A stretch of 29,459 bases of DNA from Candidatus Methanophagales archaeon (GTDB taxonomy: Archaea > Halobacteriota > Syntropharchaeia > Alkanophagales > Methanospirareceae). Each line of letters opens with the position of its first letter. The first letter of the stretch is position 1. A model generated the notes under the pieces. The model was not told where the DNA came from, did no database searches, and saw only the letters and a list, made by a program, of their open reading frames with translations. Location of the stretch: contig PIXU01000001.1 of the NCBI GenBank assembly GCA_003601795.1, positions 1-29,459 of the forward strand, written 5' to 3'. This document shows, one piece after another, positions 1 through 29,459 of the stretch. Made by a program: the position numbers and the translations under genes.

Positions 1-1
1 A

Positions 2-1042
2 AAGAAAGAGGAAAGAGGTCTTGGAACAACAATTGACGTGATATTATACGATGGGCAGCTCAGCGTAGGTGATACACTCGTGGTGGGGAGTACAGAGGAG
101 GAGCCAATAGTAACAAGGGTGAAAGCGGTGTTAAAACCAAGGGCTTTGCAAGAGATAAGGACAGAGCAGAGATTTAAGCGAGTAAGAAGAGTGAATGCTG
201 CTTCTGGTGTGAAAATAGTAGCACCGGGGCTAGAAAATGCGCTTCCCGGTTCACGGGTGAGGGTATCCAAGCAAGGGAAAGACGAACTCGAGCGCGTGAT
301 AAAGGAGATAAAGGGCGAGATAGAGGAGATGAAGATGGAGACGAGTCCGGAAGGAATAATCATAAAGGCTGATACAATGGGCTCACTGGAAGCGCTTGCT
401 TTGGAGCTGAAAGGCGAAGGAATAGAGAAAATAAAAAAGGCAGAAGTTGGAAGTATTTCTAAGAGGGACATAATAGACGCTACCACGGTTAAGAATCGTT
501 ATTTGAGTGCTATTTTGGGCTTTAACGTTGATTTACTCCCGGATGCAAAGGAAATAGCCCTGGCAAATCGTATCCCGGTATTTATAAGCGATGTTATTTA
601 CCGGTTGATAGAAGATTATGAGAACTGGATGAGGGGGGAGCGCGAGAAAGAGAAGCGAGAGCTCATGGATAGGCTGACAACACCAGCAAAGATAAAAATT
701 CTGCCGGGATGTGTATTCAGGCAAAGCAAACCTGCTATTGTGGGCGTAGAAGTTCTGGGCGGGAAAATAAAAACAGGTGTGAAATTGATAAGAGCGGATG
801 GAGTAGGGATTGGAGCGATAAATGAGATACAGGATAAAGGAGAGAGCATAAAAAGTGCAGAGCAAGGGATGCAGGTGGCGATTTCAATGAAGAAACCAAC
901 GGTAGGGCGGCAAATAAAGGAGAATGATGTTTTATATGTGGATATTTCCGACGAAGAAATAAAAATGTTAAAAGGGTTGCTGTCGGTAGATGAAGAAGAA
1001 GTGTTGGAGGAATTGCTGGAGATAAGGGGGAAAAAAACTTAA
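2..1042 (+). CDS. infB: Translation initiation factor IF-2 (aIF5B), C-terminal part; the gene starts before the window
   Basis: Frame is open from base 2 (KKEERGLGTTIDVILYDG). aIF5B motifs: GIIIKADTMGSLEAL, AILGFNV, VIYRLIEDY, PAKIKILPGCVFRQSKPAIVGVEVLGG. Confidence 0.96.
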   Translation, partial: KKEERGLGTTIDVILYDGQLSVGDTLVVGSTEEEPIVTRVKAVLKPRALQEIRTEQRFKRVRRVNAASGVKIVAPGLENALPGSRVRVSKQGKDELERVIKEIKGEIEEMKMETSPEGIIIKADTMGSLEALALELKGEGIEKIKKAEVGSISKRDIIDATTVKNRYLSAILGFNVDLLPDAKEIALANRIPVFISDVIYRLIEDYENWMRGEREKEKRELMDRLTTPAKIKILPGCVFRQSKPAIVGVEVLGGKIKTGVKLIRADGVGIGAINEIQDKGESIKSAEQGMQVAISMKKPTVGRQIKENDVLYVDISDEEIKMLKGLLSVDEEEVLEELLEIRGKKT

Positions 1043-1067
1043 AATCTAACACCACTTATATGGTTAC

Positions 1068-2888
1068 TTACACTCTTTTATACCACTTGACCAATCTGAA
1101 AATAACAAAAGAAACAATTAGTGTCATTGCTACCCACAAGATTGTAGTTGTTCCCTCTTCGCTTCCTTCTTGTTCTTCTTTCACCGACACATTCCAATCG
1201 TGGAAGAAAACATCCTCGTAAAATGAAGCTATTTCCTCGTTCTCTATTATTACGCCTGCTTCTCTGTTGTGAATAGAATTGACGTTCCAGTTGAGCGACG
1301 TTATAATCACTTCTTTGCCATCCACGATTAATCCCTTGTTGTGTATTTTGACCAATCCTAACGAGTCCAAATCAGCTAATCTCGCTTCTAAGTTCAAATT
1401 TTCCTCGCTCGCTACCTTATTCAACCATGCGATTGCTTCATCATTATCATTCCAATCCTTTAGATTATACTCTTTGGAGTCGAGCAGCACTTTTACCTCA
1501 CATCCTCTTCTCGCAGCTTCTATCAGAGCAGCAATAAAGGTATTCTCCTCTTCACCCCAGAATCTTCCAGTTGAGAACTGCTCCACAAAAACACTTTTTT
1601 CTGCACTGTTTATCGCACCCTGTAAAGTTTCGTTACTCAGGGCAGCATCGGGTGCGAAAAAAGGAATCAGCGTAAAGTTACTATATAAGCTGAGAGGTTC
1701 AAAAACAGGTGCATAAGAGCCTTCTGGTATCATGACTTTGGTTTTTAAATTAAAGACCACCATATCTGCTGAAAGTTCTTTACCACGGTAGAAATCATCA
1801 AAAAATATCTCTTTGAAGTAATCAGCCACTTCTGCGTTTTTTATCACGATGCCCCAGCCACGGTTGCCAAAAGAGTTATTACAGGATATTCCGGTATTTT
1901 TCCAGTTTTCTGTCATTACTATGGTCGTTTCATTGTCAATAATTGCGTATTTTGCATGGTTTATGAATGGGTCGTGGGAAAAACGAACCCTTCCTCCTCT
2001 TTCTCTTATCCTTGCCGCAATATACAGTTCTTCATCTTTAACTCCCCCAACAGGATTGCCTTCAAGCAGCAAACACACGTTTACTCCTCTATTCAAAGCA
2101 TCCAAAACCACATCCATGAGATATGTGTTCTCAAACTGATACAGGTTGATGTACAAGGAGGAGGATGCATTGCCCATTTCGCGTCCTAAAACAGAAAAAC
2201 TGCAATCAGGAGATACAAAAGCAGTAACAAAGCCATAGAAGGAGATTTTTTCGGGGGCGTGATAAGAAGCGCCAAAAGGAAGAAGAAGCCAGTCTTTACA
2301 CTGGTTTGTATCCTGAAAATCGTTTCGTTTGTAAACCATTCCCTCTCTTGGCTTTCTCAAAGGTTCTTCTTGCCAGCCTTCTTCGTTGTAAGTGGAATCT
2401 CCGTATATAACAGCATCTACTACTCTTCCGCTCTTGTCTTTCAGGATCACTTCGTCACCATCGTTGCGCAATGCAAATCTCCCTTCGGTCTGCATTTGAC
2501 TGACTTTGGGATGAGATTCCAAGCCGTATTCGAAATCAGGGAATATGTTTTCAGTTGTTACATTATTCATTCGCTCCACAAATACAGAAGCACATCTCGT
2601 AACGTAGATCGTCTCCCCTGGAGGAACACAAAAAGGGGGGAATATGATTTTTCCTTCGTTATCTGTTATGCTCCAATCTTCGATATTTATTGAATGAGAG
2701 CAAGGATTTGTGATTGCAATGTATTCGTTTAACTCGTTTTTTGTAGCAGTGTTGGGATAGAATTCGGTTATTATCAAACTTAGTGGTGCAGTACTGTAAG
2801 AATAGGCAAATGCACATTGTGGTAAGGCTAAAAAGAAAGCAAGGATAAAAGTAGCCAAGAAACATTTAGATGCTCCTTTTTCTAACAT
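1068..2888 (-). CDS. Secreted, membrane-anchored phospholipase D-superfamily protein with an N-terminal lamin-tail domain
   Basis: Hydrophobic signal peptide. LTD-like LIITEFYPN...EYIAITN...WSITD and LRNDGDEVILKD. Two HKD motifs (HAKYAIID, HNKGLIVD). C-terminal TM helix followed by a basic tail. Confidence 0.85.
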   Translation of the reverse strand: MLEKGASKCFLATFILAFFLALPQCAFAYSYSTAPLSLIITEFYPNTATKNELNEYIAITNPCSHSINIEDWSITDNEGKIIFPPFCVPPGETIYVTRCASVFVERMNNVTTENIFPDFEYGLESHPKVSQMQTEGRFALRNDGDEVILKDKSGRVVDAVIYGDSTYNEEGWQEEPLRKPREGMVYKRNDFQDTNQCKDWLLLPFGASYHAPEKISFYGFVTAFVSPDCSFSVLGREMGNASSSLYINLYQFENTYLMDVVLDALNRGVNVCLLLEGNPVGGVKDEELYIAARIRERGGRVRFSHDPFINHAKYAIIDNETTIVMTENWKNTGISCNNSFGNRGWGIVIKNAEVADYFKEIFFDDFYRGKELSADMVVFNLKTKVMIPEGSYAPVFEPLSLYSNFTLIPFFAPDAALSNETLQGAINSAEKSVFVEQFSTGRFWGEEENTFIAALIEAARRGCEVKVLLDSKEYNLKDWNDNDEAIAWLNKVASEENLNLEARLADLDSLGLVKIHNKGLIVDGKEVIITSLNWNVNSIHNREAGVIIENEEIASFYEDVFFHDWNVSVKEEQEGSEEGTTTILWVAMTLIVSFVIFRLVKWYKRV

Positions 2889-2944
2889 TTTTTCATATGC
2901 AATCGCGTGGTTGGTTCAAGGGCAAAAGAGCAATTATTTTAGGT

Positions 2945-4249
2945 TCACCTCCACGTCTTCACATTAGAAACAATTACAAAACCTTCTTCCGAATCGTTAA
3001 CCGCTTTTTCCAGAGCCGAATCCAAATCATCAGAAAAAAACACGTTCTCACCTTCTATTTTGTCTCTGAACTCCTCACCCACAATTATTATCTCAACGAA
3101 ATCCGACGCTACATTCTTAACTATCTGTTTCACTTCCTCCAAGTCCACCCCTTCACACACATATTGGGACTCCTCCCCAACAATCAAAATCATCTTCTCC
3201 GAATACTGCCTTGCCATCCTCGTTATCTCATCAAGGAACTTCAATTTTGTGCCTGAATTGGAATTATCAATCAAGAACCGCCCTTTCAGCTTCTCCAGTT
3301 TCATCCTACCCTTTACTGCTGAGATATTAGTATTGACTTCTTCTGGTGGAATGCCAAGGCTCAAAACGGCGCAAAACGCCGCTTCCAGAGAATTCCTGTA
3401 ATATTCCCCGCCAAACAAATCAAAAGATTTGAATGCGATTTCGCCACTTATAGAATCACCGGTTATGGTTCTCAGTCGGTTAAAAATGACTTTGTTTTCC
3501 CTTTTACTTATCCAGAGGCTGTTATCTTTATTACCAAAGGTATTCGCTACCACTTCTTCATCTGTTCTTAATGAGCCTGGATGAACTATTATACTCCCGT
3601 GTTTGCTTTCATAGTTCTTCATTGATCCTCTTTTTACCACAGAAGCATCTTTTGTGCCTCCAGCAATCCTGTAATCTGCTTTCAAGCTCGTTATTACCCC
3701 TACATTGCCTGCTCCTGTTAAACCGAGTGAGACTTCAAATACCGCTATATTTGGCTTCAAATTCTTTTCTCGCGCTATCTCCATCACTTTCAACATGTTC
3801 GCAGGCGTGCTGCCTATCCTGGGAAATAGTACTCCTTTTTCTACCGATTTAAACCTCGTGGAGGAGCTGGTATGCGAAAGAACCTCAAATTTTTCCTTGT
3901 TCAACAACTGGCAGATTAGCTCGCAAACTGCGGTCTTTCCAACCGTACCTGTTACTTCCACTACTTTTATACCAGCGAAAAGATTTTTTAGAGCCGCAAT
4001 CTCTTTTACCGCTTCGTGATGATTCACAATGGGTATCTCCATCTTTAAAGTTTGCCTTACAACCTCAAAGTTCGGATTCAGATGAACCGGTGCGATAACA
4101 AGGTCGTAATCCAACGCTTTAGAAAAGGTTTGATGGTATGGGTCGAAGACCTCTACTTGTTTCTCAAGTTCTTTTAGCTCTTCTGCAATGACTTCTGCCC
4201 CGTGAATGGGGTCTAAAACCAATATCTTGCATGCTTCTTTTATGCTCAT
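2945..4249 (-). CDS. cfbE: Coenzyme F430 synthase (Mur-ligase-like)
   Basis: N-terminal LVLDPIHG, P-loop EVTGTVGKT, FEVSLG and C-terminal GRM...IDNSNSG, as in CfbE. Methanogenesis-pathway context. Confidence 0.85.
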   Translation of the reverse strand: MSIKEACKILVLDPIHGAEVIAEELKELEKQVEVFDPYHQTFSKALDYDLVIAPVHLNPNFEVVRQTLKMEIPIVNHHEAVKEIAALKNLFAGIKVVEVTGTVGKTAVCELICQLLNKEKFEVLSHTSSSTRFKSVEKGVLFPRIGSTPANMLKVMEIAREKNLKPNIAVFEVSLGLTGAGNVGVITSLKADYRIAGGTKDASVVKRGSMKNYESKHGSIIVHPGSLRTDEEVVANTFGNKDNSLWISKRENKVIFNRLRTITGDSISGEIAFKSFDLFGGEYYRNSLEAAFCAVLSLGIPPEEVNTNISAVKGRMKLEKLKGRFLIDNSNSGTKLKFLDEITRMARQYSEKMILIVGEESQYVCEGVDLEEVKQIVKNVASDFVEIIIVGEEFRDKIEGENVFFSDDLDSALEKAVNDSEEGFVIVSNVKTWR

Positions 4250-4282
4250 TTGTTTGTTAATTATTAATTATTACCCCCATTA

Positions 4283-4290
4283 TTTATAAA
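4283..4290 (-). promoter_or_regulatory. Candidate TATA box for cfbE
   Basis: TTTATAAA on the minus strand, 34 nt upstream of the cfbE ATG and just past the tRNA 3' end. Confidence 0.5.
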
Positions 4291-4294
4291 ATCA

Positions 4295-4378
4295 TGCGGG
4301 GGGCGTGATTTGAACACGCGGACTCCTTCGAGACAGGGTCCTAAGCCCTGCGCCTTTTCCTAACTCAGCAACCCCCGC
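4295..4378 (-). tRNA. trnL: tRNA-Leu (anticodon UAG), no intron, CCA not encoded
   Basis: Reverse complement folds as: acceptor GCGGGGG/CCCCCGC plus discriminator A; anticodon arm CAGGG-CT-TAG-GA-CCCTG; long variable arm; T arm GCGTG-TTCAAAT-CACGC. Confidence 0.96.
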
Positions 4379-4824
4379 TTCTCTTTTCTCTCCACTCTTA
4401 TTCCTTCTATCCACGTATGCGGGTAATTTCCCGTTTCGTCCTTCTCTTCCGATTTCACCATGTCCCAAATCGTTAACAGAGCCACAGATAGACCATGCAG
4501 TGCATCCATCTCTACGCCCGTCTTTCCAACGGACTTCACAGATACTGTCGCTTTTATATCCTCCTCACACATCGAAAAATCAACTTTTACCGCTTCAATG
4601 CTTATTGGATGGCATAGCGGGATCATATCAGGGGTTTTTTTCACAGCCAATATCGCTGCGGTTTCCGCGCATGCAAGCACGTCCCCTTTCTTTATATTCC
4701 CCCTTCTTATCTTCTCAATAGTGCTATTTTTCAATTTTATGCTGCCAGAAGCCACTGCTATTCGCTCAACATTCTCTTTTTTGCTTATGTCCACCATGAC
4801 CACGCTCACGTCGTGCCGATGCAT
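4360..4824 (-). CDS. moaC: Cyclic pyranopterin monophosphate synthase (true start may be the ATG at 4797)
   Basis: MVDISKK...[41 protein letters not shown] and LTIWDMVKS are MoaC signatures. Confidence 0.95.
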
Positions 4825-4833
4825 TGTTTCTCT

Positions 4834-5049
4834 TCAAGCTGGCCAGACACCGAAATATATCTCCAACCCTAACACCACGACACCTATAAAGACGCCGAGA
4901 AGTAGTATCGTTTTCGGTGATAGCTTAACCGCAGACTCCTCTACATCGTAATACCGCATCAATCCCGCAGAGGACATAAGTCCACGTTCTTCGCCTCTTC
5001 CTCTTCCTCCTTCCCTCTTAGCTTTTTTCGTTGCTCTTTTTTTTGCCAT
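4834..5049 (-). CDS. sec61beta: Preprotein translocase subunit Sec61beta
   Basis: Basic N-terminus, GLMSSAGLMRYYD motif, single TM helix after KLSPK. Confidence 0.9.
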   Translation of the reverse strand: MAKKRATKKAKREGGRGRGEERGLMSSAGLMRYYDVEESAVKLSPKTILLLGVFIGVVVLGLEIYFGVWPA

Positions 5050-5120
5050 AATTGATTTTATGATTTTTATTTATATTCAATTCAAAACTGGAATATAAAA
5101 AAACGATTCATGAGTCAGAG

Positions 5121-5243
5121 ATGACGAGATATGATGCAATAAAAGCAGTAGCGGAATTTCTGGATGAAGAGGCTGTTGTTTCCAATATTGGCGAACCAAG
5201 TAAGGAATTGTATGAGATTAGAAATAGAGATCTAAACTTCTAG
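5121..5243 (+). pseudogene. comE: Remnant of sulfopyruvate decarboxylase beta subunit/domain (ComE; coenzyme M biosynthesis)
   Basis: Translates MTRYDAIKAVAEFLDEEAVVSNIGEPSKELYEIRNRDLNF*. This matches the ComE N-terminus (VVSNIG.PSKEL...DR..NF) but stops just before YMLGSMG. The frame is also open upstream (KLEYKKTIHESE), possibly the linker of a fused ComDE. Not in the ORF track. Confidence 0.75.
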
Positions 5244-5565
5244 CGCGCAACTATCGAGGGTTTGTATGACAATAAAGACCGAGAGTCATTCATGTAATAG
5301 TGAAAACGGGAAGTGCAGGAATGAAGAACATAAAATTGACATCATGGCAAATAAAGAGAAGATTTATGAAGGCTATACTTTAGCGATACTCTCCTATCTC
5401 GCATAGTATAGAATTATCTCTTATTCATATTTTGCTTGTCGTTTATTATACAATAAGACAATCTAATAGACAAAAATAGAAAAATTTAAATACTTGCAAG
5501 TAGAAAAGAATATTTATGTATATAAAAACGCATGATAGTATAGAAGAAATTAGGAGGTGATTAGT

Positions 5566-6597
5566 ATGAAAAAGAGAACCGCAATTATAGGGGGAATAAT
5601 GGCTGTAGGAATAATTGCAGTAGTGGTTTTTGGAATTGGATGCATAGAAGAAAAAGCTCCAGCAGAGATGACTACACTCAACATTGGCTATCAACCAAGC
5701 ACGCATCAAATCGCAGCGATGTTAGCATCCGAGAAGGGATGGTGGGAAGAGGATCTGGCGCAATTTGGTATAGAAAAAATTACAATGAAGGAATTCCCTT
5801 CAGGACCGCCAGAGATGCATGCAATGCTTGCTGGAGACCTTGACGTAGCGTATGTAGGAGTTGCGCCACCTATTGCGGCGATATACGAAGGTTTAGATGC
5901 AAAGATAGTTGCAGGCGTCCAGACTCAGGGGTCCGCGATAGTTATCCGCCCAGAGCTCGCGGATGAATACGAGGGGCCTCTTTCTTTAAAGGGCAAGTCG
6001 ATAGCCACCTTTCCAGCAGGGTCGATTCAGCATACAATCCTTTCGAAATGGCTTTTAGATAACGGAATAGACCCGACTGAGGACGTAGATATAAAAGCAA
6101 TGGGACCGAGCGATGCTGCTACTGCTATTGGAGCTAAAACCGTGGATGCTGTCTTTCTCCCCAGTCCGACACCTACAATAATCGTAGAGGAAGGGAATGG
6201 AGTAATTGTTGAATGGTCGGGTTCAATGTGGCCAGACCATGCATGCTGCTGCTTGGCTGCGAGTGGAAAAATGATTAGGGAACACCCAGAGATGCTTAAA
6301 CAGATAATAAAAACGCATATACGTGCCACAGAGTACGAGATCGAGCATCCCGAAGAAGCGGCAGAGATTTATGCAAAGTGGGAAAATGCAAATGTATCAA
6401 CGATAAAGCACTCAATAGACGCAACGGATATGCACTGGATTCACGATCCACATCTTGAGGTAGAATCGGGTATCGAATACGCGCAAGTCATCTACAACCT
6501 AAACAAAGAGAGATATGAGGGAAAGGGTATTGAAATGCTTGAGGAAAAAGACATCTTTGATACCAGCTTTTATGACGAGGTAACGGGGGAAAAATGA
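5566..6597 (+). CDS. ABC transporter substrate-binding lipoprotein 1, SsuA/TauA/NMT1-like
   Basis: SD GGAGGTGA precedes the ATG at 5566. Signal peptide ends in a lipobox-like GIGC. Motifs IGYQPSTHQ, EFPSGPPEMHAMLAGDLDVAYVG, GKSIATFPAGSIQH. Confidence 0.9.
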   Translation: MKKRTAIIGGIMAVGIIAVVVFGIGCIEEKAPAEMTTLNIGYQPSTHQIAAMLASEKGWWEEDLAQFGIEKITMKEFPSGPPEMHAMLAGDLDVAYVGVAPPIAAIYEGLDAKIVAGVQTQGSAIVIRPELADEYEGPLSLKGKSIATFPAGSIQHTILSKWLLDNGIDPTEDVDIKAMGPSDAATAIGAKTVDAVFLPSPTPTIIVEEGNGVIVEWSGSMWPDHACCCLAASGKMIREHPEMLKQIIKTHIRATEYEIEHPEEAAEIYAKWENANVSTIKHSIDATDMHWIHDPHLEVESGIEYAQVIYNLNKERYEGKGIEMLEEKDIFDTSFYDEVTGEK

Positions 6598-7367
6598 GGC
6601 TGCCAGCGAAAGAAAAAGGGCTGTGGTCGGTTCCTCTAATCACAGTCCTTCTCCTCTGGGAGTTTACGGCGGGATACGTGATAAAAAATCCGTTAATGTT
6701 GCCACGCTTCTCCGCCGTTATTTTTTCCATTTATGCGCTTAGGAATGTTTTGATTGCTGATATGCTCATCAGCCTTCTTCACTTTGGTATAGGGCTGGCA
6801 TTGGCATTTGCCGTAGCACTTCCTCTGGCAATTGGTATGGGGTGGTCCAGGAACATATTCAAAGCTATTGACCCAATCATTGAAATTCTGAGGCCAATAC
6901 CCCCTCTCGCATGGATACCCATTGCAATGATCTGGTTCCATCTGACGCACTATGCCGCGGGGTTTATCATATTCATCGGTGCATTTTTCCCAATCTTAAT
7001 TGACAGCTATACCGGATTTCGCAATGTGCCAAAGGTGTTGGTAGAGACGGGTAAAGTGTTAGGATGCATAGGTAATAAAAAGCAGATAAAATATGTTGCT
7101 TTTCCCTATGCGCTTCCTTCTATTGCTACCGGCACTCGCATAGGAATGGGAATAGGATGGATGTGCGTAGTTGCAGCGGAAATGTTCGGAGTTAGTGATA
7201 GTGGACTTGGATATCGCCTATTCCAGAAATTTTACTTTCTACATCAGATGGATTACGTGGTAGCGTACATGCTTGTTTTAGGGCTGGTAGCACTATGCTT
7301 AGACCGCTTATTCAGATATTTTGTAGAGGATAAACTATTAAAATGGAAGAAAGGGATAGTGAAATGA
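6594..7367 (+). CDS. ABC transporter permease, SsuC/TauC-like
   Basis: Multiple TM helices, LRPIPPLAWIP, FFPILI, EAA-loop region, IGMGIGWMCVVAAEM. ATGA overlap with the upstream gene. Confidence 0.92.
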   Translation: MRLPAKEKGLWSVPLITVLLLWEFTAGYVIKNPLMLPRFSAVIFSIYALRNVLIADMLISLLHFGIGLALAFAVALPLAIGMGWSRNIFKAIDPIIEILRPIPPLAWIPIAMIWFHLTHYAAGFIIFIGAFFPILIDSYTGFRNVPKVLVETGKVLGCIGNKKQIKYVAFPYALPSIATGTRIGMGIGWMCVVAAEMFGVSDSGLGYRLFQKFYFLHQMDYVVAYMLVLGLVALCLDRLFRYFVEDKLLKWKKGIVK

Positions 7368-8533
7368 GAAATAAGGATATTACCAGGTTAAAAATTGGCT
7401 TACTCTGCAAAGGGCTAAAAGTGAATCCAAATGCGAGATATTATCCTGAGATAGTACCTGATGGATATGCTGGAGGCGGGAAATCAAGAGCGGGGGTTGC
7501 GGGAAGTGGTAAAGATTTCATTTTAGATTCTGGAGAATCCTGTAATATAGGCGTTTTACAACCATTCCTGGAAGAATCACCTTTTGAATTCAAGATAATA
7601 GATAGCGAGGGGTGGATACTAAAAGAGGGTAAAAAAGCTATTAGAGCTACGCTAAGGGAGCCGAAATGGCATTCTACCCACTTATTCAACGAGATACAAT
7701 TGCATGGAAAAGATTCTCTTGCAACTGCGTTATCGAATTTCTGTATTTATAAGCAACAAGGAGAAGACTGCAAGTTTTGCATAATTGACGTTGGTGGAGA
7801 GATAGTGATTCATGAACCGGAAGATATTGCAAGAGCAATACAGGAAATAGAAAAGACTTCAGAACTCAGGGCATGCTATAATATTGAAGATAAATACAAT
7901 CCAAACCTCACAGAGCAAGAGCTCGAAAAGAGGAAAAAATATGTGGAACCGAAGGATGTAAACATAAATTCGGGGACGCTGAAAGACGCAGTAAGAGATT
8001 ATAAAAAGACAATTTCTGCTATAAAAGCAGTTAGTGAACTCCCGATTGGTATACAAATTTGTCCAGTCGAACCCGATGAAATGGAAACTCTTTATTCTGC
8101 GGGTACTACGGAAATCAGCTTTAATTTAGAGGTTTATGATGAGCGTGCAAGAAAAGAAGTAATTCCGGGGAAAAATAGGGATAATTCGGCAGCGGATTAT
8201 TTAAAGGCTATGAGCGAAGCGGTAGGGATATTTGGAGATAATCAAGTGGAATCGTGGATATTGATAGGACTTGAACCAAAGGAGAAGACCATTGAAGGAA
8301 TCAAAGCGATAGCAGAAGCTGGTGCAATACCATTGCCAAAACCTTTCAGACCTTTGTATGGGGCAGATTATGAACGAAAGAGACCTCCTACTTTGGAAGA
8401 CGCTATTGTAGTCTATGAAGCATGGCTGGATATGATTAGAGATTATGGATTGAACCCATTAAAAACGAAAGCAGGTTGTGGCAGGTGTAACGGTTGTTTC
8501 CCATTACATGAGTTGTTGAAATATGGCATTTAG
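7364..8533 (+). CDS. Radical SAM protein with a CX8CX2C motif, MSMEG_0568-like
   Basis: LHGKDSLATALSNFCIYKQQGEDCKFCII (CX8CX2C), N-terminal SRAGVAGSG...ESPF, C-terminal AGCGRCNGC. ATGA overlap with the permease stop gives the start at 7364. Confidence 0.8.
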   Translation: MRNKDITRLKIGLLCKGLKVNPNARYYPEIVPDGYAGGGKSRAGVAGSGKDFILDSGESCNIGVLQPFLEESPFEFKIIDSEGWILKEGKKAIRATLREPKWHSTHLFNEIQLHGKDSLATALSNFCIYKQQGEDCKFCIIDVGGEIVIHEPEDIARAIQEIEKTSELRACYNIEDKYNPNLTEQELEKRKKYVEPKDVNINSGTLKDAVRDYKKTISAIKAVSELPIGIQICPVEPDEMETLYSAGTTEISFNLEVYDERARKEVIPGKNRDNSAADYLKAMSEAVGIFGDNQVESWILIGLEPKEKTIEGIKAIAEAGAIPLPKPFRPLYGADYERKRPPTLEDAIVVYEAWLDMIRDYGLNPLKTKAGCGRCNGCFPLHELLKYGI

Positions 8534-8556
8534 AAAAGTGATTGGAAAGAGGTAAC

Positions 8557-9576
8557 ATGAAAAAGATAGCAGTTATAGCAGTTGAGATAATAATTGCAGC
8601 AATAGTAATTACTATTGGAACTCATTTTTATCTTCTGGCTGCGCCTACAACGCTTACCATAGGATATCAGCCAATCAACCACCACACAGCAGCGATACTG
8701 GCATCCGAAAAAGGATGGTGGGAGCAGGACCTTGCGAAATTTGGCATAGAAAAAGTCGAAATGAAAGAGTTCCCTACCGGACCTTCAGAGATGCACGCAA
8801 TGCTTGCTGGGGATATTGAGGTGGCTTATGTAGGTATGGCACCACCAATTTCAGCTATGTATGAGGGTTTAGATGCAAAGTTAATTGCAGGTGTGGAGAC
8901 CCAGGGAGACGCATTAGTTGTTCGTTCGGATCTTGCTGATAAATATGAAGGACCCCATTCTTTAAAAGGTATGACAATAGCAACCTACCCACCTGGTTCG
9001 ATTCCGCATACAATCCTCTCAAAGTGGCTTTTGGATAATGGGATAGATCCGGAAAAGGATGTAGATATAAAAGCAATGGGACCGAGCGATGCTGTTACAG
9101 CTATGGGAAGTAAAGCAGTAGATGCTGCTTTTATCTGCACTCCGTATCCTTCAATGATCGAAGAGGCAGGATATGGGATAATTGTGACGGTGGGAGGCGA
9201 GATGTGGCAGCATCATGCGTGCTGCTGTTTAGTTGCAAGTGGCGAAACAATTAGGAAACATCCTGAGGTGGTTAAGCAAATAATCAAAACGCATATTCGC
9301 GCCACTGAGTACATAAATATGTATCCTGACGACGCAGCAGAAATTTTTGGGAAGCGGTACAATATAAATGTAAAAACGATAATGCACTCACTAAACGCAA
9401 CTGGTATGCGCTGGATTCACAACCCGCATGCAGAGATAGAGGACGGGCTCGAATATGCGAGGGTCATTTACGAGTTGAATAGGGAGAGATATGAAGAAAA
9501 GGGAATTGAAGTACTCGAAGAAAAGGATATTTTTGATACCAGCTTCTACGATGAAATAAGAAGTAAAAAAGATTAA
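8557..9576 (+). CDS. ABC transporter substrate-binding protein 2, paralog of 5566..6597
   Basis: GAGG precedes the ATG at 8557. N-terminal TM anchor without a lipobox Cys. Collinear and highly similar to binding protein 1. Confidence 0.9.
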   Translation: MKKIAVIAVEIIIAAIVITIGTHFYLLAAPTTLTIGYQPINHHTAAILASEKGWWEQDLAKFGIEKVEMKEFPTGPSEMHAMLAGDIEVAYVGMAPPISAMYEGLDAKLIAGVETQGDALVVRSDLADKYEGPHSLKGMTIATYPPGSIPHTILSKWLLDNGIDPEKDVDIKAMGPSDAVTAMGSKAVDAAFICTPYPSMIEEAGYGIIVTVGGEMWQHHACCCLVASGETIRKHPEVVKQIIKTHIRATEYINMYPDDAAEIFGKRYNINVKTIMHSLNATGMRWIHNPHAEIEDGLEYARVIYELNRERYEEKGIEVLEEKDIFDTSFYDEIRSKKD

Positions 9577-9577
9577 A

Positions 9578-10351
9578 ATGAACCACAAACTTGAAATTCG
9601 GAATCTAACGAAGACGTTTAACACAGAAGACGGTGAAATGATGGCATTGGAAGACATTAGTATAGTAGTCAAGCCAGCTGAATTTTTGTGTATTATAGGG
9701 CCTTCGGGATGTGGGAAAACAACGCTGCTGAGAATGATAGCGGGTTTAGACCACCCGAGCAGTGGAGGGATTATTTTAGATGGGAAAGAGGTGAAAGGAC
9801 CTTCTCCGGATAGGGGGATGGTATTCCAGGAATTTTCGTTATTCCCATGGAGAACGGTTTTGAAGAACGTAGAATTCGGATTGGAAATAAAAGGAATGAA
9901 AGAAAAAGCGCGGAGAGAGATTGCAGAGAGATATATAGAGCTTGTAGGGCTAAGAGGCTTTGAAAATTGTTATCCATACGAACTTTCTGGAGGTATGAAG
10001 CAACGGGTAGCGATTGCTCGCGCGCTTGCGACTGACCCTGCGATTTTATTGATGGATGAGCCTTTTGGATCGGTGGATGCACAAACGAGAAACATACTTC
10101 AGGAAGAGCTGCTGGAGATTTGGAAAAGGACAAAGAAAACTGTTCTGTTCGTAACGCACAGTGTTGACGAAGCGGTATATCTCGCTGATAGAGTTGCAGT
10201 GATGTCTGCGAGACCGGGTTGCCTTATTAAGTGCCTTGATATAGATATACCGCGACCGAGGAAGCGAACGAGTGTAGAAGCGAATGCGTTCAGAGAGCAG
10301 TTGCTCATGTTGCTCCGCTTAGAACGTTCAAAGGCGTGTATTTCGGTTTAA
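9578..10351 (+). CDS. ABC transporter ATPase, SsuB/TauB/NrtD-like
   Basis: Walker A GPSGCGKT, Q-loop VFQEFSLFPW, signature LSGGMKQR, Walker B LLMDEPF, H-loop FVTHSVDEA. Confidence 0.95.
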   Translation: MNHKLEIRNLTKTFNTEDGEMMALEDISIVVKPAEFLCIIGPSGCGKTTLLRMIAGLDHPSSGGIILDGKEVKGPSPDRGMVFQEFSLFPWRTVLKNVEFGLEIKGMKEKARREIAERYIELVGLRGFENCYPYELSGGMKQRVAIARALATDPAILLMDEPFGSVDAQTRNILQEELLEIWKRTKKTVLFVTHSVDEAVYLADRVAVMSARPGCLIKCLDIDIPRPRKRTSVEANAFREQLLMLLRLERSKACISV

Positions 10352-10403
10352 TCCAGCGACTCTTTACCACATTTTCTATCTCCTCCACTCGACTCAAAAC
10401 CTT

Positions 10404-10538
10404 AAGCTTCTTACCACGAACCGAGAAATATCGTGTCTCAGCATTCCATTTCTCTTCTATATACCGCAACGCTTCTTGAATTATCCAATCGGTAGCAGCT
10501 ATTCTTGGACTCCCAGAGATACCAAAAAGCTTAACCAT
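10404..10538 (-). pseudogene. N-terminal fragment of an iron-sulfur flavoprotein/flavodoxin-family protein
   Basis: MVKLFGISGSPRIAATD...EALRY...ETRYFSVRGKKL resembles Isf N-termini. Similarity ends before the expected CxxCxxC. The ORF then runs into the convergent ATPase gene (stop at 10305). Confidence 0.65.
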
Positions 10539-10712
10539 TTCTTTTCAACCAGCATCTCTTCAATGGATCAGAAGGATAACTTTTACTTACTTATGACTTT
10601 CCTTTCTTCGCTGTCATCCACATTTTTTCCAAAATTGTCCTTATTTTCTACCTTTCCCTCTTCTCAATACACTCTCACATACAAATCACCCGCAGCCTTT
10701 AATCACGGGCAT

Positions 10713-11675
10713 TCATAATGTCTCTAACCCAAAGGACTCCAGCAGCACCTCTGTATTTATCTTCCCACTGGTAAACGTTTTTCCGCTGTTCAGTTCGTTC
10801 ACCGTGATTTCCGCAGGTGCGAACATACCGGCATCTACTTTAAAGAAGTCGAAACCTGCTTCCTTAAATGTGACGTAGAACGGTTTTCCATAATCCCGTG
10901 AGTTCAACGAAGGCACTTTCTTCACGTATCCTTTCAATCCCTTCACGTCATCGTAATCCACCGCGTAATACACGCGACCACAGTAGATGATGCAATCGTT
11001 AGTAGAGCCCATGCATTTCACATCGTCACCAACCACAGGCGAGAGCGGTATAATGCCATGCGCATGTTTTATGCTGTTTATGTCGAATCCTAAAGAATCT
11101 AACTTGTGAATGCCAGTCTCAATACCTCTTGCTGATATTTGCACGGACCCGGCAATAGAGGCAGTTGGTACCACCACGATATAAAGGTCTTCGGGTTCCA
11201 CGCTGCACTCTTCCGCTATTTTCGTTGTCACTTCCTCATCAGGTATCTTGCTGCTTTCCAGTATTAACACCGCTTCATCTGCATCGTCTGCATATAATAT
11301 CTTATCATACAGCTCTCGTGGCTTACACGAAAGCGCCCTCGCCGGTCCCGATCCCATGCCGAAGTAATCCTTCACTTTTATCCGCCAGCCGGCGTATTGC
11401 GATGCCATGCAGGCGACTACGGGATGGTCAGTGGTAAGCTCTACGGCTGGCGCCACCAATTTGCCGAGGTCAAAGCTGCTGAATTTGATGTCCGCAAGGT
11501 CCGCCATGCATATCCTCGCTACGTACAAGCCCGCTTCAAATCCTCCTTCTTCTTCTACCCCTACATCTATTATCGTCGTTCCATTATCCAGCTCCTCTAT
11601 ACCCACTTGCAATTCCTCTGAGTTGTCCATCATTTCCTCGAATACGTCCAATCCATACTCATTCACGCTTATCAT
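10713..11675 (-). CDS. mch: Methenyltetrahydromethanopterin cyclohydrolase
   Basis: MISVNE..., TTIIDVGV...[62 protein letters not shown]. Confidence 0.97.
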
Positions 11676-11798
11676 CTTTTTTTCTCACCATTGCTATTAG
11701 TAATACATGCACCTATTTATAGGAATATGATTTGTTGCGAGGCTTATAAAAACAAAAAAAACAAAAACTTTAAAAAGGCTGAGTTCCTTAATATATAT

Positions 11799-12380
11799 AT
11801 GCACGAAGATAGAATAGCGATTTTCGACCCTAGAATAAGGATAAACGTATTGGAGGAACTAATTTATCCCTCTATTTTTTACTCCACCTGGCGAACGGAA
11901 AAAGAAAAAATCCGTGCGATGTACAGGCATAAAATCAGGATTGGTAAAAGCATAGAACGGGTTGGAGATGCAGAAGAGAAAGAAAAATTATACGGCAGTC
12001 TGGACGAACTTTATTTGAATTATGTCGCTCTGTTTGGATTTTCATCGGTTGAGGTGAAAAAATGCGAGACAGAGGTCGAGGAAGAAGTAAGAGAAATAAG
12101 GACATATCCCCCTGCCTATGCCCATGTGTCCGGCGAATCACAAGAAGAAGTACCTGTGCCTGCATCTACAAAATGGATAAAAGCTCGTGTAGAAATGCTA
12201 TTGGCTCAGGTTTTTAAGATATCTTATGCGCACATGGCACAGAGTGGATTGACAACGCTCGAGAGCGATTTAAGTAGCTTGGAAAGGAAACTATTTGAAG
12301 AACCGGATTCTCAAGTGAAGGCAGGCATAATTGAAGAGATAGAAAAGGCGAGAGAACTTTTGCTCTTGCTCAGCGAATGA
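11799..12380 (+). CDS. Hypothetical protein (about 193 aa), divergent from mch
   Basis: Long ORF with genome-typical Glu/Lys-rich composition. The ATG at 11799 follows an AT-rich stretch. No family recognised. Confidence 0.6.
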   Translation: MHEDRIAIFDPRIRINVLEELIYPSIFYSTWRTEKEKIRAMYRHKIRIGKSIERVGDAEEKEKLYGSLDELYLNYVALFGFSSVEVKKCETEVEEEVREIRTYPPAYAHVSGESQEEVPVPASTKWIKARVEMLLAQVFKISYAHMAQSGLTTLESDLSSLERKLFEEPDSQVKAGIIEEIEKARELLLLLSE

Positions 12381-12611
12381 GAGATGAAGGAAGAGAAAGG
12401 GGATTTGAAAAAGCAGACCTTGCTGTTCAGGGACTTAGTTGGCGATGAGCTTTTCTGGTTAAGACGTTGGAGAAAAACAGGGACAGATTTGAGCAGTTAG
12501 CACAGGCAATCCTGGAATATTTCAGGTGTTCGTAGTTATCCGCCCTACACCCAGACTGCAATTATGCCCTCTGGGATTCACGGAGTTCAGGAGGTTAGCC
12601 AGTCTGACAAA

Positions 12612-13829
12612 TCACTTGACCATCTTCCTTATAAGATCAACGTCTGCATCCACCTCTTTCGGTGACTCGCATATTTCTATCACACGTTCCGGGTCTTTCA
12701 ATAAATGCCCGGTAGTGATGCATACAATCTTCTCCTCCCTTTCTATTTCGCCCATCTTGACTAATTTCTTCAGCCCTGCAATAGACGCCGCACTTGCAGG
12801 CTCTACACCTATGCCCTCCTGCCTTGCCAATTCGAGCTGTGCCTCCGTTATCTCATCATCTGTCACAGATTCTGCAACACCACCTGAGTCTCTAATGGCG
12901 TGCAATGCCTTCGCGGCATTCACCGGATTCCCTATTCTTATCGCAGATGCAATAGTTTCTGGTTTATCTTCCGGTATAATCTCCCCTCTCCCTTCCTTAA
13001 ATGCATTCACTACTGGTTTCGCACCCTCTGCTTGAATACCTGTCATCTTTGGAATAGAACCTGTAATGCCGACAGTCTTCAACTCCAAAAAACCTTTAAA
13101 AATCGCACTTATGTTACCTGCATTCCCAACCGGCAGAATCACCCTATCAGGAACCTCCCACTTAAGTTTTTCCGCAATTTCAAACGCTATTGTCTTCTGA
13201 CCTTCCAACCGATATGGATTCACAGAATTCAATAGATAAAGTTTCTCTTCCTCGCACAGCACTCGCACTATCTTCAAGGCATCATCAAAATTCCCTCGAA
13301 GCGAGATTACTTTTGCACCGTGCATCATCGCTTGTGCTACTTTCCCTAATGCTACTTTACCTTTTGGCAGCAGAACGTAGCTGGGGATACCGGCTTTCGC
13401 AGCAAAAATAGCAAGTGATGCGGAAGTATTACCCGTGGATGCACATGCCACGCCTTTCACACCTAATTCTATCGCTTTCGTTACACCAACTGTCATCCCG
13501 CGGTCTTTAAACGACCCGGAAGGGTTCATACCCTCGTGTTTTACCCATAGCTCATCCACGCCGATAGATTTCGCAAGTCTGTCACACCTGTACAAAGGCG
13601 TGTTGCCTTCCTTTATTGTTATGGGTTTTGTATCTTCTGCGAAAGGCAGTAAAACACGGTATTTCCACACGCCTTCCCCTTTGGGTTCGACCACTCGCTC
13701 TACATCTATCCCGGAATAATCGTAATTTATATCCAGCAAACCGCCGCATTTACTGCATGTATATAATATGTCTTCCTTAGAGAAGCATGCGCCGCATCTT
13801 ATACATTTTACTTTGTACTCTTCGCTCAT
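12612..13829 (-). CDS. thrC: Threonine synthase
   Basis: Zn-ribbon N-terminus, TIKEGNTPL, PLP-lysine motif NPSGSFKDRGM, ASTGNTSAS, LNSVNPYRLEGQKT, PVGNAGN, VEPASAA, TGHLLKDP. Confidence 0.92.
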   Translation of the reverse strand: MSEEYKVKCIRCGACFSKEDILYTCSKCGGLLDINYDYSGIDVERVVEPKGEGVWKYRVLLPFAEDTKPITIKEGNTPLYRCDRLAKSIGVDELWVKHEGMNPSGSFKDRGMTVGVTKAIELGVKGVACASTGNTSASLAIFAAKAGIPSYVLLPKGKVALGKVAQAMMHGAKVISLRGNFDDALKIVRVLCEEEKLYLLNSVNPYRLEGQKTIAFEIAEKLKWEVPDRVILPVGNAGNISAIFKGFLELKTVGITGSIPKMTGIQAEGAKPVVNAFKEGRGEIIPEDKPETIASAIRIGNPVNAAKALHAIRDSGGVAESVTDDEITEAQLELARQEGIGVEPASAASIAGLKKLVKMGEIEREEKIVCITTGHLLKDPERVIEICESPKEVDADVDLIRKMVK

Positions 13830-14477
13830 GTTCTTTTAAGACACCCTATTTGTAATTGTACATTATACTATATGATAAGATAATCAACTACAATGTAAAT
13901 AGAATAAACAGAAATAAGGAAATGAGGTAGTATGGATGTAGTTTATCAGGCGATATTTAAATCTAAATACAGAGAGGAGAGAGGCGAAGAAGAACTGTCT
14001 CTTACCTGAATATTGCCAGATGGCAGTAGTTCCTGCTGTGATTTCTTTGCATCTTCCACGTCATCCTGCGAGAAAATGGTTCACAAACACTTTGATGTCA
14101 CTTGCTAAGGAGCGGCAAACCGTCATTGAGAACTCATATTCAGCTCTCAGATGTCCGCTCCATCCCTCTTTTAGTCCTCTCTTCATTATACCTGCATAAT
14201 TTTCCCTTTCGTTGGGCATTTTGATCACCTTATCGAAAATAACTATGCACTCATCCCTTTCTAACCTTATGCCCATAGGAAATCAAATGGGGGTGGAAAG
14301 AAAGAAAGCTATCTTATCTCCGGTGTATTTGCTAATATTTCATGGACTTAATTTATCGAAAGGCTGTCCAACAATTCAAAATCGGAAGAAAAAGAAAGGC
14401 AAATAGTACTTTAAATCCAAAAAGAAGCAAAATCTTTGGCATCAAAAGCAATTGCGGGACAGCCTTCGAGTTTTTCC

Positions 14478-14509
14478 AAAAAATAAAAAAATAAAAAATA
14501 AGATAAAAA
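14478..14509 (-). terminator. Oligo(dT)-rich archaeal terminator candidate downstream of fwdC
   Basis: Repeated A5-A7 runs on the plus strand give T-tracts on the coding strand, 20-50 nt after the fwdC stop. Confidence 0.5.
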
Positions 14510-14527
14510 TATCTAAACGTAGTTACC

Positions 14528-15313
14528 TCACTTTACGTAAAGCACACCTTTTGCACGCTTCTCCATCATTGCAAGGTCGCCTAGATATTTCTTATACTCC
14601 TCACCTTCTATTGTTGCAGTTTCCACGAACTTAAATGAGGGCATCATATCCCGCACCTTACCTTTCACTGTTATTTCTCCGCCTGTCATATCAGCACCGG
14701 GCATTATTGCATCGCCTTCTATCGTTATCTTCCCGCCTTTCATGTTCAGTCCCGTGAGAATACCCGCATTCCCTTTTATCAATATCTCGCCTCCAGCCAT
14801 GTACTGCCCGACACACTCACCCGCATCTCCGCCTACTGTCACTTTACCGCCTGTCATACCGGTCATCTCGCCTCTGTACATTGCACACAGGTTATCCCCG
14901 GCATCGCCTTCTATAATCAGTTCTCCACCTCGCATTTCACGACCCGCCCAGCAATCAGCATTTCCTTTAACTGTTACTCGACCTCCTTGCATCATCGCAC
15001 CACAGTGCATGTCCACGTCACCCAATGCCTCTATCTCGCCGGCTTTCATACCGTCGCCTATATGTTTCACCCTTGACAAATCGCCTTCCATCACTATCTT
15101 CACTTCATCCGCACTCGCAGCTTCTCCCTCCACGCTCACATCAAACAGGTCACCCGTATTCTCTTCCTTGTTTCCCCACCAGACCTTCACAGCTTTTATT
15201 TCCGCTTCGTTCTTACCAAACAGTTTATCAGGAGTCAAAGAATCCACCTCAACAGGTATTTTCGCAATTCCACTCGTAATTTCTTCTTTTAACTTCAATC
15301 TTATCGTCTGCAT
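14528..15313 (-). CDS. fwdC: Formylmethanofuran dehydrogenase subunit C
   Basis: Gly-rich beta-helix repeats (HIGDGMKAGEI, HCGAMMQGG, GREMRGG) and GDLFDV. The ATG at 15313 avoids overlap with fwdA. W versus Mo isoenzyme cannot be told from the sequence. Confidence 0.93.
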   Translation of the reverse strand: MQTIRLKLKEEITSGIAKIPVEVDSLTPDKLFGKNEAEIKAVKVWWGNKEENTGDLFDVSVEGEAASADEVKIVMEGDLSRVKHIGDGMKAGEIEALGDVDMHCGAMMQGGRVTVKGNADCWAGREMRGGELIIEGDAGDNLCAMYRGEMTGMTGGKVTVGGDAGECVGQYMAGGEILIKGNAGILTGLNMKGGKITIEGDAIMPGADMTGGEITVKGKVRDMMPSFKFVETATIEGEEYKKYLGDLAMMEKRAKGVLYVK

Positions 15314-15333
15314 TTTTTTTCTCTCCTCTTCTA

Positions 15334-17025
15334 TTAGCTCCTCCATGGCGCTTTTATCTCGTACGGATTCGGCACATAAGCGTCCTGAACCGGATAATTA
15401 TTGAAAGTCACTGAGTAGTAATGCTCGAATTTGTCCTTCAGGTGGGTCATCATCTCTTCCGTAAGCTTTTCGTCGCATTCCGGCGTTACGAAATACGTCT
15501 TTCCCGCTGGTGCCGCTACTACTTCTCCATCCTTTACCACCACTTCACCACCTTTTATTGTATATTTTGTATTCAAGAAAGCCTTCTGTATTTTCCCCGC
15601 TTCGCGTTCCTCTGGTGAGAGATCGTAAATTGCAACGTCACCGTCCGCACCTACACCAAGATGCCCCTTTCCATGCTCGTGCAACCCCAAAGTCTTCGCA
15701 GCCATTCCTCTTGTTATTATCGCTATCTCATTTAAATCGTATTCGCGGTCTATTGAAGGCAGTTCTGCTCTTTTGTATATTGCAGAATGCATATCCTCTG
15801 CGGACTCATCCCGCCTGCGCTTGCTCATCAGCATGGAAATAATAATCGGATACCCGATGAACGGACCGGCATTTGGATGGTCAGTTGTGAGTGCGAGCTT
15901 CCACGGGTCTTTAATCAGCAATGCCAATTCCTGACCTATTGCCCATTGAATAGTATGCACACTCACTTTCCCAGAATACAAGAAAGGAGTTATTCCTGAG
16001 CCTGTTTCAAGTTCGACATCGTGATTCGTCCATTTGCGACCCGTTATCTGATACAGACTGTATTCCATCGGTCCGTCAGCGGTCATTGTCGTCGTATCCC
16101 CTAATATCACTGAACCGAGGTCAATGCTAACGTGCTCGTTTTTGTTTACATAATCTGCAATCGCACCTGCCTTCGACTCGAAATCAGCCCACGTCGTTCC
16201 GCCGTAAGAATGAAACTGCGTGTGTGTCGCATGCATAGTCGGGCGGTCCCTATATGGTTTTATTCCTTTTACGAGGTCATAAGTTGACGTCGTTACTTCA
16301 TAGTTTCCCGGATGACCGAGCATATTCCCATGCACATGAATGGAATGAGGCATTTCGAACTTCTCGGTAGCCTCTGCTAATCCCTTTACTATCTCCGCCG
16401 GCGTAACATCGAAATAAGGCACGGCATCATTTAAATCGCAGTTCTTTGCCCATGCCCACGCCTCTGTTCCGCCGGGATTCACTACTTTCACGCCGTATCC
16501 CTTTGTTGCTTTCACCATCCACGCAATATAAGCCGCAAGCAGGTCTGTATCGCCGCTCTTCACATACTCCATTGTCATCCAGTTGTTGTCAATAAGAGGC
16601 AGTGCTGCATTGTCCAATATCGGGATATCAACTATCTCCTCATGCGTGTGCCTTGCCGCAAGAGGTGGCATTGCCGCTTCCATCACAAATGTATACCCCA
16701 TCTTCGCATACCGGTAGCCCGTAGCGAAAGTATTAGGTACTGAATAGCCTGACTGCGCTCTGCAAACTTTCGTCTTCGCCTCTCTTCCTTTCCTTCCATC
16801 CTCAGGTCTGAAAAGCCTTCCTGCATTTACTTTACCACCGGCAATGTGTGCATGTATGTCTACACCACCAGGCATCACCACTCTCCCTTCTGCATCTATC
16901 ACCTTCGGATTTCTTACCTCTTCCACTACCTTACCATCACGAATGCAAATATCCTTCTTCTCTCCGTTCACGCCATTTATGGGGTCGTAAACCACTCCAT
17001 TCCGTATCAATAATTCTTCAACCAT
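15334..17025 (-). CDS. fwdA: Formylmethanofuran dehydrogenase subunit A
   Basis: Amidohydrolase motif MPGGVDIHAHIAGGKVN, GYRYAKMGYT, VKVVNPGG, LTTDHPNAGPF. Confidence 0.96.
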   Translation of the reverse strand: MVEELLIRNGVVYDPINGVNGEKKDICIRDGKVVEEVRNPKVIDAEGRVVMPGGVDIHAHIAGGKVNAGRLFRPEDGRKGREAKTKVCRAQSGYSVPNTFATGYRYAKMGYTFVMEAAMPPLAARHTHEEIVDIPILDNAALPLIDNNWMTMEYVKSGDTDLLAAYIAWMVKATKGYGVKVVNPGGTEAWAWAKNCDLNDAVPYFDVTPAEIVKGLAEATEKFEMPHSIHVHGNMLGHPGNYEVTTSTYDLVKGIKPYRDRPTMHATHTQFHSYGGTTWADFESKAGAIADYVNKNEHVSIDLGSVILGDTTTMTADGPMEYSLYQITGRKWTNHDVELETGSGITPFLYSGKVSVHTIQWAIGQELALLIKDPWKLALTTDHPNAGPFIGYPIIISMLMSKRRRDESAEDMHSAIYKRAELPSIDREYDLNEIAIITRGMAAKTLGLHEHGKGHLGVGADGDVAIYDLSPEEREAGKIQKAFLNTKYTIKGGEVVVKDGEVVAAPAGKTYFVTPECDEKLTEEMMTHLKDKFEHYYSVTFNNYPVQDAYVPNPYEIKAPWRS

Positions 17026-17026
17026 T

Positions 17027-18331
17027 TTACTCGCCCTCCTTTTCCTTTATCGCCCTCACTTCTCCCAGTATCCTCTCCAGTATCTCTTCATCCGCCATGT
17101 ATTCCGTATCTACCAACTTACGCAGTCGTATAGGAATATTGTCCATCCGATAAACGTTCCCTTCCGCTTCTATTCCGCTTATCGCAGCCGGAATGACAAC
17201 ATCTGCAAATTCGGTCGTCGGATTAGGAAATGGGTCTATCTGAATAACCGGAATCTTAGCGAGATGTCTTATTGACTCACCCGGGAAGTGCGCACCTGGA
17301 TCAGAAGCAATAAATAACGCTACATCACACTCGCGTCTAATTAAAAGGTCAGTAGCCGAATGTTCCCCCGGATTATACCACGCATAACCTCGGGATAAAT
17401 CAACGGCAAATGGATAACCGGTTTCCCACGTGCATACCTGATTGATTCCCGCTACGTTGTAATGCCCGCGCATCGGCATTATATTAAACTTGGTGTGCGT
17501 ATGTGCTGCTCTTGTCGTTTGTATTGCATTTACGATATTGTTGTGCCTTGCTCCGGTGTGCGTCACACCCATGCCAAAGAAAATTATCCCGAATTTTGCT
17601 TCTTTCATCATCCTCACGGTCTCTAACAGGTCTTTCTTTGACACACCACCCACTACTTCTGGCACCACATCTTCATAGCCATACAGCATAGCTCGTAACG
17701 CAGAGAACACCAGATAATCTTTCCCTTGCTCTATTTGTAAGAACACGTCTGCCATCTTTGCCGTCGCTGTCCTTCTCACATCCACTACAATAAGTTTCTT
17801 GTTCTTTTTGCCTTCCGCTGTCCAATACCCCTTTGAGATATAAGAGTAGCGCTTCATGTGGTTTGCATGCGCAGCAGCAGGATTCGCACCCCAGTATATC
17901 ACGAGGTCTGCACGGTTTTTTACCTCTCCAAGCGTGCAACTTGGCAGACCAACATCCTGAATCGCCAGCACTGAAGGACCGTGACACACTGAAGCAGTAT
18001 TATCTATAACCGCGCCTATCTCCTCTGCAAGCTCTACTCCCACTTTATCCGCTTCACAAACCGTAGAACTCCATCCATACAAAAGCGGTCTTCTCGCAGC
18101 CGCCAGTATCTCCGCAGCCTTCTTTATCGCATCATCGTAAGAACAGTCCTTCAAACTGCCGTTTTCTCTTATCGCTGGGCTTTCTATCCTTCCATGCCCC
18201 ATTAACTTGCTCTTTCCCACCGAACATGCTCCCTTTTTCACCTTCGTCACATTGTTATCCTCGACTTCTACCACTATATCGTCGCATACGCACCCACATA
18301 AAGAGCATACAACATCCGTAATTTCTACCAT
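17027..18331 (-). CDS. fwdB: Formylmethanofuran dehydrogenase subunit B (catalytic, Cys-ligated)
   Basis: CSLCGCVCDDI...C [4Fe-4S] motif, SVCHGPS, TLGEVKNRADL, PMRGHYNVAG, GNVYRMD. Confidence 0.96.
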   Translation of the reverse strand: MVEITDVVCSLCGCVCDDIVVEVEDNNVTKVKKGACSVGKSKLMGHGRIESPAIRENGSLKDCSYDDAIKKAAEILAAARRPLLYGWSSTVCEADKVGVELAEEIGAVIDNTASVCHGPSVLAIQDVGLPSCTLGEVKNRADLVIYWGANPAAAHANHMKRYSYISKGYWTAEGKKNKKLIVVDVRRTATAKMADVFLQIEQGKDYLVFSALRAMLYGYEDVVPEVVGGVSKKDLLETVRMMKEAKFGIIFFGMGVTHTGARHNNIVNAIQTTRAAHTHTKFNIMPMRGHYNVAGINQVCTWETGYPFAVDLSRGYAWYNPGEHSATDLLIRRECDVALFIASDPGAHFPGESIRHLAKIPVIQIDPFPNPTTEFADVVIPAAISGIEAEGNVYRMDNIPIRLRKLVDTEYMADEEILERILGEVRAIKEKEGE

Positions 18332-18346
18332 TTCTTTTTTTACCCC

Positions 18347-18727
18347 CTATTCCATATACCTCTTCATCAAATCTTTTACGTGTAACACTTCCTCCTCTGT
18401 GGGCTCTATCTCCGCATCTATACCTTTATACTGGGGCATACCGGCGCCGTGTGTATCTCCGCTCACAACAGCATTTGCCCAGGGACCCATAGGAATAAAA
18501 ATAACCCCTTCTGGAGTCCCCTCTTTTCCCTTTGCTCGCACCACCACCTCTCCATAACTCGTTTTAACCTTCACCGAGTCACCTCCAGTCACACCCAGTT
18601 TCTCCATATCTGCTTTGTTCATCTCGCAGGTTGCCACTTCACTGAAGTATTCCTCCGAAAGCTTGTTGTCTAAATTTTGACCCTGCACGATTGTTCTCCC
18701 ACTTATCAAGTTTACTTTTGTCCCCAT
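18347..18727 (-). CDS. fwdD: Formylmethanofuran dehydrogenase subunit D
   Basis: LISGRTIVQG, IFIPMGPWAN, GMPQYKGI. Confidence 0.95.
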   Translation of the reverse strand: MGTKVNLISGRTIVQGQNLDNKLSEEYFSEVATCEMNKADMEKLGVTGGDSVKVKTSYGEVVVRAKGKEGTPEGVIFIPMGPWANAVVSGDTHGAGMPQYKGIDAEIEPTEEEVLHVKDLMKRYME

Positions 18728-18758
18728 TTTTTATCAGATTTTTATTCATACAAATGGA

Positions 18759-18774
18759 TATATAAATCTTTCGG
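18759..18774 (-). promoter_or_regulatory. BRE plus TATA box of the fwdDBAC operon
   Basis: Minus strand reads CCGAAAGA-TTTATATA, ending 32 nt upstream of the fwdD ATG. Confidence 0.65.
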
Positions 18775-18939
18775 TATTCTTTCCCTCGTTACACTAGGTT
18801 CACGAAGTTCACGTAACCTCTTTCCCGGGATATGGATCCTTAGAGGGCACGTCCTTTGAAGGTGGAACGCCATCATGAACAGAATACAAAAAGAAACTTT
18901 AACTTCTTTTATTTTTTTATTATTTCTTGTGGTAATAAA

Positions 18940-19698
18940 ATGCTGGAAATAAAAGATTTGACTGTGGAAGTGGAAGGGAAGGAAATTATAAATGATTTAA
19001 CCCTCAATATCGAACGAGGAGAGGTGCATGTTTTATTTGGACCTAATGGCTGTGGAAAAACGACGCTTCTGATGACGATATTAGGGCTTCCTAATTATAA
19101 AGTCAGAAAAGGGAGTATAACGTTTAAAGGTGTTGATATAACTGATTTGCCGACAAACGAACGCGTGAAATTAGGAATGGGCATATCCTTTCAGCATCCA
19201 CCTGAGATAAGAGGTGTAAAGCTCGGCGATATGGTGAATATTGCACAGGGAAGAAAAGAAGGGAAAATAGATGGGGACGTGATCGAACTAGCGAAAAGGC
19301 TTAATATATCGGTTGAGTTCTTGAACCGGGATGTGAACCGTGGCTTTTCCGGCGGGGAAGTCAAAAGGTCGGAGATACTACAACTGCTCGCACAATCTCC
19401 GGACTTCATTATGTTCGATGAACCAGACTCTGGCGTGGACATTGAGAACATAGAGCTCATAGGCGGGATAATAAGTGAGCTTCTGGATAGAAATAAGATG
19501 CCGAGTAAAAGAAAGAAAGCAGGGCTTATAATTACTCATAGCGGGTTTATAATGAGGTACATAAAGGTAGACCGTGCACATGTGATGCTTGGAGGACGGA
19601 TAGCATGCTCTGGGATGCCCGACGAGATAACAAGGAACGTTATGGAGAATGGTTTTGAAAAATGTGTAGAGATATGTAGTAATGTAGGTACTGTATGA
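18940..19698 (+). CDS. sufC: Fe-S assembly ATPase SufC (SmsC-type)
   Basis: GPNGCGKT, FSGGEVKRSE, FDEPDSGVD, IITHSG, C-terminal CVEIC. Likely start is the ATG at 18940. Confidence 0.93.
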   Translation: MLEIKDLTVEVEGKEIINDLTLNIERGEVHVLFGPNGCGKTTLLMTILGLPNYKVRKGSITFKGVDITDLPTNERVKLGMGISFQHPPEIRGVKLGDMVNIAQGRKEGKIDGDVIELAKRLNISVEFLNRDVNRGFSGGEVKRSEILQLLAQSPDFIMFDEPDSGVDIENIELIGGIISELLDRNKMPSKRKKAGLIITHSGFIMRYIKVDRAHVMLGGRIACSGMPDEITRNVMENGFEKCVEICSNVGTV

Positions 19699-20915
19699 CC
19701 AAAAAAGATATAATTGAACGTGCGGAACGTGCAAAGGCGAAAAAAGCAGCTTTAGGCAAAGACATAGTAATTGATAACTATGTTACTGGGAAGGAGCACG
19801 ATACACTCCACTCACTAGACGAATTTCCGGCAGAATACCTGCAAGACCTGCTCGACGCAGGTATTGAACCTACAGAAAAAGACAGGGCAGGTTCTTTTTT
19901 ACAGCGAGACTGTTCTGTGGTGTTTTCAACGGTGAAATATCCAGGTCTGGAGCTCATGAGTACGACGGATGCATTAAAGGAACACAATTGGCTAAAAGAT
20001 TATCTATGGAAGGCAGTTCCCGTGGATATGGATAAATACACTGCAGAAGTCGAATTAGAGCAGACACATGGCTATTTTATAAGATCAGAAGCGGGCAAAA
20101 AGGTAACGATGCCGGTGCAGTCCTGTCTGTTCATTACCACCAATAAAATCGGGCAGAAGGTGCATAACATCATAATTGCCGAGGAGAACTCGGAACTGCA
20201 TATCATTACCGGCTGTTCTGTGTCACACGCAGTCAATTCTGCACTTCATCTCGGCGTTTCTGAGTTTTACGTTAAGCGCGGTGCGAAGATTACTTTTACC
20301 ATGATACACAACTGGAGTCGTGGTATGGAAGTCAGACCAAGAAGCGCAGTAGTAATAGAGGATGATGGCACCTTCATCAGCAACTACATCTTAATGACAC
20401 CTGTGAAATCGCTCCAAATGTATCCAACCGCGTATTGCAGGGGTAGAAACGCAAGGGCAACATTTCAGACTATTGTCTATGCTCCAGGAGATACAAAAGT
20501 AGATTTGGGGTCAAGGGCTGTGCTTCAAGGGGAAGGCAGCAAGGCTGAGATTATATCGAGGGCAATTGCTACCGACAATGCGGAGGTCATTGCACGCAGT
20601 GATGTCATCGGTGAAGGTGCGAATGCAAAAGGGCATATCGAATGCCGGGGATTGATGCTTTCTGATACCGCAGAAATAGATTCGATTCCTGAGCTCAAAG
20701 CAACACGAAAAGACCTCGACCTTTCGCATGAAGCTGCGGTGGGTAAGATAGCAGAGGAGGGGATTCAATACCTGATGGCAAGAGGTTTGAGCAAGGAGGA
20801 AGCTACTTCGGTGATTATACGAGGATTTTTGAATGTGGACATCACAGGTCTTCCGGATGCGCTTGCGCGGGAGATGAAGAAGATGTTTGATATGAGTCTG
20901 GAGAAGGTGATGTGA
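19695..20915 (+). CDS. sufB: Fe-S scaffold SufB/SufD family (SmsB-type)
   Basis: HNIIIAEENSELHIITGC, HLGVSEFYV, GHIECRGL, PEL...LSHEAAVGKI, YLMARGL. ATGA overlap with sufC. Confidence 0.92.
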   Translation: MTKKDIIERAERAKAKKAALGKDIVIDNYVTGKEHDTLHSLDEFPAEYLQDLLDAGIEPTEKDRAGSFLQRDCSVVFSTVKYPGLELMSTTDALKEHNWLKDYLWKAVPVDMDKYTAEVELEQTHGYFIRSEAGKKVTMPVQSCLFITTNKIGQKVHNIIIAEENSELHIITGCSVSHAVNSALHLGVSEFYVKRGAKITFTMIHNWSRGMEVRPRSAVVIEDDGTFISNYILMTPVKSLQMYPTAYCRGRNARATFQTIVYAPGDTKVDLGSRAVLQGEGSKAEIISRAIATDNAEVIARSDVIGEGANAKGHIECRGLMLSDTAEIDSIPELKATRKDLDLSHEAAVGKIAEEGIQYLMARGLSKEEATSVIIRGFLNVDITGLPDALAREMKKMFDMSLEKVM

Positions 20916-21005
20916 AGAGAGCCAGCAATTTTATTTGGTCAACCTTTTGCCCTGATTTGATGATTGATTTTGATTTTATTATCTTACTACCTACTAATCT
21001 ATGTC

Positions 21006-22574
21006 ATGAACATCATTTTCACTGAGTACGGAAAAAAAGCCGAACTTGTTGAGGGGAGGACCATACTGTCTTATTTGCAGGAGTTGGGGATAGACATAAA
21101 TGCATCATGCGGCGGTGAGGGAAAGTGTGGGCAGTGCCAGGTCGAAGTTAAGTGTGCCCCTGGAGCTCTCTCGGAGAGGACCGAAGCAGAGAACAAATTT
21201 GTACATGACGATACGCACCGCCGCCTTGCCTGCCAGGCAAGAATATTAAGAACCGACAGCCATATTTACATCAGACTCCGAAGAAGAACCTACTACGTTT
21301 TAGAATCTGGGGATTATAAAGAAATCGCTCTTGAGCCTTTCGTGCATGTGGAGGGAGAAAGGGTTTTTTGCGAGTCAGAAGATATAGGCAAATATACAGG
21401 AGAAATATATGGCATCGCTCTTGATATAGGGACAACAACGCTTGCCACGTATTTAATTGACCTTGAGAGCGGAGAAGTGTCTTCTGTTATATCAAGAGAG
21501 AATCCGCAGACAAAATACGGAAACAATGTAATTTCAAGGATAGAATTTGCAAGAAAAGGACAGGGCATACTGGAAAGAGAAATCAGAACAGCGGTAAACA
21601 AAATGATTACAACCTTGACAGACCCTGGCAAGGTCTATGAGATGGTGGTCGTGGGCAATCCGGTAATGAGAGACTTGTTTTTTGGCTACCCTGTCGAGTC
21701 GCTAGGCAAAAGCCCTTACGAACCCCTGAGTACAATGCCGCTAACCAAAACCGCAAAAGAACTGGGACTCGTGGTAAATCCTGATGCGCGGGTTTATGGT
21801 CTACCCCTGATAGGAAGTTTTGTCGGTGCTGACGCGCTTGCAGTCGTGCTTGCAACGGAGATGTACAAAAACCAGAGTATATCCATGGCAATAGACATCG
21901 GGACCAACACAGAAATCGTGCTCGGGAACCGAGACAGATTGATTGCAACATCCTGCGCAGCGGGTCCCGCATTTGAAGGCGCCGGCATAACATGCGGTGT
22001 AGGTGGCGTAAGCGGGGCGATAAAAGAGGTGAGAATAGAGAATGGAGAAGTTAAGTATAAAACGATTGATGATGCCGCACCTGTTGGAGTTTGCGGTTCT
22101 GGGATAATCGACACATTGGCTGAACTTCTGGACAAGAAAATAATTGATGGTAGAGGCAAGTTCTATGGCGGGGAGAAACGATTTAGAATAGCCGAAAGAA
22201 TTAGTCTCTCGGAAGAGGACATTGACCAGTTAAATCTCGCGAAAACTGCTGTTTCGGTAGGCATAAAGGTCCTATTGGAGAGATATGGGATCGCTCTTGA
22301 AGAGATAGATAACATCTTTCTGGCAGGTGGTTTCGCAAACTTTACAAACACTGAGAATGCGATCCGTATAGGACTCCTCCCAGATGTTGAGCGGGAAAGG
22401 GTGAAAAAAGTAGGAAATGCTGCAATAGAAGGAGCAAGGCAGGCGTTGGTATCAAAGACGAAGCGCGAAGATGCAGAAGCCATTGCAAAGCGAATCGAGC
22501 ATATAAAACTTGAAGAAGAAGAGAATTTTATGGAATTATTCGTCACTGAGCTTTATTTTCAGCAGTATCTTTAA
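21006..22574 (+). CDS. RACo/RamA-like ASKHA ATPase with an N-terminal [2Fe-2S] domain (reductive activator of corrinoid proteins)
   Basis: CGGEGKCGQC...RLACQ, ALDIGTTT, IDIGTNTEI, CAAGPAFEG, GVCGSG, LAGGF, VGNAA. Confidence 0.88.
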   Translation: MNIIFTEYGKKAELVEGRTILSYLQELGIDINASCGGEGKCGQCQVEVKCAPGALSERTEAENKFVHDDTHRRLACQARILRTDSHIYIRLRRRTYYVLESGDYKEIALEPFVHVEGERVFCESEDIGKYTGEIYGIALDIGTTTLATYLIDLESGEVSSVISRENPQTKYGNNVISRIEFARKGQGILEREIRTAVNKMITTLTDPGKVYEMVVVGNPVMRDLFFGYPVESLGKSPYEPLSTMPLTKTAKELGLVVNPDARVYGLPLIGSFVGADALAVVLATEMYKNQSISMAIDIGTNTEIVLGNRDRLIATSCAAGPAFEGAGITCGVGGVSGAIKEVRIENGEVKYKTIDDAAPVGVCGSGIIDTLAELLDKKIIDGRGKFYGGEKRFRIAERISLSEEDIDQLNLAKTAVSVGIKVLLERYGIALEEIDNIFLAGGFANFTNTENAIRIGLLPDVERERVKKVGNAAIEGARQALVSKTKREDAEAIAKRIEHIKLEEEENFMELFVTELYFQQYL

Positions 22575-22607
22575 GCTTCTTTATTTTTTCACGATTTTTA
22601 GTTAGGA

Positions 22608-22784
22608 ATGCATAAGATAGAAGTAAAGACGCTGGTAGAGTTGCTGAGAGGCGGTTTTTTGCCGACTTCTTATGTTCCGCCGAAGGATATAAGGGCATGC
22701 AGGACTGGTTCCTATGCCCTTCGATGGATACTCACAGAAGCAGCGCGAGTCTACGTGCAGTGGTGTCCAAATAGCAAGAGGTGA
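22608..22784 (+). mobile_element. Internally deleted IS110-family transposase remnant
   Basis: Translates HKIEVKTLVELLRGGFLPTSYVPPKDIR (end of the IS110 DEDD domain) fused in frame to GSYALRWILTEAAR (late C-terminal domain motif). Not in the ORF track. Confidence 0.7.
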
Positions 22785-22982
22785 TTAGGATTTATGAAGA
22801 ATTGATTTCGATTGGCAGAATCGAAAAGAAAAAGGGTGGTTACGAGCTCGTTGCAGGAGGAGACAAGAAACTTTATAGGCATAGGATACCTTGCAAAATG
22901 GTCCTATCCTGAACTCTTTACAGAGTTAGATTCGAAAGTGGTTCATCAAGAATACCTGACAAGATTCCTTTGGTAAAGCTTT

Positions 22983-23022
22983 TCTTCAAGCCCTTACAGG
23001 GTTTGCGGGGTCGTGTGGGCAC
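22983..23022. CRISPR. Solitary CRISPR-repeat-like sequence (not a confirmed array)
   Basis: TCTTCAAGCCCTTACAGGGTTTGCGGGGTCGTGTGGGCAC has a CCCT-TAC-AGGG hairpin and a near-GTTTCAAT end, like 37-nt type I-D/III repeats. No faithful second copy and no cas genes. Confidence 0.35.
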
Positions 23023-23274
23023 CCAGCGCTTCAAACACGCCTCTACCCGGATAATATTTGTAGGGGTCGTAACCAAGGATTGCAAGATGTGCAGTATCAC
23101 TTCCAGGCACTATCCCAGGTGATATTACATCCATCAGCCCATTTATTCCCGCTTTGCTTATTTCATCTAAGTAGGGCGTTTCCGCAACTTGTAAGGGCGT
23201 CTTTCCATCCAACGGCAACGAGGGACGATCTCCGAGACCATCGCATATCACCAGTATCACTTTATTTTTACCAT
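23017..23274 (-). pseudogene. apgM: 5' fragment of the archaeal BPG-independent phosphoglycerate mutase
   Basis: LVICDGLGDRP...GKTPLQVAETPYLD...PGSDTAHLAILGYDPY..YPGRGVFEALG, then abrupt loss of similarity at about 23017. The ATG at 23274 is out of frame by one missing A. Confidence 0.85.
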
Positions 23275-23699
23275 AGCCAGGTTTTTGTGCTCATTGTTGT
23301 TTATCTTATTAACTATAATAGTATCAAATGACACTTAGTGGTTATCCCTATCATCCCTATTCTCCTTCTTACTATTTAAATGTAAATGCATACTTTCAGG
23401 GTAGTATGTCCTGATAATCACCAGATATTCATCCACAAGGGAAGTAGTCAATCGCGTGAGCCGTGGCAGATGAATATTTACCGAATGAGCTCCCGGAGGT
23501 GGGGATAGCGATAGTACCAGAGATACACAATGACCTTCTGCTGGACCTTCCACGCATTTTGAAAGATGCGGGCAAGCATGGAGAAAGACCCTGAGCTTGG
23601 CGACACGATATTGCACAGAGCAGGGTATATTATCAGGGAAGCGGTGGACAAAGCACTGCGCTAATTTGTTAGGGATGATGACATGCTCGGTATCGTTCA

Positions 23700-24246
23700 G
23701 GAATCTCGAAGAGCTATGGTGGCTTTCCAAAGACCCTCATCCAAAAGCAAGTAATTGGAATGTCTTGCAGCCATACAGTAAGAGTATGAAACAATTATTC
23801 AAAAATGGATACAAAGCTAAACTTCGCCCCAGTGGACATCAGATATCTACTAAGTTTAATATAGAGCATAAAAGTGCAACCCTTCTAATTTGCTTCAAAT
23901 CGCAAACACCGAGAGTAATAGTCTGTTTTTGCGTCTCTGTCGTCAAACAGGCATAAAGCCACATCCCGCAAGATACCCTGCGGGTCTACCAGAATTCTTC
24001 ATCAAAATGCTAACTGACGAAGGCGATCTTGTAGTTGACCCGTTCGCCGGTTCTAACGTCACGGGTGAAGTTTGTGAGCGCCTTAAGCGCCGCTGGATAG
24101 CCTTTGGTATTGTTGAAGAGTACTTAGAAGGATCAAAGTTTCGTTTCAATAAATTTTGTGTGGGTAACAAGGTTGGGCAAAGTGACCTGGAAGGCTTTTT
24201 CTCGCAAGGAAAAAATTTGGGAAGGGGAAATGAGAAGAAAACTTGA
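23700..24246 (+). pseudogene. C-terminal half of an N4/N6 DNA methyltransferase (beta class, M.PvuII-like), frameshifted
   Basis: WWLSKDPHPKASN..VLQPYSKSMKQL.KNGYKAKLRPSGH, frameshift near 23880, then NLLQIANTESNS..HPARYP..LPEFFIKMLTDEGDLVVDPFAGS. The catalytic SPPF/DPPY half is not seen. Confidence 0.82.
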
Positions 24247-24321
24247 ACGCGACTATGCGGTGCCTAACATTTCCGCTTCAAATTTGGAAGCGGGAAGCGG
24301 AGGGACAAAAAGTGGAGGGGA

Positions 24322-24495
24322 TTACACCGCATGATCCAACTGAACATACAACTGCCGGTCCTTGAAATTCTTCAACGACATCGCACCCGAGGGGCAATAA
24401 GAAGCGCAACTTCCACAACCTATGCAGCCATGTCCGACCTTCGCAACCTTCTTTGTCCCGCTACTACCGTCGCCACTGTAAATAACCATAGGCAC
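24322..24495 (-). repeat. Diverged second copy of the 3' end of the hdrA-like gene (matches 28719..28895)
   Basis: Translates ...GTKKVAKVGHGCIGCGSCASYCPSGAMSLKNFKDRQLYVQLDHAV*. By hand count 117/138 nt are identical over the last 46 codons, with a 29-bp perfect core (24377..24405 = 28774..28802). Confidence 0.95.
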
Positions 24496-24774
24496 TCATT
24501 CACTTTCCACTCTTTTTATGAAATCCACAATCTCTTCACTCCTTGCTGAATTCAACGATACCGTAGCACCTCTTTTATAAAGGGTTAAATAGCGCTCATT
24601 AACCAAATCCTTTACGATTCCCTCAATTCTTTTACCGTTTCTTACCTTTTTACTGAACCAGTTAACTAAAGTATCCAGAGGGAAATAGTATCCGCCCCAT
24701 CTTCCCTTCTTTAGCAGAAATTCTAATATAGCAGCCTTAAGCTGTAAGTCGCTTAGCTTCTTATATCTATACAT
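24496..24774 (-). CDS. Small basic hypothetical protein, probable winged-helix fold
   Basis: Intact-looking 92-aa ORF. The pattern ILEFLLKKGRWGG...VKDLVNERYL...VSLN resembles small archaeal hypothetical proteins. Confidence 0.6.
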   Translation of the reverse strand: MYRYKKLSDLQLKAAILEFLLKKGRWGGYYFPLDTLVNWFSKKVRNGKRIEGIVKDLVNERYLTLYKRGATVSLNSARSEEIVDFIKRVESE

Positions 24775-24853
24775 CGTACATTTATAGAACTTTGAAGCAA
24801 AAAATATAAATACTCAGTATATCAATAAATAACTTAACTATGGGAGGAAGAGA

Positions 24854-25183
24854 ATGGCAAATGAAGTAAGATATAGCGATACTGGACAATCCTTATTAAT
24901 TAAAGCACTGGGTTACTCGCCTAAGCTAAGAATAATTGATATCTTTTTAACCAATCCCTTTTTTGATTTCAGCAAAGAAGAACTGGCAAGGGAACTGGGG
25001 ATGAGCAAACAAACGTTATACAAGAACTTTTATGACTTAGAAGAGCTTGGAATAGTTATGATTTCCAGGAAGATAGGACGAGCCACGCTATATAAAATAA
25101 ATAAGCATCATCCTTTAATAAAAAGTTTAAATGAAATGATAACAGAAATGTCGCTTCAAATTGGGATAAACTTGAAAGAATGA
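24854..25183 (+). CDS. Winged helix-turn-helix DNA-binding protein (ArsR/TrmB-like)
   Basis: SD GGAGG. LGYSPKLRIIDIFL...SKEELARELGMSKQTLYK...LEELGIV...RKIGRATLYKIN. Confidence 0.85.
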   Translation: MANEVRYSDTGQSLLIKALGYSPKLRIIDIFLTNPFFDFSKEELARELGMSKQTLYKNFYDLEELGIVMISRKIGRATLYKINKHHPLIKSLNEMITEMSLQIGINLKE

Positions 25184-25207
25184 ATGAGGTTTTTAAAGCG
25201 ACACTGA

Positions 25208-25313
25208 CCGCAAAAAAGCAACAGATTCGGAAATGCTGGAGAATGGAATCCTGCTCGGATATAAAGGAGAAGAACTTGTTGGTATAACTGTATTGGAGGC
25301 TTCTAAGAGGTGA
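25208..25313 (+). pseudogene. C-terminal fragment of a DUF2283-like protein
   Basis: KATDSEMLENGILLGYKGEELVGITVLEASKR*, with no N-terminus. Confidence 0.65.
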
Positions 25314-25379
25314 AACGATACAGAAGAAAAAAAGTTTTTATGGATTGTTGCAAAAATGAATCATTGAGGGATAAACGAA

Positions 25380-25538
25380 ATGGAGAGTATATTTACCGCA
25401 ATTTTTGATAAGGTTGATGATAGGCATATCGGGTATGTCGAAGAATTACCAGGTGCGAACACACAAGGCAAAACGCTTGACGAAGTCCGTGAGAATCTTT
25501 ATGAAGCTATCGAGTTGATGTACGTTCATCATATTTGA
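25380..25538 (+). pseudogene. hicB: HicB-family (UPF0150) antitoxin, 3' truncated
   Basis: MESIFTAIFDKVDDRHIGYVEELPGANTQGKTLDEVRENLYEAIELM, then unrelated sequence. No hicA seen. Confidence 0.8.
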
Positions 25539-25929
25539 GAGCCATCCTGACCTTGATGTTGTCGAAAGGCGATACAGCACTGGTGATGAAGAGATTGATC
25601 TAATCGTCAAGAATAACCTGTCCAAACCCTTTTGGCTAGGTCTTTCGTCACCTATGTTTTTTGTTGAGTGTAAGAACTGGCAAAAAGCTGTCGGTGCTAA
25701 AGAGCTTAGGGACTTTGAATTAAAAATACAAAATCATCGCCCATTAGTTCGGTTGGGTTTCTTTGTCGCTCCTGGCGGCTTCTCCCGCGAATGTATCACA
25801 GAACTTCACCGTACCAGTCGAGATGAGTACGCAATAGTCTTACTTGATATGAAGGCGGTAAAACAGTTTGTAGAGGGTAGACTCAGCGTGCCAGATTGGC
25901 TTGAAGAGAAAATATGTCAACCAGTATAA
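25522..25929 (+). pseudogene. C-terminal Mrr-like/PD-(D/E)xK restriction endonuclease domain, 5' truncated
   Basis: Frame open from 25522: ...DEEIDLIVKN...FFVECKNWQKAVGAKELRDF...GFFVAPGGFS. Confidence 0.75.
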
Positions 25930-25932
25930 AAG

Positions 25933-27209
25933 ATGTGTAACATGACCGTGATAAAATCACTCACAGAGCTAAAAGACCCAAAAATATCCGAAGTCGGCGG
26001 TAAAGGGTATTCATTAGCTGTGCTCATCAATAATGGTTTCAATGTTCCTCAAGGTTTTGTTATTACATCTGATGCCTTCTTCAAATTTATAAAGTATAAT
26101 AACATAATAGAAAGGATAGAAAAATTAGCATCTGAGATTGATGAGAATAACTTTGAGAAAAAGAGCAAAGAAATTAGAGGCTTAATACTCGACGGAAAAA
26201 TGCCCGAAGATATAGCCTCAGAGATAGAAGAACACCTGAATAAGTTAACTGCGCAATATGTTTCTATAAGGTCATCTGCTGTAAGCGAAGATAGTTTAAA
26301 GGCTTCTTTTGCAGGGCTGCACGATACTTTTTGAATATAAAATCAGAGCTTGAGTTGGTTTTAGAAAACGTAAAGAAATGCTGGGCTTCTCTTTTTAATG
26401 ATAGAGCAGTAGTTTATCGCATAAGAAAAAAAATACCTCATTTGGATGGTATGGCGGTTGTTGTTCAAGAGATGATACCTGCTGATATTTCAGGTGTTGC
26501 CTTCACTGTTCACCCGGCAAAAGCGAAAGCTTTATTAATCGAGGCATCTTACGGTATAGGTGATATGATCGTGAGCGGCAAAGTAGAACCTGATGACTAT
26601 GTAGTTGATAGGGAAACATTAGAAATCATGGAGAAGAAAATTGGAAACAAGAATAAGATGAGCGTTTGTCACGGCGGACAGGTTGAAATTATAGAGGTTG
26701 AAAAAGAGCTTGCAGGAAGACAAGTTATACTCAATGAAAAAGTAGAAGAAATCGCTAAAATATGTTTGGATATAGAGAAAGTCTTTAATTACCCACAAGA
26801 TATAGAATGGTGTATTTCTAATAACAAAATATGGATACTTCAATCGAGAGCGATAACGACACCAGTAGCTCAAACAAAAAGAACTCCGGAAGAAAAAATC
26901 ATTTTAGAAGGAATTCCTGCAAGTCCCGGTATAGCCAAAGGCAAATAAGCCCACGTGAAGTTCATAAAATGGAAAACGGAGATATTTTATATAGTTACTG
27001 TCATGACAAATCCAATGTATGTGGTTGCAATTCAAAAGGCAAAAGCAATTGTTACCGATGTCGGTGGGATGATTTGTCATGCTGCTATTATCGCTAGAGA
27101 ATTAGGGCTTCCCTGTGTTGTTGGAACAGGAAAAGCCACAAAAATATTGAAAGATAATATGGAGGGAATTGTTGATGGCACAAAAGGAATCGTTTACTTA
27201 TCGGATTGA
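25933..27209 (+). pseudogene. PEP-utilising dikinase-like enzyme (ATP-grasp domain plus phospho-His domain), broken by at least three frameshifts
   Basis: VGGKG..L..L...GFNVPQGF, IRSSAVSEDS..ASFAGLHDT|LN, VQEMI, SGVAFT, PQDIEW, LQSRAIT, GIPASPGIAKG, TDVGGMICHAAIIARELGLPCVVG. Breaks at about 26330, 26945 and 26990. Confidence 0.88.
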
Positions 27210-27643
27210 CGATAGAATACTGGCCATTTCATCCAGTATTTCTAGATTCATTAGTTGCACCAATAGTTTTTGATGAACTTTTAAGAATTTTTGATATATT
27301 GGAGGGCAAAGGCTATACATTAACAGATATAGCTGAGATCCTAAAAAGTCCCACGAAAGTGGCAAATTATCAGTATTTATGGCCAATCAAAACCATCAAG
27401 AATATCTCTTATGAAAGGAAGTATGAACTTGCAAAATATTTCGTTAAACTCCTCGTAATTTTAAGGAATGGTGAGCCTTTCTGTGAAAAGGGGAGAAACT
27501 TAGCATGGTCAAGGAAATTATTATCTCAAAATGTTTCTAAATATCAAAAATATTTCATAGATACCCATGAAAACAAAGAAATGGCTGATTTATTATCAAA
27601 ACTTGAAGGACTATTAGTTTCATACGCTGAGACGCTATATTAG
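27206..27643 (+). CDS. Hypothetical protein coupled to the PEP-utiliser gene, probably 3' truncated
   Basis: TTG start overlaps the upstream TGA. The ORF ends exactly where the radical SAM fragment begins. No family recognised. Confidence 0.5.
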   Translation: MTIEYWPFHPVFLDSLVAPIVFDELLRIFDILEGKGYTLTDIAEILKSPTKVANYQYLWPIKTIKNISYERKYELAKYFVKLLVILRNGEPFCEKGRNLAWSRKLLSQNVSKYQKYFIDTHENKEMADLLSKLEGLLVSYAETLY

Positions 27644-27767
27644 AAGAACTTTATGATGCCTTTCTACTCCTTGCTCACACATTTTGAAATGTGGCGGCTG
27701 CACTATGTGCGGTTATTCAAATCTAGCATCGTTCAAGAAAAATATTCCGATGAAAAAGAGGAATTAA
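27639..27767 (+). pseudogene. Radical SAM N-terminal fragment (TIGR01210/RaSEA-like CX8CX2C)
   Basis: Alternative frame reads IRRTL*CLSTPCSHILKCGGCTMCGYSNLASFKKNI, resembling the GC.W....GGCTMCGY cluster motif. Not in the ORF track. Confidence 0.65.
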
Positions 27768-28048
27768 AAAAGGAATTAGAAAACATATGTGGCACAATTT
27801 TAAAAAATGCTGAGATGGAATGGGTAAAGAATAGGGAACATTGGCTTGGTTACGGAGGAATGGGTCTACTTCTAGTTTTTGAGCATGGTACCCCCAATAA
27901 TAGCCTTCCCATACTCTGGAGGGATTCCATAAAGCCCAAAGAGTTCTTTGCTTTATTTCCGAGAGATAAGTCTCCTGAGCAGAATATAGAATGGGATGAT
28001 ATTGATGCGGTATTAATGAGATTCCAGGGGCGAGGAGGATATCTGTAA
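27743..28048 (+). pseudogene. C-terminal fragment of a PRTase-like (PRTase-CE type) protein
   Basis: LGYGGMGLLLVFEHGTPNNSLPILW...ALFPR motif. Confidence 0.65.
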
Positions 28049-28271
28049 TGTGTGATTCTCATTATGAGGTCTTCGGGACAGAACTCTCCCTCCCAACTGG
28101 CAATTCGCAAACTCCTGAAAAACCAACTCTACTTCACGAACTACTCCGTATCACAACCACCCTCTTATACCCACCTCTCTCCTTCGCCAACGCTCAAGCG
28201 TATGAGAATCTCCGATTAAAACCTCTTCCCAGTTCCCAGAGGCCAGTGAATGAGGAAGAAATCACGTGCTG

Positions 28272-28550
28272 CTAAACTACCTCACCCTCTCCTCTGATAC
28301 CGTCAAAAGTGACCTTATAATTGTCCGAGATATCCCTTCCGACAATTGCTTTTAGGCTAAACAAATAACCGGCGGCTCTGCATGGTCCAACCTTTCTGAA
28401 AAAGAATTTACTTCCCGGATACTCTCCAACTCCAGCGAGGTCTTCTTTCTCCACTTCTATCGCTATTATCTTCTCCAGGTAAAGCCGCTCCCATTCTTCT
28501 TTTTTCCTTTGATATACTTCTTCCCCCCTCTTAACAAGCTCTGATTCCAT
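28272..28550 (-). pseudogene. Chimeric ORF: DUF5678-like protein (internally deleted) fused to the C-terminus of a retropepsin-like aspartic protease
   Basis: KRGEEVY...KIIAIEVE...YPGSKFFFRKVG (DUF5678-like) then AIVGRDI..NYKVTFDG (protease C-terminal strands). The catalytic DTG is absent. Confidence 0.5.
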
Positions 28551-28718
28551 CTTATCTAATCTCCCTCTTTCTTTCTATTTAAGATTCTTTTTACTGGTAT
28601 TTAAATCCAAAAGCTCAGCCATCTCAGAATGATAAAGAGAAAAAAATAGAAGGGGAAGCAAAACATTCCATCAACTGCTTTGCTTCGGTAGTTTGATTTG
28701 ATATTATGCCCCTTACCT

Positions 28719-29459
28719 CTACACCGCAAAATCCAACTGAGCGTACACCTGCCTATCCTTAAAGTACTTCAATGACATCGCACCCGAGGGGCAATAAGAA
28801 GCACAGCTTCCGCACCCTATACAGCCATCACCGACCTTCGCAACTTTCTTCGTCCCGCCTATCACCGTCGCCACACCGAAAGTAACCACAGGCACCGGCT
28901 CTTCCGTCAGCTCTATCGCCTCAACCGGACACATATCCACGCACACGCCGCACCCTGAACATATCAGCTCATCAACCACTGAAGTCACTGCAGGTGTTTC
29001 GAGGAAATCTTTCGCCAGCAGCACGCATGCCCTCGCTGCCGCTGCACTGCTCATCGCGAGGCACTCGTCTATCAGTGCAGGATAAACCGCAGAACCACAG
29101 ATGAACACTCCCTCGTTCACCGTGTCAACAGGTGTCAGTACCATCTTCGGTCGCTCTTGCTCCTCCATAAAGAATCCGTTTTTCAAGGGAATCATGAACA
29201 TCTTGCTCAGTCTCTCGTTCTCCTCCGCAGGCATTGTCGGTGTGCTGAGCACCACCAAATCCGGCTTTATCTGTATCTCATCATTGAATATCACGTCATA
29301 GACCGAAACAATCCCACCTTCGTATTTCGGTGGCTTCTCCTTATCGTATCTGAGGAATATCACTCCTTTCTCACGTGCTTCTTTATACAGCACTTCCCAC
29401 TTTCCGTACGTTTTAATGTCCTGATATAGCACGAATACATTCGCATCAGGGTTCTTCTC
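28719..29459 (-). CDS. hdrA: Heterodisulfide reductase subunit A-like flavoprotein, C-terminal part; the gene starts beyond the window
   Basis: YQDIKTYG..E.LY.EAREKGVIFLRY, DLVVLS, PVDT..EGVFICG, SAAAARA, and two CxxCxxCxxxCP ferredoxin motifs. Frame is open to the window end. Confidence 0.88.
   Translation of the reverse strand, partial: EKNPDANVFVLYQDIKTYGKWEVLYKEAREKGVIFLRYDKEKPPKYEGGIVSVYDVIFNDEIQIKPDLVVLSTPTMPAEENERLSKMFMIPLKNGFFMEEQERPKMVLTPVDTVNEGVFICGSAVYPALIDECLAMSSAAAARACVLLAKDFLETPAVTSVVDELICSGCGVCVDMCPVEAIELTEEPVPVVTFGVATVIGGTKKVAKVGDGCIGCGSCASYCPSGAMSLKYFKDRQVYAQLDFAV

Follow-up and report, generated by a model that had tools for sequence, protein, structure and literature searches.

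A decayed comDE gene beside an ssuABC-type importer points to probable coenzyme M auxotrophy in an ANME-1 archaeon

Introduction

Does an archaeon whose sulfopyruvate decarboxylase gene is broken still make coenzyme M (CoM), or does it live on cofactor taken up through the importer encoded next door? The question is raised by a locus of an ANME-1 (Methanophagales) archaeon, at which a short ComE-like reading frame ends in a stop codon shortly before the operon of a sulfonate-type ABC transporter. CoM is the cofactor of the methane-activating enzyme, and the sulfopyruvate decarboxylase step is common to both archaeal CoM routes. Much of the methane that rises in marine sediments is consumed by ANME-1 archaea, none of which, to our knowledge, has been grown in pure culture. 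The initial annotation of this DNA had proposed that the locus was a cluster for CoM synthesis and uptake, from which synthesis was lost and salvage remained. Here, the remnants of the gene, the rest of the CoM pathway, the importer and the corresponding loci of relatives were compared.

Sample and layout of the locus

The window, that is, the whole stretch of 29,459 nucleotides that was analysed, belongs to an ANME-1 metagenome-assembled genome (MAG), of which it is the longest contig (C1). This MAG comprises 310 contigs with 1.93 Mb in total, at a completeness of 75% and a contamination of 4%, figures that bound all genome-wide absences given below. A second ssu locus, 96% identical to that of the relative G001, lies on contig C175 and a second moaC/sec61beta copy on contig C96, and the bin therefore contains some strain mixing, such that genome-wide absence refers to a composite of strains. 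The features of the locus are as follows.

2945-4249, minus strand: cfbE
4295-4378, minus strand: tRNA-Leu
4360-4824, minus strand: moaC
4834-5049, minus strand: sec61beta (PF03911, E 6.6e-13; NF002318 above cut-off), bordering the former comDE site on the left
5079-5243, plus strand: comDE remnant region under study
5088/5089, plus strand: junction of deletion A, 591 bp missing relative to locus L066
5089-5243, plus strand: N-terminal ComE remnant, consisting of 11 linker codons, a 40-codon ORF (5121-5240) and TAG (5241-5243)
5242/5243, plus strand: junction of deletion B, 288 bp missing relative to L066
5244-5383, plus strand: C-terminal ComE remnant in two frames, 5244-5276 and then 5279-5380 plus the original stop
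5441-5548, plus strand: candidate conserved promoter/operator element upstream of ssuA1
5566-6597, plus strand: ssuA1, substrate-binding protein of 343 aa (TIGR01728 SsuA_fam, 189.3 bits; PF13379)
6594-7367, plus strand: ssuC, permease of 257 aa (PF00528; TauC/SsuC/SaoP-like), 93% identical to that of the relative G004
7343-8533, plus strand: radical SAM gene, 396 aa (NF045502 variant_rSAM, 145 bits, cut-off 125)
8542-9576, plus strand: ssuA2, substrate-binding protein of 344 aa (TIGR01728, 177.5 bits)
9578-10351, plus strand: ssuB, ATPase of 257 aa (PF00005, E 1.1e-32)
10713-11675, minus strand: mch

The surroundings also differ among relatives. Upstream of cfbE, a PLD-family nuclease with a lamin-tail domain (1068-2888) is present in the haplotype with the broken gene and RadC in the haplotype with the intact gene (L144-L146), and comparison of positions 1-2944 with the latter places a second rearrangement boundary at about 2945. 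On the other side, about 1 kb between ssuB and mch of L066 (10738-11734) is missing in the window (10352-10712). Upstream of the second ssu locus of the MAG (C175 1-410) there is no comE; the left end of this contig enters a repeat common to the ends of C171 and C118, which encodes a short ORF that is helix-turn-helix-like by its sequence and may be an insertion element.

Identity of the ComE remnants

The 40-residue ORF at 5121-5243 on the plus strand, which ends in TAG, matches positions 1-38 of the 182 positions of the NCBIfam profile TIGR03846 (sulfopyruvate decarboxylase subunit beta) with an E-value of 2.3e-11; its score of 44 bits is below the full-length cut-off of 221.5, and a Pfam search of the ORF gave no match. 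The ComE homology begins at 5089, i.e., 11 codons before the ATG of the ORF. The N-terminal remnant aligns with residues 186-236 of the intact ComDE of G004 at 80% amino acid identity, and at the DNA level 5089-5242 shares 96.8% identity with the unbroken comDE of L066. Judged by these comparisons, the match of 5089-5242 to comDE is far beyond chance. The ComE-like fragment of 40 codons with its TAG, as described in the initial annotation, was thus borne out by both the profile and the ComDE proteins of relatives, and the transporter operon placed there about 320 nt downstream on the same strand starts at 5566, 323 nt after the TAG. The description held for the N-terminal fragment and was incomplete beyond it, since a second remnant at 5244-5383 had been missed. 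In a whole-genome HMM scan, 5264-5377 matches positions 144-181 of TIGR03846 with stops inside (E 2.1e-4, 21.5 bits), and tblastn against ComDE aligns 5244-5276 and, in another frame, 5279-5380 to residues 334-344 and 346-383, respectively.

Of the ComE half, both ends survive, with about 51 codons at the N-terminal end and 45 at the C-terminal end, and the middle is absent. The 288 bp coding for the core positions 39-143 of TIGR03846, which we take, as in TPP enzymes generally, to be the site of the thiamine-diphosphate-binding segment, are not present at the locus; in L066 the missing ComE stretch runs from YMLGS through the DGDGS motif. The alpha (ComD) profile TIGR03845 has no match anywhere in the whole MAG, and the ComD half of the gene falls inside deletion A. 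The remnants occupy the orthologous position between sec61beta and ssuA, where intact comDE is found in L066, L144-L146 and other relatives. They descend from the family of fused ComDE proteins that combine TIGR03845 and TIGR03846, such as MA3298 of Methanosarcina acetivorans. At the same site in relatives, the fused protein has 377-398 aa, with 381-398 aa in members of the same genus, and scores 204.6 bits for alpha and 223.9 bits for beta, both above cut-off, whereas the copy in the window lacks the ComD half and the ComE core and carries a stop and a frameshift. With the junctions mapped as described below, it is virtually certain that the fragment is a true comDE pseudogene.

Disruption of comDE

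The closest relative locus is L066 (QMVO01000008, isolate B64_G16), which is 98.8% identical over cfbE-tRNA-moaC-sec61beta and carries an intact fused comDE with its start 85 bp from sec61beta. Global alignment of the window with L066 was used to map the deletions. L066 6512-6534 aligns to window 5066-5088 and L066 7126-7279 to window 5089-5242, such that deletion A removes 41 bp upstream of the comDE start together with the first ~183 codons, i.e., the whole ComD half. Deletion B corresponds to L066 7280-7567 (96 codons, in frame) within the ComE core, and its junction joins TA to G to give the TAG stop. A further 1-bp deletion between 5276 and 5277 puts the ComE tail out of frame. No microhomology is found at either large junction in this alignment. 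Nucleotide identity to L066 is 96.8% in the N-terminal remnant and 91-93% in the C-terminal remnant as against 98.8-100% in the flanks, and the lower identity of the remnants fits relaxed constraint.

The ancestor, like L066, had comDE between sec61beta and the ssuABC operon. The ComD half and the ComE core were then lost in two clean deletions, the second junction creating the TAG, and the 1-bp deletion that shifts the frame of the ComE tail followed. No functional decarboxylase can come from the remaining comDE. Read-through of the TAG with pyrrolysine was considered and rejected, because the product would still lack the 96 core codons and the whole ComD half. Among 62 related loci, no other comDE pseudogene was found upstream of ssuA, the incomplete cases being just genes cut by contig ends. 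As a candidate for a second loss, G001 was likewise rejected: its comA/comB and comE pieces sit at contig edges, and its apparently broken comE on contig C116 is a distant paralog of 29-48% identity with an internal stop.

The remaining CoM pathway

The wider proposal that CoM synthesis has been lost depends on the rest of the genome. The search suggested along with the initial annotation, for intact comDE and cysteate synthase elsewhere, retrieved neither in the 75%-complete MAG: no ComD or intact ComE is present as assembled, and the only match to cysteate synthase is ThrC. Within the same 75%, there is no ortholog of ComA, ComB or MMP16 and no Ldh_2-type ComC; the sole COG1900 match is a paralog of ~520 aa that is present in every relative. 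From these absences, the lineage probably lacks the rest of the pathway. As a separate observation, an Ldh_2-type ComC and a cysteate synthase are both absent from the ANME-1 genomes with ComA and ComB (G004 and G041). In a published survey table, ANME-1 MAGs with mcrABG and no CoM genes are listed, and one QEXZ01 MAG is scored only for 'comE' (PMC12068725 Table S1); CoM biosynthesis genes are not mentioned by Chadwick et al. 2022 (PMC9012536).

The strongest rival to loss of synthesis is that comDE is dead and CoM is still made, with MMP16-comAB and either another comDE copy or an unrelated decarboxylase residing in the unassembled 25% and the remnant representing a decayed redundant copy. 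The incompleteness of the MAG leaves room for this, and one ANME-1 relative (G015) does have two ComE-like loci. Moreover, G041, the nearest relative, encodes ComDE and, on a different contig, MMP16-ComA-ComB, and the latter segment (G041:C19 1-6593) has no near-identical counterpart in the assembly of the window; contig C244 simply ends at the position matching G041:C19 6593, 3.9 kb from comB and without a repeat, where a gap and a deletion are indistinguishable. Against this rival, same-genus genomes with comDE have the gene at the ssu-linked site only, the sole extra ComE-like locus being the distant, internally stopped one of G001 (C116). Six functionally linked genes are missing together with their copy of the promoter element described below, and the scores of the other TPP enzymes of the MAG (~580-610 aa) do not exceed those of their counterparts in ComDE-bearing relatives. 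Continued synthesis by such a route is consequently regarded as unlikely. A comE mutant of Methanococcus maripaludis is reported to have kept <3% of CoM synthesis (PMC3787637), and some leak may therefore be possible.

The importer and its linkage to com genes

A binding protein, a BPD-type permease (PF00528) and an ABC ATPase (PF00005) are encoded in one operon, all of them open, and both SsuA proteins score above the TIGR01728 cut-off of 163.5. SsuA1 is 57% identical by tblastn to the single ortholog of M. acetivorans and 53-54% identical by blastp of the full ORFs, and SsuA2 is 68-70% identical to SsuA1 and 49% to M. acetivorans SsuA. One clear SsuA ortholog of 50-59% identity was found in all 106 of the 106 Methanosarcinaceae genomes searched (the copy of G139 being split in two fragments), and their other SsuA homologs are below about 32% identity. 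In G111 (5,751,492 bp), taken as M. acetivorans, the one ssuA match at 73716-74699 agrees with the published coordinates of the ssuA/ssuC/ssuB deletion, 72032-74051 (PMC10750270). The closest solved SsuA structures, namely Xanthomonas SsuA, E. coli SsuA, NrtA and CmpA, are only distant relatives.

The function of SsuABC in CoM uptake is taken from the literature. SsuABC of M. acetivorans is named as the CoM-specific ABC transporter, its ssuA and ssuC are induced under CoM starvation along with cs-comDE and hdrABC, and deletion of comDE yields a true CoM auxotroph that is rescued by 1 uM CoM (PMC12068725); in a review, ssuABC are named as CoM transporter genes in almost all methanogens (PMC10658910). 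The operon of the window resembles that of M. acetivorans (72.0-74.7 kb) in being the single-copy ortholog with the same order ssuA-ssuC-ssuB, and differs from it in the radical SAM gene and second binding protein inserted between ssuC and ssuB. The ANME-1 operon also lies directly downstream of comDE, whereas the ssu genes and cs-comDE of M. acetivorans are treated as separate clusters (PMC12068725), and the ANME-1 importer is known from sequence alone, whereas ssuABC of M. acetivorans has been studied genetically. By analogy with the Methanosarcina transporter, SsuA1 and SsuA2 would bind CoM.

Linkage of the importer to com genes, a point that the initial annotation had left to be checked in relatives, was found both in ANME-1 genera and in Methanotrichaceae. 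The gene order is MMP16-comA-comB-comDE-ssuA-ssuC-rSAM-ssuA2-ssuB in G004, where all CoM genes score above curated cut-offs, and MMP16-comA-comB-comDE-ssuA-ssuC-ssuB in same-genus relatives. Overall, comDE directly precedes ssuA in genomes of the same genus and in eight or more other ANME-1 genera; Methanotrichaceae have unfused comD and comE, frequently accompanied by MMP16, adjoining or near ssuA.

A second rival accepts the importer and changes its cargo: another sulfonate (isethionate, taurine, sulfolactate or cysteate) may be taken up as a precursor or sulfur source, with the adjacency of comDE reflecting the feeding of the pathway. The TIGR01728 family spans many aliphatic sulfonates, and an imported ComDE precursor is conceivable in the many ANME-1 genera that lack ComA. 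More than one ligand is also hinted at by the two old ssuA-ssuC types described below and by the diverged ssuA2, and in Rhodobacter the anaerobic assimilation of isethionate involves a radical SAM enzyme encoded beside ssuCAB (PMC11423573). However, an organism without ComDE and apparently without MMP16 could make no use of precursors upstream of sulfoacetaldehyde, and still its operon remains intact; CoM transport, with a response to CoM starvation, has been reported for the M. acetivorans ortholog; and of the ~60 closest relatives retrieved for the binding protein, nearly all either have titles naming ANME-1, ANME-2c, Methanothrix or Methanolliviera or cluster with these CoM-using archaea. 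Import of a different sulfonate is thus improbable, and uptake of CoM itself or a close derivative is preferred.

Deleted and intact haplotypes

The exact 40-residue ORF is present in three other assemblies (JGI 3300005098, ENA ERZ27248305 and ENA ERZ27248288). Each of these contigs has sec61beta followed by the 40-aa ORF and a 46-aa ORF, with ssuA next in the two longer ones, and the three share both junctions and differ from the window by 4, 40 and 4 substitutions. The intact haplotype, cfbE-moaC-sec61beta-comDE-ssuA'-ssuC'-ssuB, was found in three further assemblies (L144-L146). Since the deleted and intact haplotypes each occur in several assemblies, both alleles exist in nature, and the deleted allele is old enough for microdiversity. 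Although several closely related ANME-1 strains live in the community and some loci are duplicated in the bin, an artefact of assembly or binning such as a chimeric strain join is scarcely credible and was rejected, because both junctions recur in one JGI and two ENA MEGAHIT-style assemblies, three independent assemblies that differ by point substitutions, the junctions share no repeat or k-mer-length identity able to mislead an assembler, and the frameshift and raised divergence of the remnants fit real decay.

The five operon genes are open, with dN/dS of 0.09-0.17 relative to G004. Among the deletion carriers, ssuA1 and ssuC differ by 8 synonymous and 6 non-synonymous changes as against a neutral expectation of 1:3 (p about 0.01, a rough binomial estimate). 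Judged from these substitution patterns, the importer is maintained in the deletion carriers.

Operon variants

The ssuA-ssuC allele type of the window is common to G004 and G60ANME1 (86-93% aa identity). L064-L067, including L066, carry a second, old type, with 58-64% and 54-56% aa identity for ssuA and ssuC, respectively, and 60-64% and 55% for L066 itself, although ssuB is ~91% identical; ssuB is about 90% identical to relatives of both types. Because ssuA-ssuC are diverged and ssuB is not, the part coding for the binding protein and permease appears to have been exchanged by recombination in the haplotype of the window. The two allele types thus suggest cassette exchange and possibly reflect different ligands. 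M. acetivorans SsuA sides clearly with neither type, being 53-54% identical to type A as against 56-58% to type B. The insertion of the radical SAM gene (NF045502/TIGR04043-like) with ssuA2 was seen only in the window, G004 and G020 among the loci examined, and a search of the PDB for a relative of the radical SAM protein found none. Since G004 has the same cassette with intact comDE, the cassette is not tied to comDE loss or auxotrophy.

A shared promoter element

Upstream of ssuA, an element of ~105 bp at 5441-5548 contains a BRE/TATA-like AAAATAGAAAAATTTAAATA core, with TTATACA and TGTATAA half-sites on either side of the TATA-like box. It was aligned (alignments A1 and A2) from 19 copies in 10 ANME-1 genomes, at loci including L063 2180-2282, L067 2919-3008 and L116-L139. 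In these 10 genomes the element is also found ahead of the CoM-synthesis operon, whose first gene codes for an HdrC/HdrB-like fusion, a CysH-like protein or MMP16. In the MAG of the window, nhmmer retrieves just two full copies, both upstream of ssuA, and the MAG holds no ortholog of the hdrCB-like or cysH-like operon leader. No Rfam family corresponds to 5441-5548, and a search for known RNA families across 4900-5700 gave a chance-level match to sroH only (E 0.71).

The operon leaders merit description of their own. In some genera, the ANME-1 MMP16-comAB operon opens with a gene for an HdrC/HdrB-like fusion protein (~480-540 aa), and in others with one for a CysH-like protein of the PAPS-reductase family (~260 aa); such leaders lie at 2252-3883 in L063 and at L119, L121, L125 and L126. 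We know of no role in CoM synthesis for either protein. The presence of the element before both ssuA and CoM-synthesis operons parallels the CoM-starvation regulon of M. acetivorans, a likeness that may extend to CoM sensing, and the element is put forward as a candidate CoM-responsive operator.

Discussion

Taken together, the pseudogene, the absence of the other CoM genes from the MAG, the com-ssu linkage and the orthology of the importer to SsuABC make it probable that this lineage no longer makes CoM and salvages it through the adjacent importer, and the cluster-with-lost-synthesis reading of the initial annotation is supported as far as sequence evidence reaches. The organism would be a CoM auxotroph that imports CoM or a close CoM derivative via SsuA1/SsuA2-SsuC-SsuB, and the cofactor would be supplied by co-occurring CoM-producing archaea.

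Precedents for CoM auxotrophy combined with an SsuABC importer exist in rumen methanogens and in Methanosarcina genetics, and the present case adds a new lineage, an advance that is incremental rather than conceptual. The natural auxotrophs Methanobrevibacter ruminantium M1 and rumen Methanomassiliicoccales are MCR-dependent, lack comADE or MMP16 and need external CoM (PMC10658910, PMC12068725). These are gut methanogens whose loss was deduced from gene absence and growth tests, whereas the organism of the window is an uncultured marine methanotroph in which the loss is visible as a pseudogene whose deletion junctions could be mapped and alongside which an intact haplotype exists. A broader picture can be sketched tentatively, and we consider it somewhat less likely than its negation: a 'Black Queen' CoM economy among ANME-1, in which the comDE-deleted haplotype (0.1-0.9% microdiversity in three assemblies) might scavenge the CoM of prototrophic relatives, and in which uptake (ssuACB) and synthesis (hdrCB-like/cysH-like, then MMP16-comAB-comDE) might be co-regulated by the one operator at 5441-5548, which would be the cis-element of the CoM-starvation response known from Methanosarcina.

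If auxotrophy is real, the need for CoM would be a concrete and testable reason for the reliance of this lineage on neighbours, and the addition of CoM would be a hint for cultivation. The intact and deleted haplotypes would form a natural pair for studying the origin of a cofactor auxotrophy. Finally, the com-ssu linkage and the shared promoter element, the latter being the most novel lead, may offer a way into the regulation of CoM homeostasis.

Follow-up and report, generated by a model that had tools for sequence, protein, structure and literature searches.

Why should a radical SAM enzyme be encoded in the middle of an ABC importer operon, and does it act on what the importer brings in? 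The question is posed by a locus of a methane-oxidising Candidatus Methanophagales (ANME-1) archaeon, lying within a 29,459-nucleotide stretch of contig PIXU01000001.1 (assembly GCA_003601795.1) that we refer to as the window.

The locus and its transporter

Five closely coupled genes, all on the + strand, occupy positions 5566-10351 (Table 1). The ORF coordinates bear out the order given in an earlier note on this DNA – substrate-binding protein 1 (SBP1), permease, radical SAM enzyme (rSAM), SBP2, ATPase, with ATGA overlaps or gaps of 23 nt or less. The rSAM start at M8 (7364), which creates the overlap with the permease, is also the start in most homologues. The identical order is found in four more records (L009, L010, L011 and L027), and four other lineages, differing in gene order, also have the rSAM clade beside SsuA-type components; the arrangement is thus not the product of chance. 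The earlier note did not recognise it as a described pathway, and a literature search likewise found no account of it. The leader, whose promoter role is predicted from sequence, has approximately 84% column identity across the window, L009 and a second transporter copy on contig C175 of the same MAG; an Rfam search with it matched no family.

Table 1. Features of the importer locus, in window positions
Feature	Position	Strand	Remarks
Degraded remains of a fused comDE gene (sulfopyruvate decarboxylase)	5088..5380	+	tblastn pieces
Putative operon promoter/leader, conserved	5410..5565	+	TATA-like TTTAAATA at 5485-5492
ssuA1 (SBP1)	5566-6597	+	canonical CoM-type substrate-binding protein; N-terminal membrane anchor; H-A-C-C-C motif
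ssuC permease	6594-7367	+	BPD_transp_1; conserved G-W-M-C motif; ATGA overlap onto SBP1
Variant radical SAM (rSAM), BciD/IsrB-like	7364-8533	+	NF045502; alternative ATG start 7343
ssuA2 (SBP2), diverged second binding protein	8557-9576	+	TIGR01728; ATG; 23-nt gap after rSAM
SBP2 alternative start	TTG 8542	+	8-nt gap after rSAM
ssuB ATPase	9578-10351	+	ABC_tran; 1-nt gap after SBP2

The transporter is the orthologue of ssuA-ssuC-ssuB of M. acetivorans, the coenzyme M (CoM) importer. We pinpointed the M. acetivorans ssuC with the published ssuC guide RNA (PMC10750270), at coordinates that agree with the published ones; relative to that locus SBP1, permease and ATPase are 54%, 55% and 57% identical, the A-C-B order is alike, and the motifs H-A-C-C (SBP) and G-W-M-C (permease) are common to both. 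M. acetivorans ssuA/ssuC is described as 'the CoM-specific ABC transporter', and CoM starvation induces it along with cs and comDE (PMC12068725). This specificity, based on genetics and transcriptomics in Methanosarcina, would extend to the window by analogy. Both SBPs match the NMT1_2 domain and exceed the TIGR01728 (SsuA_fam) cut-off of 163.5 bits (SBP1, 189; SBP2, 177.5), and of the 12 decidable positions at which the two are unlike, SBP1 has the canonical methanogen SsuA residue at 11. The permease cysteine (Cys191), which aligns with alanine in NrtB and CmpB, is present in all rSAM-linked permeases and in 8 of 10 methanogen SsuC genes scanned. Genomic context agrees: in about 30 genomes of the window's family the gene immediately upstream of ssuA is comDE, the identity of the intact L009 ComDE being verified by both TIGR03845 and TIGR03846. 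With this protein as tblastn query the window's comDE is seen as three out-of-frame pieces (residues 186-236, 334-344 and 346-383 of 383). Given this orthology with the CoM importer of methanogens, the earlier idea that a sulfonate or a cofactor fragment is salvaged points in the right direction.

The enzyme and the inserted cassette

A second issue is the nature of the enzyme. It exceeds the cut-off of NF045502 (145.4 bits against 125). The earlier assignment to the MSMEG_0568 family fails, the score against TIGR04043 being 123.9 bits where the cut-off is 303.7, and the protein belongs instead to the broader NF045502/BciD-like group; as the note had observed, AIR-synthase-like, GNAT and nitrilase partners are all absent here. 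A truer MSMEG_0568-like paralogue, a truncated copy scoring 247 bits, is encoded elsewhere in the genome (contig C98). Both cysteine motifs reported earlier are present (C134-X8-C143-X2-C146 and C379-X2-C382-X2-C385); the first, which the note called atypical, is normal for the group, the pair occurring in 93 of 119 superfamily representatives. Together with C22 these make seven cysteines that are invariant across 19 homologues, down to 46% identity, and are all retained in an aligned ANME-1 homologue (P0009, 83%). The enzyme probably carries a second, four-cysteine iron-sulfur cluster. In an AF2 model (pLDDT 89.6) the core resembles HydE, PylB, LipA and BioB, and the one named protein to match the whole length of the fold is BciD (TM 0.71/0.70, residues 14-394, N-terminal beta domain included), an enzyme that hydroxylates a methyl group twice with no need of O2 (PMC7242693). 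IsrB and BciD are relatives by published BLAST (PMC3613366, PMC11423573). IsrB is essential for anaerobic use of isethionate, a C2 sulfonate that is imported by SsuCAB in that organism (PMC11423573), and its role is still called obscure (PMC13474568).

The two-receptor importer with an embedded enzyme is not, as the note had it, an importer of that design: rSAM and SBP2 are an accessory cassette, inserted in few genomes between ssuC and ssuB of a common three-gene CoM importer. In the window's family ssuA is found in 49 of 54 genomes and the rSAM gene in 4 of the 66 searched. The C175 copy, 94/94/90% identical over ssuACB, has neither rSAM nor SBP2, its ssuC stop abutting the ssuB start, and GoM-Arc1 copies hold an SBP2-like scar of 81-88 aa. 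SBP2 itself is 66% identical to SBP1. It departs from residues invariant in nine canonical SsuA proteins (S45I, T46N, S123D, Q155P, S218G, S301D), with positions 45/46 and 155 flanking the residues that correspond to Gln36 and Ser141, which bind the sulfonate in X. citri SsuA, and keeps the sulfonate anchors GYQ, FPxGP, VG and GS. Judged by these substitutions, the ligand pocket is remodelled beside the positions that anchor the sulfonate.

Evidence that enzyme and importer belong together comes from the distribution of the rSAM clade, which in five lineages, archaeal and bacterial, is found next to a transporter or binding protein of SsuA type, with differing gene orders; the functional tie proposed earlier is thereby strengthened. 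The order is permease-SBP-ATPase-rSAM in Bathyarchaeia and rSAM-permease-SBP-ATPase in two bacterial lineages; in Dehalococcoidia an SBP gene, whose product scores 327 bits to SBP1, lies divergent from rSAM; and in Archaeoglobales rSAM overlaps a signal-less SsuA-like protein, two of the four loci there neighbouring a corrinoid/URO-D (MtaA-type)/MtrH/RACo methyltransferase set. The Cys motif is lacking in the rSAM-adjacent SBPs of Bathyarchaeia, bacteria and Archaeoglobales, the bacterial ones being of another subfamily. The note would have abandoned its proposal had homologues not lain beside the transporter; in part this is so, for the Methanobacteriaceae homologues (63-70% identical) belong to genomes in which no ssuC homologue is detectable, and lie next to genes for a Cys/Met PLP enzyme, ThiI, Thi4 and MOSC, or MFS, DUF5518, LigB and rhodanese. 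The enzyme is therefore not strictly dependent on the importer.

What the cassette may do

We put at about one half the probability that the cassette serves to take up and convert a CoM-like sulfonate, as a module housed within the CoM importer. Its substrate, reaction and physiological purpose we infer as follows. SBP2 would dock on the shared SsuC/SsuB translocator and deliver a small CoM-like sulfonate that the canonical receptor refuses; in the cytoplasm rSAM would remove a hydrogen atom from the imported compound, and in a BciD-like step the substrate radical would be oxidised or hydroxylated without O2, the auxiliary cluster serving as electron sink. The product could then join the CoM pool. 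Candidate reactions include formation of sulfoacetaldehyde, which ComDE normally makes, from isethionate or taurine, or conversion of S-alkyl-CoM to CoM plus an aldehyde. Several points weigh against this reading, among them the Methanobacteriaceae homologues in genomes lacking the importer. Sulfoacetaldehyde can be had from isethionate or taurine with simple dehydrogenases or aminotransferases, so that rSAM seems a costly solution, and the clade's bacterial hosts, whose SBPs are of another subfamily, are not known to use CoM.

The same module could instead serve sulfur supply, with rSAM breaking the imported sulfonate at its C-S bond to free sulfite, perhaps by hydroxylation at the sulfonate-bearing carbon. 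A role of this kind would make it an O2-free counterpart of SsuD, TauD or IsrB-IsrHDK. The ssu and tau operons have exactly this layout, with an enzyme gene set among those of a sulfonate importer, and desulfonation would be of use to the bacterial homologues. Sulfur-transfer genes (rhodanese, ThiI, NifS/NifU, Cys/Met PLP enzyme) neighbour the Methanobacteriaceae copies, TauE/SafE is encoded after the rSAM-less C175 copy, and sulfite release from isethionate requires IsrB (PMC11423573). Yet IsrHDK-like genes are not adjacent, the sole nitrogenase-like cluster found being on another contig and without rSAM, and comDE synteny places the transporter in CoM supply rather than sulfur starvation. 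ANME-1 and GoM-Arc1 inhabit sulfidic sediment, where sulfonate sulfur hardly needs scavenging, and sulfite, the product, is toxic to methane-metabolising archaea; we regard this route as unlikely. Less probable again is that the target of rSAM is F430, a corrinoid or the adjacent binding protein (at its Cys motif, for example) and not the transported solute. BciD does work on the side chain of a tetrapyrrole, cfbE is found 1.3 kb upstream, a small CbiX is encoded near the C175 copy, and an Archaeoglobales MAG has ssuACB and cfbE-cfbD-cfbB in one string beside atwA and mmp3; moreover, the Archaeoglobales rSAM loci adjoin corrinoid proteins or BtuF/FecCD/CobN, and an SBP-fold protein is the most constant neighbour of rSAM. 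But an enzyme in 4 of 66 family genomes cannot make a family-wide methylthio-F430, homologues of 55% identity occur in bacteria without F430, and adjacency to cfb, a property of the transporter and not of rSAM, is not kept in close relatives; nor, given rSAM-adjacent SBPs without the Cys motif, is a common protein target visible.

The cysteines of binding pocket and permease channel raise the thought that the cargo is a thiophilic metal (nickel for F430, for example), an organometallic or a sulfur species processed by rSAM. The top NCBIfam matches of permease and ATPase are indeed SaoP and SaoA, with SaoX second-best for both SBPs; the SAO system likewise has two SBPs, CC motifs and Sec/Cys in its permease (preprint 10.1101/2022.07.06.499078); H-A-C-C-C resembles a metal site and cfb genes are nearby. 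All Sao scores nevertheless fall well under cut-off (141 against 295, 288 against 360, 74-95 against 300), SaoL, SaoE, SaoT and SaoC are all absent, and the Methanosarcina orthologue with identical Cys motifs is assigned to CoM (PMC12068725), whose thiol the cysteines may simply recognise; metal import strikes us as very improbable. We give least credence to the cassette being a passenger insertion, or decaying, and serving a process unrelated to the importer. Its sporadic distribution, the Methanobacteriaceae homologues without transporter and the break of rSAM into two ORFs in L027 (GoM-Arc1) would fit. However, L027 keeps the gene order despite the break, translational coupling by ATGA overlap and gaps of 1 to 23 nt is maintained in all four records with unbroken cassette genes (window, L009, L010, L011), and the seven cysteines persist both in P0009 and down to 46% identity. 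Independent linkage to SsuA-type components in five lineages, in differing orders, is very unlikely by chance, because the family is present in just 26 of about 185,000 species genomes.

Comparison with known systems

A close relative among known systems is SsuABC of M. acetivorans, which resembles the window in all three subunits (54-57% identity), gene order and Cys motifs; the link to comDE is one of co-regulation in Methanosarcina and of synteny in the window's family. Unlike that system, the window has two additional genes between ssuC and ssuB, neither of which is present at the 10 SsuA loci examined from other families. In aerobic bacteria the ssuEADCB and tauABCD operons also encode a substrate enzyme within an importer operon with an SsuA-family receptor, but theirs is an O2-dependent, desulfonating flavin or 2-oxoglutarate oxygenase where the window has an anaerobic radical SAM enzyme and two receptors, and the window's system probably serves to supply a cofactor and not to scavenge sulfur. 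The SAO system (SaoA/P/B/X) of Clostridioides difficile and other anaerobes is alike in transporter family, in having two SBPs for one permease and one ATPase, and in Cys (or Sec) in binding cleft and permease (preprint 10.1101/2022.07.06.499078); the window differs in having no MerB-like, ArsP-like or thioredoxin-like partners, no selenocysteine, and Sao model scores below cut-off.

Of the enzymes, BciD (the green sulfur bacterial bacteriochlorophyllide c C-7(1)-hydroxylase, Swiss-Prot N0DKX5) shares the full-length fold and is an O2-independent C-H-hydroxylating radical SAM enzyme, but with only 18% identity, no transporter context and a substrate that these archaea do not contain. The MSMEG_0568/sll0785 family (TIGR04043, Nit1C cluster) shares superfamily NF045502 and both cysteine motifs, whereas rSAM scores far below its cut-off and the Nit1C partners are missing. 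IsrB (Rhodobacter capsulatus rcc02237; IsrBHDK, PMC11423573) works with the nitrogenase-like IsrHDK encoded alongside it, which has no counterpart adjacent in the window; like rSAM it is BciD-like, the two being related through BciD only, and like the window its locus ties an enzyme of this kind to an SsuCAB transporter, there with a genetic connection to anaerobic C2-sulfonate use.

The importer and coenzyme M

The five genes of the operon are joined by ATGA overlaps or by gaps of 1–23 nt, an arrangement of the window's ORFs that amounts to translational coupling. The earlier note had described the order SBP1–permease–radical SAM enzyme (rSAM)–SBP2–ATPase, its tight junctions and both cysteine motifs of the enzyme, and ORFs and cysteine positions bear it out in each detail. 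Family searches show that the window also codes for CfbE, Mch, MoaC and FwdABC; its source is a methane-metabolising archaeon.

Coordinates of the operon, its motifs and the upstream remnant in the window
Feature	Position	Strand	Remark
comDE remnant	5088-5380		three out-of-frame pieces
SBP1	5566-6597	+	ORF
SBP1 H-A-C-C-C motif	6240-6254		
Permease	6594-7367	+	ORF
Permease G-W-M-C motif	7158-7169		
rSAM	7364-8533	+	ORF; alternative ATG 7343
SBP2	8557-9576	+	ORF; alternative TTG 8542
ATPase	9578-10351	+	ORF

A central issue is the nature of the cargo. Both binding proteins exceed the TIGR01728 (SsuA_fam) cut-off of 163.5 bits (SBP1 189.3, SBP2 177.5), and of 401 genomes sampled from the phylum 186 have an SBP1 homologue, as do 49 of 54 in the window's own family, Methanophagales (ANME-1). 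In Methanosarcina acetivorans ssuA/ssuC have been named "the CoM-specific ABC transporter" and are induced on coenzyme M (CoM) starvation, along with cs, comDE and hdrABC (PMC12068725). To find the ssu locus in a 5.8-Mb Methanosarcina genome we searched with the guide RNA that PMC10750270 gives for ssuC; it matches at 73029-73051, within the published ssuC deletion interval. SBP1, permease and ATPase share 54, 55 and 57% identity with the M. acetivorans ssuA, ssuC and ssuB products, as well as gene order and motifs, which at the level of sequence establishes all three subunits as orthologues of Methanosarcina SsuABC. In about 30 members of the window's family, moreover, the ComE and SsuA matches lie side by side by their coordinates, with comDE (sulfopyruvate decarboxylase) directly upstream of ssuA; comDE-ssuA-ssuC-ssuB is thus a conserved cluster. 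This synteny, and the comDE remnant in the window, tie the importer to CoM biosynthesis, and orthology together with the comDE link marks CoM as the predicted cargo.

The transporter carries cysteines of possible relevance to that cargo. Among ten ssu loci from other families, the motif H-(A/P)-C-C is present in 9/9 SBPs found and W-M-C in 7/9 permeases found; the motifs are kept in ten methanogen and ANME genomes of several families (L077-L087). In NrtB and CmpB, permeases of solved structure, alanine stands at the position of the permease's motif cysteine. These cysteines may recognise the CoM thiol, and their family-wide occurrence provides a lead on how such recognition is achieved. Loss of ssuC reportedly confers resistance to bromoethanesulfonate. 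In an Archaeoglobales MAG (L046, G005:C11:163000-176000) ssuA(CC)-ssuC(WMC)-ssuB and cfbE-cfbD-cfbB make up a single string on one strand. With atwA (MCR component A2), mmp3, a fused marker 5/6 protein and marker 2 at its flanks, this string places a CoM-type importer within a cluster of genes for MCR support and F430.

The state of CoM synthesis in the source MAG (G000) bears on the importer's role. ComE is present in 22/22 high-quality genomes of the family. In the 75%-complete G000 we found no second ComE, no ComA or cysteate synthase, and no MMP16 above cut-off. The organism may need to import CoM or one of its precursors; because the MAG is only 75% complete, auxotrophy is a lead and not a finding. 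Possession of the cassette (rSAM plus SBP2) shows no clean correlation with comDE decay: G342 and G168 have both cassette and comDE intact. Apparent comDE fragments occur without the cassette in G237, and short ComE matches in this genome and in G202 (G237:C92:70-465, G237:C116:2004-2261, G202:C117:8089-8439) sit in open frames of 99-136 aa, versus about 385 aa, which suggests decay in other family members. The ~150 nt upstream of ssuA are ~84% conserved among the window (5410-5565), the second ssu copy of G000 (L043, 479-627) and another record with the five-gene order (L009, upstream of 4754), including sequence 5′ of a TATA-like box, though the flanking comDE differs. This leader may act as the operator of a regulator that responds to CoM; it has no Rfam match to a riboswitch or other known RNA, and a search of the genome for further copies of the promoter block gave only generic A/T-rich matches.

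The inserted cassette and its second receptor

While the importer is common, rSAM is found in only 4 of 66 genomes of the window's family. The nature of the cassette is evident from a second ssuA-ssuC-ssuB set in G000 (contig C175, L043, 621-6505), which is 94/94/90% identical at the amino-acid level and is without rSAM and SBP2: here ssuB starts within a few bases after the ssuC stop, so that rSAM plus SBP2 constitute an insertion at exactly this junction. The C175 copy is either a paralogue or from a co-binned strain (MAG contamination is 4.2%). Downstream of it are genes for a membrane protein of the TauE/SafE family, an MFS transporter, a 155-aa protein of unknown kind and a small CbiX, a CfbA-like chelatase.

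Two GoM-Arc1 (Ca. Ethanoperedens) records have the entire five-gene operon at 75-86% identity, as against roughly 55% to the Methanosarcina ssu genes, which suggests that the unit moved laterally between ANME-1 and GoM-Arc1. Both records contain an 81-88-aa SBP2-like fragment between permease and rSAM (L010, 4295-4561; L027, 9759-10004), probably a recombination scar. In L027 (10022-11121) rSAM is broken up over two ORFs, one of 134 and one of 196 aa, whether by frameshift, decay or sequencing error.

SBP2 is a remodelled receptor. It is 66% identical to SBP1, and across five operons 20 positions are fixed within each type yet differ between the two. A canonical majority is callable at 12 of these, and nine canonical SsuA proteins agree with SBP1 at 11 and with SBP2 at one; residues invariant in 9/9 canonical proteins are replaced in SBP2 (S45I, T46N, S123D, Q155P, S218G, S301D). 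The sulfonate ligands of Xanthomonas citri SsuA are Gln36, Gly68, Gly86 and Ser141 (PMC3839906). By alignment both SBPs keep the equivalents of the first three (Q43, G80, G98) and the Gly-Ser preceding the fourth, which is itself Ile, and SBP2 positions 45/46 and 155 directly flank the anchor equivalents. SBP2 would thus appear to be still a sulfonate receptor, for a ligand with another side chain; speculatively, the three acidic residues that it has gained could accommodate an amino group.

The enzyme's association with such proteins recurs well beyond this operon. Bathyarchaeia carry overlapping permease-SBP-ATPase-rSAM genes, two bacterial lineages carry rSAM-permease-SBP-ATPase, and Dehalococcoidia have a close relative of SBP1 (327 bits) divergent from rSAM. 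In Archaeoglobales rSAM overlaps a 283-aa SsuA-like protein without signal or anchor, indicative of a cytoplasmic partner. This pair adjoins, at two of four loci (L030, 4149-11951; L031, 9998-18537), genes for a corrinoid protein, a URO-D family (MtaA-type) methyltransferase, an MtrH-like protein, RACo and MFS, a set resembling methoxydotrophic or methylotrophic methyl-transfer systems; at the other two it adjoins BtuF/FecCD/CobN-type genes. Four Methanobacteriaceae genomes with an rSAM homologue contain no ssuC homologue at E<=1e-10; the enzyme's neighbours there are a Cys/Met PLP enzyme, ThiI, Thi4 and MOSC, or else MFS, DUF5518, LigB-like, rhodanese and pirin proteins. Conservation of the enzyme beside this transporter, on which the earlier note's proposal hinged, therefore holds as an SsuA-type partner in several lineages and fails at the Methanobacteriaceae loci. 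Across lineages the most constant partner of rSAM is an SsuA-fold protein, usually with a whole importer.

The radical SAM enzyme

Membership of the radical SAM superfamily is secured by a three-cysteine motif (C134-X8-C143-X2-C146) and a TIM-barrel core. Pfam PF04055 scores 25.2 bits, under its cut-off of 29.5, as expected given the variant cysteine spacing, and the variant_rSAM model NF045502 is satisfied (145.4 bits over residues 72-365, cut-off 125; 140.6 bits in a six-frame search of the genome). The earlier note had considered the MSMEG_0568 family for the protein. TIGR04043 gives 123.9 bits in two stretches against a cut-off of 303.7, so far below it that the assignment falls, and gene context also speaks against it: sll0787-type AIR-synthase-like, GNAT and Nit6803-type nitrilase genes, whose absence the note had reported correctly, are found neither in the annotated parts of the window nor among the named or clustered neighbours of the 26 related loci recovered by scanning one genome per species. 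An AIR-synthase-like neighbour does adjoin P0078, a representative of the sister clade. G000 encodes a second variant enzyme much nearer to TIGR04043 (247 bits, the copy being cut by the contig end) on contig C98 (L038/L044; 3-1724, minus strand), directly downstream of a HisA/HisF-related protein (TIGR00734).

The combination of CX8CX2C with a C-terminal CxxCxxC (here C379-X2-C382-X2-C385), which had been thought atypical, is present in 93 of 119 superfamily representatives and is a trait of the group. Seven cysteines – both triads and C22 – are invariant among 19 homologues down to 46% identity, a set sufficient, it would seem, for a second, fully Cys-ligated cluster. Homologues are few (71 in a search of 5.8 billion proteins); a PDB sequence search gave no match, and cluster look-up, ESM Atlas and AFDB clusters returned no informative names for the superfamily representatives. 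In the AlphaFold model (pLDDT 89.6) the barrel core superposes on HydE, PylB, LipA, BioB and HydG (TM about 0.42, E about 1e-7), and the full-length model matches only BciD (TM 0.71/0.70) and unnamed AFDB clusters.

BciD, the bacteriochlorophyllide c C-7(1)-hydroxylase, carries out two O2-independent hydroxylations on the C-7 methyl group of bacteriochlorophyllide (PMC7242693). With only 18% identity despite the shared fold rSAM is no close relative, and the host, an ANME-1 archaeon, does not fit on the pathway side; the likeness is at most one of chemistry. BLAST paralogues of BciD include R. capsulatus rcc02237 and Synechocystis sll0785 (PMC3613366). The former is IsrB, which is essential for anaerobic isethionate assimilation along with an SsuCAB importer and IsrHDK, a nitrogenase-like set (PMC11423573); its role is still termed obscure (PMC13474568). 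IsrB (WP_013067946.1) is related to rSAM only via the shared similarity to BciD, as in PMC3613366 and PMC11423573, and neither the window nor the related loci contain a NifH- or NifD-like gene of the isrHDK kind. G000 does have a nitrogenase-like cluster (contig C248, L039, 1-8556) with two NifH-like genes and two of NifD/E type. Interspersed among them are genes for three SAM-dependent methyltransferases, an Avd-like protein with a four-helix bundle and a NosD-like protein with a beta-helix; no rSAM gene is adjacent to the cluster.

A proposed role for the cassette

The locus is best read as an uptake-and-convert add-on to a CoM importer. SBP2 would deliver a CoM-like sulfonate; rSAM would abstract hydrogen in the manner of BciD and then oxidise or hydroxylate the compound without O2, with the auxiliary cluster as electron sink; and the product would enter the CoM pool. 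One candidate reaction would convert isethionate or taurine into sulfoacetaldehyde, which is what ComDE makes and from which CoM can form with sulfide even abiotically (PMC12068725). In another, the alpha carbon of an S-alkyl-CoM would be hydroxylated to a hemithioacetal that yields CoM and an aldehyde. A hydroxylating radical SAM enzyme uses one SAM per turnover, and for this reason the role must be one of low-flux salvage. In its fullest form the proposal is that SBP2 takes abundant environmental isethionate or taurine, or S-alkyl-CoM leaked by alkane-oxidising neighbours, and that a BciD-like rSAM produces sulfoacetaldehyde or free CoM without O2: a new CoM salvage that would render de novo sulfoacetaldehyde synthesis dispensable, in keeping with the decayed comDE of G000. 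We consider this full form unlikely (roughly one chance in five); if it is true, the IsrB-type branch within the BciD-like group would gain its first reaction.

Several other explanations deserve consideration. Desulfonation for sulfur supply, with rSAM as an O2-free SsuD/TauD or in an IsrB-like role, fits operon logic and the bacterial hosts, but sits poorly with sulfidic ANME habitats and the CoM context. A place in tetrapyrrole or protein maturation is suggested by the BciD likeness and by cfb and corrinoid neighbours, yet is contradicted by the restriction of rSAM to so few family genomes and by its bacterial homologues, the same grounds on which we rejected methylthio-F430 or other F430 modification as the main reading. 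That the cassette is a passenger insertion is contradicted by the retention of coupling and cysteines and by five independent linkages.

Other candidates concern the cargo. The SAO system (SaoA/P/B/X) of Clostridioides difficile and other anaerobes has CC/Sec positions that parallel the SsuA/SsuC cysteine motifs, and these motifs agree with the best family matches in raising the prospect of an SAO-like importer of thiophilic metal. Against this, every Sao score lies below its cut-off (SaoX 74 and 95 versus 300 for the SBPs, SaoP 141 versus 295, SaoA 288 versus 360), and published work assigns the orthologous system to CoM; with all equivalog cut-offs missed and the partners SaoL, SaoE, SaoT and SaoC absent from the window, we rejected membership of SAO itself. 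A nickel importer, to which a Cys-rich pocket and cfb neighbours had pointed, was demoted by orthology with the Methanosarcina CoM importer. A thiamine-pyrimidine ligand, prompted by the NMT1/THI5-like fold and ThiI/Thi4/PdxS neighbours, was dropped since the SBPs are SsuA orthologues; such neighbours are confined to one subset of the Methanobacteriaceae loci.

CoM is indispensable to methane formation, methane oxidation and archaeal alkane oxidation, and to our knowledge its supply in uncultured ANME and alkane oxidisers is poorly known. Were the uptake-and-convert reading correct, some ANME-1 and ethane-oxidising GoM-Arc1 archaea would have a common add-on, apparently by lateral transfer, that broadens what the CoM importer takes up and converts the compound inside the cell. 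Because CoM-auxotrophic Methanosarcina strains exist, the system is directly testable.

It is well known that an importer operon can include an enzyme acting on its own substrate (ssuEADCB, tauABCD), and the CoM importer, too, is already known from genetics. The earlier note did not recognise the arrangement as a described pathway, and our literature search likewise found no description of a BciD/IsrB-type radical SAM enzyme with a dedicated second receptor inserted in a CoM importer, nor of this enzyme clade tied to SsuA-fold proteins across domains. If the reading holds, a CoM-like sulfonate would be the first concrete substrate class for the BciD/IsrB/MSMEG_0568-type group, and would be relevant to the part, so far unexplained, that IsrB plays when isethionate is used anaerobically.

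Follow-up and report, generated by a model that had tools for sequence, protein, structure and literature searches.

The hdrA gene and its displaced 3′ end

The window analysed here, the whole 29,459-nt stretch of PIXU01000001.1 (contig C1 of the metagenome-assembled genome, MAG), was assigned to ANME-1 (Methanophagales). Positions 28719–29459 on the minus strand hold the 3′ part of an hdrA gene, 246 codons plus stop, cut by the contig end to which its reading frame remains open. The encoded region is the C-terminal 2x[4Fe-4S] ferredoxin domain of a ~900-aa HdrA, with matches to Fer4 domains (Pfam) and HdrA/HdrA2 (NCBIfam). In methanogens and ANME archaea, energy conservation centres on electron bifurcation by HdrA. 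A 99%-identical strain, L115, carries a full-length gene (872 aa up to the end of that contig) that follows frhB-like, hdrC and hdrB genes in an hdrC-hdrB-hdrA operon. Identification as HdrA is based on the ferredoxin domain in the window and on the whole hdrCBA operon in L115 and in another contig of the MAG, C141; amino acid identity to the genome's other HdrA-like genes is about 30–50%. The second hdrA on C141 (86% nucleotide identity) was rejected as a paralogue: C141 is 99% identical to the genome of another species (G001), to which the long contigs C1 and C50 are only ~80–86% identical, and so it represents a co-binned species.

An initial annotation had reported that the last ~58 codons of hdrA recur 4.4 kb downstream at ~85% identity, and our alignments bear this out. 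A repeat search of the window returned a direct repeat of 86% identity (24323–24461 versus 28720–28858), and gapped alignment placed its limits at 24322–24495 and 28719–28895 (84%). Copy A (28719–28895) comprises the last 58 codons and stop of the intact gene, while copy B (24322–24495), a pseudogene relic, is a displaced 3′ fragment of 57 codons plus stop. Both lie on the minus strand, spaced 4,397 nt start to start, and their similarity stops precisely at the stop codons, TAG in the intact gene and TAA in the displaced copy. Two frame-breaking indels (2 nt and 1 nt) fall near the 5′ edge of copy B and garble its first ~11 codons. As already noted in the initial annotation, this copy begins (24495) one base past the stop (24496–24498) of a 92-aa ORF.

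Divergence between the copies is of the coding type. Over the last 46 codons and stop they differ at 22 bases, with 14 synonymous codon changes (the stop variant being one) and 6 non-synonymous; the earlier count of 15 synonymous among 21 differences was essentially right. Since ~22% of random single-base changes would be synonymous, the 14:6 bias is highly significant (binomial test, p = 6e-6), and all four cysteines of the CxxCxxCxxxCP motif are preserved between the copies, again as claimed. Conserved residues have nonetheless changed in copy B (D to H, Y to N, A to V and F to H), and its nucleotide identity to all orthologues is 80–88%, about a genus-level distance. The synonymous bias shows, in line with the earlier view, that both ends diverged as functional coding sequence, so that the displaced fragment does not represent a recent local duplicate.

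The longest identical run between the copies, 29 nt on the minus strand (28774–28802, aligned with 24377–24405 in copy B), encodes ASYCPSGAMS and is the most conserved coding stretch across all hdrA orthologues. It is no longer than expected for such a motif and thus gives no evidence of an att core; no other exact stretch between the copies exceeded what the conserved coding motif explains. The run is nevertheless a possible crossover region.

Content of the island and its far flank

Between the copies lies a 4,223-nt island (24496–28718) of accessory and broken genes, with a GC content of 0.378 compared to 0.435 in the remainder of the contig. The 92-aa ORF abutting the fragment (24496–24774, minus strand) is 99% conserved in an independent metagenome contig, L107, and had no match in Pfam, NCBIfam or PADLOC. 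It is followed on the plus strand by a 109-aa winged-helix/ArsR-like HTH regulator (24854–25183), which weakly matches HTH_11 and other HTH families in Pfam and Csa3/CARF-type HTH tails in PADLOC; short pieces of its 3′ end were found again behind hdrA in G062 (L026) and L066. Next come a 52-aa HicB/UPF0150-like antitoxin fragment (25380–25538, plus strand; Pfam PF21748) and a Mrr_cat nuclease-domain fragment (25654–25929, plus strand), corresponding to the C-terminal fifth of a gene found intact, at 449 aa, in L101. A PEP-synthase-like dikinase gene is broken into three ORFs (25933–27209, plus strand; Pfam), with PPDK_N frameshifted at ~26331 and followed by a separate PEP-utilizers mobile domain; L101/L102 have a whole 310-aa PPDK_N homologue behind hdrA, with 82%/70% amino acid identity to the two PPDK_N pieces. 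Further along (27206–28048, plus strand) are a 145-aa ORF with no assigned function and a C-terminal fragment of the defence-associated PRTase-CE/PRTase_III-A type (27653–28048; Pfam and PADLOC). Comparison with G063:C53 identified superfamily-1 helicase remnants, a Walker A piece and the C-terminal end, at 28164–28278 (minus strand); there, the same helicase is full length and directly adjoins another hdrA 3′ fragment. Exact-protein look-ups of the island ORFs returned one other contig only, which begins inside the island, and no record for a second 92-aa ORF.

As the initial annotation had observed, the window has no integrase, and not even a remnant of one was detected. Six-frame HMM searches (PF00589 and PF16795, E ≤ 1) matched only other contigs of the genome, and tblastn of the integrase family found beside hdrA in relatives (see below) gave only noise in the window. 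A weak tblastn match to the integrase HxxR motif at 24472–24510 (plus strand) was dismissed as chance (E of about 2–5, wrong strand).

The DNA beyond the displaced fragment is also eroded. The flank past its stop (24200–24321, minus strand) contains a degenerate version of the canonical hdrA terminator motif, TCCACT..TTTTT, and a hairpin-forming motif (24279–24300) that is common to the flank of the G063:C53 fragment. We considered membership of these flanks in the repeat family of the L082 array (see below); the alignment was suggestive for the G063:C53 flank only and unconvincing for the window. Further debris (22575–24321) comprises DNA-methylase fragments (23597–24246, plus strand), an N-terminal fragment of apgM (22994–23260, minus strand) and a 54-nt multi-copy repeat (22965–23018).

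Variation among closely related strains

Island content differs among the strains L057, L107, L054–L056 and L104, and only 26219–27535 is supported by the window's contig alone. The related strain L057 lacks 23646–27535, fragment included, in what behaves as one indel, and L101, from a lineage of 85% identity, carries a dikinase-like block behind hdrA without any fragment. Judging from these two arrangements, the island may be composite and partly ancestral.

Hypervariability starts at the gene end itself. L054, L055, L056 and L104, whose hdrA genes are 96–99% identical, have mutually different DNA from the stop codon onward. The canonical flank GTCCACTGGGCTTTTATTTT is retained in L055 and L056, which keep the canonical terminator and share no downstream neighbours with the window; it is absent after the window's intact hdrA and present in degenerate form after the fragment. 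Copy A differs from the nearest strain, L056, at 16 of 177 nt, compared to 13 of 564 nt upstream (Fisher p = 2e-4), so that divergence rises from 2.3% upstream to 9% in the repeat region, the last ~140 nt forming a divergent patch. A control relative, L117, showed no contrast between the hdrA end and the upstream part. The patch, the non-canonical flank after the intact stop and the degenerate canonical flank after the fragment together hint that the terminal part of the intact hdrA was exchanged. Either 3′ end may be the native one: the nearest strains do not supply the closest match to the fragment (82.8% identity to L056), and segment identities and by-eye polymorphism patterns over 174 nt gave a scant, mosaic signal. 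We found no empty site in close relatives, the nearest genome (G078) being fragmented exactly at this locus.

Displaced hdrA ends and integrases in relatives

Displaced hdrA 3′ fragments, 67–395 nt long, were also found in four other lineages, downstream of hdrA on the same strand and behind small inserts, which in three of the four are toxin-antitoxin pairs. In L060, a UPF0175 and DUF3368/PIN pair precedes a 335-nt fragment (88%) whose homology passes through the stop into the terminator. The 395-nt fragment of L065/L061/L063 keeps its native UbiA-like neighbour, as in G063:C191. The shortest, 67 nt, lies in G062 behind a PIN fragment, HEPN and MNT, and a 74-nt fragment (92%) is found in G068/G070/AHKK01006987. 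Many metagenome contigs end 79–125 nt ahead of the hdrA stop, around the 29-nt run, and contig breaks and fragment overlaps cluster in one short region 32–86 nt ahead of it.

At least ten loci have a tyrosine integrase (PF00589 and SAM_4) just past the hdrA stop on the same strand, with genes or remnants 28–360 nt beyond it. The family is patchy, multi-copy and frequently located at contig ends. It is full length in L073 and in L082, where it lies +357 nt from the hdrA stop and has an OLD-family nuclease and other cargo behind it; remnants were seen in L071, L080, L081, L084, L088, L090, L138, L149 and G078:C398. In the last of these, 97% identical to L082, the hdrA end, flank and integrase look to have moved as a unit, and this 2.5-kb binned contig could be mis-binned. 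On the integron-integrase model the L082-type integrase reaches 239 bits, short of the curated cut-off (265); it passes XerA_Arch. Gene units after it are separated by a repeated ~55–114-nt palindromic element, for which attC-like folding was not significant. A repeat search of the 10-kb and 5-kb loci of L082 and L073 found no hdrA-derived repeat as attR, and the designation of hdrA as attB of these elements thus rests on adjacency.

Together, the integrases and the other displaced fragments support the hdrA 3′ end as a recurrent insertion point in ANME-1. Such fragments and integrases, which the initial annotation had proposed to look for, occur in relatives but not in the mobile-element sequences searched: no viral or plasmid contig was found with an hdrA 3′ segment or an hdrA-adjacent integrase, and among IMG/VR viral contigs neither the C-terminal 59 aa of HdrA nor the L082 integrase had a relative.

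Origin of the displaced fragment

We consider, with moderate confidence, that the fragment is the scar of an insertion by recombination within the hdrA 3′ end and that the island is an old, eroded occupant of a hot spot. Incoming DNA would have brought its own hdrA 3′ segment and recombined with the resident gene by one Campbell-type crossover, leaving one complete hdrA and a displaced 3′ end beyond the insert that later decayed. The island would since have lost any integrase and been reshuffled by deletions and insertions until accessory and broken genes were left. That the window's island arrived in this way, that an integrase catalysed the event and in which direction the ends were swapped are points that we infer. 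The initial annotation had proposed that foreign DNA entered through hdrA and swapped its ferredoxin domain; the recurrent site and the hints of exchange agree with this, but an integrase-bearing origin and a one-element island were not borne out.

A more elaborate and more tentative model is that ANME-1 elements with XerA/integron-integrase-like enzymes, together with integrase-less cassettes, attach at the last ~100–400 nt of hdrA plus terminator. They would import replacement 3′ ends and so exchange the ferredoxin domain between lineages, while a hypervariable toxin-antitoxin and defence island grows behind the hdr operon, of which the window would be a decayed example.

The same structure could have formed without a site-specific integrase if foreign or sister-strain DNA was inserted in hdrA by host homologous recombination, which we regard as somewhat unlikely. 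Either a circularised fragment recombining by a single crossover or homology-facilitated illegitimate recombination with hdrA as the anchor would serve; strong conservation among co-occurring ANME-1 lineages would be enough to suit the gene to this role. The very unequal fragment lengths (67, 74, 86, 174, 335 and 395 nt) and the small inserts (0.2–1.6 kb) without integrase fit this explanation, as do the lack of an integrase in the window and the L060 homology that runs past the stop. A duplication of the aspS 5′ end flanking a 1.4-kb insert that adjoins the hdrA fragment in G062 fits as well, and shows that duplicated gene ends are not confined to a single att site. Homologous recombination does not, however, account for one integrase family directly past the hdrA stop at ten or more loci or for breaks and overlaps centred on one short region, and among the hdrA loci compared it alone leaves the apparent gathering of inserts there, over other conserved genes, unexplained.

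An eroded tandem or partial tandem duplication of hdrA, with the rest of the second copy deleted, is improbable, and this alternative from the initial annotation is now largely refuted. It could draw on the long partial copies in L060 and L065 (335–395 nt), an hdrA with an internal deletion in G063:C199 and the second hdrA of the MAG, which, as a co-binned sequence, is no paralogue. Two full tandem copies of the window-type hdrA occur in none of about 100 related loci (102 examined), the fragment groups among orthologues rather than in a paralogue clade, and two functional copies would have had to persist for long to reach 16% divergence with a strong synonymous bias. An assembly or binning artefact joining two co-occurring ANME-1 strains is very improbable even though the MAG is mixed and contigs often break at hdrA, because the fragment with both flanks recurs at 99.4% in the independent L107 (24322–24495 within window positions 25184–23555) and likewise in the JGI contig L033, and because L057 has the same hdrA-island junction, up to 27536.

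Comparison with known systems

Elements that integrate at the 3′ end of protein-coding genes are a known kind; as a target, hdrA appears undescribed. In Escherichia coli, e14 and phage 21 at icd carry a replacement icd 3′ end with mostly synonymous differences, and represent bacterial prophages with an integrase and a defined core. The hdrA case resembles these in its core-metabolism target, alternative 3′ end, original end on the far side and coding-type divergence, whereas the window shows a scar only. Site-specific elements described in 2019 (PMC6563490) combine short att sites (about 13–70 bp) with an internal integrase, and relatives show the empty site. Shared with them are insertion at a protein-gene 3′ end that leaves the gene intact between direct repeats of its end, accessory or defence cargo and a re-usable site, here the same hdrA target used by integrase-bearing elements in related genomes. 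In contrast, the window's repeat is 174 nt at only 84%, its insert holds no integrase and there is no empty-site reference.

In the same host group, an extra, truncated mcrA with XerD-like tyrosine integrases on its flanks, found in an ANME-1 genome, has been read as virus-mediated transfer, with no hdrA link reported (PMC13109099, ISME Commun 2026); it too places a fragment of a core energy gene, though a different one, near XerC/D-like integrases. The SSV-type 'suicidal' integrases of archaea (Badel et al. 2020, PMC7253208) are likewise tyrosine integrases, and several relatives have only a C-terminal integrase piece beside hdrA. Elements of the SSV type split their own int gene at attP. We rejected an SSV-like split, since no int(N) or int(C) pieces were seen at either island end and the full-length hdrA-adjacent integrases contain no hdrA-like segment. 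Archaeal integrons are on record (Ghaly et al. 2022, bioRxiv 10.1101/2022.02.06.479319), and the L082 integrase's score, the repeat-separated gene units and the small toxin-antitoxin cassettes, a typical integron cargo, recall them. The sub-threshold score, the XerA_Arch match and the repeats without significant attC-like folding do not, and integrons, unlike the hdrA sites, do not duplicate a host gene end; in the window, neither an integron-type integrase nor L082-type repeats were found.

The window itself is only a scar, and its value lies in the recurrent pattern across relatives. If correct, our reading would account for the frequent breaks of ANME-1 assemblies right behind hdrA and would define a predictable spot for accessory, toxin-antitoxin and defence genes and mobile elements in an uncultured group with a poorly known mobilome. 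ANME-1 genetic tools would also gain a lead in a natural integrase/att pair. Were the hdrA 3′ end a preferred landing site, the terminal ferredoxin domain could shuffle between lineages; mosaic 3′ ends were seen even between strains with 97.7% identity upstream.

Displaced hdrA 3′ end and island in the window

The HdrA-type open reading frame (ORF) lies on the minus strand, with its stop at 28719, and is open through the contig end. Its last 58 codons are repeated on the same strand at 24322–24495 (the fragment), and this displaced 3′ end, pointed out in the initial annotation, is confirmed by alignment, codon counts and two independent assemblies, L107 (99.4% identity) and L033, in which the fragment and its flanks were recovered. 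The ungapped core of the repeat (24323–24461 versus 28720–28858) is 86% identical, and a gapped alignment of the pair spans 174/177 nt at 84% identity, with two small indels near the copy's 5′ edge. Similarity between fragment and gene ends exactly at the stop codons. Over the last 46 codons plus stop, 14 codon differences are synonymous and 6 non-synonymous (p = 6e-6; random change predicts a synonymous share of about 22%), which bears out the earlier claim of mostly synonymous differences; the four cysteines said to be kept are likewise seen in the alignment of both copies. The copy had also been placed directly after a 92-aa ORF (24496–24774), and it does begin one base past that stop.

The island between fragment and gene (24496–28718; 4,223 nt) has a GC content of 0.378, versus 0.435 in the rest of the contig. 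Besides the 92-aa ORF, it contains a winged-helix regulator, a HicB-like piece, the C-terminal fifth only of an Mrr_cat-domain protein, a PEP-synthase-like dikinase in three broken ORFs (25933–27209), a 145-aa ORF, a fragment of PRTase-CE/PRTase_III-A type, a second 92-aa ORF and very small pieces of an SF1 helicase. In the broken dikinase, a stand-alone PPDK_N (PEP-synthase N-terminal) gene carries a frameshift at ~26331, and the PEP-utilizers domain lies behind it in a separate ORF. As the initial annotation had stated, no integrase is visible: the contig gave no match in six-frame searches for PF00589 and PF16795 or in tblastn using the integrase family seen in relatives.

Beyond the fragment, debris extends to 22575 and comprises N6/N4 DNA methylase fragments (23597–24246, plus strand), an 88-aa N-terminal fragment of cofactor-independent phosphoglycerate mutase (apgM; 22994–23260, minus strand) and, beside it, a ~54-nt sequence (22965–23018) that occurs in many copies per genome across ANME-1 at ~85–93% identity and may be a dispersed repeat, MITE-like or of another kind. 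The same apgM/methylase debris is found at 97–99% identity on a contig of a related genome (G078:C249) but with two extra inserts, and this region is therefore common to both and still changing.

Displaced hdrA ends in related genomes

The comparison covered 66 genomes of the family and 63 contigs from metagenomes, in which an hdrA end was present at about 100 loci. At no locus does this hdrA occur as two full copies in tandem, and extra matches 4–6 kb away come from unrelated ferredoxin motifs or from distant HdrA-like genes. The fragment is 80–88% identical to all orthologues and so falls among them, not in a paralogue clade.

All other displaced hdrA ends found in relatives are on the same strand as hdrA. 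In metagenome locus L060, hdrA is followed by a 1.1-kb insert (a UPF0175 and DUF3368/PIN pair) and then by a 335-nt hdrA 3′ fragment, which is 88% identical to the gene with homology that takes in the terminator. In L065, L061 and L063, a 131-aa ORF precedes a 395-nt fragment that retains a UbiA-like neighbour, the gene that directly follows intact hdrA in G063:C191. Shorter copies comprise a 67-nt fragment behind a PIN fragment, HEPN and MNT (G062), a 74-nt copy about 130 nt past the stop (G068, G070 and AHKK01006987) and an 86-nt fragment adjoining a full SF1 helicase (G063:C53), whose flank resembles that after the window's fragment. Beside the G062 fragment (L026 = G062:C75, 5151–8262), a 133-aa 5′ fragment of aspS is followed by a 1.4-kb insert with two ORFs and then by full aspS, a mirror-image gene-end duplication at the 5′ end.

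Integrases at hdrA

One tyrosine-recombinase family with Phage_integrase and SAM_4 domains lies just past the hdrA stop in relatives, on the same strand. The hdrA-adjacent integrase scores 245 bits on the NCBIfam model XerA_Arch (cut-off 220) and 239 bits on an integron-integrase model, under its cut-off of 265. Full-length genes lie 357 nt (L082) and 221 nt (L073) past the hdrA stop, the former with an OLD-family nuclease and further cargo behind it; remnants follow hdrA in L071, L080, L081, L084, L088, L090, L138, L149 and G078:C398. Behind the last of these (L039, 3–2123), a 241-aa ORF and a 462-aa DNA methylase on the same strand are probably restriction-modification cargo. Matches of this type with high scores (about 135–160 bits, PF00589) occur in roughly ten of the 66 family genomes, in some of them twice; they often lie at contig ends, and three directly follow dapA. 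Given this patchy and repeated occurrence, the family behaves as mobile, with several targets. The dapA-adjacent cases (L043, L045 and L053, from G019, G023 and G011) are on the same strand, span two genera and sit on contigs that stop right after the integrase, which suggests dapA as a second preferred target.

Repeat searches located no far end (attR) for the L082 or the L073 element, and none of the viral contigs searched carried an hdrA end or the hdrA-adjacent integrase. Behind the L082 integrase, a ~55–114-nt element is repeated between gene units (4033–4146, 6440–6494, 8316–8429 and 9964–9996) and recurs in L069, L078 and L086. Inverted repeats lie within it (GCGTATCTGG ... CAGATACGC flanking a CCCCTTCGGGG hairpin), and folding z-scores of such repeats are unremarkable. 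This cassette-array-like layout could represent an archaeal integron or a MITE family.

Origin of the fragment

The simplest account of the fragment is an insertion scar. DNA bearing an hdrA 3′ segment would have recombined with the resident gene in a Campbell-type event, leaving a complete hdrA, the insert and a displaced 3′ end. Because integrases recur at the same spot in relatives, we consider, with moderate confidence, an integrase-associated origin of this insertion the most likely. A serious rival, possible if less probable, is host homologous or homology-facilitated recombination with no integrase involved, which fits the varying lengths of displaced fragments, the small inserts in relatives that lack an integrase and the window's own integrase-free island. 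An eroded tandem paralogue, the alternative offered by the initial annotation, is unlikely given the absence of double full hdrA copies from about 100 loci and the position of the fragment among orthologues. An assembly artefact is highly improbable, as L107 and L033 reproduce the fragment and its flanks.

An insertion of this kind is a known type of event, with icd/e14 as the classical bacterial parallel. Integration into the 3′-distal part of protein genes has been documented for archaeal elements (PMC6563490), and a truncated mcrA with XerD-like integrases on its flanks has been reported in ANME-1 (PMC13109099). Full-text literature searches brought up no paper that describes hdrA as an integration target, in agreement with the earlier remark that no such element was known. 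The window is a decayed example, and the main interest lies in the recurrent hot spot at hdrA.

Strain-level variation and direction of exchange

In four closely related loci (L054, L055, L056 and L104), hdrA is 96–99% identical, yet the DNA differs in each from the stop codon onward. L055 and L056 retain the canonical flank that most orthologues share, GTCCACTGGGCTTTTATTTT; C1 (the window's contig), L104 and L057 have another flank after hdrA, and a degenerate TCCACT..TTTTT follows the fragment in the window. Between C1 and L056, the 564 nt upstream contain 13 differences and the 177-nt repeat region 16 (p = 2e-4), a contrast that is absent with the more distant L117. The 3′ end therefore appears to have been exchanged in either C1 or L056. 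The flank motifs and the divergent patch speak for the direction proposed in the initial annotation, in which the intact gene's tail would have arrived with the insert; against it, the 3′ ends of the nearest strains are not the fragment's closest matches (82.8% identity to L056), and the polymorphism pattern is mosaic.

In L057, the position equivalent to 27536 is joined directly to 23645, without the fragment, and L101 and L102 (85% identity) carry an intact dikinase-like gene (310 aa) and a 449-aa Mrr-domain gene ~5 kb behind hdrA, also without the fragment. These arrangements indicate a composite island that continues to change, some of which may be a long-standing neighbour of hdrA.

Composition of the bin

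The metagenome-assembled genome (MAG) comprises 310 contigs, the window being all of C1. Contig C141, with hdrC-hdrB-hdrA, matches the genome of another species, G001, at 99% identity, while the long contigs C1 and C50 have only ~77–86% identity to G001; the bin's second hdrA is thus co-binned, not a paralogue, and the MAG, judged by these identities, is mixed. The nearest genome to C1 among those compared is G078 (91–98% identity), whose GTDB genus differs from that assigned to the bin. The C1-type hdrA is found at full length in a 99%-identical metagenome contig (L115; 872 aa up to the contig end), where an frhB-like gene, hdrC and hdrB lie ahead of it.

The gene order of C175, another contig of the bin, resembles that of a G001 contig. 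In a five-gene ABC-type operon of the window (5403–10352), a 2.2-kb stretch (7368–9575) has no counterpart in C175 and G001:C92, which are collinear with it elsewhere in the operon. A ~197-nt repeat at 14079–14275 is also present on C94, C236, C188 and C287 of the bin, at 81–91% identity.
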